Shown piece by piece: positions 1 to 64,000 of a DNA stretch of 64,000 nt. How positions within the stretch are numbered: the stretch's first letter is position 1; the number at the start of each line of letters is the position of its first letter. This DNA comes from an uncultured Clostridia bacterium (GTDB taxonomy: Bacteria; Bacillota; Clostridia; TANB77; CAG-508): assembly GCA_944387485.1 (NCBI GenBank), contig CALXFC010000001.1, forward strand, positions 4,179-68,178. Reading direction: 5' to 3'. Below the pieces are notes generated by a model, which worked only from the letters and a program-made list of their open reading frames with translations, searched no databases and was not told the origin of the DNA. The position numbers and the translations under genes were made by a program.

Positions 1-226
1 AAAAGTAGGAATAAAAAAGATTAGTTTAGCAGGAGGAGTATCTGCAAATTCATATATAAGGGAAGCATTTTCAGAATTAGAAAAAGAAGGAATAAAAGTC
101 TATATGCCAGACCTAAAATTATGTACAGATAATGCAGCAATGATAGCGTCAAGCGGATACTATAATTATATAAACGGAAAAAGAGATAATATGGAATTAA
201 ATGCAGTACCGAATTTAAAAATATAA
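1..226 (+). CDS. tsaD: tRNA N6-adenosine threonylcarbamoyltransferase TsaD (Gcp), C-terminal end (partial, 5' truncated by window edge)
   Basis: Translation in frame ...KVGIKKISLAGGVSANSYIREAFSELEKEGIKVYMPDLKLCTDNAAMIASSGYYN... matches the conserved TsaD/Kae1 C-terminus; stop at 224-226. Confidence 0.6.
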   Translation, partial: KVGIKKISLAGGVSANSYIREAFSELEKEGIKVYMPDLKLCTDNAAMIASSGYYNYINGKRDNMELNAVPNLKI

Positions 227-246
227 ACTAAAGAGAGGATAGAAAA

Positions 247-648
247 ATGGAAAAAGAGCAAAGAAATTTAAATAATAAAAAGGCTAGTAGTAAAAAGGTA
301 AAGAGAAAAGCAAGAAAAATAGATAAAAGAAAAGTTTTAATTTTTTTAATTGGTGTTATAATAGTAGTGGTATTGAGCATAAAAGTAGCAGATGCTAGTA
401 AAATAAACAAAAAGGAGAAAAAAGCAGAAGAAGTATTTGGAAATGATTATTGCAATTCAGTTTTACATATGGCTACAAAAGATTTGACACCACATACATG
501 TAGTATTTGTGGAGAAGAATTTGAAGATTCTAGTATGAGGGCAAATATATGTGATGAATGTAGCAAAGAACTAGATCGTTGTGATTTTTGTGGTAAGAAA
601 TTAAGTGAAGAAGTAAAAAAAGAAAGAAGCGAATTATTAGGAGAGTAG
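247..648 (+). CDS. hypothetical membrane-anchored Cys-rich (zinc-ribbon-like, CxxC x2) protein
   Basis: 133-aa ORF with lysine-rich N-terminus, one TM helix, two CxxC pairs (CSICGEE...CDEC...CDFCGKK). Confidence 0.45.
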   Translation: MEKEQRNLNNKKASSKKVKRKARKIDKRKVLIFLIGVIIVVVLSIKVADASKINKKEKKAEEVFGNDYCNSVLHMATKDLTPHTCSICGEEFEDSSMRANICDECSKELDRCDFCGKKLSEEVKKERSELLGE

Positions 649-651
649 TAA

Positions 652-1354
652 ATGATATATACAATTCGGAGATTTACATCTATCTTTTAAAGAAAATAAG
701 CCAATGAGTATATTTGGAGAAAATTGGAATGGACATGAGGAAAAAATAAAAAAAGATTGGATAGAAAAAGTAAGTAAAGAAGATTTAGTAGTATTACCAG
801 GAGATTTTTCATGGGCTACATATTTAAAAGATACTGATGAAGATTTTAGATATTTAAATGAACTACCAGGAAGAAAGTTGTTACTAAAAGGTAACCATGA
901 TTATTGGTGGAGTACATTAAATAAAATGAGGGAATTTTTAAAAGAAAATAATTTTAATAATATAGATTTTTTGTATAATAATTCATATAAATTCGAAGAA
1001 AAAGTAATTGTAGGGACAAGAGGATGGAATATGTCAGAAGATGCAGAAGATATAAGATTATTTAAAAGAGAAGCTATAAGATTAGAATTATCTATTCAAG
1101 ATGGAATAAAAAAGTATGGAAAAGATAAAGAATATATTGCATTCACTCATTATCCACCAATTACAAAGTCTAATCTAATTAATAATGAATTAAATGATAT
1201 GCTAAGAATTTTAATGAAATATAATATAAAAAAATGCTATTATGGACACTTACATAGCACGTCAATAAAAGAAGCAGTAGAAGGAGAACATTTTGGAATA
1301 GATTTTAAATTAGTAAGTGCAGATGGTGTGGATTTTAAATTAGTAAAAATATAA
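652..1354 (+). CDS. metallophosphoesterase (calcineurin-like), reading frame broken at an in-frame CGG codon (667-669); the downstream +1 frame continues GDLHLSF... (conserved GDxHG motif)
   Basis: ATG at 652 gives MIYTI-R(CGG)-RFTSIF*. Skipping C667 gives MIYTIGDLHLSFKENKPMSIFGENW...GNHDYWW...HYPP, a full phosphoesterase. Six-frame ORF 704..1354 is the C-terminal remainder. Confidence 0.6.
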
Positions 1355-1429
1355 AATAATAAGCAAGAATAAAAAAGATAATAAAGGTAAAAGCGAAGAA
1401 ATAAGTCCTTAGAATAAAAGGAGTATCAA

Positions 1430-3476
1430 ATGATAGATTTAAATAAAGATGTAAAGTATATTAAAGGAGTAGGACCAAATAGAGTTCTACTTTTAAATAA
1501 ACTTCGGAATATTTACTTTAAAAGATTTAATTACATATTATCCAAGAACATATGAAGATAGAAGTAAACCAAAATATCTTTATGATTGTGAAGATGGAGA
1601 AGAAGTTTTAGTAGAAGCGGTTGCGTGTAGTAGACTAAATAATATTAGACTAAAAGGAAAAACTATGCAAAGATTGCTTATTAAAGATGAAACTGATTCG
1701 GCTTTAATTACATGGTTTAATCAACCATATTTAAAAGATAAATTTGTTGTAGGACATAAATATAAATTCTTTGGAAAAGTAAGTAAAAAAGGTGGAAAAG
1801 TAACATTTAATTCTCCTGTATTTGATGAAAAAGAAAAAACACAAAATACAGGAAGAATTATCCCAATATATCCACTAACATATAAGCTTTCACAAAATCA
1901 ATTAAGAAAAATAATGGAAGCAGGAATAAAAGAAGTATATGGGAATTTACCAGAAACACTTCCAGAATATTTATTAAAAGAATATAATTTAGAAGATATA
2001 AACAATGCAACAAAGAATATACATTTTCCAGACGAATTTAAAGATTTTAATATAGCAAGAAGAAGGTTAGTGTTTGAAGAATTATTAACAGTACAACTAG
2101 CATTATTAGAACTAAAAAATAGTTATAATAATGATATAAAAGGTATTGAGTTTAGTAAAGAAGCAAAGATGTCAGATGTAATAAATACTTTACCTTTTAA
2201 ATTAACAAAAGCACAGTTAAGGGTTTTAGAAGAAATAGATAGAGACATGGAATCTAGTAAAAATATGAATAGGTTATTACAAGGAGATGTAGGTTCAGGA
2301 AAAACTGTTGTTGCAATGTGTGCTGCATATAAAGCAGTAAAATCAGGATATCAAGCAGCAATAATGGCTCCAACGGCAATTCTTGCAACACAACACTTAG
2401 AAAACTTTAAGGGTATTTTAGAAAAATTAGGAATAAGATGTGAATTACTAATATCAGGAATAACAAAAAAGAAAAAAGAAGATATATTAGAAAGATTAAA
2501 AAATGGAGAGATAGATATTTTAATTGGTACACATGCTATTATAGAAGATAATGTAATATTTAAAAATTTAGGACTAGTTGTAACAGATGAACAACATAGA
2601 TTTGGAGTAAAGCAAAGAACAAAAATTGCAGAAAAAGGGGAAAATCCAGACGTATTGGTTATGACAGCAACACCAATACCAAGAACATTAGCATTAATAT
2701 TATATGGTGACCTGGACATATCAATAATAGATGAATTACCACCAAATAGAAAGAAGATAGAAACATTTGCAGTAAATAAAAATATGACAGATAGGGTAAA
2801 TGCATTTATAAAAAAACAAATAGATGAAGGAAGACAGGCATATATTGTATGCCCTTTAGTTGAAGAAAATGAAGAAATGGATTTAAAATCTGTAGAAAAA
2901 ATTTATGAAACATATAGTAAAGAAGTATTTCCAAAATATAGAGTTGAGTACATACACGGAAAAATGAAACAAAAAGATAAAGATAGTATAATGGAAAGAT
3001 TTAAAGATGGAGAAATAGATATATTAATATCTACAACAGTAATAGAAGTAGGAGTAGATGTACCAAACAGCAATATAATGGTAATAGAAAATGCAGAAAG
3101 ATTTGGTTTAGCACAACTTCACCAGTTAAGAGGAAGGGTAGGAAGAGGAGACTACCAATCATACTGTATTCTAAAGTTTGAAGGAAAAAGTGATACTGTA
3201 CGTAAAAGAATGAAAGTTATGTGTGAGACAAATGATGGGTTCATTATTTCAGAAAAAGATTTAGAGTTAAGAGGCTCAGGAGATTTCTTTGGTACAATGC
3301 AACATGGACTTCCAGAATTTAAAATAGCAAATTTATTTGAAGATGTGGATATGTTAAAAATGGTACAAAGTGTTGCAATGAAGATATTAATTGATGATCC
3401 AAAATTAGAAAAACCAGAAAATAAATTGTTAAAAGAATTAATTAGAGATAAATTTGCTAAAAGAATTGAAATATAA
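1430..3476 (+). CDS. recG: ATP-dependent DNA helicase RecG, frame broken at in-frame CGG (1505-1507); the 1665..3476 ORF is the body
   Basis: N-terminus MIDLNKDVKYIKGVGPNRVLLLNKL-R(CGG)... terminates. Skipping C1505 restores KLGIFTLKDLITYYPRTYEDRSKP... continuous with wedge and helicase motifs (GDVGSGKT, DEQHRFG, QLRGRVGRG). Confidence 0.8.
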
Positions 3477-3477
3477 T

Positions 3478-3508
3478 GCTGTTTTTGGGGACGGAGCAAA
3501 AAAACAGT
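3478..3508. repeat. copy 1 of the intergenic palindromic element CTGTTTTT-GGGGACGGAG-AAAAACAG
   Basis: GCTGTTTTTGGGGACGGAGCAAAAAAACAG immediately after the recG stop; near-identical copies at 16623, 25047, 58459, 61208. Confidence 0.7.
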
Positions 3509-3527
3509 AAAGACAACAGGGATTTGG

Positions 3528-3621
3528 AGCAAGTTTTTAAATTCAAGCTTCGCTTACCAGCAAATTAACTACCCTTAATTTCCCTACGTTAATTTGCTTA
3601 ATTTAAAAACTTGCTTTTTAT
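3528..3621 (+). terminator. long branched hairpin followed by a T-tract (terminator or structured RNA)
   Basis: AGCAAGTTTTTAAATT (3528-3543) pairs with AATTTAAAAACTTGCT (3600-3615) then TTTTTAT. Inner stem GCAAATTAAC (3559-3568) pairs with GTTAATTTGC (3588-3597). Confidence 0.5.
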
Positions 3622-3708
3622 ATTTTCTTGGGAAGCAACATACTTATTGACTTTTTATATGGAAAATAGTATATTTATATAGAAGAAATAAAAAAGGATG
3701 TAGATAAA

Positions 3709-3900
3709 ATGTTAAAAGCAATTATTACTTTAATAGCAGTTATTATGGTACTTGTAGGAGTAATTTTAATATATGATGCAAGAATTATTACAAAGAAATT
3801 TTTTGGATTTGGTGACCAAAATGAAGGTTCTAGTGGATTAAAAATATTAGGCTTTTTAATATCAATTATTGGTGGACTTATTTTGTACTTTAATTTTTAA
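3709..3900 (+). CDS. small hypothetical membrane protein (2 TM)
   Basis: 63-aa hydrophobic ORF. Upstream TTGACT-N17-TATATT promoter-like (3640-3670) and an AAAGGATG RBS. Confidence 0.4.
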   Translation: MLKAIITLIAVIMVLVGVILIYDARIITKKFFGFGDQNEGSSGLKILGFLISIIGGLILYFNF

Positions 3901-3958
3901 AAAAGCACTTGACAAAACATGGTTTGTTGTGCTAATATTATTATTGTTAGTTAAATAT

Positions 3959-4042
3959 GCGGATGTGGCGGAACTGGTAGACGCGCTGGTCTTAGGAACC
4001 AGTGCCAATGGCGTGGGGGTTCAAGTCCCTTCATCCGCACCA
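3959..4042 (+). tRNA. tRNA-Leu (anticodon TAG), with encoded CCA
   Basis: GCGGATGTGGCGGAACTGGTAGACGCGCTGGTCTTAGGAACCAGTGCCAATGGCGTGGGGGTTCAAGTCCCTTCATCCGCACCA: 7-bp acceptor stem, long variable arm, anticodon loop CT-TAG-GA, T-arm GGTTCAAGTCC. Confidence 0.85.
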
Positions 4043-4235
4043 TTAAATTCTATATAATTAAAACATTAAATCATTTTAAGATTCTTATAATTATTTTCTA
4101 TATTTAAACAATTTGTTTCTTAATATTTCCGTATAAAAAAGTTTCATTAAATTATTATTTGAAGAAATAAATTTCTAAAGGCATATTAACTTATTTATTA
4201 AATATGTTATGTTGGTAAAGAAAGAAGAATGTCAA

Positions 4236-4660
4236 ATGAAACAATTAGAAAAAGAAGAAAATTATAATAAGAAGAATTTCGAAGAGATAAAACATATGCA
4301 AGAAAATAAATGAAAGTTTTAAATTATAAGAACTGGAGACATTTTGATAGGTTAATACAAAAAGCAAAAGTGGCTTGTAAAAACTCCGGTATAACTGATA
4401 AAACAAAATGGTTGAAATAGGATCCGGAGCAAAAAGAAAACAGAAAGATTATAAATTAACAAGGTATGCAGTCTACTGACAAAAGCTAAAAAAAGATAAT
4501 ATACAAAATAAAAAAGGTGCAAATGAGACTCATTACAATATCGGAAAAATTGTTAGAAAAGCTATAAAAGAAGCAGGGCGAAACTATGCCAGAAAATTTA
4601 CCTATGCCTAAAAAGAGTTTAAAGCAATTACAAAAAGAAAATAAGAAAAATTTAAAATAA
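4236..4660 (+). pseudogene. decayed dinD-like (DNA-damage-inducible protein D family) gene remnant, multiple stops, frameshifts and deletions
   Basis: Fragments in different frames: MKVLNYKNWRHFDRLIQKAKVACKNSGITDKTKWL (like E. coli DinD ...RDWRNFQKVLARATQACEASNQ...) and GETMPENLPMPKKSLKQLQKENKKNLK* (like the DinD C-terminus GGTMPEELPTPQVSIKQLE...). Total length well below an intact ~275-aa gene. Confidence 0.5.
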
Positions 4661-4678
4661 AATTATAAAAGAATTAAA

Positions 4679-4843
4679 TTGGAGAAAATTACGAAAATAA
4701 AAGCTAGAGCAAAGATAAATTTAAATTTGTTAGGTTTAGAGAAAAGAGAAGATAATTATCATAATATAAAATCAGTATTAAAAAAAATTAATTTATATGA
4801 TGAAATATATATAAGAATGTTCTACAAGTTAGAGAATGTTTAA
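4679..4843 (+). pseudogene. ispE: N-terminal fragment of ispE (4-diphosphocytidyl-2-C-methyl-D-erythritol kinase), truncated after ~54 codons
   Basis: (TTG)EKITKIKARAKINLNLLGLEKREDNYHNIKSVLKKINLYDEIYIRMFYKLENV* matches the IspE N-terminal motif KAxAKINLxLxVLGKRxDGYHxLxxxxxxIDLYDxI. No kinase body follows. Confidence 0.55.
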
Positions 4844-4977
4844 AAACTAGTTAGTTCTTAGAGTTTACAAATTAAAATTACAAAGTAATTATAACAATAA
4901 TTTTTAATATTTACAAATTTATAAAAAATTAAGAAAATATAAATTGTTTTTCTATTCAAGTATTGTTATAATATTGT

Positions 4978-5733
4978 ATGATAGATAAAAACAAAGGGGT
5001 TATAAAAGTGAATGGAGATAAGAAAAAATATAAAACATTAAAAATAGCAGTATTAATAGTTGCAATTTTACTTTTAATTGCTTTAACAATATATTTATTT
5101 CCAATGGCAAAAAAATTATTTAATCCTCAAGGAAGGGAAGTATTTAAAGAAGAGATACAATCATCTGGTTTTACTGGAATACTCATATTATTAGGATTAC
5201 AAGGAGTGCAAATATTACTTCCAATACTTCCAGGAGAGCCAATAGAAATACTAGCAGGGATGTGCTATGGACCAATTGGTGGATTTATATTTTTAATGAT
5301 ATCAGTATTTCTGATAACGTCGTTAATATTTTTTGCAGTAAGGAAATTAGGAAGAAGTTTTGTGTATGGTGTGTGTAGCGAGGAAAAAATAAAAAAATTA
5401 GAGAATAGCAAATTACTTAAAAATTCCAAAAAAGTAGAATATATAATGTTAATATTATTTTTAATTCCTGGAACACCAAAAGATTTATTAGTATATATAG
5501 GCGGATTACTTCCAATAAAACCGTTAAGATTTATATTAATATCAACATTTGCAAGAATACCATCTATGATATCATCTACAGTTGCGGGTTCTAGTATAGT
5601 AGAAGGAAATTGGAAGTTTGGAGTAATATTATATGTATTAACATTTTTATTAGTTGGAATAGTAGTTTTTATTGCAGAAAAAAGAGATAAAAGTAAGTTA
5701 ACAAAAGAAATAATAGATAATGTGAGACAATAG
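4978..5733 (+). CDS. TVP38/TMEM64 (DedA/SNARE-associated) family membrane protein
   Basis: Multi-TM 251-aa protein with the PGTPKDLLVYIGGL motif typical of the family. Confidence 0.65.
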   Translation: MIDKNKGVIKVNGDKKKYKTLKIAVLIVAILLLIALTIYLFPMAKKLFNPQGREVFKEEIQSSGFTGILILLGLQGVQILLPILPGEPIEILAGMCYGPIGGFIFLMISVFLITSLIFFAVRKLGRSFVYGVCSEEKIKKLENSKLLKNSKKVEYIMLILFLIPGTPKDLLVYIGGLLPIKPLRFILISTFARIPSMISSTVAGSSIVEGNWKFGVILYVLTFLLVGIVVFIAEKRDKSKLTKEIIDNVRQ

Positions 5734-5852
5734 AGAAGATAACTTTTGTCTCACTTTTATATTATTTTAAAATGTGGAACAAAAAAGACCTGTCCCCAAT
5801 TGTTTCATTTCTTAATTTATGTTATTATATAAGAGGCAAGGAGGAGATTATT

Positions 5853-6344
5853 TTGATTAAAGCAATTGTATATAATAGTGAAACAGGTTTTACAAAAGAA
5901 TATGCTAAGATGTTATCTGAAAGATTAAATGTTTCTTATTATACTTTAGAAGAAGCAAAAAAAGAACTAAATAAACAAGACGAGATAGTGTATTTAGGTT
6001 GGATATGTGCAGGAGCAATTAAAGGACTAAATAAAGTAAGAAATAGATATAAAGTAAAATGCTATGGTGCAGTTGGAGCATTTCCAAAAGAGGATAATTA
6101 CATAGAATCTTTAATAAAATCAAATGGTTTAGAAAACGATAAATTATTTTACTTAAGGGGTGGAATTAATTTTAAAAAGTTAAAGGGCTATAAAAAATTA
6201 ATTGTAAAAATAGTAGGTCGTGTTTTAGAAAAGAATAATAAGGGTAAAGAAGGTAGTGAAGAATTAATTAAGATTTTTAATGAAGGTGCTAGCTTTGTAG
6301 ATTCTAAAAATTTAGATGAGATGATAGATTATATAAAAAAGTAG
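5853..6344 (+). CDS. flavodoxin-like domain protein (TTG start after an AAGGAGGA RBS)
   Basis: LIKAIVYNSETGFTKEYAKMLSERL...YLGWICAGAIKGL... The six-frame ORF begins at 5772 but the RBS (5837-5844) plus TTG at 5853 fit better. Confidence 0.5.
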   Translation: MIKAIVYNSETGFTKEYAKMLSERLNVSYYTLEEAKKELNKQDEIVYLGWICAGAIKGLNKVRNRYKVKCYGAVGAFPKEDNYIESLIKSNGLENDKLFYLRGGINFKKLKGYKKLIVKIVGRVLEKNNKGKEGSEELIKIFNEGASFVDSKNLDEMIDYIKK

Positions 6345-6353
6345 GAGATAAAT

Positions 6354-7718
6354 ATGCCAGTAGAGAAAAATAAAGAGTATATAGTAGACATAATAGATAA
6401 TGGATTTGAAGGAGAAGGAATTGCAAAAATAGAAGGTTTTACAATATTTATACCAAATACTATAAAAGGTGAAAAAGTAAAAATACTAATTGTTAAAGTT
6501 CTAAAATCACATGCATTTGGAAAGGCGGTAGAAATAATAAAATCTTCAAAATACAGAGTAAAAAGTGACTGTGAAACTTATAGACGCTGTGGTGGCTGTG
6601 ATTTAAGGCATATCAAATATGAAGAAACCTTAAAAATGAAACAAAATGCAGTTCAAAGTTTAGTAAATAAAACTTTAAAAAATAAAATAAAAGTAGAAGA
6701 AACACTTGGTATGGAAAATCCATTGTTTTATAGAAATAAAGCACAATATCCAGTAGGATTAGATAAAGAAGGTGACCCTATAATTGGAGTTTTTGCAAAT
6801 AGAACACATGAGATTATACCAATAAAAGAATGTTTAATACAAAATAAAGAGAGCCAAGAGTTAGCAAAGTTTGTTTTAGAGTTTATTAAGAAAAATAATA
6901 TTTCTGTCTATGATGAAAATACTAGAAAAGGTTTAGTAAGGCATATTGTAACAAAAGTAGGCTTAAAAACAAATGAAGTAATGTTAGTATTAGTTATAAA
7001 TGGAAAAGAAATACCTAAAGAAAAGAAATTAGTAGAAGAAGTTTTAGAAAAATTCCAAAATGTAAAGGCAATAGTAAAAAATATAAATACTAAGAATACT
7101 AATGTTATTATGGGAAAAGAAAATATTAATCTACATGGAAACGGATATATTACTGATATTTTAGGAGACTATAAATTTAAAATATCACCACTATCATTTT
7201 ATCAAGTAAATCCTGTGCAAGCAGAGAAGTTATATAATATTGGAGTAGAAGCGGCAGATATTTCTAAAAATGATATAGTATTTGATTTGTATTGTGGAAT
7301 TGGTACAATTTCATTATTTATGGCAAAATACGCTAAAAAAGTTTATGGGATAGAAATTGTAGAAGAGGCAATAGAAGATGCTAAAGAAAATGCAAAAATA
7401 AATAAAATGGATAACACAGAATTTATTTCAGGAGATGTAGAAGAAGTATTAGATGATTTAATAAATAATAAAAAGATTATTCCAGATGTTATTATGGTAG
7501 ATCCACCAAGAAAAGGCTTAGATAATAAAAGTGTAGAAAACATATTAAAGGTAAGTCCTAAAAAAGTGGTATATATTAGTTGTAATCCTGCAACATTAGT
7601 TAGAGATTTAGCTAAATTTGAAGAAAAATATGAAATAAAAACAATAAAGCCAGTAGATATGTTTCCATTTAGTAAACATATCGAGAACGTTAGTTTTTTA
7701 GAATTAAAGAGTTTATAA
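6354..7718 (+). CDS. rlmD: 23S rRNA (uracil-C5)-methyltransferase RlmD/RumA family (TRAM plus SAM-MTase, Fe-S Cys cluster)
   Basis: TRAM N-terminus, CETYRRCGGCDLRHI cysteine cluster, MTase motifs DLYCGIGT and VDPPRKG, C-terminal nucleophile region. Confidence 0.8.
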   Translation: MPVEKNKEYIVDIIDNGFEGEGIAKIEGFTIFIPNTIKGEKVKILIVKVLKSHAFGKAVEIIKSSKYRVKSDCETYRRCGGCDLRHIKYEETLKMKQNAVQSLVNKTLKNKIKVEETLGMENPLFYRNKAQYPVGLDKEGDPIIGVFANRTHEIIPIKECLIQNKESQELAKFVLEFIKKNNISVYDENTRKGLVRHIVTKVGLKTNEVMLVLVINGKEIPKEKKLVEEVLEKFQNVKAIVKNINTKNTNVIMGKENINLHGNGYITDILGDYKFKISPLSFYQVNPVQAEKLYNIGVEAADISKNDIVFDLYCGIGTISLFMAKYAKKVYGIEIVEEAIEDAKENAKINKMDNTEFISGDVEEVLDDLINNKKIIPDVIMVDPPRKGLDNKSVENILKVSPKKVVYISCNPATLVRDLAKFEEKYEIKTIKPVDMFPFSKHIENVSFLELKSL

Positions 7719-7759
7719 ATTATTAGTTAAAAGAATAAAGAAAGAAAGTTGAAGATACG

Positions 7760-8236
7760 GTGAAATTTAGAAAGATAGAGATAATAGAATTTGATAAATT
7801 AAAAAAATTATTTCCAGGAAGCGAAAAATTGTGGGAAAATTATAAAAAAATACAAATGGAAAAACTTAAAAAAAGGCAAATAGATATATTTATTCTAGAA
7901 AATAATGGAACTATTATTGGAGAAATCACAGCTAATTATAAAAGTAATAAATTAGAAAATGAAGCTCAAAATGGTGTAAGAGCATATTTGGAAGCTTTTA
8001 GGATAGAAAAAGACTATAGAGAACAAGGTTTAGGACAAAAATTAATTAATAATTGTATAGAGTATTTAGAAAATATAGGTTACACTGAATTTACAATAGG
8101 AGTAGAAGATGAAAATGAAATAGCTAAACATATATATTCTAAACTTGGATTTATAAAATTAATAGGTAAAGGACATGGAGATGAATTTGATAATAGTGAA
8201 TATACTTTATATTTAAAAGAAAATAATAAAAGTTAA
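7760..8236 (+). CDS. GNAT family N-acetyltransferase (start uncertain: GTG 7760 or ATG 7853)
   Basis: Acetyl-CoA binding-like stretch RIEKDYREQGLGQKLINNCIEY. Confidence 0.5.
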   Translation: MKFRKIEIIEFDKLKKLFPGSEKLWENYKKIQMEKLKKRQIDIFILENNGTIIGEITANYKSNKLENEAQNGVRAYLEAFRIEKDYREQGLGQKLINNCIEYLENIGYTEFTIGVEDENEIAKHIYSKLGFIKLIGKGHGDEFDNSEYTLYLKENNKS

Positions 8237-8258
8237 AATAATGTAAAAGGAGAAAAAT

Positions 8259-8669
8259 ATGAAAAAATTAAATGTAATACTTGTTTATAATAAAGAAGAG
8301 GATAAAATACTTATGTGTAAAAGAGAAAAAGAACCTTATAAAGGAAAATTTAATTTAGTTGGTGGAAAAGTAGAAAAAGGTGAAGATGAATTACATGCAG
8401 CATATAGAGAATTGCAAGAAGAAACAGGAATAACTAATGATGATATTAAATTAACACATCTAATGAACTTTCAATATGAAATGTCAGATATGGAATTAGA
8501 ATTATATGTTGGAAAATTAAATAAAGAAAAAGGATTAGTCGAAGAAATAAATAAGCTATTTTGGCTAGATAAGAATGAAAATTTTTTTGATATGGAAAAA
8601 TTTGCAGGGGAAGGAAATATTGGACATATGGTAAAGCAAGTAGAGCTTTATAAAGATAAATTATTTTAA
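8259..8669 (+). CDS. NUDIX hydrolase
   Basis: Nudix box GGKVEKGEDELHAAYRELQEETGI. Confidence 0.75.
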   Translation: MKKLNVILVYNKEEDKILMCKREKEPYKGKFNLVGGKVEKGEDELHAAYRELQEETGITNDDIKLTHLMNFQYEMSDMELELYVGKLNKEKGLVEEINKLFWLDKNENFFDMEKFAGEGNIGHMVKQVELYKDKLF

Positions 8670-8686
8670 ATATTTTAGAGGTAAAA

Positions 8687-9403
8687 ATGAGTAAGATATA
8701 TAAAAAGCTATTATTTGATTTAGATAATACATTAATTGATGATAATGAAAATAGAAGATATGCAATGAGAAAAATATTAAATGATAGAAAAGAAGAAGTA
8801 ACAGATGAGAAATTAGAAAATTTTATAAAGTTAGATGATAAATATTGGAAAGATACAGCAGAAGGAAGAATAAAAAGACCTTATGAATTTAAAACATTAG
8901 AAGAAAAAACTACATGGGTGAGAGCTCAAAGGTTTATAATGTACTTTAATTGTACATTTAAAGAAGCGGTGGCAATTAATGAAAAATATATAGAATATTT
9001 AAAAACAAACATTATCCCTATAAATAATGCTAAAGAAGTATTAGATTATTTGAATAAAAAACAATACGAAATATATATTGTAACAAATGGACCAGAAAGA
9101 CCTGTTAAAGATAAATTAAATAGTATAAAAGCTAATAATTATATAAAAACTATATTTACAGCAGAAGAAGCGGGTTATATGAAGCCGCATAAAGAATTTT
9201 TTGATAAATTTTTTAAGAAGATAAATACTAATAAAAAAGATGATATGTTAATAATAGGTGATGAATTAGAAAAAGATGTATTAGGAGGAATTCAAAATGG
9301 AATAGATTCTTGTTGGTTTAATATGAAAAAATTGGAAAATAATACTAATATTAAACCAAGTTTCGAAATAAACGATTTATTAGATTTAAAAGAGGTTTTG
9401 TAA
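8687..9403 (+). CDS. HAD-superfamily hydrolase (YjjG/5'-nucleotidase-like)
   Basis: Motif I LLFDLDNTLID; motif IV IIGDELEKDVLGG. Confidence 0.7.
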   Translation: MSKIYKKLLFDLDNTLIDDNENRRYAMRKILNDRKEEVTDEKLENFIKLDDKYWKDTAEGRIKRPYEFKTLEEKTTWVRAQRFIMYFNCTFKEAVAINEKYIEYLKTNIIPINNAKEVLDYLNKKQYEIYIVTNGPERPVKDKLNSIKANNYIKTIFTAEEAGYMKPHKEFFDKFFKKINTNKKDDMLIIGDELEKDVLGGIQNGIDSCWFNMKKLENNTNIKPSFEINDLLDLKEVL

Positions 9404-9973
9404 ATGAAAGAAGTAATATTTGTAACACATAATAAAGGAAAAATAGCATCTGCTAATAAGTATTTAAAAGATGTTAATTTTAAAGTATTTAAATACGAAC
9501 TAGAAGAACCTAGAAGTGATGATATAAAATATATTTCAAAATATAAAGTAATGGAAGCTTATAAATTAGTAAATGAACCATGTATATCATTAGATAGTGG
9601 TTTTTGGATAGATGAACTAAATGGATTTCCAAGAGCGTTTGTAAATTATTCTTTAGAAACTATAGGCATAGAAGGAATATTAAAGCTAATGGAAGGAAAA
9701 GAAAATAGAAACTGTAAATTTACAGAATGTTTATCATATTATGATGGAAAAGAATTACATCAATTTATGGGAGAACATCAAGGAACTTTATCTGAAAAAA
9801 TACTAGGAAATGATACTGATAAGAAATGGTCTGATTTATGGTATATATATAAACCATATGGATATGAAAAAACATTAGCACAGATGACAGAAGAAGAAAG
9901 AGAAAATAGAAAGAAATACAAATCAATTGATTCAATGAAAGAATTTGCTAACTGGTATAAAGAAAATGAATAA
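9404..9973 (+). CDS. Ham1/RdgB-like non-canonical purine NTP pyrophosphatase family protein
   Basis: VIFVTHNKGK...SLDSGFWIDELNGFPRAFV resembles the Ham1 TGNxGK...DDSGLxVDALNGxPG signature. Divergent. Confidence 0.45.
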   Translation: MKEVIFVTHNKGKIASANKYLKDVNFKVFKYELEEPRSDDIKYISKYKVMEAYKLVNEPCISLDSGFWIDELNGFPRAFVNYSLETIGIEGILKLMEGKENRNCKFTECLSYYDGKELHQFMGEHQGTLSEKILGNDTDKKWSDLWYIYKPYGYEKTLAQMTEEERENRKKYKSIDSMKEFANWYKENE

Positions 9974-10054
9974 AAAATTTACATAAAAAATATATATAAT
10001 GTTTACTAGATAAAAAATATGTGCTATAATGCTCAAAAAGGAGGAATTTTTTAT

Positions 10055-10927
10055 ATGAAGGAAACAGAAAAAATATTAAAGCAATTAAACAAACATTTAG
10101 AAAAACTAAACTTAGAGACAGAAGAAGAAATAAATAAAGAAATAGAAAAATTTATTGATTCATATAATGAAAAAGGATTAGAAAATGTGGAAGAAACACC
10201 AGAATATAAATCAGATGAATTATTAGAAGAAGCATATGAAGCAGAAACAGAAAAAGAAGCTAGAAAACTAGCAAAAAAAGCTTTAGAAGTTTATCCAGAT
10301 AATATAGATGCACAAACATTTTTAGCAAATATGGAAGAAAATCCTATGAATAAATTAAAAAAGCTTGATTGGGCAATTGAAAAAGCAAGAAAAATATTAG
10401 AAGATAAAGGTTTTTTTGAGGAAGAAAATATAGGTGATTTTTGGGTAATATTAGAAACAAGACCATATATGAGAGCAAGAAATTTTAAAGTAGAAACATT
10501 AATGATTTTAGGAAGATATCGTGAAGCTATAAAAGAATGTGAAGAATTATTAAAATTATGCGAAAATGACAATATTGGAATTAGATATAAATTAATGGGA
10601 TTATATTGTTTCCTAGAAGAGTTTGATAAATGTGAAAAATTATTTAAAAAATATAAAGAAGATTCAGCATTTATGCTATTTCCAATGTCAATTATGTATT
10701 ATAAAAAGGGTGATTACAAAAAATCAGTAAAAATGCTTGAAAGATTAGATGATGTAAACCCATATGTAATTAATTGCATAGGTGATGAAGAAATCTTTTC
10801 TAGTGAACCAGTAGAATATTATGCACAAGGTTCAGAAGAAGAAGCACAGCTAGTGTTTTTAGAGTTTTTCTACATATTTGCAAGTTTGCCATCATTTTTA
10901 GATTTTGTTTTAATAAAAATGAGATAA
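10055..10927 (+). CDS. hypothetical TPR-like helical protein
   Basis: AAAGGAGGA RBS then ATG at 10055 (MKETEKILKQL...). Alpha-helical repeats. Confidence 0.45.
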   Translation: MKETEKILKQLNKHLEKLNLETEEEINKEIEKFIDSYNEKGLENVEETPEYKSDELLEEAYEAETEKEARKLAKKALEVYPDNIDAQTFLANMEENPMNKLKKLDWAIEKARKILEDKGFFEEENIGDFWVILETRPYMRARNFKVETLMILGRYREAIKECEELLKLCENDNIGIRYKLMGLYCFLEEFDKCEKLFKKYKEDSAFMLFPMSIMYYKKGDYKKSVKMLERLDDVNPYVINCIGDEEIFSSEPVEYYAQGSEEEAQLVFLEFFYIFASLPSFLDFVLIKMR

Positions 10928-11026
10928 GATATTTTAAAGAAAGTAATTTAATTGCTTTCTTTTTTGATTGAGATTTTTTAAAAAATATGATATATAATAT
11001 AAAGAAAAAAGAAGAAGGAGAAAAAT

Positions 11027-11389
11027 ATGCAAAGAATTATAGTAGAAGTTGGTTCAAAAAATACTAATATAGATGTATGTTATAAAGAAGAAACAAAACA
11101 TATAATGACTCAAGAAATAAAGTTTGAAGAAAATTATAAAAAAGAGGGAAAATTAGATAAAAAAGATATAGATACATTAATAGAAAGAGTAAAAATATTA
11201 AATGTAGTTTATTATGATATCAATATTTATGGAACAGGAATATTTAAAGACTTAAAAGAAGATGAAAAGAAAAAGTTTGTAGAATATTTTAAAGAGCAAA
11301 CTGGAAGAAAATTTGAGATATTAAATGAAAATGAAGAAAAAATCTTACTAGAAAAGGGCGTAGAATACTTAGCAAATAAAAATAATTAA
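11027..11389 (+). CDS. hypothetical protein
   Basis: 120-aa ORF with GGAGAA RBS; no recognisable motif. Confidence 0.4.
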   Translation: MQRIIVEVGSKNTNIDVCYKEETKHIMTQEIKFEENYKKEGKLDKKDIDTLIERVKILNVVYYDINIYGTGIFKDLKEDEKKKFVEYFKEQTGRKFEILNENEEKILLEKGVEYLANKNN

Positions 11390-11437
11390 AAAATAATTAT
11401 AAAAGGTATTTGTTTCTACAAATTTAGCATAAAAAAA

Positions 11438-11446
11438 GTGTATAAT
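11438..11446 (+). promoter_or_regulatory. extended -10 element (TGTATAAT) upstream of era
   Basis: aagTGtATAATaaaa about 80 nt upstream of the era start. Confidence 0.4.
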
Positions 11447-11524
11447 AAAATATAGGATGAGTTCCAAACGGAGACATTTATGAGTGCAAAGGAAACGTCT
11501 TAGATAGCGACATGGAGGAGAAAA

Positions 11525-12428
11525 ATGGAAGAATTTAAATCAGGTTTTGTAACTTTAATTGGAAGAACAAATGTAGGAAAATCAACTTTAATTAATTTAC
11601 TAGTTGGCGAAAAAGTTGCAGCAATTGCAAATAAAGTGCAAACAACAAGAACTGCAATTAGAGGAATAGTAAATAGAGAAAATTCACAAATAATATTTAC
11701 AGATACACCAGGAATCCATAAACCTAGAACTAAATTAAGTGAGACTATGTTAGATACTTCGTATACAAGTTTAAAAGATGCAGATTTAGTGCTGTTTTTA
11801 ATTGAAGCTACAAGTGATGAAATAGGTAGAGGAGATAGAAGAATATTAGAAAAAATAAAGGAAGATAAAGCAAAAACAATTTTAATTATAAATAAGATTG
11901 ATTTAGTAAAAAAAGAAAAACTTTTAAAATTAATTGATTTATATAGTAAAGAATATGATTTTGAAGCGGTTATTCCAATATCTGCAACTGACTCAAAATA
12001 CAAAGAAATAATTTTAAATGAAATAGAAAAGAACCTAAAACCTCGGTCCTGCATATTATGATAAAGAGGAATATACAGACCAAACAATGAGACAACTAGC
12101 AGAAGAGACTATAAGAGAAAAGGCTTTAAAATTATTACAAGATGAAGTGCCACATGGCATTTATGTTGAAGTAGAAAAAATGAAAGAAAGAAAAAACAAA
12201 AATGGAGAAGATATATATGACATAGAAGCAACAATATATTGCTTAAAAAATTCACATAAAGGAATTATTATTGGAAAAAATGGAGAAATGTTAAAAAGAA
12301 TTGGAAGGCTAGCAAGAATTGATATGGAAGAAAATTTTGGTGTAAAAGTAAATTTAAAAACTTGGGTAAAAGTAAAAGAAGATTGGCAAGATAATAATTC
12401 TATTGTAAAAAAATTTAAATTACAATAA
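11525..12428 (+). CDS. era: GTPase Era, frame broken at in-frame CGG (12044-12046); the 12087..12428 ORF is the KH-domain tail
   Basis: G1 GRTNVGKST, G3 DTPG, G4 NKID. ...EIEKNLKP-R(CGG)-SCIL*. Skipping C12044 gives ...NLKPGPAYYDKEEYTDQTMRQLAEETIREKALKLLQDEVPHG... (conserved Era linker and KH domain). Confidence 0.8.
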
Positions 12429-12523
12429 TAATTAAAAAAAATAAAATCAGTATAAAAAGAGATTAAAAAGCAAAAGATAAATTAAAGTTAGATAAAAACT
12501 TTAATTAAAAAGGAAGTGAGCTT

Positions 12524-12682
12524 ATGATAAAGAAAATAGCATGGGATACCTTTAAAAATACAGGAGATATTAATGCGTTTTTAGAGTTAAAACAAATAGA
12601 AAATATAGAGAAAAATATATATAAAGAAAAGGATATAGAAAAAAATGGCGAACTTGAAAGTAAATGGAATAATACTCTCTGA
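12524..12682 (+). CDS. yqzL: YqzL-family small protein
   Basis: MIKKIAWDTFKNTGDINAFLELKQIENIEK... 52 aa, GGAAGTGAG RBS, located between era and recO as in Bacillus. Confidence 0.6.
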   Translation: MIKKIAWDTFKNTGDINAFLELKQIENIEKNIYKEKDIEKNGELESKWNNTL

Positions 12683-13373
12683 ACATAATCTTGGCGATTT
12701 TGATAAAATGCTAACAATGTTAACGCCAGGTATTGGAAAGATTTCGTGTGTAGCTAAAGGAGCAAGAAGACCTAAAAGCGCTCTTTTAGCTGGCACGCAA
12801 ATGTTTTGCTTTGGAGAATATTTAATGTATAAAGGGACAAGTACATATCATATAAATTCAGTAGAACCAATTGAAATATTTTATAACTTGCGAACAGATT
12901 TAGATAAATTAAAATATGCTGTACATATAAATAAAATAGTTCAAGATGTAACTCATGAAAATCAGAATTGTTATAATATTTTACAATTACTATTAAATAC
13001 ACTTTATACAATTTCAGAAACTGATAAAGATTTGGATTTTGTTTTAAGTGTATTTAAAATGCGTCTTTTGTGCATATTAGGCTTTACTCCAAATATTAGA
13101 GAATGTGTGGGTTGCAAAGAAAAGAAAAATTTAGGATATTTTAGTATAAAAGATGATGGATTTAAGTGTAGTGCTTGTGCTAAGCAAGATACATCTGCAT
13201 TAGAAATGAATGAGAGTACAAAAAGTGCAGTTATATATACGATTACAGCACCTGCTAAAAAATTATATTCATTTAGTATTAAAGATGAGGCTTTAGAGGA
13301 ATTTAAGTTGATAGCAAAGATATATTTTAATCAAAAATTAGAAAAAGAGTATAAGTTAGAAGAATTATTTTAA
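12645..13373 (+). CDS. recO: DNA repair protein RecO
   Basis: N-terminal OB fold GIILSEHNLGDFDKMLTMLTPGIGKISCVAKGARRPKS; Cys4 zinc motif CVGC...CSAC; era-recO synteny. Confidence 0.8.
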   Translation: MANLKVNGIILSEHNLGDFDKMLTMLTPGIGKISCVAKGARRPKSALLAGTQMFCFGEYLMYKGTSTYHINSVEPIEIFYNLRTDLDKLKYAVHINKIVQDVTHENQNCYNILQLLLNTLYTISETDKDLDFVLSVFKMRLLCILGFTPNIRECVGCKEKKNLGYFSIKDDGFKCSACAKQDTSALEMNESTKSAVIYTITAPAKKLYSFSIKDEALEEFKLIAKIYFNQKLEKEYKLEELF

Positions 13374-13456
13374 AAAACTTGAAAAAAATAGAAATAACAG
13401 ATATAATAAACATATAACTTAAAATTTTAACTTTAAAAGAGAAGGGAGCGATTTTT

Positions 13457-13984
13457 ATGAAAATAAAAATAACAGGAAAGGAACTAAAGATAACAGAAGC
13501 AATAAACGATTATGTAGAAAGAAAATTAGACAGAATTGATAAATATTTTGAAGATGCAGAAGCTGAAGTTACTTTAAGAACTGAAAAAACAGAACAAATT
13601 GCTGAAATTTATGTAACAGCGAAAGGAGAAAAATATAGAGCAGTAACAGAGGATAAGGATATGTATGCATCAATAGATAAAGATATAGATATTTTAGAAG
13701 GACAAATTAGAAAAACAAAAACTAAAAAAGAAAAAATGATGAGAGAAGGATCTCTTAAAACTATGGAAGTAAATGAACCAAAGCATACAGAGGTAGAAAA
13801 CGAAATAATAAAAACATCTTATTATGAAATTAAACCAATGCTTCCAGAAGATGCAGTATTGAAATTACAAGAAAAACCTACACATAATTTCTTAGCATTT
13901 ATAAATGTAGAAACAGGAAAAGTAAATGTTGTACATAAATTAAAAGATGGTAAAAATTATGGCTTAGTAGAACCAGAAGAGTAA
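13457..13984 (+). CDS. hpf: ribosome hibernation promoting factor (long HPF/YvyD)
   Basis: MKIKITGKELKITEAINDYVERKLDRIDKYF... plus a C-terminal dimerisation domain; 175 aa. Confidence 0.8.
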   Translation: MKIKITGKELKITEAINDYVERKLDRIDKYFEDAEAEVTLRTEKTEQIAEIYVTAKGEKYRAVTEDKDMYASIDKDIDILEGQIRKTKTKKEKMMREGSLKTMEVNEPKHTEVENEIIKTSYYEIKPMLPEDAVLKLQEKPTHNFLAFINVETGKVNVVHKLKDGKNYGLVEPEE

Positions 13985-14091
13985 TAAAAAATTATAAATA
14001 AGTATAGGCAGGAAGTATTTCTTGCCTTAAATAGTATAATAAAGAAAAAATAAAAAGAAAATAGGGGGAAAACCGGAAAGAAGGAAAAACA

Positions 14092-14658
14092 ATGGAAGGA
14101 ATGGATAAATTAAGAAAAGAAATAGAACAATATGAACCATATAACGAACAAGAAGAACAAGACAAGAGTGTTATTCTAAAATATATAGATACATTTGATG
14201 ATGTATTAACAAGAAAAAATGAATTTGGACATTTTACTGCATCAAGTTGGGTACTAAATAAAGAAAGGACAAAAGTATTAATGATATACCATAATATTTA
14301 TAAATCATGGGCATGGACAGGAGGACATAGTGATGGTGACAGTAATTTGTTAAATGTAGCTTTAAGAGAAGTAAAAGAAGAAACAGGAATAAAAAATGTA
14401 AGACCTATAAAAAATGATATTTTCTCTTTGGAAATAATATGTGTTAATGGACATGTAAAAAGAGGAAAGTATGTATCTTCACATGTACATTTAAATGTTA
14501 CATATTTATTAGAAGCGGATGAAAATGAAGAATTAAGAATAAAAGAAGATGAAAATAGTGGAGTTAAATGGGTAGATATTGATAAAGCAATAGAAGTATC
14601 AAATGAAGCTTGGATGAAAGAAATTTATAAAAAGCTAATAGAAAAGCAGAAGAAATAA
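14092..14658 (+). CDS. NUDIX hydrolase
   Basis: Nudix box GGHSDGDSNLLNVALREVKEETGI. Confidence 0.7.
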   Translation: MEGMDKLRKEIEQYEPYNEQEEQDKSVILKYIDTFDDVLTRKNEFGHFTASSWVLNKERTKVLMIYHNIYKSWAWTGGHSDGDSNLLNVALREVKEETGIKNVRPIKNDIFSLEIICVNGHVKRGKYVSSHVHLNVTYLLEADENEELRIKEDENSGVKWVDIDKAIEVSNEAWMKEIYKKLIEKQKK

Positions 14659-14669
14659 ATCTTCTGCTC

Positions 14670-16052
14670 TTAATCAACAAGCATTGGTCCAATTTCAGTT
14701 ACAGTACCTGCACCTAATGTTATAACTATATCATTTTTTTCTATATTATCTTTTATGTATTTTACGCATTCTTCAAAATTAGGAATATATTTTGCGTCTT
14801 TTCCCAAAGATTTAATTTTATCTACCAAATCTTTCGAAGAAATATTATATGTATTTTTTTCTCTTGCAGCATATATATCTAAAACTATAATATGGTCAAA
14901 ATTAATTAAAGCATTTGCAAAATCATCTAATAAAGTTTTTGTTCTACTATAAGTATGTGGTTGGAAAACAACCCAAGACTTATTATATTTTTTATTTGAT
15001 AATGAATTATATGTTGCCTTTATTTCGGTTGGGTGATGTGCATAGTCATCATAAACACTTGATGTTCCATTTATTTTTCCTTTAAATTCAAATCTTCTAT
15101 GTGCTCCTGTAAATCTTTCTAATGCAATTTCTATATCTTTTCTTTCAATACCATATTCTGTACATAGTGCTGTACAAGCTAAAGCATTTAAAACATTATG
15201 ACGTCCAGGTACAGAAAGTTTTAATTTCAAGAAAAATTCTTTTTTATAATATACATCAAATTCTGGAAAACCATCATCATCAAAAGCAATATTTCTAGCT
15301 GTAAAATCAGCATCTTGATTATCTATTCCATATGTATAAACTTTTGCTCCAGTATATTTTGGTAAATCTAAGCAATTTTTGTCATCAGCATTTGTTACTA
15401 AAATACCATCATTTGGAAGTAATTTAACATATTTAATAAATGCATTTTTTATATTATCAAAAGTTTTAAAATAATCTAAGTGGTCATTATCAATATTTAA
15501 AATAATTTCAGCTTTAGGGCTAAATTTCAAGAAACTTTCAACATATTCACATGCTTCGATTATAAAATGTTCACTATTTCCAACTCTATAATTGCCATTT
15601 AAAGGTTTTAGTAAAGCACCTACTTGAATACTAGGATCTTTTAAAGCCTCTAAAAAGCAAAGAGAAATCATAGATGTTGTAGTTGTTTTACCGTGTGTTC
15701 CTGAAATACAAATAGTATCTTTATAACAACGTGTGATTTCACCTAAAAAATCAGCTCTTTCTATTGTTGGAATACCTAATCTTTTTGCTTCTAGCATTTC
15801 AGGATCATCTTGTTTTATTGCAGCAGAATAAATCACAACATCAGAATTTGCAACATCTTCGATATTATGACCTATAACAACTTTAATTCCTTTTTTTAAT
15901 AATAATTGCACTGCTTCAGAATCAGAAGCATCAGAACCTGTTACATTAAATCCCCAGTTTTGAAGAATAGCAGCAATCCCGCTCATACTAATTCCACCGA
16001 TTCCAATCATATGTATATTTTTATATTTTTTTATATGTTCAATATTTGGCAT
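14670..16052 (-). CDS. murC: UDP-N-acetylmuramate--L-alanine ligase
   Basis: MPNIEHIKKYKNIHMIGIGGISMSGIAAIL...GTHGKTTTTSMI... Mur ligase signature; 460 aa. Confidence 0.85.
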   Translation of the reverse strand: MPNIEHIKKYKNIHMIGIGGISMSGIAAILQNWGFNVTGSDASDSEAVQLLLKKGIKVVIGHNIEDVANSDVVIYSAAIKQDDPEMLEAKRLGIPTIERADFLGEITRCYKDTICISGTHGKTTTTSMISLCFLEALKDPSIQVGALLKPLNGNYRVGNSEHFIIEACEYVESFLKFSPKAEIILNIDNDHLDYFKTFDNIKNAFIKYVKLLPNDGILVTNADDKNCLDLPKYTGAKVYTYGIDNQDADFTARNIAFDDDGFPEFDVYYKKEFFLKLKLSVPGRHNVLNALACTALCTEYGIERKDIEIALERFTGAHRRFEFKGKINGTSSVYDDYAHHPTEIKATYNSLSNKKYNKSWVVFQPHTYSRTKTLLDDFANALINFDHIIVLDIYAAREKNTYNISSKDLVDKIKSLGKDAKYIPNFEECVKYIKDNIEKNDIVITLGAGTVTEIGPMLVD

Positions 16053-16308
16053 AAATACACAACTCCTTTTATGATAACAAATTATATAATTATATTCTTA
16101 AAATTTCAAGTATTTAGATAAAAATCTAATATAATATATTAAAAAAATAAAAAAATGGTTACAATATATAAAGAAAAAAACAAATAAAATTAAATTTTTT
16201 GTAAAAAAAAGAAGGAAAAAATTTTTTTATGAAGAATAATATAATTGTACATAAGATTAAACGGTATGTACAAAAAAATTAAAACTTAAGGAAGGCGGTG
16301 CACGCAAA

Positions 16309-16584
16309 ATGCAAATCACAGATGTACGTTTAAGAAAAGTAAATTCAGAGAACAGAATGAAAGCTGTTGCTTCTGTAACATTCGATAACGAATTCGCAGT
16401 TCATGATATTAAAGTTATCGAAAGCCAAAATGGATTATTTATAGCTATGCCTAGCAGAAAAACTCCAAACGGAGAATTCAAAGATATAGCTCATCCAATC
16501 AATGCTGAAACTAGAGAAAAAATTCAAAAAGCTATCTTAGAAGCTTATGAAGCTCCAGAGCAAACAGAAGAATCAGCAGAATAA
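16309..16584 (+). CDS. spoVG: septation protein SpoVG
   Basis: [65 protein letters not shown]... Confidence 0.9.
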
Positions 16585-16594
16585 TAAAAAGTAA

Positions 16595-16620
16595 GAAGCA
16601 CCTTTGTTGGTGCTTTTTTG
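16595..16620 (+). terminator. rho-independent terminator of spoVG
   Basis: AAGCACCtttgttGGTGCTTTTTTG. Confidence 0.75.
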
Positions 16621-16622
16621 GT

Positions 16623-16653
16623 GCTGTTTTTTTCCTCCGTCCCCAAAAACAGC
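16623..16653. repeat. copy 2 (inverted orientation) of the CTGTTTTT-GGGGACGGAG-AAAAACAG element
   Basis: GCTGTTTTTTTCCTCCGTCCCCAAAAACAGC. Confidence 0.7.
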
Positions 16654-16727
16654 ATTTAAAAGACTTGAAAAAATATAAAAAACAAGGTAAAATAGATAAG
16701 TAAAAAATAAATTTTAGGAGAAAGATA

Positions 16728-17291
16728 ATGTATTTAATAGTAGGACTTGGAAATCCTGAAGAAGATTATAGGAATACAAGACATAATATGGGATTTGATA
16801 CAATAAATAAAATATCTGAAGAATATAATATAGGAGTAAACAAAAAGAAATTTAAAGGGTTATGTGGAACAGGAGTAATAGAAGGAGAAAAAGTAATATT
16901 ATTAAAGCCACAGACTTTTATGAACCTAAGTGGAGAAAGTGTAAAAGAGGTTGTTGATTTCTACAAAATAGAGAATAATGATATAATAATTATCTATGAT
17001 GATATAGATATAGATTTAGGAACTATTAAAATAAGAAAAAAGGGAAACCCTGGTTCTCATAACGGAATGAAATCAGTTGTTAAATATTTAGGAACAGAAT
17101 TTCCAAGAATAAGGATTGGAATTGGAAAACCAGAAGATGGTGACTTTATAAAATATGTAATAGGTCCAATACCAGAAGAAGAAAAAGAAATATTAGATAG
17201 ATCTACAACTCTTGCAAAAGATGCTACAATTGAGATAATAAAGCAAGGAGTAGATAATGCAATGAATAAATTTAATAAAAAGGAAGGTTGA
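16728..17291 (+). CDS. pth: peptidyl-tRNA hydrolase
   Basis: MYLIVGLGNPEEDYRNTRHNMGF...; 187 aa. Confidence 0.85.
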   Translation: MYLIVGLGNPEEDYRNTRHNMGFDTINKISEEYNIGVNKKKFKGLCGTGVIEGEKVILLKPQTFMNLSGESVKEVVDFYKIENNDIIIIYDDIDIDLGTIKIRKKGNPGSHNGMKSVVKYLGTEFPRIRIGIGKPEDGDFIKYVIGPIPEEEKEILDRSTTLAKDATIEIIKQGVDNAMNKFNKKEG

Positions 17292-17292
17292 A

Positions 17293-18477
17293 ATGACAGA
17301 GATATTTGTACGAAAAAATAATGATAAAAAAGAAATAGCTTTAGTAGAAAATGGAATATTGGTAGAATATTATGATAATGACAATGAAGATAGCAGAAAA
17401 GAAGGAAATATATACGTAGGAATTGTTAAAAATGTAATAGAAGGAATGCAGTCTGCCTTTGTAAATATAGGGACAGAAAAGAATAGTTTTATACACTTGA
17501 AAGATATTTTCCCTAAAGTTGATGAAACAAAGGAAAAAGTTAATTTAAATGTCAACATAAAAGATGTAGTAAAACCAAATCAAAAAATATTGGTACAGGT
17601 TAAAAAAGATAGTAATGAACAAAAGGGAGCAAGAGTGTCTACACATATAAATTTACCTAGCAAATATATTGTTTTAATGCCAAATACAGATATAGTAACA
17701 ATTTCACAAAAAATAGAAAATAAAGAAGAACAAAAAAGACTTATAAAATTAGTAAAGAATAATTTAAGTAAAAATAACGGAGCAGTAATTAGAACTTCAG
17801 CAGAAGGAAAAGAACAGGAAATAATAGAAGATATAAAAAATATTGAATCAAAATGGAAAAAAATACTTAAAATGAATACTAATTTAAATGATAATAAACC
17901 AAGGCTATTATATAAAAGTGAAAATATCTTAGAAAAAATATTAATAGATTTAATAGAAAATAATATTACTAAAATAGTAGTAAACGAAAAAGAAGAACAA
18001 AAAGAAGTTGAGAAGATATTGAAAGACAGTTTCAAAGATAAGAATATAAAGGTAGAGTTAAAAGAGAAAGAGAATATTTTCGATATATATGATATAGAAA
18101 AACAAATACAAAAATCAAAAAAAAGGAAAGTATGGCTTAGATGTGGAGGGTTTATTACAATTGATAAAACAGAAGCGTTAACAGCAATTGATGTAAATAC
18201 AGGGAAATATATAGGATCAAAGAATTTAGAACAAACAATATTTAAGGTAAACAGAGAAGCTACTATAGAAATTGCAAAACAGATAAGATTAAGAGATACT
18301 GGTGGAATAATTATTATAGACTATATAGATATGCTAAATGATGAACATAAGAAAAAGATAGAAGAAATATTAAAAGAGGAACTGAAGAAAGATAGAACAA
18401 AAACACAAGTAGAAGGATTTACAAAGTTAGATTTAATGGAAATGACAAGAAAACATATATGTAGTCATAAAGAGTGA
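17293..18477 (+). CDS. rng: ribonuclease E/G family protein (S1 plus catalytic domain)
   Basis: S1 region GNIYVGIVKNVIEGMQSAFVNIGTEKNSFIHL; C-terminal ...GFTKLDLMEMTRK. Confidence 0.6.
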   Translation: MTEIFVRKNNDKKEIALVENGILVEYYDNDNEDSRKEGNIYVGIVKNVIEGMQSAFVNIGTEKNSFIHLKDIFPKVDETKEKVNLNVNIKDVVKPNQKILVQVKKDSNEQKGARVSTHINLPSKYIVLMPNTDIVTISQKIENKEEQKRLIKLVKNNLSKNNGAVIRTSAEGKEQEIIEDIKNIESKWKKILKMNTNLNDNKPRLLYKSENILEKILIDLIENNITKIVVNEKEEQKEVEKILKDSFKDKNIKVELKEKENIFDIYDIEKQIQKSKKRKVWLRCGGFITIDKTEALTAIDVNTGKYIGSKNLEQTIFKVNREATIEIAKQIRLRDTGGIIIIDYIDMLNDEHKKKIEEILKEELKKDRTKTQVEGFTKLDLMEMTRKHICSHKE

Positions 18478-18523
18478 TAATTTTAGGGACAGGTCTTATT
18501 TGTTCCAAAGAAAGAAGGAAGAA

Positions 18524-19891
18524 ATGAACGTAGGATTTATATCGCTTGGATGTAGTAAGAATTTGATAGATACTGAAATAACAATTGGAAAGTTTAAAGA
18601 ACATAATTATGATATTGTAAATGATGAAGAAAAAGCAGATATATTAGTTATTAATACGTGTGGATTTATTGATTCTGCAAAAGAAGAAGCAATAAATACA
18701 ATATTGGAAATGGCAGAATATAAGAAGAAAAGATGTAAGTATTTGATAGTAATGGGATGTTTAGTTCAAAGATATTATGATGAATTAATAAAATTACTTC
18801 CAGAAGTAGATTTATGGATAAAGTTGGATGAATATGATATCCTTTGGAGAAAAATAAATGATTTAGTAAAAAAGGATATTGTAGAGAAATCAAAAACAAA
18901 GAAAATAACAAAAATATCTGAAATTCCACCAATGCCTATGTTTATTCAAGATGAATATTTAAATAGAACGATAACCACAGGGGAAAATTATGCTTATTTA
19001 AAAATAGGTGAAGGTTGTAGTAACAGGTGTACATATTGTGCTATACCATATATAAGAGGACCTTTTGTGAGTAGAAAAAAAGAAGATATTATAGAAGAAG
19101 CTAAAAGACTAGCAGAAAAAGGAATAAGAGAAATAATTATAATTGCTCAAGATACTACAAAATATGGAATAGATATATATGGGGAAAGTAAACTTGCAAG
19201 CCTATTAGTTGATATTAGTAAAATTGAAGATATAAAATGGATTAGATTTTTATATAGTTATCCAGAAGGGATAACTGATGAACTAATAGATGTAGTAGCC
19301 AATAATCCTAAAATTGCAAAATATTTTGATATTCCACTTCAACATATATCAAATAATGTTTTAAAAAGAATGAATAGAAGAACAAATAAAAGACAAATAA
19401 CCGAATTAATTACTAAAATAAGAAATAAAATACCTGAGGTAACATTAAGGACAAGTTTAATTGTGGGATTTCCAGGAGAGACAAAAGGAGAGTTTGATGA
19501 ACTTTTAGAGTTTGTTAAAAAAGTTAAATTTGATAAATTAGGAGTATTTAAATATTCTAAGGAAGATGGAACTCCAGCAGCAAAACTTCCTGAACAGATT
19601 CATGGAAATACTAAAACTTCAAGATATAATAAAATAATGAAGGAGCAGCAAAAAATTTCAAAGGAGAATTTAGAGAAAAAAATAGGAAAAATTTACGAAG
19701 TTTTAATAGAAAATGTTTCTTTTGATGGTAAATATTATATTGGAAGAACAATTGAAAATGTTCCTGATATAGATGGATTAGTGTATATAAAAAATGATGG
19801 TAAATTAAGAGAAAGTGAAATGATTAATAAATTTATAAATTGTAAAATTATAGAAGTAAATAGTTATGATTTAATTGGTAAGATTATTTAG
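18524..19891 (+). CDS. rimO: ribosomal protein S12 methylthiotransferase RimO (radical SAM MTTase with TRAM)
   Basis: MNVGFISLGCSKNLIDTE; radical-SAM CSNRCTYC; C-terminal TRAM. Confidence 0.75.
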   Translation: MNVGFISLGCSKNLIDTEITIGKFKEHNYDIVNDEEKADILVINTCGFIDSAKEEAINTILEMAEYKKKRCKYLIVMGCLVQRYYDELIKLLPEVDLWIKLDEYDILWRKINDLVKKDIVEKSKTKKITKISEIPPMPMFIQDEYLNRTITTGENYAYLKIGEGCSNRCTYCAIPYIRGPFVSRKKEDIIEEAKRLAEKGIREIIIIAQDTTKYGIDIYGESKLASLLVDISKIEDIKWIRFLYSYPEGITDELIDVVANNPKIAKYFDIPLQHISNNVLKRMNRRTNKRQITELITKIRNKIPEVTLRTSLIVGFPGETKGEFDELLEFVKKVKFDKLGVFKYSKEDGTPAAKLPEQIHGNTKTSRYNKIMKEQQKISKENLEKKIGKIYEVLIENVSFDGKYYIGRTIENVPDIDGLVYIKNDGKLRESEMINKFINCKIIEVNSYDLIGKII

Positions 19892-19902
19892 GGGATGGTT
19901 AT

Positions 19903-21162
19903 ATGTTAATTAATCTAGAAAACAATGAAAAAATAGCAATAACAGTTATAAAAAAGCCTGGAAGAGGTGATTTATATGAATATTATTTAGAAGATACAAA
20001 AATTGGGGTATTAGATACAGATGTTATGGAAGATAATATTTTAATGTTACAAAATACGCTTGATAATGAATTGATAAATCAAATAAAAGATTCAATAAAT
20101 AAATTACCAAGAGAAGAGATAGAAAGAGAAGGTCAATTGTCTTCAGAAATTGATACATATATGAGAGAATTTGGAAAACGAAAAGAAAAAGTTAAGAGCA
20201 TAAGTGTAGCAAAAATAGATTGCGAAGATAGATTTGAAGAAAAAAATGATAAAAATGCAAATAGAGGAAAGAATGAAAAAGAAGATAAAACATCATCAAC
20301 TGAAGAAGATATAACTATAAAACAATCTGTTGATTTAGATGAAAGAGCTAATGATATGCATGATGTAAGAAAATGGTTAGGACTTCCACAGACTGTTGAT
20401 AGAATTGGTGTTATTGAATCAGATCAAATGAGTGAGTTAAAAAACGAAAAAGGAGAGAAATATGATAATTCGACTACTAGATATTCACTTGTAGCAATTA
20501 GAAAAGATGGAAAAATAGAGCCATTATCAAGATATATTCCGAATTTAGAGAAAAGAGATAGTGCAGGAAATGATCCAACCAAAGAGAGTTACCAAGTAGA
20601 TTCTGAGGGAAGAGTAGAAAAGGATGCAGTTTTAAGTGAATATCAATTTGGTTCAAAAATTATACAAATTGATAATAGAGAAATGGGGAGAATTGAGATA
20701 AATATAGGAGAAGAAGCAAGGGATTCTACAGAAACAATAGGCGTTCAACTAAGAGGAGAAAATACTTTTTTTGCTACAGACACAAGTACAAGAAGTATAA
20801 TAGGGGAATATGAACAAAATGGTGAAGATACTGTGGAAATGAATTTGGAAGAGGCAAAGAGACATCCTATAGGTGATGCTAAAATGGATGAGAGAGATGT
20901 AGACGGGGACTTACAAACAAAATCACATATCCATGTAGGAGATAAAATATTTTTAGAAAATGGGAAAGAATTAACATTTGATGAGCTAGCTGTAAGATGG
21001 GGATTTTATAATGATGATGGAAGCCCTGATAAAGAACATGCGAAAGAAATGTATTTGGAAGAGCAAAACAAGGATATAGAGCAAAAACCAGAAAAAGTGA
21101 TAGAACAAATAGACGAAGAATTGGAAGGCCAAATGATGAGTCCAAATCAAAGAGGAGCTTAA
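19903..21162 (+). CDS. hypothetical acidic protein
   Basis: 419-aa D/E-rich ORF without recognisable motifs. Confidence 0.4.
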   Translation: MLINLENNEKIAITVIKKPGRGDLYEYYLEDTKIGVLDTDVMEDNILMLQNTLDNELINQIKDSINKLPREEIEREGQLSSEIDTYMREFGKRKEKVKSISVAKIDCEDRFEEKNDKNANRGKNEKEDKTSSTEEDITIKQSVDLDERANDMHDVRKWLGLPQTVDRIGVIESDQMSELKNEKGEKYDNSTTRYSLVAIRKDGKIEPLSRYIPNLEKRDSAGNDPTKESYQVDSEGRVEKDAVLSEYQFGSKIIQIDNREMGRIEINIGEEARDSTETIGVQLRGENTFFATDTSTRSIIGEYEQNGEDTVEMNLEEAKRHPIGDAKMDERDVDGDLQTKSHIHVGDKIFLENGKELTFDELAVRWGFYNDDGSPDKEHAKEMYLEEQNKDIEQKPEKVIEQIDEELEGQMMSPNQRGA

Positions 21163-21174
21163 GGCTCCTCTTAA

Positions 21175-22045
21175 TTATTGTGGTTCAACATGCACAATAG
21201 TTTTATATATATTGTCAAGTTTTGTAACAGATTTTTCTAATTCATCTGCTAAAGAATGACTTTTAAAAGTAGTCATATTTCCATCTAATCCAATTGTAAT
21301 AAAAACTAAATATTTATCTCCAACAGGAGTTGATACAATGCCTTTTACATCTTGAATTTCCTTATAACTATGAGCTATTTCTAATATTAGATCTTTTGTT
21401 TTATTATCTATACTAATATCCATTAATACATTGTAACTTTCAATAAAAATTGTAATTCCAGTATAGCATATCCATAAAGAAATACCTATACCCACAACAC
21501 TGTCAAACCAATATATGTCAAAAAGAGTTAAAACAATTGAAATTAGTGTAAAGATAGTAATAACACAATCGTTTCTATGGTCTTTCATGTTAGCTTCAAG
21601 CAAAATACTTGGATGCTTTTTATTTGCAGAATATGTATATAGATATAAGCATAATTTTGTTATTATTGTAATTATACATACTAATATTAAGAACCATGAA
21701 AAAGAAAGTTGTTCTCCTGATATTAGTGTTGATACTGAATCAAAAAGTAATTTTGCTGAAACTAATATCATTGCAATACTAATAAACATAGAAAAAATAT
21801 ATTCAGCTTTTCCATGACCTAAGTTGTGGTCTTCGTCACTTGGCACACTTGCAATACGATTCCCTATGAAAGTCATAAGAGATGCAAATATATCACCAGC
21901 ACTGTTAAAACTATCTGCTATCATTGCTTGACTTCTAGATAGAAATCCTATACTTGCTTTTATAATTAATAAAAATATATTTCCGAGCTATACCTAAAAT
22001 TCCAGCTTTTTTTGTTATAATAAATTTTTCTTCATGATTATCCAT
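21175..22045 (-). CDS. cation diffusion facilitator (CDF) family transporter, frame broken at in-frame CGG (minus-strand codon at 21985..21983)
   Basis: Minus-strand ATG at 22045 after a TAGGAG RBS: MDNHEEKFIITKKAGILGIA-R(CGG)-KYIF... hits a stop. Skipping that C gives ...GILGIAGNIFLLIIKASIGFLSRSQAMIADSFNSAGDIF... continuous with ORF 21175..21924 (HNLGHGKAEY...). Confidence 0.7.
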
Positions 22046-22232
22046 TTTACAAATGCTCCTAATAGTTATTGTTTTTAATAGTTTATTTTCAAAAAATGAA
22101 TATATGAAAATAAACAATTATAATTATATCACATAAAATTGATAAAAACCACATTAAAATTATATTTGCAAAAAAATATAATAAGTGCTATAATAAAAAA
22201 GTACAAAAGGAAAAAAATAGAGAGGTGAAAAA

Positions 22233-22583
22233 ATGACAGCAATATTGGCAGTAATATATATATTAGTATTTATTATATTTGCATTAGTAGCTTATGCTGT
22301 ATTACAGATAAAATTATTCGGAATGAAAGTAAAAGATTTTTGGTCATTTATTGAAGCAAATCAGATGCTTGACAAATTATATAAATTTGCAAAACAATAT
22401 GAAAATATGTCTCCACAAGAACAGATTGTTTATTTATCAGAAGCAGATAAAATATTTAAAGCTTTTGATAATGTTCCAAACGAACTGTGGGAAGAAGAAT
22501 ATGATAAATATAAAGAAGTTTTAAGTAAATATAAAGATATAAAAATGCTAAGATGGTCAGATACATCAAAGCAAAAAAGTTAA
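22233..22583 (+). CDS. hypothetical small membrane protein
   Basis: N-terminal TM helix; GAGAGGTGA RBS. Confidence 0.45.
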   Translation: MTAILAVIYILVFIIFALVAYAVLQIKLFGMKVKDFWSFIEANQMLDKLYKFAKQYENMSPQEQIVYLSEADKIFKAFDNVPNELWEEEYDKYKEVLSKYKDIKMLRWSDTSKQKS

Positions 22584-22710
22584 TAAAATCCCTTAGTGAC
22601 TAATTAGACCACTAGGGGATATACTTTGTCTATCTATATCTCAAATATAAAAGATTTATATAAAAAAGTTAAATAAAAAGAGAGGTAACTCTCTTTAATA
22701 TTATATATAT

Positions 22711-23247
22711 TTAAAATCTTATAATGATTAAACTTAAAAATACATAAGCATAACGGAAGGCTTTTTTCATAAATAATCTTGATTTTAAAACTTCAAAACT
22801 TTCACTTGTTGCACAATATTTATCTACAAAAGTTAAAATGAATCCTTCTAATGATTTAGGAAATTCAATTGTAACTGGCCACATATGCTTTATTATCATA
22901 TCCTTTTCTTTTTCATTTAAAACAAATAGTTTACATGCATTTTTACAAGCAGTTTTTCCGTGAGTAAAAGCATGGAGCCCTTTTCTATTAGGTTGTCTTT
23001 TTCTCCAATCATATAAAAATAGGTCATGAAGCATAGCTGCTCTAGTGGCAGATTTATAATCTAAATTATATTTTTTACAAATTAAATAGCAATGATATGC
23101 AACTGTATAGCAATGGTCAAAACATGTGGTTTCATAATGTTGTCTAAAATTTTTCATCTGTAAAACTGTTTCATTTGTGATTAATGGATTAATAATTTCT
23201 TGAAATTCCTTATCATTTTCCATTAAATCTTTTAAATATTCTTTCAT
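22711..23247 (-). CDS. HD-domain phosphohydrolase family protein
   Basis: H...HD motif region CFDHCYTVAYH...MLHDL. Confidence 0.55.
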   Translation of the reverse strand: MKEYLKDLMENDKEFQEIINPLITNETVLQMKNFRQHYETTCFDHCYTVAYHCYLICKKYNLDYKSATRAAMLHDLFLYDWRKRQPNRKGLHAFTHGKTACKNACKLFVLNEKEKDMIIKHMWPVTIEFPKSLEGFILTFVDKYCATSESFEVLKSRLFMKKAFRYAYVFLSLIIIRF

Positions 23248-23542
23248 AAATTTCCCCTTTTTGTATTTTGAAATTAATATCTCTAATAATAATTATAACA
23301 TATTAAATATAAAAAGTGCAATAAATCAGTAAAAATTAATGAAATATTAGGTGATAATAAAAAGAGAACAAAGAGTTTTTAAAGATGGAGGAAACAATTA
23401 AGAGAAGAAAAAAACAAGAGGTTTGATAAGAAAATAATAAAATTTATGGGAAAATATTGCAATAATTTGTAATTGATAGTATAATAATAAATGTAGCATA
23501 ATAATATTAACTAGAATATTATTAAAAAGAGAGGTAAAAAAA

Positions 23543-24790
23543 ATGGATTATTTATATATACTAAGAGAAGCTTTAGTATGGATAATAACAATATTTTGGC
23601 TATATAACATTTTAGTAAGTTTATGTTCTTTAGTAAAAATAAAAGACAAACCATTAAAAGAAAAAAAAGATCATAGGTTTATGGCAATAATACCGGCTCA
23701 TAATGAAGAAGCCGTAGTAAAAAATTTAATAGATAGTTTAAAAGAACAAAACTATAACAAAGATTTATATGATATTTATGTAATAGCAGATAACTGTACA
23801 GACAATACAGCAAAAATTGCAAGAGATGCAGGAGCAATTGTTTATGAAAGATTTAATCCTAGTAAAAAAACAAAAGGTTATGCACTAGATTGGTTTTTAC
23901 AACAAAAAATAAAAGAAGATGCTCCTTATGATGCATTCTTTGTATTTGATGCGGATAATATTGTAGATCCTAATTTTATAAAAAATATGAATAAACATCT
24001 TTGTCAAGGAGAAGACGTAGTACAAGGATACAGAGATATTAAAAACCCAACAGATAGTTGGATTACAGCAGGATATGCATTATTCTATTGGACAATGCAC
24101 AGATTTTATCATTTAGCAAGATATAATATAGGGTTATCACCATTATTAAATGGTACAGGATTTATGGTAAAATTTGATGTAATAAAGCCACAAGGTTGGG
24201 ATACAGTAACATTAACAGAGGATATAGAATTCTCATTAAAAAGAATAATAAAAGGTAAAAAATTAGGTTGGGCAACAGATGCAATAGTATATGATGAACA
24301 ACCAGTTGGTTTTAAACAAAGTTGGTCTCAAAGAAGTAGGTGGACAGTAGGACATATGCAATGTATAAAAGAATACACTAAGGATTTAGCTGTAGCAGCA
24401 AAAGAAAATAAAACAATGATGAACTTTGACGGATTGCTATATATTGTTGGAAGTATACCAATGTTTATAATAACAATAGGTTTATTATTGACAAACTTCT
24501 TGATGTATGCTGGTGATGGAATGACACAAGCAGAACTTATAGAAAATATTATAAGATATTTAGTACCAACATTTTTATTACCAATAGGTACGGCAGCAAT
24601 AGCTATGTTCTTAGATAGAAGACCAATAAAACCTATGATTAAAGGACTTCTTTGCTATCCATTATTTATGGGTTCATGGCTTTTAATAAACTTTAAATGT
24701 TTATTCAAGAGAGAAACAACATGGGAAAAGATAAATCATGTAAGAAATATAAAGATAGCAGATGCAGGATTGCAAGAAGAAAGAAACTAA
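23543..24790 (+). CDS. family 2 glycosyltransferase (membrane, processive-type)
   Basis: IIPAHNEE...DxD-like YVIADNCTD...FDADN; QxxRW-like QRSRWTVGH; multiple TM helices. Confidence 0.7.
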   Translation: MDYLYILREALVWIITIFWLYNILVSLCSLVKIKDKPLKEKKDHRFMAIIPAHNEEAVVKNLIDSLKEQNYNKDLYDIYVIADNCTDNTAKIARDAGAIVYERFNPSKKTKGYALDWFLQQKIKEDAPYDAFFVFDADNIVDPNFIKNMNKHLCQGEDVVQGYRDIKNPTDSWITAGYALFYWTMHRFYHLARYNIGLSPLLNGTGFMVKFDVIKPQGWDTVTLTEDIEFSLKRIIKGKKLGWATDAIVYDEQPVGFKQSWSQRSRWTVGHMQCIKEYTKDLAVAAKENKTMMNFDGLLYIVGSIPMFIITIGLLLTNFLMYAGDGMTQAELIENIIRYLVPTFLLPIGTAAIAMFLDRRPIKPMIKGLLCYPLFMGSWLLINFKCLFKRETTWEKINHVRNIKIADAGLQEERN

Positions 24791-24809
24791 TAATTATAAA
24801 ACAAGGTTG

Positions 24810-24835
24810 GCTAAATGCCAACCTTTAAATTATGG
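24810..24835 (+). terminator. hairpin after the glycosyltransferase
   Basis: AAGGTTGGCtaaatGCCAACCTTtaaatt. Confidence 0.5.
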
Positions 24836-25046
24836 AAAGTTTAAAATATTCAAGGAAATATATAAAAGAAATCTTTAGTACAAACCTAGAAATAGCAGTA
24901 CATCTACTGGAAACAATGACAATTGAAATTAAAGCTACCACAATCCCACTTGCTTTAGACGGTGGGTAGCTCACGAAAAGAGCTGCTTAAATAAAATTAT
25001 GTAAAAACTCAAAAACAACAATTTAGGTTTGTTATATTTTTATTTT

Positions 25047-25077
25047 CCTGTTTTTGGGGACGGAGGAAAAAAACAGG
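25047..25077. repeat. copy 3 of the CTGTTTTT-GGGGACGGAG-AAAAACAG element
   Basis: CCTGTTTTTGGGGACGGAGGAAAAAAACAGG. Confidence 0.7.
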
Positions 25078-25210
25078 AGCTTATAAAAAAAATCATAAAA
25101 AGCTTGCATTTTTGCCATAAATTGGGTATAATAATATAGGTAACCAGGAAAAAGACAGAAGAGTGGGAGCAAATCCCACTCTTGATTAGTATAAAAGGGA
25201 GAGTGATACT

Positions 25211-25669
25211 TTGGCAAAAGTAGAAGAAAAAGTAGAAAGCTTAATTAAGAAAAAAGTAGAAGATTTAGGATATGAACTTTATGATGTAGAATATAATAAA
25301 GAAGGAAAAGATTATTATTTAAATATTTTTATAGATAATTCTAAAGGAATAGATTTGAATGATTGTGAAAAAGTAAATAATGAGATAAATCCTTTAATTG
25401 ATTCTGCAGATTTTATAAAAGAAAGTTATTTTTTAGTAGTATCTTCACCGGGAGTGGAAAGAATACTTAGAAAAGATAAACATTTAGAAGATAATATAGG
25501 AAGTGAAGTAAATGTAAAATTATTTAAGAAAGATGATTTAGGTAAAAAAGAACATAGAGGAATATTAAAAAGCTTTAATAAAGATAAAATAGTCTTAGAA
25601 TCAGAAGATAATAAAATAGAAATAGAAAGAAAAAATATAGCACAAATAAAAACTGTTTATAATTGGTAA
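25211..25669 (+). CDS. rimP: ribosome maturation factor RimP (TTG start)
   Basis: AKVEEKVESLIKKKVEDLGYELYDVEYNKEGKDYYLNIFID...; the rimP-nusA-infB operon follows. Confidence 0.8.
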   Translation: MAKVEEKVESLIKKKVEDLGYELYDVEYNKEGKDYYLNIFIDNSKGIDLNDCEKVNNEINPLIDSADFIKESYFLVVSSPGVERILRKDKHLEDNIGSEVNVKLFKKDDLGKKEHRGILKSFNKDKIVLESEDNKIEIERKNIAQIKTVYNW

Positions 25670-25684
25670 GGAGGAATTGGAAAA

Positions 25685-26818
25685 ATGAAGGAAAAAGAAG
25701 AACCAGCAATTAATAACAAAGAATTAATATTGGCTTTAGAAGAATTAGAAAAGGAGAAAGGAATTAGTAAAGATTATGTGTTGGATGCAATAGAAACAGC
25801 ATTAGTTACAGCGTATAAAAGAAATTTTGATTCTTTAGAAAATGTAAAGGTGGTAATGGATAGAAAAACAGGAGCAACACATATTTTTTCAGTAAAACAA
25901 GTAGTAGAAAAAGTTGAAAATCCAGAGCTTGAGATAAGTTTAGAAGATGCACAAAAAATTAATCCGGACTTAAGTTTAGAAGATACTATAGATATAGAAA
26001 TAGTACCAAGAAATTTTGGTAGAATAGCAGCACAAACTGCAAAGCAAGTAATAATACAAAAACTTAGAGAATTAGAAAGAGAAATTGTATATAATGAATT
26101 TAATGATAGAAAAGGTGAAATAGTATCAGGGATAATTCAAAAAGCAGATAAAAATATAGTTGTAATGGATTTAGGAAAATTAGAAGGTGTTATGCCAACA
26201 AAAGAGCAAATACCAACAGAACATTATAGAGTAAATGATAAAATAAAAGGTTATGTTTTAGATGTTAAAAAAGAACAAAAGGGAGCTCCACAGGTAATTG
26301 TATCAAGAAGTCATCCAGACTTTGTAAGAAAGTTATTAGAATTTGAAATACCAGAAATATATGAAGGTGTGATAGAAATAAAAGGTGTTTCTAGAGATCC
26401 TGGGTACAGAAGTAAAGTTGCGGTATATTCACCAGATCCAAATATAGATCCAGTTGGTTCTTGTGTAGGGCAAAAAGGTGTCAGAATACAAAATATTATA
26501 AATGAGCTAAATGGTGAAAAAATAGATGTGATAGAATGGAATGAAGATCCATCAATATATATTGCAGCAAGCTTACTTCCAGCGCAAGTATTAGCAGTAG
26601 ATGTAAAACCTGAAGAAAAATTTGCACAAGTAATTGTTCCAGATAATCAATTATCTTTAGCAATAGGAAAATCAGGACAAAATGCAAGACTAGCTGCAAA
26701 ATTAACAGAATGGAAAATAGATATAAAATCTGAAACACAATTTAGAAATATGCTTATGGAAAAACAGGAAAATGAAACAGAAGCAAAAGACGAAGTCGAA
26801 GAAGATAAGTCAGAATAA
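25685..26818 (+). CDS. nusA: transcription termination/antitermination factor NusA
   Basis: S1 and KH domains ...VGSCVGQKGVRIQNI...; 377 aa. Confidence 0.9.
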   Translation: MKEKEEPAINNKELILALEELEKEKGISKDYVLDAIETALVTAYKRNFDSLENVKVVMDRKTGATHIFSVKQVVEKVENPELEISLEDAQKINPDLSLEDTIDIEIVPRNFGRIAAQTAKQVIIQKLRELEREIVYNEFNDRKGEIVSGIIQKADKNIVVMDLGKLEGVMPTKEQIPTEHYRVNDKIKGYVLDVKKEQKGAPQVIVSRSHPDFVRKLLEFEIPEIYEGVIEIKGVSRDPGYRSKVAVYSPDPNIDPVGSCVGQKGVRIQNIINELNGEKIDVIEWNEDPSIYIAASLLPAQVLAVDVKPEEKFAQVIVPDNQLSLAIGKSGQNARLAAKLTEWKIDIKSETQFRNMLMEKQENETEAKDEVEEDKSE

Positions 26819-26855
26819 AATAAAAAACGTAACATAAAATAAGGAAGGAGATAAT

Positions 26856-27116
26856 ATGCGAACACCACCAGAAAGAACTTGTATGGGTTGTAACGTAAAA
26901 AAAGGTAAAAAGGAACTTATAAGAATTGTAAAAGATAAATCAGGAGAAATAAGCATAGACAGAACAGGTAAAATGCCAGGTAGAGGAGCTTATATTTGCG
27001 ATAATATAGAATGTCTAAATAAGTTAATAAAATCTAAAAGATTAGAAAAGGTATTTGAAATGAAAATATCTGATGAAATTTATGAGAAATTAAGAGGTGT
27101 AATACTTGATAAATAA
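26856..27116 (+). CDS. ylxR: YlxR/RnpM (DUF448) RNA-binding protein
   Basis: RTCMGCNVKKGKKELIRIV... conserved DUF448 start; operon position. Confidence 0.75.
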   Translation: MRTPPERTCMGCNVKKGKKELIRIVKDKSGEISIDRTGKMPGRGAYICDNIECLNKLIKSKRLEKVFEMKISDEIYEKLRGVILDK

Positions 27117-27426
27117 GAAAATATTAGGGTTAATTGGATTAGCGGCAAGAGCTAGAAAGGTTTGCTTTGGGGCAGATAGTGTAGAAGAAAGAATTGATAA
27201 AAAAAGAGTAAGATTGCTTATCATAGCGGAAAATGCATCAGAAAGGACAAAAGATAAATTTATTAAAATAGCAAAAAAGAATAATATACCAGTAATAGTT
27301 AAAGGAGAAATAGATATTTTGAGTAAAGCAATAGGTAAATCAAATAAGGCAATAATAGGAATAGAAGATATAAATTTGTCTAATGAAATACAAAGAATAG
27401 ATAATGGGGGTGAAATTATTGGGTAA
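27106..27426 (+). CDS. ylxQ: L7Ae-family RNA-binding protein YlxQ
   Basis: [17 protein letters not shown]; operon position. Confidence 0.7.
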
Positions 27427-30289
27427 GATAAAAATATACGAAATAGCTAAAAAATTTAACTTAACCAGTAAAGAGGTATTAGATGTAGCTCAAAAATTAA
27501 AAATTGATGTAAAAAGTCATTTAAGCGGAGTAGAGGATGATGAAGCTGTAAAAATAGAAGAGGCTTTAAATAGAAAAAACAAATCAAATAAAAAAGAAAA
27601 GCAAGCAAGTAATAAAGGAAAAGCTGAAAATAAAAAAGAAGAGAAAGCACCTGTTATTATTAGAAGAGAAGTGATTATATCAGAGGAAGATGAGCAAGCA
27701 AAGAAAAAAGAGAAGGAAAAGCAACAGACAAAGAAAAATAATGTTGGTTTTGTTGAGAGAAAACAAAACAAAGATTATAATATTGTCTATAGAAATAAGC
27801 AAAGTAAACCTATGACGGTAAGTGAATTATTTGGACTTAATAAAGAAGAGAGTAAAAAAGAGAAGGTTAAAGAAGAAGAAAAAGTAAATACAGAAATAAA
27901 CAATAAGGAAAAAGAAGTTAAAAGAGAAGAAATAAAATCAGAAGTAAAAACAGAAGCAAAGCCAAAAGCAGAAGAAAAAAAGAAAAACGAAGAAGTTGTT
28001 AATAATAATATTGTAACTAGAAACAATAAAGACAATAAGGATAATAGACAAAATAGAAACAATAACCGTAATAACCAAAATGGAAATTATCATAAAAATA
28101 ACAGAAATGATAATCGCTTTAATAATGGTAATAATAGATATAACAACAATAATAGAAACAATAACAATGGAAATGGTGGACGTTTTGGAAGAAGACCACT
28201 TGATGCAAAAGGTATAGAAAAAAATATTAAAAACATAATGGAAACTGGCGAAAAAGAACAAGTAAGAGAATATAATAGAGGAATTGACAAACAAAAGAAT
28301 AATAGTAGATTTGAAGAAAATAATAAAAAGAAAAATAAATCAAGAAGGAATAAAAATAATTCTGATTTTGATGAAGGAAAGCTAAAATCATTAAAACAAA
28401 CAAGTAGATTATCTAATATGTTTGATGACCAAGATGGAGGAATGCTAGATTTCTATGACTTGACAACAGAACGTGGAAGAAGAGGAAAGAAAAGAAAAAG
28501 TCAAAATAATGAAGAAAGAAATAAACAAAAAATATTTAAACTTACAGAGATAGAAATTCCGGAGAATATTACTGTAAAAGATTTTGCTGCAGAAATGAAA
28601 AAAACAACTGCAGATGTAATTAAAAAATTATTGGGTTATGGAATAATGGCAACAATAAATCAAGAAATAGATTTTGATACAGCTTATTTAATAGCTCAAG
28701 AGTTTGGAATTACAGCTAAAAAGAAAGAAGTTGTAACAGATGAAGATATCTTATTTGATGAATCAGAAGATAAAGAAGAAGATTTAGTTACAAGACCACC
28801 AGTTATCGTTGTTATGGGACATGTAGATCATGGAAAAACTTCACTTTTAGACACAATTAGAAAAACAAATGTAATTGAAGGAGAAGCGGGAGGAATTACT
28901 CAAGCAATTGGTGCTTATAAAGTTAAAGTTAATGGTAGAGAAATAACTTTCTTAGATACACCAGGACATGAAGCTTTTACAGCAATGAGAGCAAGAGGTG
29001 CCCAAATTACAGATATAGCAATACTTGTTGTTGCTGCAAATGATGGTGTAATGCCTCAAACAATTGAAGCTATAAACCATGCAAAATCAGCAGGAATTCC
29101 AATAATAGTAGCAATTAATAAAATAGATTTACCAGACGCAAATCCAGAAAAAGTAAAACAAGAGTTAATGGCATATGATTTAGTACCAGAAGAATGGGGT
29201 GGAGATACTATATTTGTTCCAATCTCTGCTAAAAATGGTACAAATATTGACCAATTACTAGAAATGGTATTATTAGAAGCAGATATGCTAGAATTAAAAG
29301 CAAATCCACATAAACAAGCAAAAGGTGCTGTGATTGAAGCTAAACTAGATAAAACAAGAGGTGCAATCGCGACTGTATTAGTACAAAGAGGAACTTTAGA
29401 TGTAGGAGATACTATAGTTGTTGGTTCTTCTATTGGTAGAATAAGAGCAATGAAAGATGATAAAGGAAAATCTGTAAAATCAGCAGGACCATCTACACCA
29501 GTAGAGATTATGGGATTAACAGAAGTTCCAGAAGCAGGAGATACATTCTATGAAGTTAAAAATGAAAAAGTTGCTAAACACCTAATAGAAAGAAGAAAAC
29601 GTCAAGCAAGAGAAAAAGCAATTAACCAAGTATCAAAAGTAACATTAGATAATTTATTTAGTCAAATGGAAGAAGGAAAATTAAAAGTATTAAACTTAAT
29701 TGTAAAAGCAGATGTACAAGGTTCTGTTGAAGCTGTTAAACAATCATTAGAAAAACTTGAAAATGAAGAAGTTAAAGTAAAAGTAATTCATGCAGCAGTA
29801 GGTGGAGTAAATCAATCAGATGTTACACTTGCTAAAGTTTCAAACGCTATTATAATTGCGTTTAATGTAAGACCTGATAATGTTGCTAAAGAAGAAGCTA
29901 AAAAAGATGAAGTAGAAATCAAACAATATTCTGTAATTTATCAAGCAATAGAAGATGTAGAAAATGCTATGAAGGGAATGCTAGAACCTAAATATGAAGA
30001 AAAGGTTATAGGAAATGCAGAAGTTAGACAAACATTTAGAATATCAAATGTTGGAACAATTGCAGGTGCTTATGTATTATCAGGAAAAGTAGAAAGAAAT
30101 GCAGGAGTAAGAGTAATCCGCGATAACGTAGTTATTCATGATGGAAAATTAGCAACACTTAAGAGATTTAAAGATGACGTAAAAGAAGTAGGAAAAGGTT
30201 TTGAATGTGGAATGCAAATTGAAAACTATAATGACATTAAAGAAGGAGACCAAATAGAAGTTTACATTATGGAAGAAATAAAAAGATAA
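27419..30289 (+). CDS. infB: translation initiation factor IF-2 (TTG start; six-frame ORF begins at 27404)
   Basis: (M)[20 protein letters not shown]...; N/R/K-rich low-complexity N-terminal region; G-domain [21 protein letters not shown]. Confidence 0.9.
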
Positions 30290-30321
30290 AAAATACTCTT
30301 TCTATAAAGGAGGAATTAAAA

Positions 30322-30702
30322 ATGCCAGAAAGTAAAAGCAGATTAGAAAGAATAAATGAACAATACAAAAAAGAGATAAGTGAGATTATTAATTATAAAT
30401 TAAAAAATCCAAATGCAACAGGAATGATAAGTGTAACTAAAGTAAAAGTTACAAATGATTTAAAGTTTGCTAAAGTAGCTGTAAGTATCTTAAATTCAAA
30501 AGATATAAAACAAACATTAGCAGCTCTAAAAAAATCATCAGGATTTATACGTAGTGAACTAGCAAGAAGGGTAAATCTTAGAAATACTCCAGAAATTATA
30601 TTTGAGTTAGATGATTCTATGGAATATGGAGAAAGAATTGATAAGATACTAAAAGAAATAATGCCAAAAAAAGATGAAAATGATGAAGAGGAGAATAAAT
30701 AA
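30322..30702 (+). CDS. rbfA: ribosome-binding factor A
   Basis: RLERINEQYKKEISEII... KH-like fold; operon position. Confidence 0.85.
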   Translation: MPESKSRLERINEQYKKEISEIINYKLKNPNATGMISVTKVKVTNDLKFAKVAVSILNSKDIKQTLAALKKSSGFIRSELARRVNLRNTPEIIFELDDSMEYGERIDKILKEIMPKKDENDEEENK

Positions 30703-31652
30703 TGACATTAGATGAAATTTTAGAAGAAATAAAAAAAGCAAATACAATAGTTATATTAACTCATGAAACACCAGATGGAGATGCAATTGGAAGTAGTTTG
30801 GGAATGCTTCTTGCTCTAGAAAAGTTAGGTAAAAAAGCAGATTTAATTATGACATCATATGCAAGAACTTTTGATTTTTTACCAAATGTAAATGAAATAA
30901 AATCAGAAAGTAGTATAGAAGAATATGATTTAGCAATAAGCTTAGATTGTGCAACATTTAAAAGGTTGGATAATAGAGAATATTTCGAAAATGCTAAAAA
31001 AACAATTGTAATAGACCATCATGGAAGTAATAACATGTATGGTGATATAAACTATGTTAATCCAGTGGCACCAGCGTGTTCTGAAATTTTACTTGCAATA
31101 CTTTCTTATTATGAAATAGATATAGATGTTAATATTGGAACTTGCTTAATGACAGGAATTATAACAGATACAGGAGGATTCCAATATCCTGCAACAACAG
31201 CAGATACATTTGAATATGCAGCAGAGCTATTAAGAAAAGGTGTTAATATAGCAGATATCTGTAGAAGAACACTTCAAACAAAAACAAAGGCTAATTTTGA
31301 ACTACAAAAAAGAGTAATGGATAGAATGGAATTGCTTGAAGATGGAAAAGTTGCTTTTTCATATATTAATCAAAAAGATATGAATGAAGTAAATGCAGAA
31401 GAAGGAGACCATGAAGGATTAGTAAATATAGGAAGAAGTATTGAAGGTGTTGAGGTTTCTATATTTATTAGACAAAAAGATAATGAAAATTCTTATAAGG
31501 TTTCTATGCGTTCTGGAAGCTATGTTAATGTTTCAGATGTATGCTTAATGTTTGGCGGTGGAGGACACCCGAGAGCTGCAGGTGCTTTAGTTCAGGGAGA
31601 TGTAGAACAAGTTAAAGAAAAACTTTTAAAAGAAGTAAGAAAATATTTGTAA
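30702..31652 (+). CDS. nrnA: DHH/DHHA1 bifunctional oligoribonuclease / pAp phosphatase NrnA
   Basis: DHH motifs HETPDGDAIGS, DHH (IDHHGSN); DHHA1 GGGGHPRAAG. Confidence 0.8.
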   Translation: MTLDEILEEIKKANTIVILTHETPDGDAIGSSLGMLLALEKLGKKADLIMTSYARTFDFLPNVNEIKSESSIEEYDLAISLDCATFKRLDNREYFENAKKTIVIDHHGSNNMYGDINYVNPVAPACSEILLAILSYYEIDIDVNIGTCLMTGIITDTGGFQYPATTADTFEYAAELLRKGVNIADICRRTLQTKTKANFELQKRVMDRMELLEDGKVAFSYINQKDMNEVNAEEGDHEGLVNIGRSIEGVEVSIFIRQKDNENSYKVSMRSGSYVNVSDVCLMFGGGGHPRAAGALVQGDVEQVKEKLLKEVRKYL

Positions 31653-31662
31653 TGTCGCGTTT

Positions 31663-31708
31663 GGGACGTTTCGTTTGCACACATAAATGTCGCAAATAGA
31701 AACGTCCC
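31663..31708 (+). terminator. imperfect palindromic hairpin after nrnA, part of a conserved ~45-nt motif shared with the era leader
   Basis: GGGACGTTTCGTTTGCacacataaatgtcGCAAATAGAAACGTCCC. Confidence 0.5.
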
Positions 31709-31931
31709 TATTAACACATTTATGTCAAAAATATAAAATTGTCTAAGTTAGGTTATAAATGTTAATTTAACTTTGTTTTTTGCTAATTGAGTTTATAAAA
31801 ATTTATTAAATATTGACAATTAAAATAGAAATTTGAACAAAAATCTTATTAAAAGTATTGTTATTTTTGATTCTTAATGATATTATGATAATGAAGTAAT
31901 AAGATTACTTAAGATAAAGGAGAAATAAAAA

Positions 31932-33176
31932 ATGAAATTTTTATTAAAAAATACGAAAGGAATAACGTTAATTGCATTAATAGTAACAATTATCGTTTTG
32001 CTTATTTTAGCAGGGATAACAATAGGTGAATTAACAAGTGATGATGGAATAGTAAATAATGCTAAATATAGTGCATATGCAACAAAAATAAGAAAGTACG
32101 AAGAGAGTGTTAATAAATATTTGATACAAGAAGATGAAAATGATAATAGTACGGATACAATTTATATAACAGATCCAGAAAAGATAAAAGAAATAATAGC
32201 GGATATAGAAGATGGAGATGAAAATAAATTTGTAATACAAGATAATGAATTAAAGTATAAACCAGATAATGTAACAGATCAAGAAGAGGAGTGGTTAATA
32301 AAATTAGAGATAGCAGCAGAGAGGCTTGGATATTATTTGTTAGATAATGAAACATATTATAATACATTAGCTGAAGCAGTAAGTGCTGCAAAAGATGGTT
32401 CTACAATTCAAGTAATAGCTGATGTAAAAGAAAAAGAGACGGATATAACAGGAACGCTTGCAGTGGAAATAGATAAAAATATAACTATAAATACAAATAA
32501 TAAAGAATTAAATTTTAATCAATTGATAAGAATAAATCAAGAAAAAAATGTAGTAATTGAAGGCGGAGGAGAAATTACAGGAAAAAATGCATTGGGGTTA
32601 ATAACTAATTATGGAAATTTAACTTTAAATGATGTTATTTTACAATCATCAAGTTCATCAGGAAAACTGAGAGCAACAATAACTAATATTATTCCAGGAA
32701 ATGTTACAATAAATAATTGTGAAATAGATGGTATAACATGTGAAGGAACTGAGGGAAATGGAATTGTAACAATAAATGGAGGGAAATATGGTAAATTAGC
32801 AGGATATCCATCTGGAGAAATAGGAAAGTATATAATTAATGATGCAGAAATTGAAGAGATAGATTTCTCTGCAGGGGGAATAGCTGTAATAAATAGTGGT
32901 GTAGTAAATACTGTAAGGATATCTAATGATAGCGGTGACATACATTTGACAATAGGAGATATAAATAAAGCTGTAAGTACAAACAACCCTAAAATAAATA
33001 ATATAGAGTGTTCTAGTGATTTAGCAGGAATGGAGTGTGTATTTGATTTTTATAATGGATTTTTGAATTTTGCTAATATGGAAGAGTTTGCCGAAGAAAC
33101 TATTTTTGAATATAATTTAAGACCTGGATATAAATTACAAGAAAGTTCAGGGGGCTTAATATTAGTAGAAGAATAA
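31932..33176 (+). CDS. prepilin-like N-terminus (class III signal-peptide-like) fused to a right-handed beta-helix/pectin-lyase-like domain
   Basis: MKFLLKNTKG-ITLIALIVTIIVLLILAGITIG resembles the G-FTLIE pilin leader but has Ala instead of Glu at +5. C-terminal repeats of NxxG/I-type turns (VTINNCEIDGITCEGTEGNGIVTINGG...VRISNDSGDIHLTIGD). Confidence 0.5.
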   Translation: MKFLLKNTKGITLIALIVTIIVLLILAGITIGELTSDDGIVNNAKYSAYATKIRKYEESVNKYLIQEDENDNSTDTIYITDPEKIKEIIADIEDGDENKFVIQDNELKYKPDNVTDQEEEWLIKLEIAAERLGYYLLDNETYYNTLAEAVSAAKDGSTIQVIADVKEKETDITGTLAVEIDKNITINTNNKELNFNQLIRINQEKNVVIEGGGEITGKNALGLITNYGNLTLNDVILQSSSSSGKLRATITNIIPGNVTINNCEIDGITCEGTEGNGIVTINGGKYGKLAGYPSGEIGKYIINDAEIEEIDFSAGGIAVINSGVVNTVRISNDSGDIHLTIGDINKAVSTNNPKINNIECSSDLAGMECVFDFYNGFLNFANMEEFAEETIFEYNLRPGYKLQESSGGLILVEE

Positions 33177-33284
33177 AATATAGGTAAATTTATTAATAAA
33201 ACAAAGCCAAATTATTGCATATAACATAATAATTTGGTTTTGTTAAATATTAGATAAGGATTTTGATAGGATTTAGGTAAAAAT

Positions 33285-34145
33285 ATGGATGGAATAATAA
33301 TAGTAAACAAGCCAAAAGGATGTACATCACATGATGTTGTGAGTAAAGTAAGAAGAATAGTAAAAGAAAAAGTAGGCCATACTGGTACTTTAGACCCTTT
33401 AGCAACAGGAGTATTACCACTACTTATTGGTAAAGGAACATTGTGTTCAAAATATTTAATAAATCATGATAAAGAATACGAAGTATCATTAAAATTAGGA
33501 ATAGAAACAGATACAATGGATGCAGAAGGAAATGTGCTTGAAAAAAAAGAAGTAGATGATAGTATTTGGTTAAAAGAAAATATAGAGAAGGTATTAAAAG
33601 AATTTGTAGGAAAACAAGAGCAAAGGCCACCAATGTATTCTGCGATAAAAGTAGCAGGCAAAAAACTATATGAATATGCAAGAAGAGGAGAAAAGGTTGA
33701 AGTTCCTAAAAGAGAGATAGAAATATATAGTATAGAGCTTGTTGCAATAAATAAAATAAGTAAAGAAATAGAATTTAATGTAAGTTGTTCAAAAGGTACG
33801 TATATTAGGAGTTTGTGTACTGATATTGCAAAAGCTTTAGGAACAATAGGATATATGTCAGGGTTAAAAAGATTAAAGGTAGGAGAATTTACTTTAAAAA
33901 ATTCAATTACTGTAGATGATAGCTTAGATAAAGAGAAAATAGAAAAACATATAATAACAATTGAAGAATTATTTAAAAGCAAAGAAAAAATAACGTTAGA
34001 TTCTAAAAAATTAATTTTATTTTTAAATGGAGTAAAATTAAGCTTTGAAAACAAGGATGAAATTTATAGAATTTATAATTCAGGAAAATTTATAGGTTTA
34101 GGAACTATAAAAAATGGTTTACTAAAAAGAGATATAATTTTATAG
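33285..34145 (+). CDS. truB: tRNA pseudouridine(55) synthase TruB
   Basis: MDGIIIVNKPKGCTSHDVV...GHTGTLDPLATGVLP catalytic Asp motif. Confidence 0.85.
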   Translation: MDGIIIVNKPKGCTSHDVVSKVRRIVKEKVGHTGTLDPLATGVLPLLIGKGTLCSKYLINHDKEYEVSLKLGIETDTMDAEGNVLEKKEVDDSIWLKENIEKVLKEFVGKQEQRPPMYSAIKVAGKKLYEYARRGEKVEVPKREIEIYSIELVAINKISKEIEFNVSCSKGTYIRSLCTDIAKALGTIGYMSGLKRLKVGEFTLKNSITVDDSLDKEKIEKHIITIEELFKSKEKITLDSKKLILFLNGVKLSFENKDEIYRIYNSGKFIGLGTIKNGLLKRDIIL

Positions 34146-34201
34146 TAATAAAATAAAATCACTCGAATATATTTTAATAAAATATTAAAGGAGTGATTTT
34201 T

Positions 34202-35053
34202 TTGTATTATATCCAAGAAACTGACAAGCCTGTTTTGATTGTTAGATTATTTAATTTGCTAGAAATAATAGATGATAAAATAATATTACCAGTAAGTTAT
34301 GGAGAAGAGGTCGACAATAAAAGGATAAATATATTAGCAAAAAAGATAAAAAAAATTTTAAATAAAACAAGTTGTAAATCTGTAATTTTAAGTAAGTATT
34401 TAAAAGAAAAAGAAAATTTTATAAGCTTATTAAATTCTTATGGAATAGACGTAATAGATGGAAAGTGGTTATTTTCAGTTATATCTAGCAAAGTTGTGGA
34501 TTATGTTTCAGAAAAGAAAAAATTAAAAAAAGAAGAAACAAATGTAAGTGTTTTAGTAAATAATAATGATAGTGATTACATAATTGAAAACATTAAAAAC
34601 ATAATTAGAACATATAAAAGTGTTAATATAGTAACAAATAATTTTGGAAAATTTAAAAAATTGGAAAAGAATATATTAGAAAAAGAAGGAATAATGGTAA
34701 CTATAACAAACAATAAGAAGAAAAGTCTAATGAGATCAAATATTATTTTAAATGTGGATTTTACAAATGAAGAAATAAATAAATATAATATACCAGAAGA
34801 AGCAATAATTGTGAATTTAAAAGGAAATGTGGATATTAATAAAAAGAGATTTAATGGTATAAACATAAATGATTATGAAATATCTTTTGAGAATTTTGAG
34901 GAATTTGATTATGATAAAAGTAAAATATATTTTCAAAAAGATATATATGAATCTTTAATATATAAAAAACAACCATATGAACAAATAGAAAGAAAAATAA
35001 AAAGAGATAATCTAAAGGTTAAAGAATTAATAGGAAAGAGAACTTCTTTCTAA
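34202..35053 (+). CDS. hypothetical protein (TTG start after an AAGGAGTG RBS; the six-frame track starts at GTG 34193)
   Basis: 283-aa K/N-rich ORF occupying the position usually held by ribF; no recognisable motif. Confidence 0.35.
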   Translation: MYYIQETDKPVLIVRLFNLLEIIDDKIILPVSYGEEVDNKRINILAKKIKKILNKTSCKSVILSKYLKEKENFISLLNSYGIDVIDGKWLFSVISSKVVDYVSEKKKLKKEETNVSVLVNNNDSDYIIENIKNIIRTYKSVNIVTNNFGKFKKLEKNILEKEGIMVTITNNKKKSLMRSNIILNVDFTNEEINKYNIPEEAIIVNLKGNVDINKKRFNGININDYEISFENFEEFDYDKSKIYFQKDIYESLIYKKQPYEQIERKIKRDNLKVKELIGKRTSF

Positions 35054-35141
35054 TTTCTTAAAATTTGATAAAAAGCTTTTCTTTTTTATTAAAATATAAT
35101 ATAATGTAGTTGGATTTTAAAATTGGCAAGGAGGTAAGAAA

Positions 35142-37769
35142 ATGCCAGATAGTAGTAATAGAAGAAGCAGTGAGAATAATAAAAAAAGGCCTTCAATGCA
35201 AAGGAGAAGAACACCAAAAGCAAAGGCGAGAACAGATATATCAATAAAAAACAATAAGGCAAGACGAAAAAATAGTAAGAAGAAAAATGGCAAAAAGGGA
35301 ATGCATCCCAAATTAAAGAAAGCAATAAAAATAGCAGTTATATTATTTTTATTATTATGTGTAATAGGAGCAGGAATAGTTGCGGGAATATTCTTTGGAC
35401 TATTTGGAGACGATTTTGAGATTTCAAAAGATGAACTTAAAATTGCAGCTTCAAATTCTGTTGTAGTAGATGCAAATGGCACAGTAATCGCAAACCTTAG
35501 TGGTGATGAGAAAAGAAAAATTGTAACATTAGGAGAAATGTCGGATTATTTACCAAAAGCATATGTTGCGATAGAAGATGAGAGATTTTATTCACATCAT
35601 GGCGTTGACTGGAAAAGAACAGCAGGAGCTATATTTAATACAATATTTAAAGGTGGCTCAAGCTATGGTGGAAGTACAATAACTCAACAGCTTGTTAAAA
35701 ATATAACAGATGATGATGAGACACAAGGTTTTGCAGGTATATATAGAAAAATAAGAGAATGGGCAAAAGCATATCAAGTAGAAAGAATGATATCAAAAGA
35801 CCAAATATTAGAATTGTACTTAAATATCTTATATGTAGGAGGAGAAGGAAACCTTCATGGAGTTGAATTAGGAGCAGAATACTATTTTAACAAGAGTGCA
35901 AAAGATTTATCACTAGCAGAATGTGCATATATGGCAGGAATAAATAGCTCTCCATCAGCATATAATCCATTTGATACATCTACAGATAATACAGAAAAAA
36001 TAAAAAATAAAACTAAAACAGTATTAGGTAAAATGCTTGAATTAGGATTTATAGACCAAGGTGAATATGATGGAGCTGTTGCAGAAGTAGATGCTGGATT
36101 GAATTTCCAAAAAGGAGATGTATCAACATCATCAAATTATTCTTATCATACAGATGCAGTATTAGAACAAGTAATAAATCAAGTAATGGAAGAAAGAGGA
36201 GTTTCAAGACAAATAGCAGAAAACTATGTGTATAGTAGTGGACTTACAATATACTCAACAGTAGATACAACTATTCAAGCAAGAGTAGAAGAAGAATATC
36301 AAAAAGATAAATATATCAAGAGCGGAAGAGACAAAGACGCAAATGGAAATTTAGTAAACGACCATACACAATCAGGAATGGCGATAGTAGATTATAAAAC
36401 AGGTCAAGTAGTTGCAGTTGCAGGAGGACTTGGAGAGAAGGAAGCTTCTGGATGGAATAGAGCAACTCAAATGAAAAAACAAACAGGTTCATCTATTAAA
36501 ATGATAGCAGATGTGGCACCAGCACTAGAAGAAGGTATTATAACACCATCAACACGTTATATAGATGAAAAGACAGATTTTGGTTCAAATTATATACCAA
36601 AAGATGAAGATGCTTATGATAATAATGATATGGATATAAGAGAATTTATCAGAAAATCTAAAAATGTACCAGCAGTTAAGATAATGAAAGAATTAACACC
36701 TAAAAAGGCGATAGAATATTTACAAAAAATGGGACTAGAGTCATTAGATGAAGAAGAAGACCAAGTGCTTGCTTTAGGAATTGGTGGTATGACACATGGT
36801 GCAAGTCCATTAGAAATGGCTTCAGCTTATGGAACAATAGCAAATGATGGTGTATATATAACTCCAACATTCTATACAAAAGTTGTTGATTCTAATGGAA
36901 ATACGGTACTTACTCCAAATCAAGAAGAAAAAAGAATATTTTCAGAGCAAACAGCATATCTTACAAAACAAATAGGTATGGAACCAACAAAAAGTGGAGG
37001 AACAGCAACATATTGTGCAATGAGTGGAATGGATGTTGTGGCTAAAACAGGAACAACTGATAATAGCTATGATAGATGGCTTTGTGGATTTACACCATAT
37101 TATGCAGCAGCAACATGGTTTGGATTTGATAATAATGAAGAGGTGAGAGGATTTAGTCAAAATCCAGCAGGACAAATATGGGATGCAATTATGACTGATA
37201 TCCATAAAGATTTGGAAGATGCAACATTTGAAAGACCAAGTGGAATAGTAGAAGAAACTGTGTGCAGAACAACAGGATGTTTAGCTACAACAGGATGTAC
37301 AGATACTTATACAGAAATATTTGCTTCAAATAATTTACCAGATCAATGCCAAGGACATGGAAGTCAACAAATATGCACAGAGTCTAATAAAATTGCAACT
37401 GCATATTGTTCTGAATATTGTGAAGTAAGAACAAATTATTATGGAGCAGTTTTACCAAAAGAACAACTAAAATTATGGACACCTGTCGGAAGAAAAGTAT
37501 CAGATGATGAGGGTAGAATATATGAAACATGTGATATTCATACAAGTCCAAAAGTAGTTGAACCAGAAGAACCAGAAGTTCCAGTTAATAATACAATAAC
37601 AAGACCAATAGAAACACCAGATGAAAATACAACAACTACAGATGAACCAGATACTCCATCAGGAGGAACAGGAGGAAATGGAACATCTGGAGGAGAAACA
37701 AATCCAGAAGAACCAGAAACAGGAAATCAGACTGGTGGAACTGGTAGAAGCAGAAATGCAGAACAATAA
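35142..37769 (+). CDS. class A penicillin-binding protein (PBP1A: transglycosylase plus transpeptidase) with a Thr/Pro/Gly-rich C-terminal tail
   Basis: GT51 motifs EDERFYSHHGVD and GGSTITQQLVKN; TPase SxxK (TGSSIK), KTGT. Confidence 0.85.
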   Translation: MPDSSNRRSSENNKKRPSMQRRRTPKAKARTDISIKNNKARRKNSKKKNGKKGMHPKLKKAIKIAVILFLLLCVIGAGIVAGIFFGLFGDDFEISKDELKIAASNSVVVDANGTVIANLSGDEKRKIVTLGEMSDYLPKAYVAIEDERFYSHHGVDWKRTAGAIFNTIFKGGSSYGGSTITQQLVKNITDDDETQGFAGIYRKIREWAKAYQVERMISKDQILELYLNILYVGGEGNLHGVELGAEYYFNKSAKDLSLAECAYMAGINSSPSAYNPFDTSTDNTEKIKNKTKTVLGKMLELGFIDQGEYDGAVAEVDAGLNFQKGDVSTSSNYSYHTDAVLEQVINQVMEERGVSRQIAENYVYSSGLTIYSTVDTTIQARVEEEYQKDKYIKSGRDKDANGNLVNDHTQSGMAIVDYKTGQVVAVAGGLGEKEASGWNRATQMKKQTGSSIKMIADVAPALEEGIITPSTRYIDEKTDFGSNYIPKDEDAYDNNDMDIREFIRKSKNVPAVKIMKELTPKKAIEYLQKMGLESLDEEEDQVLALGIGGMTHGASPLEMASAYGTIANDGVYITPTFYTKVVDSNGNTVLTPNQEEKRIFSEQTAYLTKQIGMEPTKSGGTATYCAMSGMDVVAKTGTTDNSYDRWLCGFTPYYAAATWFGFDNNEEVRGFSQNPAGQIWDAIMTDIHKDLEDATFERPSGIVEETVCRTTGCLATTGCTDTYTEIFASNNLPDQCQGHGSQQICTESNKIATAYCSEYCEVRTNYYGAVLPKEQLKLWTPVGRKVSDDEGRIYETCDIHTSPKVVEPEEPEVPVNNTITRPIETPDENTTTTDEPDTPSGGTGGNGTSGGETNPEEPETGNQTGGTGRSRNAEQ

Positions 37770-37776
37770 AATAAAT

Positions 37777-37812
37777 CTCATAAAATACCAAGTTGTCTTG
37801 GTATTTTATGAG
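37777..37812 (+). terminator. perfect 16-bp hairpin between the PBP1A stop and cysS
   Basis: CTCATAAAATACCAAGttgtCTTGGTATTTTATGAG. Confidence 0.5.
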
Positions 37813-37831
37813 AAGAAGTAAAGGAGTAATT

Positions 37832-39217
37832 ATGGATATATTTTTTTATAATACATTAACAAGAAAAAAAGAAGTTTTTAAACCAATAGACAAAAGAGAA
37901 GTTAGAATATATTCATGTGGACCAACTGTATATAAAGATGCAACTATAGGAAATATGAGAACAAGTATATTTCAAGATGTGTTAAGAAGAGTTTTACGTT
38001 ACAATGGTTATAAATTAAAACATGCAATGAATATTACAGATGTAGGACATTTAGTTTCAGACGGAGATGAAGGAGAAGACAAAATGATAAAATCAGCAAG
38101 AGAAGAGCATAAATCTCCAGAAGAAATTGCTAAGCATTATACAAAATTATTTTTTGATGATTTAGAAGCTTTAAATATAGAAACACCAGAAATTGTATGT
38201 AAAGCAACAGATCATATAAAAGAAATGCTTGAATATGTTGAAACTTTAGTAGAAAAAGGATATGCTTATGAAACATCTACAGCAATATATTTTGATGTGT
38301 CAAAATTAGATAAATATCCAATTCTTTCTAATCAAAGTGTTAAAGACCAGAAAGCGGGAGCAAGGGTAAGTGTTGATCCTGAAAAGAAAAATCCATATGA
38401 TTTTGCTCTTTGGATTAAAGCACCTGAAAACCATTTAATGAAATGGGATAGTCCATGGGGACCAAGTTATCCAGGATGGCATATTGAATGTTCTGCTATG
38501 GGACAAAAGTATTTAGGAGAACAATTTGATATACATACAGGAGGAGTTGATTTAATACCTACACATCATGAAAATGAAATAGCACAAAGTAAAGGGTATT
38601 GTGGAAAAATTCCAGCAAATTATTGGTTACATGGAGAATATTTATTAATAAACGGCGGAAAAATGTCAAAAAGTTTAGGAAATGTTTATTTGTTAAAAGA
38701 TATAATTGATAGAGGATATAATCCTTTAACATATAAGCTATTTAGTTATTCATCTCATTATAGAAATAAACTAAACTTTACATGGGAAGGTATGGATGCA
38801 GCACAAAAATCTTTTGAAAGATTAAAAAATGGCTATAGAACTCATTTAGAGGGAACAGATGAAATAGAAGATAAAATAGTAGATGATTATGAAGAAAGAT
38901 TTCATAAAGCAATTAATGATGACTTAAATATGCCTTTAGCTATGGGAGTAGTTTGGGAAGTTGTTCGTAATGATAAAAAATCTCCTAAGCTTGCAAAATT
39001 ATTATTAAAATTTGATGAAGTTCTGGGATTAAAAATAGATGAAAAAGATGAAAAGCAAGAAGAATTGCCAGAAGAAATATTAAATTTGATACAAGAAAGA
39101 AAAACAGCAAGAGAAAATAAAAAATGGGAGGAATCTGACAGATTAAGAGATTTAATAAATAGTAAAGGTTATAATATAAAAGATACTAAAGATGGGATGG
39201 AAGTAACTAGAAAATAG
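37832..39217 (+). CDS. cysS: cysteine--tRNA ligase
   Basis: MDIFFYNTLTRKKEVF...CGPTVYKDATIGN (HIGH-like), KMSKS (GKMSKSLGN). Confidence 0.9.
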   Translation: MDIFFYNTLTRKKEVFKPIDKREVRIYSCGPTVYKDATIGNMRTSIFQDVLRRVLRYNGYKLKHAMNITDVGHLVSDGDEGEDKMIKSAREEHKSPEEIAKHYTKLFFDDLEALNIETPEIVCKATDHIKEMLEYVETLVEKGYAYETSTAIYFDVSKLDKYPILSNQSVKDQKAGARVSVDPEKKNPYDFALWIKAPENHLMKWDSPWGPSYPGWHIECSAMGQKYLGEQFDIHTGGVDLIPTHHENEIAQSKGYCGKIPANYWLHGEYLLINGGKMSKSLGNVYLLKDIIDRGYNPLTYKLFSYSSHYRNKLNFTWEGMDAAQKSFERLKNGYRTHLEGTDEIEDKIVDDYEERFHKAINDDLNMPLAMGVVWEVVRNDKKSPKLAKLLLKFDEVLGLKIDEKDEKQEELPEEILNLIQERKTARENKKWEESDRLRDLINSKGYNIKDTKDGMEVTRK

Positions 39218-39343
39218 ATAGAAGTTTTTTTCTTCTATCTTTTTTCTTTTATTTTTCTTAGCTATTTTATATTGTGTTTTAAAGAATAATGTAATATAAT
39301 CTAAAAAGTAGAAAATAAAAAGAAAGACAAGGAGGAATAAAAA

Positions 39344-40348
39344 ATGGCTATATTATTACCAGGAGGAGCAGGATATATAGGAAGTCATACTGCTGTAGAA
39401 TTATTAAATTCAGGAAAAGACATTATAATAGTAGATAATTTTTCAAATAGTAAACCAGAGGTATTAGACAAAATAAAAAAAATTACAGGAAAAGATTTTA
39501 AATTTTATGAATTGGATTACTTAGATAAAGAAAAAATAGAAAAAGTTTTTGAAGAAAATAAAATAGATGCAGTGCTAAATTTTGCTGGATTTAAAGCAGT
39601 AGGAGAATCTGTTCAAAAACCATTAGAATATTATCATAATAATATAACAGGTTGTTTAATTCTTTTAGAGACTATGAAAAAATATAATGTTAAGAAATTT
39701 ATATTTAGTTCATCTGCAACTGTATATGGTGAACCAGAAAAAATACCAATAACTGAAGATTGTAAAACAGGCGGAACAACAAATCCATATGGTACATCAA
39801 AATTATTTATAGAACAAATACTAAAAGATTTATATAAGTCAGATAATACATGGGATATTTGTATTTTAAGATATTTTAATCCAGTAGGAGCTCATGAAAG
39901 TGGTTTAATTGGAGAAGAACCAAAAGGAATACCAAATAATTTAATGCCATATATAGCAAGAGTAGCAGCAGGAACATTAAAAGAATTATCTGTATTTGGT
40001 AATGATTATGATACGCCAGATGGAACAGGTGTAAGAGATTATATACATGTAGTAGATTTAGCAAAAGGACATGTATGTGCATTAAATAAATTAGATAAGG
40101 AAGAAAAAGGATTATTTATATACAACTTAGGAACAGGAAAAGGATATAGTGTATTAGATATGGTTAAAGCGTTTGAAAGTGCAACAGGAAAAAAAGTGCC
40201 ATATAAAATAGCTCCAAGAAGAGCAGGAGATATTGCAACTTGTTATGCGGATCCTAAAAAAGCAAAAGAAGAATTAGGTTGGGAAGCAACTAAAACTTTA
40301 GAAGATATGTGTAAAGATTCATGGAATTATATTGTAAAAAACAGTTAA
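39344..40348 (+). CDS. galE: UDP-glucose 4-epimerase
   Basis: GGAGYIGSHT Rossmann; YGTSK catalytic motif; 334 aa. Confidence 0.85.
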   Translation: MAILLPGGAGYIGSHTAVELLNSGKDIIIVDNFSNSKPEVLDKIKKITGKDFKFYELDYLDKEKIEKVFEENKIDAVLNFAGFKAVGESVQKPLEYYHNNITGCLILLETMKKYNVKKFIFSSSATVYGEPEKIPITEDCKTGGTTNPYGTSKLFIEQILKDLYKSDNTWDICILRYFNPVGAHESGLIGEEPKGIPNNLMPYIARVAAGTLKELSVFGNDYDTPDGTGVRDYIHVVDLAKGHVCALNKLDKEEKGLFIYNLGTGKGYSVLDMVKAFESATGKKVPYKIAPRRAGDIATCYADPKKAKEELGWEATKTLEDMCKDSWNYIVKNS

Positions 40349-40448
40349 AATAGTAGCCATATTAGTTTGGATTACTAATATGGCTCTTAAATAAATCTTG
40401 ACTTTTAGGGATTTCCATAATATAATTGTAAAGAAATTGGAGGACTTA

Positions 40449-40857
40449 TGAAAGATAATAAAATAGAAAAAAATAAAAGAATATGTATTAAATAAAATGT
40501 GATGCAATTGTGCTATTTGGAAGTTATGCAAGGGGAACACAAAATGAAGAAGATGATATAGATATATAGCCATAAAACCTGAACACACACTTACAAAAAA
40601 GGAAATATTTTTTTGACACAGAGTTAGAAGAAAAGTTTAAAAAGAATATAGATTTGATAAAATTATACGACATAAATGATAGTTTTAGGTATGAAATTTT
40701 AATAAATGGTGAAGTTTTGTATTGTAAGGATGAACTTAAATTTGAGTTGTATAGGTTGGATATGTATAGAGAATATTTAGATTTAAATGAGAGCAGAAAT
40801 ATAATTTACAAATATTACATACATAATCATAGGCAAATGTTAAATGTAAAGAAATAG
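40449..40857 (+). pseudogene. minimal nucleotidyltransferase (MNT/pol-beta superfamily, antitoxin-like) disrupted by at least 3-4 single-base or dinucleotide indels at homopolymer and simple-repeat sites
   Basis: Three frames join into MKDNKIEK.../...CDAIVLFGSYARGTQNEEDDIDI / IAIKPEHTLTKKEIFF / DTELEEKFKKNIDLIKLYDINDSFRYEILINGEVLYCKD... (GSxxRG NTase motif). The last piece is ORF 40654..40857. Confidence 0.6.
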
Positions 40858-40871
40858 AAGAGGTTGATAAA

Positions 40872-42581
40872 ATGATAGATTTTAAATTAAAAATTGCAGA
40901 AAAATTAGAAAGTATTGTAAATATAAATAAAGATGAATTAAAATCTTATATAGAAGTTCCAAAAGATACTAAAAATGGTGACTATTCTTTTCCATGTTTT
41001 AAATTAGCAAAAGAATTAAAAAAAGCACCTCAAATGATTGCAAATGAAATAAAAGAAAAGATGAATATTGAGGATATGGGAATAGAAAAAGTAGAGGTAG
41101 TAGGAGGATTTTTAAATTTCTTTGTTGATAAACAATTACTTGCAAAAGAAGTGCTAAATGAAGTTGCAAATAAAAATGAATATGGAAAATCAAAAATAGG
41201 AAATGGAAAAAATATAGTAATAGATTATTCAGCTCCTAATATTGCAAAACCATTTCATATTGGACATTTACGTTCAACAGTTATAGGAGGTTCATTATCT
41301 AATATATATAAATTTTTAGGATATAATGTAACAGGAGTAAATCATTTAGGTGATTATGGAACACAGTTTGGAAAATTAATTGAAGGCTATAAATTATGGG
41401 GAGCCGAATATGATATAGATAAAAATCCTATAGATGAATTAACTAAAATTTATGTTAGAATAAATAATCTGTGTAAAGAAGATGAGTCTGTATTAGAAGC
41501 ATGTAGAGAGAATTTTAAAAAGTTAGAAGACGGAGATCCTTATTGTGTAGAGTTATGGAAAAGATTTAAAGAAGTTAGTTTAAAGGAATTTCAAAAAGTT
41601 TATGATTTACTAGGTAGTAAGTTTGAATCTTGGAATGGAGAAGCTTTTTATTCGGATAAAATGCCAGAAGTTATAGAGCTTTTAGAAAAATCAGGAAAAT
41701 TAGTAGAATCTCAAGGTGCTAAAATTGTGGATTTAACAGATGATGGAATAGATACACCATGTATTATAATAAAATCAAATGGTTCATCAACATATGCAAC
41801 AAGAGACTTAGCAGCAATTTTATATAGAGCAAGAACATATGATTTTGAAAAAGCTTTATATGTAACATCTTATGAACAAGTATTACACTTTAAGCAAGTG
41901 TTTGCAACAGCAAAATATTTAGGGTTAGATGAAAAATATTTAAAAGGATTAAAACATGTACCATTTGGTATGGTATTATTACCAACAGGAAAAATGTCAA
42001 CGAGGGAAGGAAACATTGTAAAACTTGGAGATTTATTAAATGAAGCAATTGAAAGGGCAGAAAAAATAATAGAACAAAAAAACCCAGGTTTAGAAGACAA
42101 AAAAGAAACTGCAAAAAAAGTTGGAGTAGGAGCTGTTATATTTAATGATTTATCAAATAATAGAGTTAAAGATGAGGTGTTTGATTGGGATACAATATTA
42201 AACTTCCAGGGAGAAACAGGACCTTATATTCAATATACCTATGTAAGAATTAAGAGTGTATTGGAAAAAGCAGGAGGAGTTCCAGATATAAAAGATGTAA
42301 ATGTTACAAAATTAAACGATAGATATTCACAAGAAATATTGAAATTAATATATAATTTTGAAGACATATTAGTTGCAGTAACAGAAAAAGAAGAACCATC
42401 AATTTTATCTAGATATTTAATAGATTTAGCAAAAGCATATAGTGGATTTTATAATGAAAATAAAATAATGGTAGAAGATAAAGAACTTCAAAATGCTAGG
42501 GTATATTTAAGTTATGCTACTGCTAAAGTTTTAAAAGAAGGAACAACTTTACTTGGTATGGAAATGCCAAATAAAATGTAA
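40872..42581 (+). CDS. argS: arginine--tRNA ligase
   Basis: SAPNIAKPFHIGHLRSTVIGG (HIGH); MSTREG (KMSKS-like); C-terminal DALR anticodon-binding region. Confidence 0.9.
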   Translation: MIDFKLKIAEKLESIVNINKDELKSYIEVPKDTKNGDYSFPCFKLAKELKKAPQMIANEIKEKMNIEDMGIEKVEVVGGFLNFFVDKQLLAKEVLNEVANKNEYGKSKIGNGKNIVIDYSAPNIAKPFHIGHLRSTVIGGSLSNIYKFLGYNVTGVNHLGDYGTQFGKLIEGYKLWGAEYDIDKNPIDELTKIYVRINNLCKEDESVLEACRENFKKLEDGDPYCVELWKRFKEVSLKEFQKVYDLLGSKFESWNGEAFYSDKMPEVIELLEKSGKLVESQGAKIVDLTDDGIDTPCIIIKSNGSSTYATRDLAAILYRARTYDFEKALYVTSYEQVLHFKQVFATAKYLGLDEKYLKGLKHVPFGMVLLPTGKMSTREGNIVKLGDLLNEAIERAEKIIEQKNPGLEDKKETAKKVGVGAVIFNDLSNNRVKDEVFDWDTILNFQGETGPYIQYTYVRIKSVLEKAGGVPDIKDVNVTKLNDRYSQEILKLIYNFEDILVAVTEKEEPSILSRYLIDLAKAYSGFYNENKIMVEDKELQNARVYLSYATAKVLKEGTTLLGMEMPNKM

Positions 42582-42908
42582 AAAATAATATAAAGTATAA
42601 ATTCTATAATATTTTGAGTTTATACTTTATTTTTTTAATAAATGAAACTAATAAGTAAATTAGAACAAAGAAATTTTAGAAAAGTGAGAAAAAAGAAGAA
42701 AAAGATACATCAATGGAGAAAATATAAGAATTTATACATATAATTAAAGTTTTATGAATTTGTAAATTAAATGTATTAATGTTAGTATCTATGTGGTGAA
42801 TATTTATATTCCAATTTTTCAAAGGGAGGTGAATTAATTATAGATATTCAGCAACTTTGGGAAAAAATACAAGGAGAATTTACTGAAGTTAATACTAGAT
42901 TAGATAGA

Positions 42909-43181
42909 GTGGAAACAAAAGTAGAAAGTATGGATACAAGACTTGGAAATGTAGAAACAGAAGTTAAAGAGGTTAAGTATGAAAACAAAGGAATAAGAGC
43001 AGAACTTACTAAAATAAACCAAAGACTTGATGTTATACAAAATGTTAATTTAGTAAATATTATTGAAAAACAAAATCAAATTATGAAAGAATTAAATTCT
43101 GCTAGTAATATTAATAATTTATATCATGAAAATTTTAAGTATAGGCATGAAAGAGTAGAAAAAGCTTTAGGAATTGCATAA
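42909..43181 (+). CDS. hypothetical coiled-coil protein (true start may be upstream near 42843, non-ATG)
   Basis: In-frame extension IDIQQLWEKIQGEFTEVNTRLDRVETKVESMDTRLGNVE...; AGGGAGGTGA RBS at 42822. Confidence 0.4.
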   Translation: METKVESMDTRLGNVETEVKEVKYENKGIRAELTKINQRLDVIQNVNLVNIIEKQNQIMKELNSASNINNLYHENFKYRHERVEKALGIA

Positions 43182-43225
43182 GAGATATTTTTAAGGAAGT
43201 ACAATTATTGTACTTTCTTTGTTCA
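43180..43225. repeat. direct repeat A (left copy) flanking the Fic cassette; includes a hairpin
   Basis: ATAAGAGATATTTTTAAGGAAGTACAATTATTGTACTTTCTT is near-identical to 44622-44667. Confidence 0.6.
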
Positions 43226-43374
43226 TTAGGAAAAAGAAACACAAGATGAAATAATAAATGAATAGTAAGAGAAGAAAATGGAATAATAGATACAAAGTAT
43301 CGAAAGTAACAATTTTATTTAATATAGCAAACAAAATTATGAAAAAATAATTATAATTAACTGCATATAACATA

Positions 43375-43500
43375 TTAGTTTCTGCATATAAAATTTAAAA
43401 TAATATGCAGAAAATGTTGACTATCTGCATATAAAATGATAAAATATATGCAGATAATATAAGATATATGCATATAAAATCATAAAGCGTATGCAGAAAG
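43375..43500 (+). promoter_or_regulatory. iteron-rich operator/promoter region upstream of fic (at least six copies of CTGCATAT / ATATGCAG half-sites)
   Basis: CTGCATATAAcatattagttTCTGCATATAAAATttaaaataATATGCAGAAAATGTTGACTATCTGCATATAAAATgataaaatATATGCAGAtaatataagatATATGCATATAAAATcataaagcgTATGCAGAAAG; TTGACT-N17-TAAAAT promoter embedded. Confidence 0.55.
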
Positions 43501-43511
43501 AAGGAAATAAA

Positions 43512-44558
43512 ATGAAAAAATTTGATTATTCTTTTCTTGATAATGGTTTACTACCAGCTAATTTAATAAATATAACAGGAGCTATATATACATTAAAAAC
43601 AGGAGCAAAAATAAGAAAAGATGAATATGAAAAAATATTTACAGAATTAGAAAAAATAGCAGTCGTTCAATCTGTAAAAAGTTCAAATGCTATAGAAGGG
43701 ATTGTAACTAGTGATGAACGTATAGAAGAAATAGTAAATCAAAACAGTAAACCATTAAATCATAATGAAAATGAAATTGCAGGTTATCGTGATAGTTTAA
43801 ATGAAATACATTTACATTATCAAGATATTGAATTAAGTGAAAATACAATTTTAAGATTACATGAAATAATGATGTCATATACGGGAGCTGAAGATGCAGG
43901 AAAATATAAAATAAACGAAAACTATATTGTAGAAGAAGATAAAGATGGAAACAGAAAAATGAGATTTAAACCATTAGGTGCAAAAGAAACACCAGAGGCA
44001 ATGAAACAAATTATACTTGCATATCATGATGCAAGTAATAATTCTAATATTAATCAGTTATTATTAATTCCATGTTTTATTCTTGATTTTCTTTGTATAC
44101 ATCCATTTAGGGGCGGCAATGGAAGAATGTCAAGATTATTAACATTGTTATTATTATATAAAAATGGATTTGACGTTGGTAAATATGTTTCGTTTGAAGA
44201 ACAAATAAATAATAATAAAGGAAATTATTATGAAGCTTTAAGACTATCTTCAATTGATTGGATTGAAAATAAAAATACTTATATTCCTTTTATAGAAAAT
44301 TTTCTATCTACTTTATATATTTGTTATAAAGAACTAGATAAAAGGTTTAGTGTTGTAAATAGCAATAAAGTCACAAAAAAAGCAAGAATAGAAGCAATAG
44401 TATTAAATAATTTAACGCCTATTTCCAAAGCTGAAATTTGTAAGATACTACCAGATGTAAGTGCAACAACAGTTGAGGCTGTATTAGGAATAATGGTAAA
44501 AGAAGGAAAAGTGGAAATAATAGGAAAAGGAAGAAATACAAAATATATAAAAAAATAA
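43512..44558 (+). CDS. Fic family protein (AMPylase / adenylyltransferase-like, with C-terminal wHTH)
   Basis: Fic motif HPFRGGNGRMSRLL (HPFx[DE]GNGR). Confidence 0.8.
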   Translation: MKKFDYSFLDNGLLPANLINITGAIYTLKTGAKIRKDEYEKIFTELEKIAVVQSVKSSNAIEGIVTSDERIEEIVNQNSKPLNHNENEIAGYRDSLNEIHLHYQDIELSENTILRLHEIMMSYTGAEDAGKYKINENYIVEEDKDGNRKMRFKPLGAKETPEAMKQIILAYHDASNNSNINQLLLIPCFILDFLCIHPFRGGNGRMSRLLTLLLLYKNGFDVGKYVSFEEQINNNKGNYYEALRLSSIDWIENKNTYIPFIENFLSTLYICYKELDKRFSVVNSNKVTKKARIEAIVLNNLTPISKAEICKILPDVSATTVEAVLGIMVKEGKVEIIGKGRNTKYIKK

Positions 44559-44570
44559 CTTGCACAAATA

Positions 44571-44667
44571 AATACAAGGAGAATTTACTAAAATTAATAG
44601 TAGATGAGATAATTAGAAATTGTATAAGAGATATTTTTAGGGAAGTACAGTTATTGTACTTTCTTAA
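44571..44667. repeat. right-flank partial duplicate of the 42868-43225 gene (5' about 45 nt plus 3' end) including direct repeat A
   Basis: AAATACAAGGAGAATTTACTaAAaTTAATAgTAGATgAGATA...tgtATAAGAGATATTTTTAgGGAAGTACAgTTATTGTACTTTCTT versus 42868... and 43180-43225. Confidence 0.6.
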
Positions 44668-44745
44668 TTTTTGGAAAAACTATTGTAAATATGAATATTA
44701 ACATGTATAATAAAAGTGAATTTAAAATAAGAAGGGATGATTAAT

Positions 44746-45495
44746 ATGGAAGAAAAGGAAAAAGTAGCAAAGAAAGGTAGTAAAAAAATAGTGTTGATTA
44801 TTATAGCAATAATTGTACTTATTTTTTTATTAGCAGCAGGATTTATATTTTATCATGGAAATCAAACAGGCAAGTTAATTTCAGAAGTGAATAAAATAGC
44901 AGAAATGCAAATGATGAACGAAGATGGAAGTATGGTAGAAAATCCAATAGATATGGAAATAAAAACAACAGGTTCATATGCAGTTATAGAAAAAACTTTT
45001 AAAGACTATGTAAGTGAAGTAGTAAATTCTACTAAAGATTTAGCAGAAGCATTAGATGAAGAAAAAATAATGAATTTAGTTTCAATAGAAAATATGCAAC
45101 AAGATGGACCAGATTTTACGAAAAGTAAACAAGAAGTAGAAAATATGAAACAAGCAATAGAAGAATATATAACTAAGTTCCAAGAATATGCAAATGAGGA
45201 TAATCTACTTTCTAAAATAGATGATAAAGATGTAAGTGATTATTATAAAGAATTATATAAAACATTAGCTGTAGATGAAGATATGGAAACAAGTTTAGAA
45301 GATACAGTTCAACAATTAAATACAGCAGGAGAAGAAGCAAAACAAGCTTTAGATGATTTAAATAGTATTTTTAATTTCTTAAGTGAAAATAAAGATGATT
45401 GGCAAATAGAGGATGGACAAATAGTATTTAATACAGAAAGTAGCTATGAAGAATATAATAGTTTAATGTCATCATTAGAGACTATGCAAGAATAA
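44746..45495 (+). CDS. hypothetical N-terminally membrane-anchored acidic protein
   Basis: TM helix KKIVLIIIAIIVLIFLLAAGFIFY followed by an acidic soluble domain. Confidence 0.45.
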   Translation: MEEKEKVAKKGSKKIVLIIIAIIVLIFLLAAGFIFYHGNQTGKLISEVNKIAEMQMMNEDGSMVENPIDMEIKTTGSYAVIEKTFKDYVSEVVNSTKDLAEALDEEKIMNLVSIENMQQDGPDFTKSKQEVENMKQAIEEYITKFQEYANEDNLLSKIDDKDVSDYYKELYKTLAVDEDMETSLEDTVQQLNTAGEEAKQALDDLNSIFNFLSENKDDWQIEDGQIVFNTESSYEEYNSLMSSLETMQE

Positions 45496-45616
45496 GGAGA
45501 TAATTTTCTCCTTATTTTTTTCCTTGAGTTTAAAATAAAATTAGAAATTCTACTAACAGTCGATTGCTAAAAATTGTTATAAGTGATAAACTTTTCTTAA
45601 ATCAAAGGAGGGAAAA

Positions 45617-47527
45617 ATGGATAATCTAAAATTTGGAAGTTTTATTAAAGAATTAAGAAAAGAAAAAAATATGACTCAAAAAGAATTAGCTAAAAAAATA
45701 GGGCTAACAGATAAAGCTATATCTAAATGGGAAAGAGGGTTAAGTTTTCCAGATATAACTATGCTTAATTCACTTGCAGAAGTATTTGATGTAGATGTTT
45801 CAGAAATTTTAAATGGAGAAAGAGGAAAAGAAAAAATAAATAATGAAGATATAGAAAAGAAAATACAAGAAGCGGTAGAAAAAGTTACATTAAAAAAAGA
45901 AAAAAGAGAAAGAAGAATAAAAATACTTAAAAGAACAATAGGAATAATATCATGTGTATTATTTGTATTATCTTTCTTATTACAGTTAGGATATTTAATT
46001 TTCTTAAAGCCACGTTCTTATGTATATGTAAGTGATTTGTTATTTTACATAATAAATGAAATTATAATATTAACATGTTCTTTAATATTTTTTACATTGG
46101 TAAAAATAAAGAAAAATTTTATTAAGAATATTGTAATTTCTATATTACTAGTTATTTTAAGCATTATAAATATAGCATTTATGATAAATAATGGTTTTGA
46201 AAATAAATGGATAGTTGAGTTTTCAAAAGATTTTTCTAGTCAGTTAGTATTAAAGAAAAATAAGAAAACTGGAGAAATTACTTATTATAAAAATACAAAA
46301 GTCTTATTTGCAAAAGATGAAGAAATTTTTTCTAATGAAGTAGAAGGGGCAATAAAAACACAATGGCTTACAAATGATATTTGTTCTATTACATATAAAA
46401 ATAAAGATGGTAACTTAGAAGAATTTGTTGCAACATATGGAGATCGTGGAAATGGTATTTCGTATTATTATGTAACAAATACTATTGTTGGTAATTGGCA
46501 AAATTTTTCACAATATGGAGATGATGTTAAAATTACAGTAGATTCAAAAGGAATTACAATTAAAAAAGATGAAAAAGAAGAATTGTTTAAATTTGAAGAT
46601 TGTAAACAATATGGAACTATTGCAGTAGTATTATATAAAAATGATGTGCCTTGTTATGTAATAGCACTAAATGAAAACTGTGAGTTAGATGAAACAAATG
46701 ATATAATAAAAGACGGTGGAACAATTACACTTGTAGAAGTATCAATGGGAAGAACAAAAACTGATATCTTAGAGTGTACAAATTATAAAGGAGAAGATTT
46801 AAGTAATTATAATGCTGTAAATGTCAAAGCTAATGATTATAAAATACAAAATGGAATTTTATATATTAGCTATGATGGAAAAAATGTAATAGAAGTTCCA
46901 GGAGATTTTTCAGATGTAGATGAATTTGAAGATGGAACATACCAAGTAGAAGAAGAAAAAACATTTTTTACATACAAGGATAATAATGAAGAATATTTAA
47001 TATATTCAGATGATAAAGGAGTAAATTGGAATACAATAAAATTAGGAAATACTTCTGTTCAAGTTATGCAATTTTTAAATACTAATATAGGATATATGTT
47101 GGAATTTAAAGATGTAGCTATGGGAATAGCTTTTGGTGATATTAGTAAAACAACAGACGGAGGAAAGACGTGGCAAGTGGTATTTAATGGAATTGGAGAT
47201 AGTGAAGAAAAAGTATTTAGTAGAGGAAGTAAAATAAGATTTTTTGATGAAAACTTAGGATTTTTAACTATGCCAAATGCAGGTGGAGAAACTTCAGAAT
47301 TGTATATTACAAAAGATGGAGGAATAACTTTTACAAGAATGAATGTACAACAAACAGAAGAAGAAAGAGATATTTATGACTATTATGAATTACCAGAAAA
47401 AGAAGATGATGGAACATTAACTTTAGAAGTTGGACAAGGTAGTAATGGTGATTATAATGGTGGAAAAAGTAAGATATATGTATCAAATGATAATGCAAAT
47501 ACTTGGGAGTTTAAAGGAGAAGAATAA
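45617..47527 (+). CDS. XRE-family HTH, TM segments, then an extracytoplasmic BNR/sialidase-like beta-propeller domain (membrane-anchored transcription-factor-like)
   Basis: HTH MTQKELAKKIGLTDKAISKWERGLSFP; 3-4 TM helices; BNR-like repeats TTDGGKTWQ, TKDGGITFT, SNDNANTWE. Confidence 0.6.
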   Translation: MDNLKFGSFIKELRKEKNMTQKELAKKIGLTDKAISKWERGLSFPDITMLNSLAEVFDVDVSEILNGERGKEKINNEDIEKKIQEAVEKVTLKKEKRERRIKILKRTIGIISCVLFVLSFLLQLGYLIFLKPRSYVYVSDLLFYIINEIIILTCSLIFFTLVKIKKNFIKNIVISILLVILSIINIAFMINNGFENKWIVEFSKDFSSQLVLKKNKKTGEITYYKNTKVLFAKDEEIFSNEVEGAIKTQWLTNDICSITYKNKDGNLEEFVATYGDRGNGISYYYVTNTIVGNWQNFSQYGDDVKITVDSKGITIKKDEKEELFKFEDCKQYGTIAVVLYKNDVPCYVIALNENCELDETNDIIKDGGTITLVEVSMGRTKTDILECTNYKGEDLSNYNAVNVKANDYKIQNGILYISYDGKNVIEVPGDFSDVDEFEDGTYQVEEEKTFFTYKDNNEEYLIYSDDKGVNWNTIKLGNTSVQVMQFLNTNIGYMLEFKDVAMGIAFGDISKTTDGGKTWQVVFNGIGDSEEKVFSRGSKIRFFDENLGFLTMPNAGGETSELYITKDGGITFTRMNVQQTEEERDIYDYYELPEKEDDGTLTLEVGQGSNGDYNGGKSKIYVSNDNANTWEFKGEE

Positions 47528-47844
47528 TGTATTATGTTTATATGTTAAGATGCAAAGATAATACTATTTACACAGGAATTACAGTAGATATAAAAAGAAG
47601 GATGGAAGAACATTTTTCTAAAAATGAGAAATGTGCTAAATATACCTACACTCATACTGCTAAAAAATTAGAAGCGGTATGGGAATGTAGAAATAAATCT
47701 TTAGCATCTAAACTAGAATATGTAATAAAAAGATTAACGAAACAAAATAAAGAAGAACTAATTAAAACAAAAAGTTTAGATAAAGTATTTTACGGTAATG
47801 AAAAAATAGATATTGAAGAATATAAATACTGTTTTTTGAAATAA
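47527..47844 (+). CDS. GIY-YIG nuclease superfamily protein (UPF0213-like)
   Basis: YYVYMLRCKDNTIYTGITVDIKRRMEEH (GIY...YIG...R...E). Confidence 0.7.
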   Translation: MYYVYMLRCKDNTIYTGITVDIKRRMEEHFSKNEKCAKYTYTHTAKKLEAVWECRNKSLASKLEYVIKRLTKQNKEELIKTKSLDKVFYGNEKIDIEEYKYCFLK

Positions 47845-47970
47845 TAGATAATTCAAATAAATATTTATCTATAGATATCAACACAATAATTTCAAACTAA
47901 TATTAAACATTCAAAATACAAAAATTATGTAAAGTACCACAAAAAATAATAGATTTTTTGTTGGAAAATG

Positions 47971-48000
47971 TTGACAAATAGTAATAAAAAGGTCTATAAT
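47971..48000 (+). promoter_or_regulatory. sigma-A-type promoter of tracrRNA (TTGACA-N18-TATAAT)
   Basis: TTGACAaatagtaataaaaaggtcTATAAT; predicted TSS about 48007. Confidence 0.6.
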
Positions 48001-48007
48001 AAAAATG

Positions 48008-48132
48008 TACAGGGAAGTACAAAATTATATCATATCAAAGTAGAATAGGTTATTACAATAAGACCTGGATTTTATTGTAAAATCTATGAGTCGTAAAGCT
48101 CTAGCTGCCGTCATAGGCAGCTATCTTCATAT
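48008..48132 (+). ncRNA. tracrRNA: tracrRNA of the type II-C system (anti-repeat 48026-48061, nexus and stem-loops to about 48130)
   Basis: ATTATATCATATCAAAGTAGAATAGGTTATTACAAT pairs antiparallel with the minus-strand-sense crRNA repeat at 34 of 36 positions (including G-U pairs) with a 2-nt internal mismatch. Followed by AAGACCTGG... and hairpin GCTGCCgtcataGGCAGC, parallel to the N. meningitidis tracrRNA (ACAAUAAGGCCGUC...AACGCUCUGCCCC). Confidence 0.65.
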
Positions 48133-48146
48133 AAGGAGGAATTAAT

Positions 48147-51100
48147 ATGGGGTACAGAATAGGGTTAGATATTGGAATAACATCAACAGGTTGGTCAGTA
48201 GTAGAAGATGATGCAGAAGGAAAACCAATAAGGATAATTGATTTAGGTTCCAGAATATTTGATGCAGCAGAGAAACCAAAAGATGGTTCACCACTTGCAA
48301 AAGATAGAAGAGATGCAAGAGGATTAAGAAGAAGGGGAAGACGTAAGAAACATAGAATAGAAAGAACTAAAAGATTATTAAATAATTATAATATAATAAG
48401 TAAAAAAGAGTTGGAAAAAATGTATGAAGATTATAAATTCCAATTTAATATATATGAATTAAGAGTTATGGCTCTAGATCAAAAAATAACTAATAAAGAT
48501 TTAGCTAGGGTTTTATTGAATTTTGTTAAAAGAAGAGGATACAAGTCAAATAGTAAATCTGAAGAATCAGAAAATAAAGAAGCGGGAAAATTACTAACAG
48601 CTACTAAAGAAAATGAAAAACTTATGGAAGAAAAAGGCTATCGTACAATAGGAGAAATGTACCTAAAAGATGATAAGTTTAAATTAAAAGACAAAAATGG
48701 TGATTTTATTTTAGATTCAAAAGGACACAAGATATTAAAGGTAAGAAATACAACAGATGATTATAAAAGTACCGCACTTAGAAAATTACTTTTAGAAGAA
48801 ATTGAAAAAATATTAAATAAACAAAAAGAATTTAATTCTGCTATAACAGATGAATTTATTGAAAAATATATTAATATATTCTTATCTCAAAGAAGTTTTG
48901 ATGAAGGACCAGGAAGTCAAAGTCCGTATGCAGGAAATCAAATAGAGAAAATGCTTGGAAATTGTACTTTTGAAAAAGAAGAAAAGAGAGCTCCAAAAGC
49001 TACATATACATTCGAGTATTTTAAATTATTACAAGATTTGAATCATATAAAAATAGAAAAAACAGAATTAGATGATAATAAATCAAGGAAAAGAACAAAA
49101 AGAGAATTAACAGAAGATGAAAAACAAAAAATAATAGAATTGGTAAAAGATAAAGCAACTGTTACATATGATGCTATAAGAAAAGTATTAAATTTAGGAA
49201 CAAATGAGAGATTTAATATGCTTACATATAAGAATACATTGATATTATCAGAAGAAACTAATAAGGAAGTTGAGAAAGATAATAAATTAAAAGAATTTGA
49301 AAGCTATCATAAAATAAAAACAGCATTAAATAGAGTTGAAAAAAATTATATAAACAAATTAACAAAAGAAGAACTAAACAGTATTGGATATGCACTAACT
49401 GTTTATAAAAACGATAATAAAAGAATAGAGTACTTGAAGGAAAATACTGAACATCTATCTGATGAAGCAATAAACGAATTGCTTAAATTATCTTTCACAA
49501 AAGTTGGAAATTTATCTATTAAAGCTATGGAAAAGATTATTCCTCATTTGGAAAAAGGACTTACTTATGATAAAGCTGTTGATGAAGAATATGAAGATTT
49601 TAGAGGAAGTGTAAATACAGAAAAGAAGAGAAAATTACGTTTGAAAGATTTAGAACAAGATATATCTAATCCAGTTGTTAGAAGAGGGCTTTCACAAGCT
49701 GTAAAAGTTTTAAATGCTATTACTTTAAAATACAATAAAAAATATGGAAAGCCAGATGTAGTTGTAATAGAGCTTGCAAGAGATATGGGCAAAAATTTTG
49801 CGGATAGAAATAAAATTAGAAAATCTCAAGAAGAAAATATGCAAAAAAATGAAAAAGTAAAAGAAAGAATAATTGAATTAGGAAAGACAAATCCAACAGG
49901 ACAAGATATTGTCAAGTATAAATTATGGCAAGAGCAAGATGGATTTTGTGTTTATTCAGGTAAAAAAATATCAGTTGAAGATTTATTTACAGAAGCAGTT
50001 GATGTTGACCATATAATCCCATATAGTATGTGCTTTGATGATACATATAAAAATAAAGTGTTGGTACTTTCAAGTGAAAATAGACAAAAGGGAAATAGAG
50101 TTCCATATCAATACGAAAAAGAAATTGGAAGAAATTTAGAAGAATATGAAGTAAGAGTAAATAATATTATAAAAAATCCAAGAAAGAGAGATAGACTTTT
50201 AAAAGAAAGTTTTACTAGAGAAGATGCTAAAGAATGGAAAGATAGAAATATTCAAGATACTCAGTATATATGTAGACTTATGTATAATTTAGTAAGAAAT
50301 CATTTAGAGTTTTCAGATAATCCTAATTTCGTAAGAAAAGTTTGGACAGTTAATGGTTCTGTTACAGCACATATAAGAAAAAGATTAGGTATAGATAAAA
50401 CAAGAGATAATGACGTACATCATGCAATAGATGCGACTGTTATTGCTATAACAAGTCAAGATATGATTAATAAAATAACAAAATATTATCAATATGTAGA
50501 TGGAAAATATATGAATAACAAAGGAGAGTATATAGATTTAGAGACAGGCGAAATTTTAGATGCTAAGAAGTATGAAGAAGATAATGGAATATATTTCCCA
50601 GAACCATGGCATAATTTTAGAAAAGAACTTGATATAAGGGTAAATTGTAAAACAAAAGAAAGAATTATTGAATGTTTAGAAGCTGAAAAAATCTATACAT
50701 ATGAAGATTATGATGATGTAAGACCAATTTTTGTATCAAGGATGCCTAGAAGAAAAGTTACAGGAATGGCACATTTAGAGACAATTAGAGGACTAAAAAC
50801 AGAGGATGGAAAGCTAAAAACTATAACAAAAACCGAATTAACTAAATTAAAGTTAAAAAATGGCGAAATTGAAGGCTATCCAGAAAAGAATAAGAAAGAT
50901 GATAAACTACTATATAATGCGTTAAAAGAACAATTGATAAAATATAATGGAGATGCAAAAGAAGCATTTAAGGAAGATTTTTATAAACCTAGAAAAGATG
51001 GAAGTAGAGGACCTTTGGTTAAAAAAGTTCAAATAGAGGCAAATGCAACGTTAGGTGTACAATTAAATCATAGTAAAGCTTTTGCAGGAAATGGTAATAG

Positions 51101-51548
51101 TGTAAGAATAGATATATTTTATGTAAAAGGAGAAGGATATTACTTTGTACCAATATATGTCAGTGATACAGTAAAAGATAAGTTGCCAAACAAAGCATGT
51201 GTCCAAGGGAAACCATATGATAAATGGAAAGAAATGAAAGATGAAGATTTTATATTTTCACTATATCCTAAAGATTTAATTTATATAGAAGGGAAAAATA
51301 AAATTAAATTAAATCCAAGTAATAAAATAGGTGATTCTATTGAAATGGATAATTTATTTGCATACTATACTAAATGTGACATATCTTCAGCACAAATAAC
51401 AATTCAAACAGATGATAATAGATATGTTCAACCAAGTTTAGGAATAAAGACATTGAAAAAGATAAGAAAGTATGAGGTTGATGTTTTAGGGCAATATCAT
51501 GAAATTAAGTTGCCAGAAAAAAGAATGCCTTTTAACATAAAAAAGTAA
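48147..51548 (+). CDS. cas9: Cas9 (type II-C size, 1133 aa)
   Basis: RuvC-I MGYRIGLDIGITSTGWSVV; Arg-rich bridge helix RRGRRKKHRIERTKRLL; HNH DVDHIIPYS...NKVLVLSSENRQKGNRVPY; RuvC-III HHAIDATVIAI. AAGGAGG RBS. Confidence 0.95.
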   Translation: MGYRIGLDIGITSTGWSVVEDDAEGKPIRIIDLGSRIFDAAEKPKDGSPLAKDRRDARGLRRRGRRKKHRIERTKRLLNNYNIISKKELEKMYEDYKFQFNIYELRVMALDQKITNKDLARVLLNFVKRRGYKSNSKSEESENKEAGKLLTATKENEKLMEEKGYRTIGEMYLKDDKFKLKDKNGDFILDSKGHKILKVRNTTDDYKSTALRKLLLEEIEKILNKQKEFNSAITDEFIEKYINIFLSQRSFDEGPGSQSPYAGNQIEKMLGNCTFEKEEKRAPKATYTFEYFKLLQDLNHIKIEKTELDDNKSRKRTKRELTEDEKQKIIELVKDKATVTYDAIRKVLNLGTNERFNMLTYKNTLILSEETNKEVEKDNKLKEFESYHKIKTALNRVEKNYINKLTKEELNSIGYALTVYKNDNKRIEYLKENTEHLSDEAINELLKLSFTKVGNLSIKAMEKIIPHLEKGLTYDKAVDEEYEDFRGSVNTEKKRKLRLKDLEQDISNPVVRRGLSQAVKVLNAITLKYNKKYGKPDVVVIELARDMGKNFADRNKIRKSQEENMQKNEKVKERIIELGKTNPTGQDIVKYKLWQEQDGFCVYSGKKISVEDLFTEAVDVDHIIPYSMCFDDTYKNKVLVLSSENRQKGNRVPYQYEKEIGRNLEEYEVRVNNIIKNPRKRDRLLKESFTREDAKEWKDRNIQDTQYICRLMYNLVRNHLEFSDNPNFVRKVWTVNGSVTAHIRKRLGIDKTRDNDVHHAIDATVIAITSQDMINKITKYYQYVDGKYMNNKGEYIDLETGEILDAKKYEEDNGIYFPEPWHNFRKELDIRVNCKTKERIIECLEAEKIYTYEDYDDVRPIFVSRMPRRKVTGMAHLETIRGLKTEDGKLKTITKTELTKLKLKNGEIEGYPEKNKKDDKLLYNALKEQLIKYNGDAKEAFKEDFYKPRKDGSRGPLVKKVQIEANATLGVQLNHSKAFAGNGNSVRIDIFYVKGEGYYFVPIYVSDTVKDKLPNKACVQGKPYDKWKEMKDEDFIFSLYPKDLIYIEGKNKIKLNPSNKIGDSIEMDNLFAYYTKCDISSAQITIQTDDNRYVQPSLGIKTLKKIRKYEVDVLGQYHEIKLPEKRMPFNIKK

Positions 51549-51635
51549 AAGGAAAGGAGGGAAGCTTAGATATTTATCTTAAAACTCATCTATAGTCTAA
51601 ACTTAGAATATAGATAAATGTTTTAAGCGAATATT

Positions 51636-52535
51636 ATGGCTTTCAGGAATGTTTATGTGCAAAATGATGTACATATAAAAATTAAAAATGAGCAACTATT
51701 GCTTGAAACAAAAGATGATGATTTTACAATACCTTTAGAGGACATCAACAGCATTTGTATAGAATCACTAAGGACAAATATTTCTTCTTATGCATTAAAA
51801 AAGTTTGTAGAACACGATATAATTTTATATATATGTGATGAAAAACATTTACCTACTGGATTTTTGATAGGTAGCAACAACTACTCTAGACAATTAAAAA
51901 ATTTGAACATGCAATTTAATATGCCTAAACCTCTTATGAAAAGAATATGGCAAGACATTATAAGAATAAAAGTAAGGAATCAATCAGAATGTCTAAAAGA
52001 ATTAGGAATTAAAGATATAAAATTAGATAATATGATTGATAAAATAACTTCTGGGGATACAAAAAATGTAGAAGCGAAAGCAGCTTCTCAATACTTTAGA
52101 GATTTGTTTGGAAAAGATTTTAATAGAGATTTAGATTGTGTTCAAAATGGAGCATTGAATTATGGATATGCGATTATAAGAGGGATGATTGCTAGAACTT
52201 TAGTTATGTATGGATTTGAACCAGCAATAGGGATATTTCATCACAGTCAATTAAATAATTTTAACTTAGCTGATGATTTTATAGAATGTTTTAGACCAAT
52301 AGTTGATTTATATGTTTTACAAACTTTAAATTTTGATACTGAAGAATTAACACCTAGTATGAAAAGAAAAATTTACAGTGTTATTAATTGTTTGGTTTTA
52401 ATTGATGGTAAAAAATTTAATGTTCAAGGGGCAATAGATTATATGATAAAAAGTTTTTCAACAAGTATGAATGAAAATAAGAATTTAATTAAATTGCCCT
52501 ATTTGATACCAATAGAAGAGTATAGGTATGCATAA
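51636..52535 (+). CDS. cas1: CRISPR-associated endonuclease Cas1 (type II)
   Basis: 299 aa, MAFRNVYVQND...; position and size typical of type II Cas1. Confidence 0.85.
   Translation: MAFRNVYVQNDVHIKIKNEQLLLETKDDDFTIPLEDINSICIESLRTNISSYALKKFVEHDIILYICDEKHLPTGFLIGSNNYSRQLKNLNMQFNMPKPLMKRIWQDIIRIKVRNQSECLKELGIKDIKLDNMIDKITSGDTKNVEAKAASQYFRDLFGKDFNRDLDCVQNGALNYGYAIIRGMIARTLVMYGFEPAIGIFHHSQLNNFNLADDFIECFRPIVDLYVLQTLNFDTEELTPSMKRKIYSVINCLVLIDGKKFNVQGAIDYMIKSFSTSMNENKNLIKLPYLIPIEEYRYA

Positions 52536-64000: not shown

Follow-up and report, generated by a model that had tools for sequence, protein, structure and literature searches.

The fic gene found in the window (the whole 64-kb stretch of DNA analysed here) very probably belongs to a horizontally acquired, self-contained module that comprises predicted operators, a promoter and the gene of an autorepressing class II Fic protein, as judged from its sequence and from analogy with characterized Fic systems. 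Co-transfer of the operators, their covariation with the protein and the same analogy suggest that Fic most likely shuts off its own gene. Fic is read as its own repressor because the gene and the operators move together and the operator sequence covaries with the recognition helix; the C-terminal winged helix is the likely cognate repressor.

By sequence comparison, fic is an insertion relative to related lineages, as the original prediction had proposed, since four sister lineages (P0133, P0127, P0137 and P0122) show the empty site, in which argS is followed by a single copy of a coiled-coil gene, cc, and by a 250-aa gene, with no fic. The left cc copy of the window is collinear with the cc of these loci and with the upstream side of the empty site, and the terminator of the right cc remnant is collinear with its downstream side. 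No empty site was found among same-species contigs, where all those sharing the exact ArgS or the 249-aa downstream protein (249 aa from its called start at 44746) carry fic. The gene of a 636-aa HTH_3 protein lies 1 kb downstream of fic.

The resident gene cc (42840..43181, + strand, 113 codons by translation) belongs to a small family of 25 clusters and has no Pfam match above cutoff, only generic coiled-coil profiles below it. In the window strain its start codon is ATA and in sister strains ATG (G to A at 42842, from the alignment with L004, L010 and L012), a change that is polymorphic among strains. The direct repeats previously noticed on both sides of fic are real, with slightly shifted limits (43167-43219/44613-44665 and 42862-42906/44567-44611). 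The 5' segment of the left copy (42862..42906, + strand, inside cc) is 45 nt long and 89% identical to 44567-44611 (E 7e-10); the coordinates first given for this pair were about 2 nt out of register. The 3' segment (43167..43235, + strand) runs from the last part of cc through the terminator hairpin (43193-43219) to about 15 nt past it. Its first part matches 44613-44665 over 53 nt (92%), and gapped blastn extends the match to 43235/44679 (69 nt, 87%, E 6e-17). The right copy (44567..44679, + strand) is indeed an internally deleted cc duplicate, with the 5' 45 nt fused to the 3' end and to a terminator (44637-44667): both segments are matched and the 260 nt at 42907-43166 have no counterpart. 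This remnant is non-coding and riddled with stop codons. The terminator hairpin is present in both copies, and a terminator scan gives 3 terminator-like sites in the region vs 0.2 expected. Between the left repeat and the start of the fic-locus homology lies a spacer (43236..43284; homology to locus L035 begins at 43285) that matches neither the right flank nor the empty site significantly. A duplication reaching the start of the 250-aa gene (43236-43300 vs 44680-44770) was rejected as not significant, 81 of 1000 shuffles equalling its score. A role of cc as partner or antitoxin of Fic was likewise discarded, given that cc occurs without fic in the four lineages and fic without cc everywhere else.

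The module would have entered downstream of argS, in the interval that separates cc from the 250-aa gene, and only in the source species; the event would have left at least 374 nt of cc duplicated. Subsequently, the downstream copy would have lost 260 nt and decayed, and its terminator probably now ends the fic transcript. No recombinase, terminal repeats or short target duplication was found at fic as a sign of insertion. The duplicated stretch, at least 374 nt of host sequence, is also unlike the short target-site duplication of mobile cassettes with their own machinery, to which the module does not belong. As far as the sequence goes, the order of the cc duplication and the arrival of fic may be either. 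An older tandem duplication of cc, unrelated to fic, between whose copies fic landed by chance, is the alternative that retains the most weight, though it is clearly the less probable history. With about 10% divergence between the two copies, as compared with less than 1% between strains, the duplication is not of recent date, and the repeat-rich sequence of cc, whose length varies in 42-nt steps, suggests a recombination-prone gene. On the other hand, two cc copies occur in none of the four related lineages examined. The right copy, which starts at most 9 nt from the fic stop codon and is devoid of its own promoter, ribosome-binding site and first 7 codons, also fits a junction made by insertion.

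The fic coding sequence (43512..44558, + strand) encodes 348 aa and is preceded by the ribosome-binding site GAAGGAA (43500-43506). The ATG at 43491, listed by the ORF finder, falls inside an operator, and the exact 348-aa product is called on public contigs. The protein matches the Pfam Fic profile PF02661 (53.5 bits vs a cutoff of 24), and Foldseek assigns it a probability of 1.00 to many Fic structures. It had been described as having neither an antitoxin nor an inhibitory helix, but an inhibitory motif, S58-N-A-I-E62-G63, is encoded at 43683..43700 (+ strand) and fits the class II (S/T)xxxE(G/N) pattern. The motif is kept in 118 of 120 close homologues, aligns with SSNRLEG of the structure 8UQU, and lies 139 residues before H197, in helix 40-61 of the AF2 model. 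With the inhibitory motif in the same chain and N-terminal to the Fic motif, the sequence corresponds to the definition of class II.

The Fic signature motif HPFRGGNGRMSR is encoded at 44100..44135 (+ strand), where codon 201 (44112-44114) is GGC (Gly) vs GAC (Asp) in the family. HPFRDGNGR is found in 115 of 120 homologues. HPFRGGNGR is not to be taken for the family motif: it is a D201G variant segregating among strains, and both GGC and GAC occur among same-species contigs. The motif of AMPylation-competent Fic proteins is HxFx(D/E)GNGRxxR (PMC3667792, PMC2686095), and the window allele, in which Gly replaces the catalytic acidic residue at the D/E position, departs from it. The window gene is a Fic family member by homology, with no claim that this allele is an active AMPylase; its enzyme is probably crippled and its repressor part probably intact.

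The C-terminal winged helix is encoded at 44376..44552 (+ strand). In the AF2 model (pLDDT 92.3), it has an H-H-H-beta-beta arrangement formed by helices 289-299, 306-312 and 318-330 and beta strands 334-337 and 344-347, the third helix being the predicted recognition helix, and the block-mean pLDDT over residues 291-348 is 84-95. Foldseek aligns the full-length protein to SoFic (3EQX), CbFic2 (8CIL) and CccR (7XUX). The earlier view that the window holds no cognate repressor overlooked this domain, the likely repressor of operators that co-travel and covary with it.

The upstream array is supported by its sequence as a predicted operator array, and it overlaps the TTGACT-17-TAAAAT promoter, as originally proposed. 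It consists of three tandem 43-nt units at 43381-43509 (TRF: period 43, 2.8 copies) laid out as CTGCATAT-N13-ATATGCAG, of which the middle one is embedded in the promoter. The distal operator (43382..43410) and the promoter-embedded operator (43425..43453) are perfect, and the latter extends from the promoter spacer across the -10 box to the predicted start site. The third operator (43468..43496), placed in the 5' leader by the ribosome-binding site, reads ATGCATAT-N13-GTATGCAG, with one mismatch per half-site. It is a duplication of the 43-bp unit that varies within the clade, being absent from L006 and L015 and present in L020, L022 and L035. Only this third tandem unit is particular to the clade; the cis-regulatory region, formerly called unusual, otherwise has the standard layout of the subfamily. 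An orphan half-site CTGCATAT lies at 43361-43368, and the half-sites total 7 when the two degenerate ones of the third unit are counted. In the whole window CTGCATAT occurs 11 times vs 2.6 expected (0 of 100 shuffles reach 11), and 5 of the 11 copies fall in 43361-43453.

The fic promoter (43417..43445, + strand) comprises TTGACT (43417-43422), 17 nt and TG-n-TAAAAT (43440-43445). It is the joint-best match on the + strand (10/12), with a predicted transcription start at about 43452. The upstream part of the imported module (43285..43380, + strand) is homologous to L035 from 43285 on, at about 90% at the nucleotide level, and contains an AT-rich inverted repeat at about 43311-43338 (self-inverted blast match 43309-43340). 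An RNA element in the leader (43452-43530) was rejected, as this stretch folds no more stably than shuffled sequences (z -0.42). Because the start site falls within the promoter-embedded palindrome, the latter cannot be a transcript hairpin.

A Fic dimer would bind the CTGCATAT-N13-ATATGCAG palindromes through its winged helices, the half-site centres being about 21 bp, or roughly 71 Angstrom, apart. One palindrome would fill the promoter from just past the -35 box to the start site, so that bound Fic would be expected to block the RNA polymerase and to keep Fic at a low steady level. The distal and leader operators, 43 bp (about four helical turns) to either side, could add cooperativity, and the inhibitory glutamate E62 would separately restrain catalysis. 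Operator co-transfer and helix covariation lend indirect support to dimer binding and transcriptional repression. If Fic does bind these sites, a change from CTGCATAT to CTCGATAT would cost binding.

Fic loci of other genomes delimit the module. In at least eight unrelated contexts, among them Wzz|fic|UPF0158, hpf..|fic|SASP, LytTR|fic|SASP, greA|fic and the loci L035-L038, homology to the window runs from within or just upstream of the operator array to the fic stop codon. At the nucleotide level it begins at 43285 to 43454 and ends at 44554-44558, and fic travels without any other gene between contexts. No AS1-like small downstream ORF is conserved, the homology between contexts stopping at the stop codon. 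With no conserved adjacent small antitoxin gene, the locus is not a two-gene Fic toxin-antitoxin system of the class I FicTA or EcSofic-AS1 type.

The operator is shared by most of these genes. Among 77 loci with fic homologues at 43-92% aa identity, 59 have CTGCATAT-N13/14-ATATGCAG within 130 nt upstream, vs 2 of 8192 control windows. Spacer lengths are confined to 13 and 14 nt, and in 37 loci a gap of 14-16 nt separates the end of the site from the ATG. Palindromes with a perfect 9/9 match are present at 41 of the 77 loci vs 4 of 1540 shuffles. The 18 loci devoid of the canonical palindrome include some with another palindrome and a few with none. At the 59 loci, the equivalent of the promoter-embedded operator occupies the same promoter position. 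The hosts include Lachnospiraceae, Oscillospiraceae, Bacteroidaceae, Spirochaetia, Synergistaceae, Desulfovibrionaceae and Actinomycetes, as well as a contig of the methanogen Methanocorpusculum, where cofE is the neighbour.

The operator changes together with the protein. The recognition helix S-x-T-T-[VI]-E-A pairs with CTGCATAT, and this holds also for L108 and L110, whose overall identity is 49%. In L092, L096, L098, L101 and L102, the helix S-x-K-T-[VI]-E-L pairs with CTACCTAAA..TTTAGGTAG, which takes the same place in the promoter. E-R helices pair with TACTGCATCA. The operator types behind this covariation number about five or six and probably correspond to one clade each, so that the independent events are few.

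These comparisons bear on the reading in which Fic is not itself a DNA-binding protein and the palindromes serve, as originally proposed, a repressor whose gene lies at another place in the host genome, a reading that is very improbable. The link between Fic and DNA is a prediction from sequence and analogy, the window is part of a genome in which a distant regulator is possible, and the HTH_3 protein is a candidate close at hand. Against this, fic is accompanied by one and the same palindrome across many bacterial phyla and on the methanogen contig, in unrelated neighbourhoods where the shared part is the operator region and the ORF, and the palindrome shifts when the recognition helix of Fic shifts. 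The HTH_3 gene itself occurs in empty-site lineages that have neither fic nor the operators. The full palindrome has a single further match in the window (12049-12078, one mismatch), which sits within the era coding region, and a host regulon was rejected on this account. Least probable of all, and close to dismissed, is the view that the repeats, instead of being operators, serve the recombination or mobility of a gene cassette (attC-like or transposon ends): the fic module does occur, sharply delimited, at many places in genomes, close relatives differ in their number of 43-bp units and L006 has a junction with a different upstream gene (greA) inside the array, but the repeats lie on one side of fic only and the other limit is the stop codon, no integrase, transposase, IS, transposon or integron machinery adjoins fic in any locus examined, no repeats are common to both limits, and the proximal palindrome keeps a fixed register with the -35, the -10 and the ribosome-binding site, which is operator-like and unlike a recombination site.

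The autorepressing Fic module most likely represents a known design, of the CccR/SoFic type, and no new class of system. CccR of Yersinia pseudotuberculosis (YPK_0951, PDB 7XUX) is a class II Fic protein with a C-terminal HTH, whose dimer represses its own promoter via inverted repeats near the -35/-10, the DNA-binding helices being 70.2 Angstrom apart (PMC9755527). Both proteins have an N-terminal inhibitory motif, a FIC core and a C-terminal HTH, are encoded by a single gene and have an inverted repeat at their own -35/-10; in the window this is the operator at 43425-43453, set in the promoter 43417-43445. The inhibitory motifs, S59ARIEG in CccR (PMC9755527) and S58NAIEG here, lie at nearly the same residue number. 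In the structural alignment the two proteins share about 17% identity, a low value, and the phmmer match is weak and confined to the Fic core (E 7.7e-5). The CccR operator, AGATAATCAT-N26-ATGATAATCT, has 10-bp arms and a 26-bp spacer, whereas CTGCATAT-N13-ATATGCAG occurs here in three tandem copies. CccR is also a T6SS-secreted effector encoded in a T6SS effector cluster, of which there is nothing near the window fic, and the D201G of the window allele is a further difference. Negative autoregulation was demonstrated experimentally for CccR, whereas that of the window Fic is predicted.

SoFic of Shewanella oneidensis (SO_4266, PDB 3EQX) shares with the window protein the order of N-terminal helix, inhibitory helix, FIC core and winged helix, and its dimeric form binds the 100 bp that precede its own start codon (bioRxiv 10.64898/2026.07.09.737422). 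The PADLOC model of the SoFic anti-phage system, a single-gene system (PDLC03963), matches residues 47-347 (E 1.3e-31). By sequence, the window Fic is a SoFic relative, not an ortholog: the NCBIfam SoFic equivalog NF046030 scores 34.7 bits, far below its cutoff of 550, and the enzymatic target of SoFic (EF-Tu) therefore cannot be carried over to the window protein. In E. coli, the gene of the SoFic homologue is followed by that of a 47-aa antitoxin, AS1 (PMC12249575), whereas no conserved small ORF lies downstream of the window fic. The closest solved relative is 8UQU, a Fic family protein of Bordetella bronchiseptica (E 2.8e-67, residues 44-348), for which no paper was found. Its inhibitory motif position and C-terminal region match the window Fic in sequence, whereas its Fic motif is the canonical HPFPDGNGR and the crystal resolves the N-terminal domain only. 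The class I FicTA systems (VbhT/VbhA, EcFicT/A) are likewise autoregulated selfish or defence-like modules in which a Fic toxin is silenced by an (S/T)xxxE(G/N) helix. However, their inhibitory helix and DNA binding come from a separate antitoxin; in the window Fic both reside in one polypeptide with no partner gene.

Tentatively, the operators, the promoter and the Fic-wHTH gene may together form a unit of about 1.2 kb, a minimal module that regulates itself and passes whole between phyla, even into methanogenic archaea, with a readable recognition code and drift of the D201G type. It is proposed that the module moves as one piece because its own repressor-operator pair comes along. If this holds, the recognition code would be readable, for example T-T-x-E-A for CTGCATAT and K-T-x-E-L for CTACCTAAA, and alleles such as D201G would show a toxin or defence enzyme drifting to where it is purely a DNA-binding protein. 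Prior experiments on autoregulating Fic proteins are those on CccR and the SoFic preprint. The present locus and its relatives cover a much larger Fic subfamily, abundant in gut Clostridia, and provide a sharp candidate operator, CTGCATAT-N13/14-ATATGCAG, its exact promoter register and natural helix-operator variants, so that binding and specificity experiments can be designed directly. The D201G polymorphism is a natural experiment that separates the repressor role from the enzyme role, and the empty and filled sites show a single-gene module entering a chromosome with no visible mobility gene. Further along the contig, a strain-variable type II CRISPR-Cas locus begins 3.6 kb downstream of fic, the one hint in the surroundings of a possible anti-phage role.

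The fic gene of the window (43512-44558, plus strand) starts after GAAGGAA and encodes a 348-residue enzyme, the exact product called on public contigs. The Fic domain is found by Pfam, and among solved structures 8UQU from Bordetella bronchiseptica is the nearest relative (E 2.8e-67). In an AlphaFold2 model built from 36 diverse homologues (pLDDT 92.3), the C-terminal end (residues 289-347) forms a winged helix-turn-helix of three helices and a beta-hairpin, and Foldseek gives full-length alignments to SoFic (3EQX), CbFic2 (8CIL) and CccR (7XUX). The original prediction described a toxin lacking an inhibitory helix. A check for the motif contradicts this: S58-N-A-I-E62-G63 fits (S/T)xxxE(G/N), aligns with SSNRLEG of 8UQU and recurs in 118 of 120 close homologues. 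CccR carries S59ARIEG at nearly the same residue number (PMC9755527). Judged from its sequence, the window Fic is a class II Fic.

The catalytic motif of the window, HPFRGGNGR, is a variant of the HPFRDGNGR found in 115 of the 120 homologues. Codon 201 is GGC in the window and in five same-species contigs (L001, L002, L006, L007 and L013) and GAC in seven others (L003, L004, L005, L010, L011, L012 and L014). The acidic residue of the Fic motif helps to hold the Mg2+ of the nucleotide. The signature HxFx(D/E)GNGRxxR includes this residue (PMC3667792). The G201 allele is therefore probably impaired in catalysis, and the window allele is not filed as a proven AMPylase.

Upstream of fic, three tandem 43-nt units occupy 43381-43509. 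Each contains the palindrome CTGCATAT-N13-ATATGCAG (43382-43410, 43425-43453 and 43468-43496), the third with one mismatch per half-site. The window has 11 occurrences of CTGCATAT, where 2.6 would be expected, and five of them fall within 43361-43453. The fic promoter (43417-43445, plus strand, TTGACT-17-TGnTAAAAT) is a joint-best match on this strand, and its spacer, -10 box and predicted start site are all filled by the middle palindrome, in agreement with the proposed half-site array overlapping a TTGACT promoter. The sole near-operator outside the fic region (12049-12078) is probably due to chance. It lies at the junction of a split era gene, the MMR_HSR1 GTPase part (11525-12061) and the KH domain (12087-12428) being in two ORFs of different frames, which suggests a frameshift, due either to a pseudogene or to an assembly error.

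A family profile scan with one genome per species yielded 80 loci with homologues of 43-92% identity. The hosts include Lachnospiraceae, Oscillospiraceae, Bacteroidaceae, Spirochaetia, Synergistaceae, Succinivibrio, Endomicrobium, Desulfovibrionaceae, Actinomycetes and Eggerthellaceae, and two loci are in archaeal MAGs (L090, Methanocorpusculum; L106, Methanomethylophilaceae). Palindromes were counted on the 77 loci with sufficient upstream sequence, allowing at most one mismatch per half and at most 130 nt from the start codon. The palindrome CTGCATAT-N13/14-ATATGCAG is present in 59 of the 77, whereas among 8192 control windows taken from these loci it is present in 2. Its spacer is exclusively 13 or 14 nt. 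Two copies are present in 35 loci and, in 37, the proximal palindrome ends 14-16 nt before the ATG. The usual layout is TTGAyt-tCTGCATAT-aa.atg.TAtAAT-tATATGCAG-AAAGGAGG. Perfect 9-nt inverted repeats are found in 41 of the 77 upstream regions versus 4 of 1540 shuffles.

Palindrome and predicted recognition helix covary. The helix S-x-K-T-[VI]-E-L (~50% identity) is associated with TTTACTACCTAAA...TTTAGGTAGTAAA at the same promoter position in five loci (L092, L096, L098, L101 and L102), and helices with an E-R end are associated with TACTGCATCA...TGATGCAGTA (L103 and L105). Two further loci, L108 and L110, are equally distant (49% overall), yet retain both S-V-T-T-I-E-A and CTGCATAT. An RNA role of the palindrome is unlikely, as the proximal copy lies across the start site and shuffled leaders fold just as well. 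A regulator encoded by the host could not account for an operator that accompanies a single gene from phylum to phylum and differs according to that gene's helix. The array had been described as lacking a cognate repressor; the likely repressor is instead the winged helix of Fic itself. The archaeal homologues (L090 4001-5044, 54%; L106 4001-5059, 48%) have two upstream palindromes (CTGCAyAT..ATGTGCAG and TTGCATAT..ATATGCAA). L090 is not obviously a binning error, since cofE (F420 gamma-glutamyl ligase) is nearby; a thymidylate kinase gene and one of the His_biosynth family are neighbours too. These loci point to a cross-domain transfer of fic together with its operators.

In the proposed mechanism, a Fic dimer would bind each palindrome via its pair of winged helices. 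The centres of the half-sites lie ~21 bp (roughly 71 Angstrom) from each other, a spacing similar to that of the DNA-binding helices in the CccR dimer, 70.2 Angstrom (PMC9755527). Occupancy of 43425-43453 would occlude the promoter, whereas the sites 43 bp to either side (~four helical turns, same face) might add cooperativity and the leader site by the ribosome-binding site might act as a roadblock too. Fic expression would be self-limited and the activity further blocked by E62. With the repressor and the inhibitor both predicted to be parts of the Fic protein, the puzzles of an orphan operator and an uninhibited toxin would dissolve.

Comparable systems are known. CccR, a class II Fic that carries an HTH at its C-terminal end, represses its own promoter, as established by reporter fusions, EMSA, footprinting and ITC, and its dimer binds AGATAATCAT-N26-ATGATAATCT near -35 and -10 (PMC9755527). 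SoFic, when dimeric, binds the 100-bp stretch that precedes its own start codon, and it AMPylates EF-Tu (bioRxiv 10.64898/2026.07.09.737422), and the activity of CbFic2 is stimulated by DNA binding (PMC10628234). The window fic is alike in architecture and in its predicted logic, but its operator is different and in a tandem array. It is filed as a member of this known kind, the self-repressing class II Fic with a winged helix, the repression being predicted. The protein matches the PADLOC SoFic defence model (E 1.3e-31), but scores far below the NCBI SoFic equivalog cutoff and is not assigned as a SoFic ortholog. The E. coli SoFic homologue has a downstream AS1 antitoxin (PMC12249575), whereas the window fic has no AS1. 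Its interest lies in the very wide spread of the module with operators included, the way helix and operator covary, and the D201G allele, which segregates among strains.

The operators are transferred together with the gene. Fic homologues of 84-93% identity are very frequent in Clostridia MAGs, in unrelated neighbourhoods that include Wzz-fic-UPF0158, hpf...-fic-SASP, LytTR-fic-SASP and greA-fic. In all these contexts, the nucleotide homology with the window is limited on the left at 43285-43454, inside or just before the operator array, and on the right at 44554-44558, the fic stop codon; the recurring unit is therefore operators, promoter and ORF. No recombinase, terminal repeats or partner gene accompany it across the contexts compared. 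The closest species-level matches of the Fic protein are in an uncultured Clostridium sp. MAG (92%) and Clostridium sp. CAG:465 (86%), and the window DNA is AT-rich. More distant homologues (38-43%) are carried by 203 plasmid and two phage records. Three close relatives (L035, L038 and L089) share the motif AATATTGATACTCTTAA upstream of the module, 150-300 nt from fic, and close to fic, L038 and L089 have an inverted repeat ATTACGAAAAA..TTCGTAAT in common, downstream of the gene in L038; such sequences may be what is left of a larger carrier element missing from the window. In L006 (1-830), a same-species-like contig, greA and its terminator directly precede a two-operator fic promoter. Its fic has a different ribosome-binding site and three substitutions within the first 33 codons, and the contig matches the window at 98% from position 43424 onward, including the remnant of the flanking gene. 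Either two fic alleles have recombined in L006 or the metagenome assembly is chimeric.

This remnant, derived from the coiled-coil gene cc (42840-43181, plus strand), is local to the window's locus and outside the recurring unit. The direct repeats reported to bracket fic were recovered by repeat search and blastn as a 5' pair (42862-42906 and 44567-44611, 45 nt, 89%) and a 3' pair (43167-43219 and 44613-44665, 53 nt, 92%, with a gapped extension to 43235/44679). Beyond 43235, the flanks have no significant similarity. The right copy (44567-44679) is indeed an internally deleted duplicate: it is cc less 260 internal bases, with stop codons in the cc frame, and the terminator hairpin is retained in both copies. 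The cc family is tiny and lineage-specific (25 clusters). Its proteins of 113, 127 and 141 residues (L026 5001-5342, L031 5001-5384 and L115 4001-4426) differ by added copies of an internal 42-nt (14-aa) repeat, VETKV.SMDTRLGN, so that cc expands or contracts by repeat units. The cc start codon (42840-42842) is ATA in the window strain and in L001, L003, L011 and L013, where 83 residues are called, and ATG in sister strains, where 113 are called; ATA either knocks out the start codon or serves as a rare start.

The arrangement cc-fic-remnant is present in every same-species contig that shares an identical ArgS or an identical downstream 249-aa protein. On the other hand, all four cc-family members looked up in sister lineages (59-83% identity) have argS, a single cc, a 250-253-aa gene and an HTH_3 protein, with fic absent. 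This empty site aligns on its upstream side with the left cc (L026 4916-5381 to window 42757-43218) and on the other side with the remnant terminator and downstream sequence (L026 5350-5600 to window 44631-44863). The proposed insertion of fic is thereby well supported. In the window's species, a ~1.33-kb block (43236-44566) would have been inserted after cc and ahead of the following gene, leaving a duplication of cc of 374 nt or more (42862-43235), and the promoterless right copy would subsequently have lost 260 nt. The duplication may be older than the insertion, but two cc copies are found in none of the relatives. It may instead have been produced by the insertion itself, for example through a single crossover of a circle with a cc fragment or through homology-assisted illegitimate joining. 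One event is favoured by the short distance, no more than 9 nt, between the fic stop codon and the beginning of the right copy.

The 250-aa gene has the same neighbour in all related lineages, whether they carry fic or not: a gene for a 636-aa protein (45617-47527) that has a Cro/C1-type HTH at its N-terminus, membrane segments, and a BNR/sortilin-like region at its C-terminus. Positions 47826-55565 hold a type II CRISPR-Cas locus, with Cas9 (48147-51548), cas1 (51636-52535), cas2 (52528-52848) and an array of ~38 repeats with a 66-nt period (52948-55489). This locus is strain-variable: the 7.7-kb block is missing from the same-species contigs L004 and L010, with flanks >99% identical on both sides, and an Ltp-family lipoprotein gene stands in its place.

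Follow-up and report, generated by a model that had tools for sequence, protein, structure and literature searches.

In the type II-C locus of Geobacillus stearothermophilus (GeoCas9), small-RNA sequencing placed the tracrRNA upstream of cas9 and showed the array to be transcribed against the direction of the cas genes (Harrington et al. 2017, PMC5681539), and the II-C locus of Clostridium cellulolyticum H10 (CcCas9) likewise has its tracrRNA upstream of the cas genes and its array in the opposite direction (Fedorova et al. 2020, PMC7038990). The CcCas9 repeat ends in nine nt that resemble an extended -10 element, and tracrRNA products of 70 to 107 nt were seen on heterologous expression in E. 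coli (PMC7038990). An extended -10 within the repeat has been linked to repeat-embedded promoters by RNA-seq in C. cellulolyticum (PMC7038990) and by work in Neisseria (PMC12477760), where the Nme repeat reads GTTGTAGCTCCCTTTCTCATTTCGCAGTGCTACAAT (PMC12477760). The Nme1Cas9 single guide RNA carries GCAACGCTCT at the linker position (PMC6594998). A degenerate repeat at the transcription-upstream end of the array has been reported for N. meningitidis and C. jejuni, and tracrRNAs are thought to be derived from degenerate repeats (PMC3737331). Finally, tracr-L, a natural single guide in S. pyogenes, and scaRNA join a repeat-sense segment to a guide of 11 to 12 nt that targets the cas9 promoter (Workman et al. 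2021; bioRxiv 10.64898/2026.06.01.729453), and a scaRNA co-transcribed with cas9 has been documented in L. hominis (bioRxiv 10.64898/2026.06.01.729453).

We analyzed a 64,000-nt stretch of DNA from an uncultured Clostridia bacterium (the window), for which a sequence-only reading had proposed a tracrRNA gene just ahead of cas9. We conclude with high confidence that positions 48007 to ~48130 of the plus strand are the tracrRNA gene of a type II-C CRISPR-Cas9 locus. A tracrRNA pairs with crRNAs and thereby makes them usable by Cas9. The tracrRNA-cas9-cas1-cas2 order with an antisense array has already been shown by RNA-seq for GeoCas9 and CcCas9, and the locus is therefore of a known kind; the gene is genuine and ordinary, a canonical II-C tracrRNA in a known arrangement.

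Organization of the locus

The three cas genes of the locus (Table 1) each score above the curated cut-offs of their NCBIfam models. The predicted Cas9 matches TIGR01865 over its full length (802 bits), Cas1 falls in the NMENI/type II class (TIGR03639, 282 bits), and Cas2 matches TIGR01573 (92 bits). In an alignment of the window Cas9 with its relatives, D8, H622, and the HHAxDA motif are invariant, and the solved structures nearest to it are all Cas9 chains, of compact types. The locus contains cas9, cas1, and cas2 with no fourth cas gene, neither csn2 nor cas4, and therefore has a type II-C layout; the array adjoins it, 100 nt beyond cas2.

Table 1. Positions of the tracrRNA gene, its parts, and the surrounding features in the window
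Feature	Position	Strand	Remarks
Tandem repeat	43381..43499		43-nt unit, 2.8 copies (TCTGCATATAAAATGATAAAATATATGCAGA...), palindromes inside
HTH_3 gene and GIY-YIG ORF	45617..47844	+	636-aa protein with HTH_3 domain at N-terminus; overlapping 105-aa ORF with GIY-YIG nuclease domain
tracrRNA promoter	47971..48000	+	-35 TTGACA 47971-47976, 18-nt spacer, -10 TATAAT 47995-48000
5'-terminal hairpin of primary transcript	48007..48020	+	GUAC-AGGGAA-GUAC; -3.5 kcal/mol, z -7.6
Anti-repeat	48024..48059	+	ATTATATCATATCAAAGTAGAATAGGTTATTACAAT; 31/36 identity to plus-strand repeat; 34/36 paired with minus-strand repeat
Nexus	48062..48092	+	3-bp closing stem G62-A63-C64 / G90-U91-C92 around the inserted hairpin
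Inserted nexus hairpin	48067..48085	+	19 nt; GGAUUUUA-UUG-UAAAAUCU
Single-stranded conserved linker	48093..48101	+	GUAAAGCUC; CG-AAGCTCT columns invariant or nearly so family-wide
Terminal (terminator) hairpin	48102..48123	+	UAGCUGCC-GUCAUA-GGCAGCUA; -14.1 kcal/mol
Decayed U-tract	48124..48132	+	UCUUCAUAU; putative leaky termination point; 4 U in first 8 nt, no run of 3 or more
cas9 ribosome-binding site	48133..48139	+	AAGGAGG, by direct reading of the sequence; ~10 nt 3' of the tracrRNA hairpin
cas9	48147..51548	+	1133 aa
cas1	51636..52535	+	
cas2	52528..52848	+	
18-bp hairpin between cas2 and array	52898..52941		A-run on one side, T-run on the other
CRISPR array	52948..55489	-	39 identical 36-nt repeats, 38 spacers of 29-30 nt
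Spacer 39	55490..55519		
40th repeat	55520..55547	-	28 nt, incomplete; promoter-bearing half kept
CsoR-type repressor and copper P-type ATPase operon	55554..58129		

The open reading frames flanking the locus encode HTH and GIY-YIG proteins upstream, ending directly 5' of the tracrRNA promoter, and a CsoR-type repressor and P-type ATPase downstream. Neither the 636-aa HTH_3 gene nor the GIY-YIG ORF is kept beside cas9 among relatives. Farther upstream, the tandem repeat lies directly 5' of an ORF starting at 43491 and may represent a group of operators.

The minus-strand repeat is GTTGTAATTCCCTATTTTATTTTGATATGATATAAT, reading GTTGTAATTCCC...TGATATAAT from end to end. Its 3' end in crRNA sense is an extended -10, TGATATAAT, in 40 of 40 repeats, so that every repeat closes on a TGnTAnnnT motif; minus-strand promoter-like matches occur in every repeat scanned, and by sequence reading the extended -10 is kept in most repeat types of the relatives. 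The crRNAs would thus be made from the minus strand of the array, probably by means of the promoter inside each repeat, as in Neisseria. The incomplete 40th repeat sits at the transcription-upstream end, far from cas2, which is where arrays in N. meningitidis and C. jejuni have their degenerate repeat. It adjoins the promoter region of the CsoR-type repressor and copper P-type ATPase operon, and an ATACCC-N4-GGGTAT palindrome lies at ~55587-55602.

At the opposite edge, the 18-bp hairpin between cas2 and the array folds at -25.5 kcal/mol on the plus strand and -22.5 kcal/mol on the minus strand (z about -7 on both) and is likely a bidirectional terminator; a simple terminator scan missed it because the T-run lies partly within the stem. 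A plus-strand promoter-like site (52924-52952, TTTACA-17-TATTAT, 10/12) extends across the 3' arm of this hairpin and the first repeat, directed into the array. No other sequence feature favors sense transcription of the array, some of which is possible given such a site, and the site is probably a chance occurrence in AT-rich DNA.

Parts of the tracrRNA gene

The proposal that the tracrRNA has a TTGACA/TATAAT promoter of its own holds up well. The site matches the consensus at 12 of 12 positions, is the best in a 1-kb scan, and lies 24 nt upstream of the anti-repeat; transcription is therefore predicted to start near G48007. Its position is kept across relatives, in that a TTGACA-like -35 and a TAnnnT -10 recur at an equal distance 5' of the anti-repeat in related loci. 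A promoter of this strong, sigma-A type would yield a plus-strand RNA of ~115 to 125 nt.

A repeat-like 36-mer does lie downstream, 2 nt lower than the 48026-48061 first given for it, and the anti-repeat is indeed near perfect, with 5 differences from the plus-strand repeat rather than "about 6." This identity is far above chance: the next best repeat-like 36-mer outside the array in the window reaches 25/36, and the maximum over 200 first-order Markov simulations of the window was 26/36. The search of the window for further repeat-like segments of at least 26/36, on either strand and outside the array, found none. The anti-repeat is thus unique in the window and lies within a type II locus.

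The duplex with the minus-strand repeat comprises 31 Watson-Crick and 3 G:U pairs, one of the latter closing it. The 34 of 36 paired positions that had been counted by hand, and the II-C geometry read from them, are borne out; the 2-nt bulge is not, as crRNA nt 9-10 stand opposite UU of the tracrRNA in a symmetric 2x2 internal loop, the only unpaired part of the duplex. The 36-nt anti-repeat would pair with the repeat portion of the crRNAs, and the duplex, nexus stem, linker, and terminal hairpin together would form the scaffold bound by Cas9. Expression of the tracrRNA, co-processing by RNase III, and loading into Cas9 are what we infer from established type II biology.

The RNA as a whole folds accordingly on the computer. 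The plus-strand transcript 48007-48135 is strongly structured (z -4.4), and a 125-nt sgRNA-style fusion (24 nt of repeat, GAAA, and the tracrRNA) reaches -47.2 kcal/mol (z -8.6) in the canonical fold of duplex, internal loop, nexus, and hairpin. The terminal hairpin consists of a GCTGCC-GTCATA-GGCAGC core with two extra pairs, and it received no score in the simple terminator scan. The sequence after it, TCTTCATA, has 4 T in 8, which agrees with the weak U-tract noted earlier. The inserted nexus hairpin is present in the window and in eight relatives (L001-L008), with compensatory changes, and is absent from the clade of L009-L012 and L032 and from all distant relatives.

Some further features of the anti-repeat region are recorded here. 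The 5'-terminal hairpin occurs just 5' of the anti-repeats in L001-L012 and L032, and distant relatives lack it; within the close subclades, and only there, its stem has changed in a compensatory way (GTGC/GCAC, TTGTAT/ATACAA). The loop (GGGAA at 48012-48016 in the window) looks like the repeat segment GGGAA(T/C) and is complementary to crRNA nt 8-13, the site of the internal loop in the main duplex. In the L009-L012/L032 clade the repeat has TGGAAC and the hairpin loop AUGGAAC, and the anti-repeat proper still has AGG. On this single co-varying event, the loop may be a relic of an origin from two repeats or may serve as a functional second contact. Separately, the extended -10 within the anti-repeat (48024-48032, minus sense TGATATAAT) would fire leftwards from ~48017 into the tracrRNA promoter. 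Of 15 distinct relatives, 11 carry a mutation at position 1 of the anti-repeat (pair 36:41 unpaired), a change that removes the last T of the minus-strand -10, as if an antisense promoter inside the anti-repeat were usually disabled in relatives.

Conservation across related loci

Searches with Cas9, one through genomes and one through metagenomes, yielded 36 related loci whose Cas9 proteins are 33 to 77% identical to that of the window, mostly from uncultured Clostridium, Clostridia, or Lachnospiraceae. The anti-repeat, taken as the repeat-like sequence that scores best outside the array, lies in plus-repeat orientation 69 to 168 nt upstream of cas9 in 24 of the 25 array-bearing loci (Cas9 39 to 77% identical), each preceded by a promoter-like site; the placement upstream of and co-oriented with cas9 that had been claimed for the window is thus the usual one. 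The exception, L029, has the most distant Cas9 (33%) and a repeat-like sequence at ~2904-2939 opposite to its array repeats; by this orientation, either the tracrRNA or the array appears to have flipped polarity in that lineage. Two other relatives show disturbed cas genes. In L005 (6001-9400), the closest relative, the 77% identical cas9 is split into two ORFs (to 8031; 8117-9400), either a frameshift pseudogene or an assembly error, and the tracrRNA region and array are intact. In L004 (Cas9 44 to 47% identical), a 104-aa ORF (9276-9590) comes right after cas9 and no cas1-sized ORF was found within the DNA examined; its adaptation module may be reduced or rearranged.

Covariation supports both halves of the RNA. 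When the minus-strand repeat was joined to the anti-repeat of the same locus (15 distinct rows), 93.5% of cells were paired and 20 of 34 pairs had changed on both sides; these values were not attained in any of 500 shuffles, and pairing in slid controls was 33 to 50%. The 3' tails (21 sequences) were aligned with the inserted nexus hairpin removed. Across the 12 pairs of the nexus stem and terminal hairpin, 99.6% of cells are paired and 9 pairs show compensatory changes: the nexus stem is GAC/GUC in the window and GGU/ACC in distant relatives (100% paired), and the terminal hairpin has 9 pairs, 99.5% paired, 7 of them with compensatory changes. Nexus and terminal hairpin are therefore conserved as structure, and the Nme-like nexus and hairpin suggested from the sequence have both covariation and a canonical fusion fold behind them.

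Rfam gave no match in 47700-48300 (4227 families, E<=10) and, over the whole window at gathering score, only a tRNA. The Rfam tracrRNA model presumably describes streptococcal II-A RNAs, and the null result is therefore no argument against a II-C tracrRNA. Since Rfam offered no matching family, we built a covariance model (R1) from 13 distant loci only (Cas9 39 to 48% identical), with the window's own subclade excluded. R1 matches 48025-48133 on the plus strand over model positions 1-95 of 95 (51.3 bits, E=1.8e-8), which answers the covariance check that had been proposed; all weaker matches are array repeats.

Strand polarity and the origin of the 36-mer

With a plus-strand tracrRNA and a minus-strand crRNA, 3 of the 5 differences from the repeat become G:U pairs, hence the 34/36 paired positions, and the duplex cofolds at -38.8 kcal/mol; the reverse assignment gives 31/36 and -31.2 kcal/mol, and across loci it pairs 86.9% of cells instead of 93.5%. 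Over the 15 distinct loci, G:U accounts for 39 cells in 13 columns and A·C for 5 cells in 2 columns, and the G1:U closing pair is invariant. This excess of G:U over A·C assigns the plus strand to the tracrRNA and the minus strand to the crRNA, as the sequence-only reading had it. The structured tail, found on the plus strand only, and the Nme-like orientation of the repeat agree with that polarity. In a search for protospacers, the matches of the entire array to 50,697 phage records were all AT-rich and sub-significant, three high-complexity spacer 24-mers had 0 matches in IMG/VR, 78 spacers from the window and relatives had only 13- to 18-nt chance matches in the collected DNA, and no spacers common to different loci were found among the window and relatives. 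No protospacer was thus found for an independent check of crRNA orientation from the PAM side.

We regard it as very improbable that the polarity is reversed, with crRNAs made from the plus strand in the direction of the cas genes and a minus-strand tracrRNA running from 48059 to 48024. Such a reading could draw on the 10/12 plus-strand site at the cas2-proximal edge of the array, on the degenerate repeat at the far end, a mark of the trailer in many CRISPR types, and on the intact extended -10 that the anti-repeat keeps on the minus strand (48032 to 48024). It would nonetheless turn the invariant G:U closing pair into an invariant C·A mismatch, and the RNA it calls for has no significant structure (z -1.7) and no terminator. 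The 18-bp terminator-like hairpin, moreover, would separate cas2 from an array read in the same direction, the minus-sense repeat starts with GTTGTA and ends with TGnTAnnnT as the Neisseria repeat does, and R1 has no match anywhere on the minus strand. A minus-strand tracrRNA was accordingly rejected on its worse pairing, the unstructured RNA, the rarity of A·C, and the restriction of R1 to the plus strand. We give almost no credence to the idea that the 36-mer is an unexpressed orphan, a degenerate repeat left by an old array or duplication, with the real tracrRNA elsewhere or absent. It has the orientation of the array repeats and 86% identity to them, the 14 nt just upstream also look like the end of a repeat, and degenerate repeats are the presumed source of tracrRNAs in general (PMC3737331). 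Against this, it is the sole repeat-like sequence outside the array, with a 12/12 promoter before it and a structured tail after it that co-varies over 21 sequences; its position, promoter, and tail are kept in loci with Cas9 identity as low as 39%, and a model built from distant loci finds the region. Its differences from the repeat are biased toward changes that preserve G:U pairing, which drift would not be expected to produce, and the asymmetry between G:U and A·C is not what simple homogenization of an orphan repeat would yield.

Probable read-through from the tracrRNA promoter into cas9

The terminal hairpin is followed by UCUUCAUAUA, the tail beyond it reads UCUUCAUA, and the cas9 ATG lies 23 nt past the hairpin end. 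We consider it fairly probable that the tracrRNA promoter reads through into cas9, because the U-tract is degenerate, the ribosome-binding site is only ~10 nt away, and no promoter-like site intervenes. A fraction of transcripts would then pass the terminal hairpin, and the same promoter would also drive cas9-cas1-cas2. A search of the interval between the tracrRNA and cas9 for a separate cas9 promoter gave nothing above 6/12 in the window; a good promoter occupies this interval in only 2 of 20 loci. Relatives with a decayed tail like that of the window have hairpin-to-ATG distances of 21 to 35 nt, whereas distant relatives mostly have T runs of 3 to 7 (such as UCUUUUUUU) and distances of 42 to 80 nt; L016 and L025 depart from this, having weak tails and 33 to 45 nt. 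Homology between loci starts at the -35 of the tracrRNA promoter. The upstream neighbors differ from locus to locus (HTH and GIY-YIG genes in the window, a YoeB/ParE-like toxin in L012), L032 and L004 having theirs on the opposite strand; the conserved unit therefore begins at the tracrRNA promoter, which appears to be the most economical source of cas9 transcription. We found no description of tracrRNA-to-cas9 read-through in the literature searched by full text, which is not proof of novelty.

The competing account, in which the tracrRNA is an independent unit that stops efficiently at its terminal hairpin and cas9 is transcribed from the upstream genes or an unrecognized promoter instead of the tracrRNA promoter, seems to us unlikely but deserves real weight. 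The hairpin is fairly stable, and at -14 kcal/mol with 4 U in 8 it may terminate efficiently; a tracrRNA needs discrete 3' ends, and relatives show them, as in the 70- to 107-nt products of C. cellulolyticum. The two upstream genes are, moreover, co-oriented with cas9 and followed only by a weak hairpin (-7.4 kcal/mol, z -1.45), and in the window cas9 could also be fed from further upstream. An upstream operon is not a general source of cas9 transcripts, however, since the neighbors vary in every locus and lie on the opposite strand in L032 and L004. Stacked against independence, too, are the lack of any promoter-like site above 6/12 after the anti-repeat, the short distance from hairpin to ribosome-binding site, and the decay of the U-tract in exactly the subclade with the shortest gap.

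Read-through, which we favor, admits a bolder version that we hold to be doubtful: the tracrRNA may be the 5' leader of the cas9-cas1-cas2 mRNA, with one promoter for both and the decayed terminator (48102-48132) acting as an attenuator that sets the ratio of tracrRNA to Cas9. If so, Cas9 bound to its own leader could feed back on cas9 translation or mRNA stability, which is conceivable because the Cas9-binding scaffold ends ~10 nt from the ribosome-binding site; RNase III, by cutting the crRNA:leader duplex and removing the protective 5' hairpin, could feed back likewise. Given that so few of the loci have a good independent promoter, the leader arrangement may apply to most of this Cas9 clade.

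Comparison with known type II systems

Both tracr-L and scaRNA resemble the window in being CRISPR-derived small RNAs at or in the cas9 leader and tied to cas9 expression. The window differs in its leader, which is 17 nt long and anti-repeat-like, with no repeat-sense segment upstream. A tracr-L or natural single guide was rejected for the window on finding neither a repeat-sense segment nor a guide upstream of the anti-repeat, and guide-based autorepression of cas9 is not indicated by this sequence.

The Nme-type structure 6jdq, which we take to be Nme1Cas9, has lower similarity to the window Cas9 (555 bits), and the Nme tracrRNA lies between cas9 and cas1, not upstream of cas9. By hand count, the minus-strand repeat of the window is identical to the Nme repeat at 25 of 36 positions, and both end in TGnTAnAAT. 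By eye, the Nme1Cas9 sgRNA and the window tracrRNA share the G:U closing pair and ACAAU-AAG after the duplex, the 3-bp nexus stem around an inner hairpin, and the G(C/U)AA(C/A)GCUCU linker with a terminal hairpin followed by AUC (PMC6594998); it is the inserted hairpin that gives the window nexus the stem-within-stem form of the Nme sgRNA.

These parts make up a complete guide-RNA design for an uncharacterized II-C Cas9 of 1133 aa, whose host belongs to an uncultured, Clostridium-like gut lineage. The crRNA polarity, the 24 nt of repeat, the anti-repeat, the nexus, and the terminal hairpin are all specified, and the fusion folds cleanly. A single point goes past textbook knowledge: the tracrRNA and cas9 likely share one promoter by way of a weakened terminator, which, if true, would bear on how II-C systems balance Cas9 against its RNAs.

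In overall layout the window is closest to GeoCas9 and CcCas9. CcCas9 shares the upstream tracrRNA, the opposite array, and the extended -10 in the repeat; it is 1021 aa long, compared with 1133 aa in the window. Among solved structures, the second-best relatives of the window Cas9 are chains of 1082 to 1095 aa (747 bits), presumably GeoCas9. Unlike GeoCas9, the window belongs to a mesophilic, AT-rich, gut Clostridium-like lineage and has a different repeat sequence. In the window, the tracrRNA hairpin adjoins the cas9 ribosome-binding site and has a decayed U-tract. As in GeoCas9, the tracrRNA lies upstream of cas9 and the array is predicted to be read in the direction opposite to that of the cas genes, and the window thus adds one more case of the GeoCas9/CcCas9 layout, supported by ~30 related loci.
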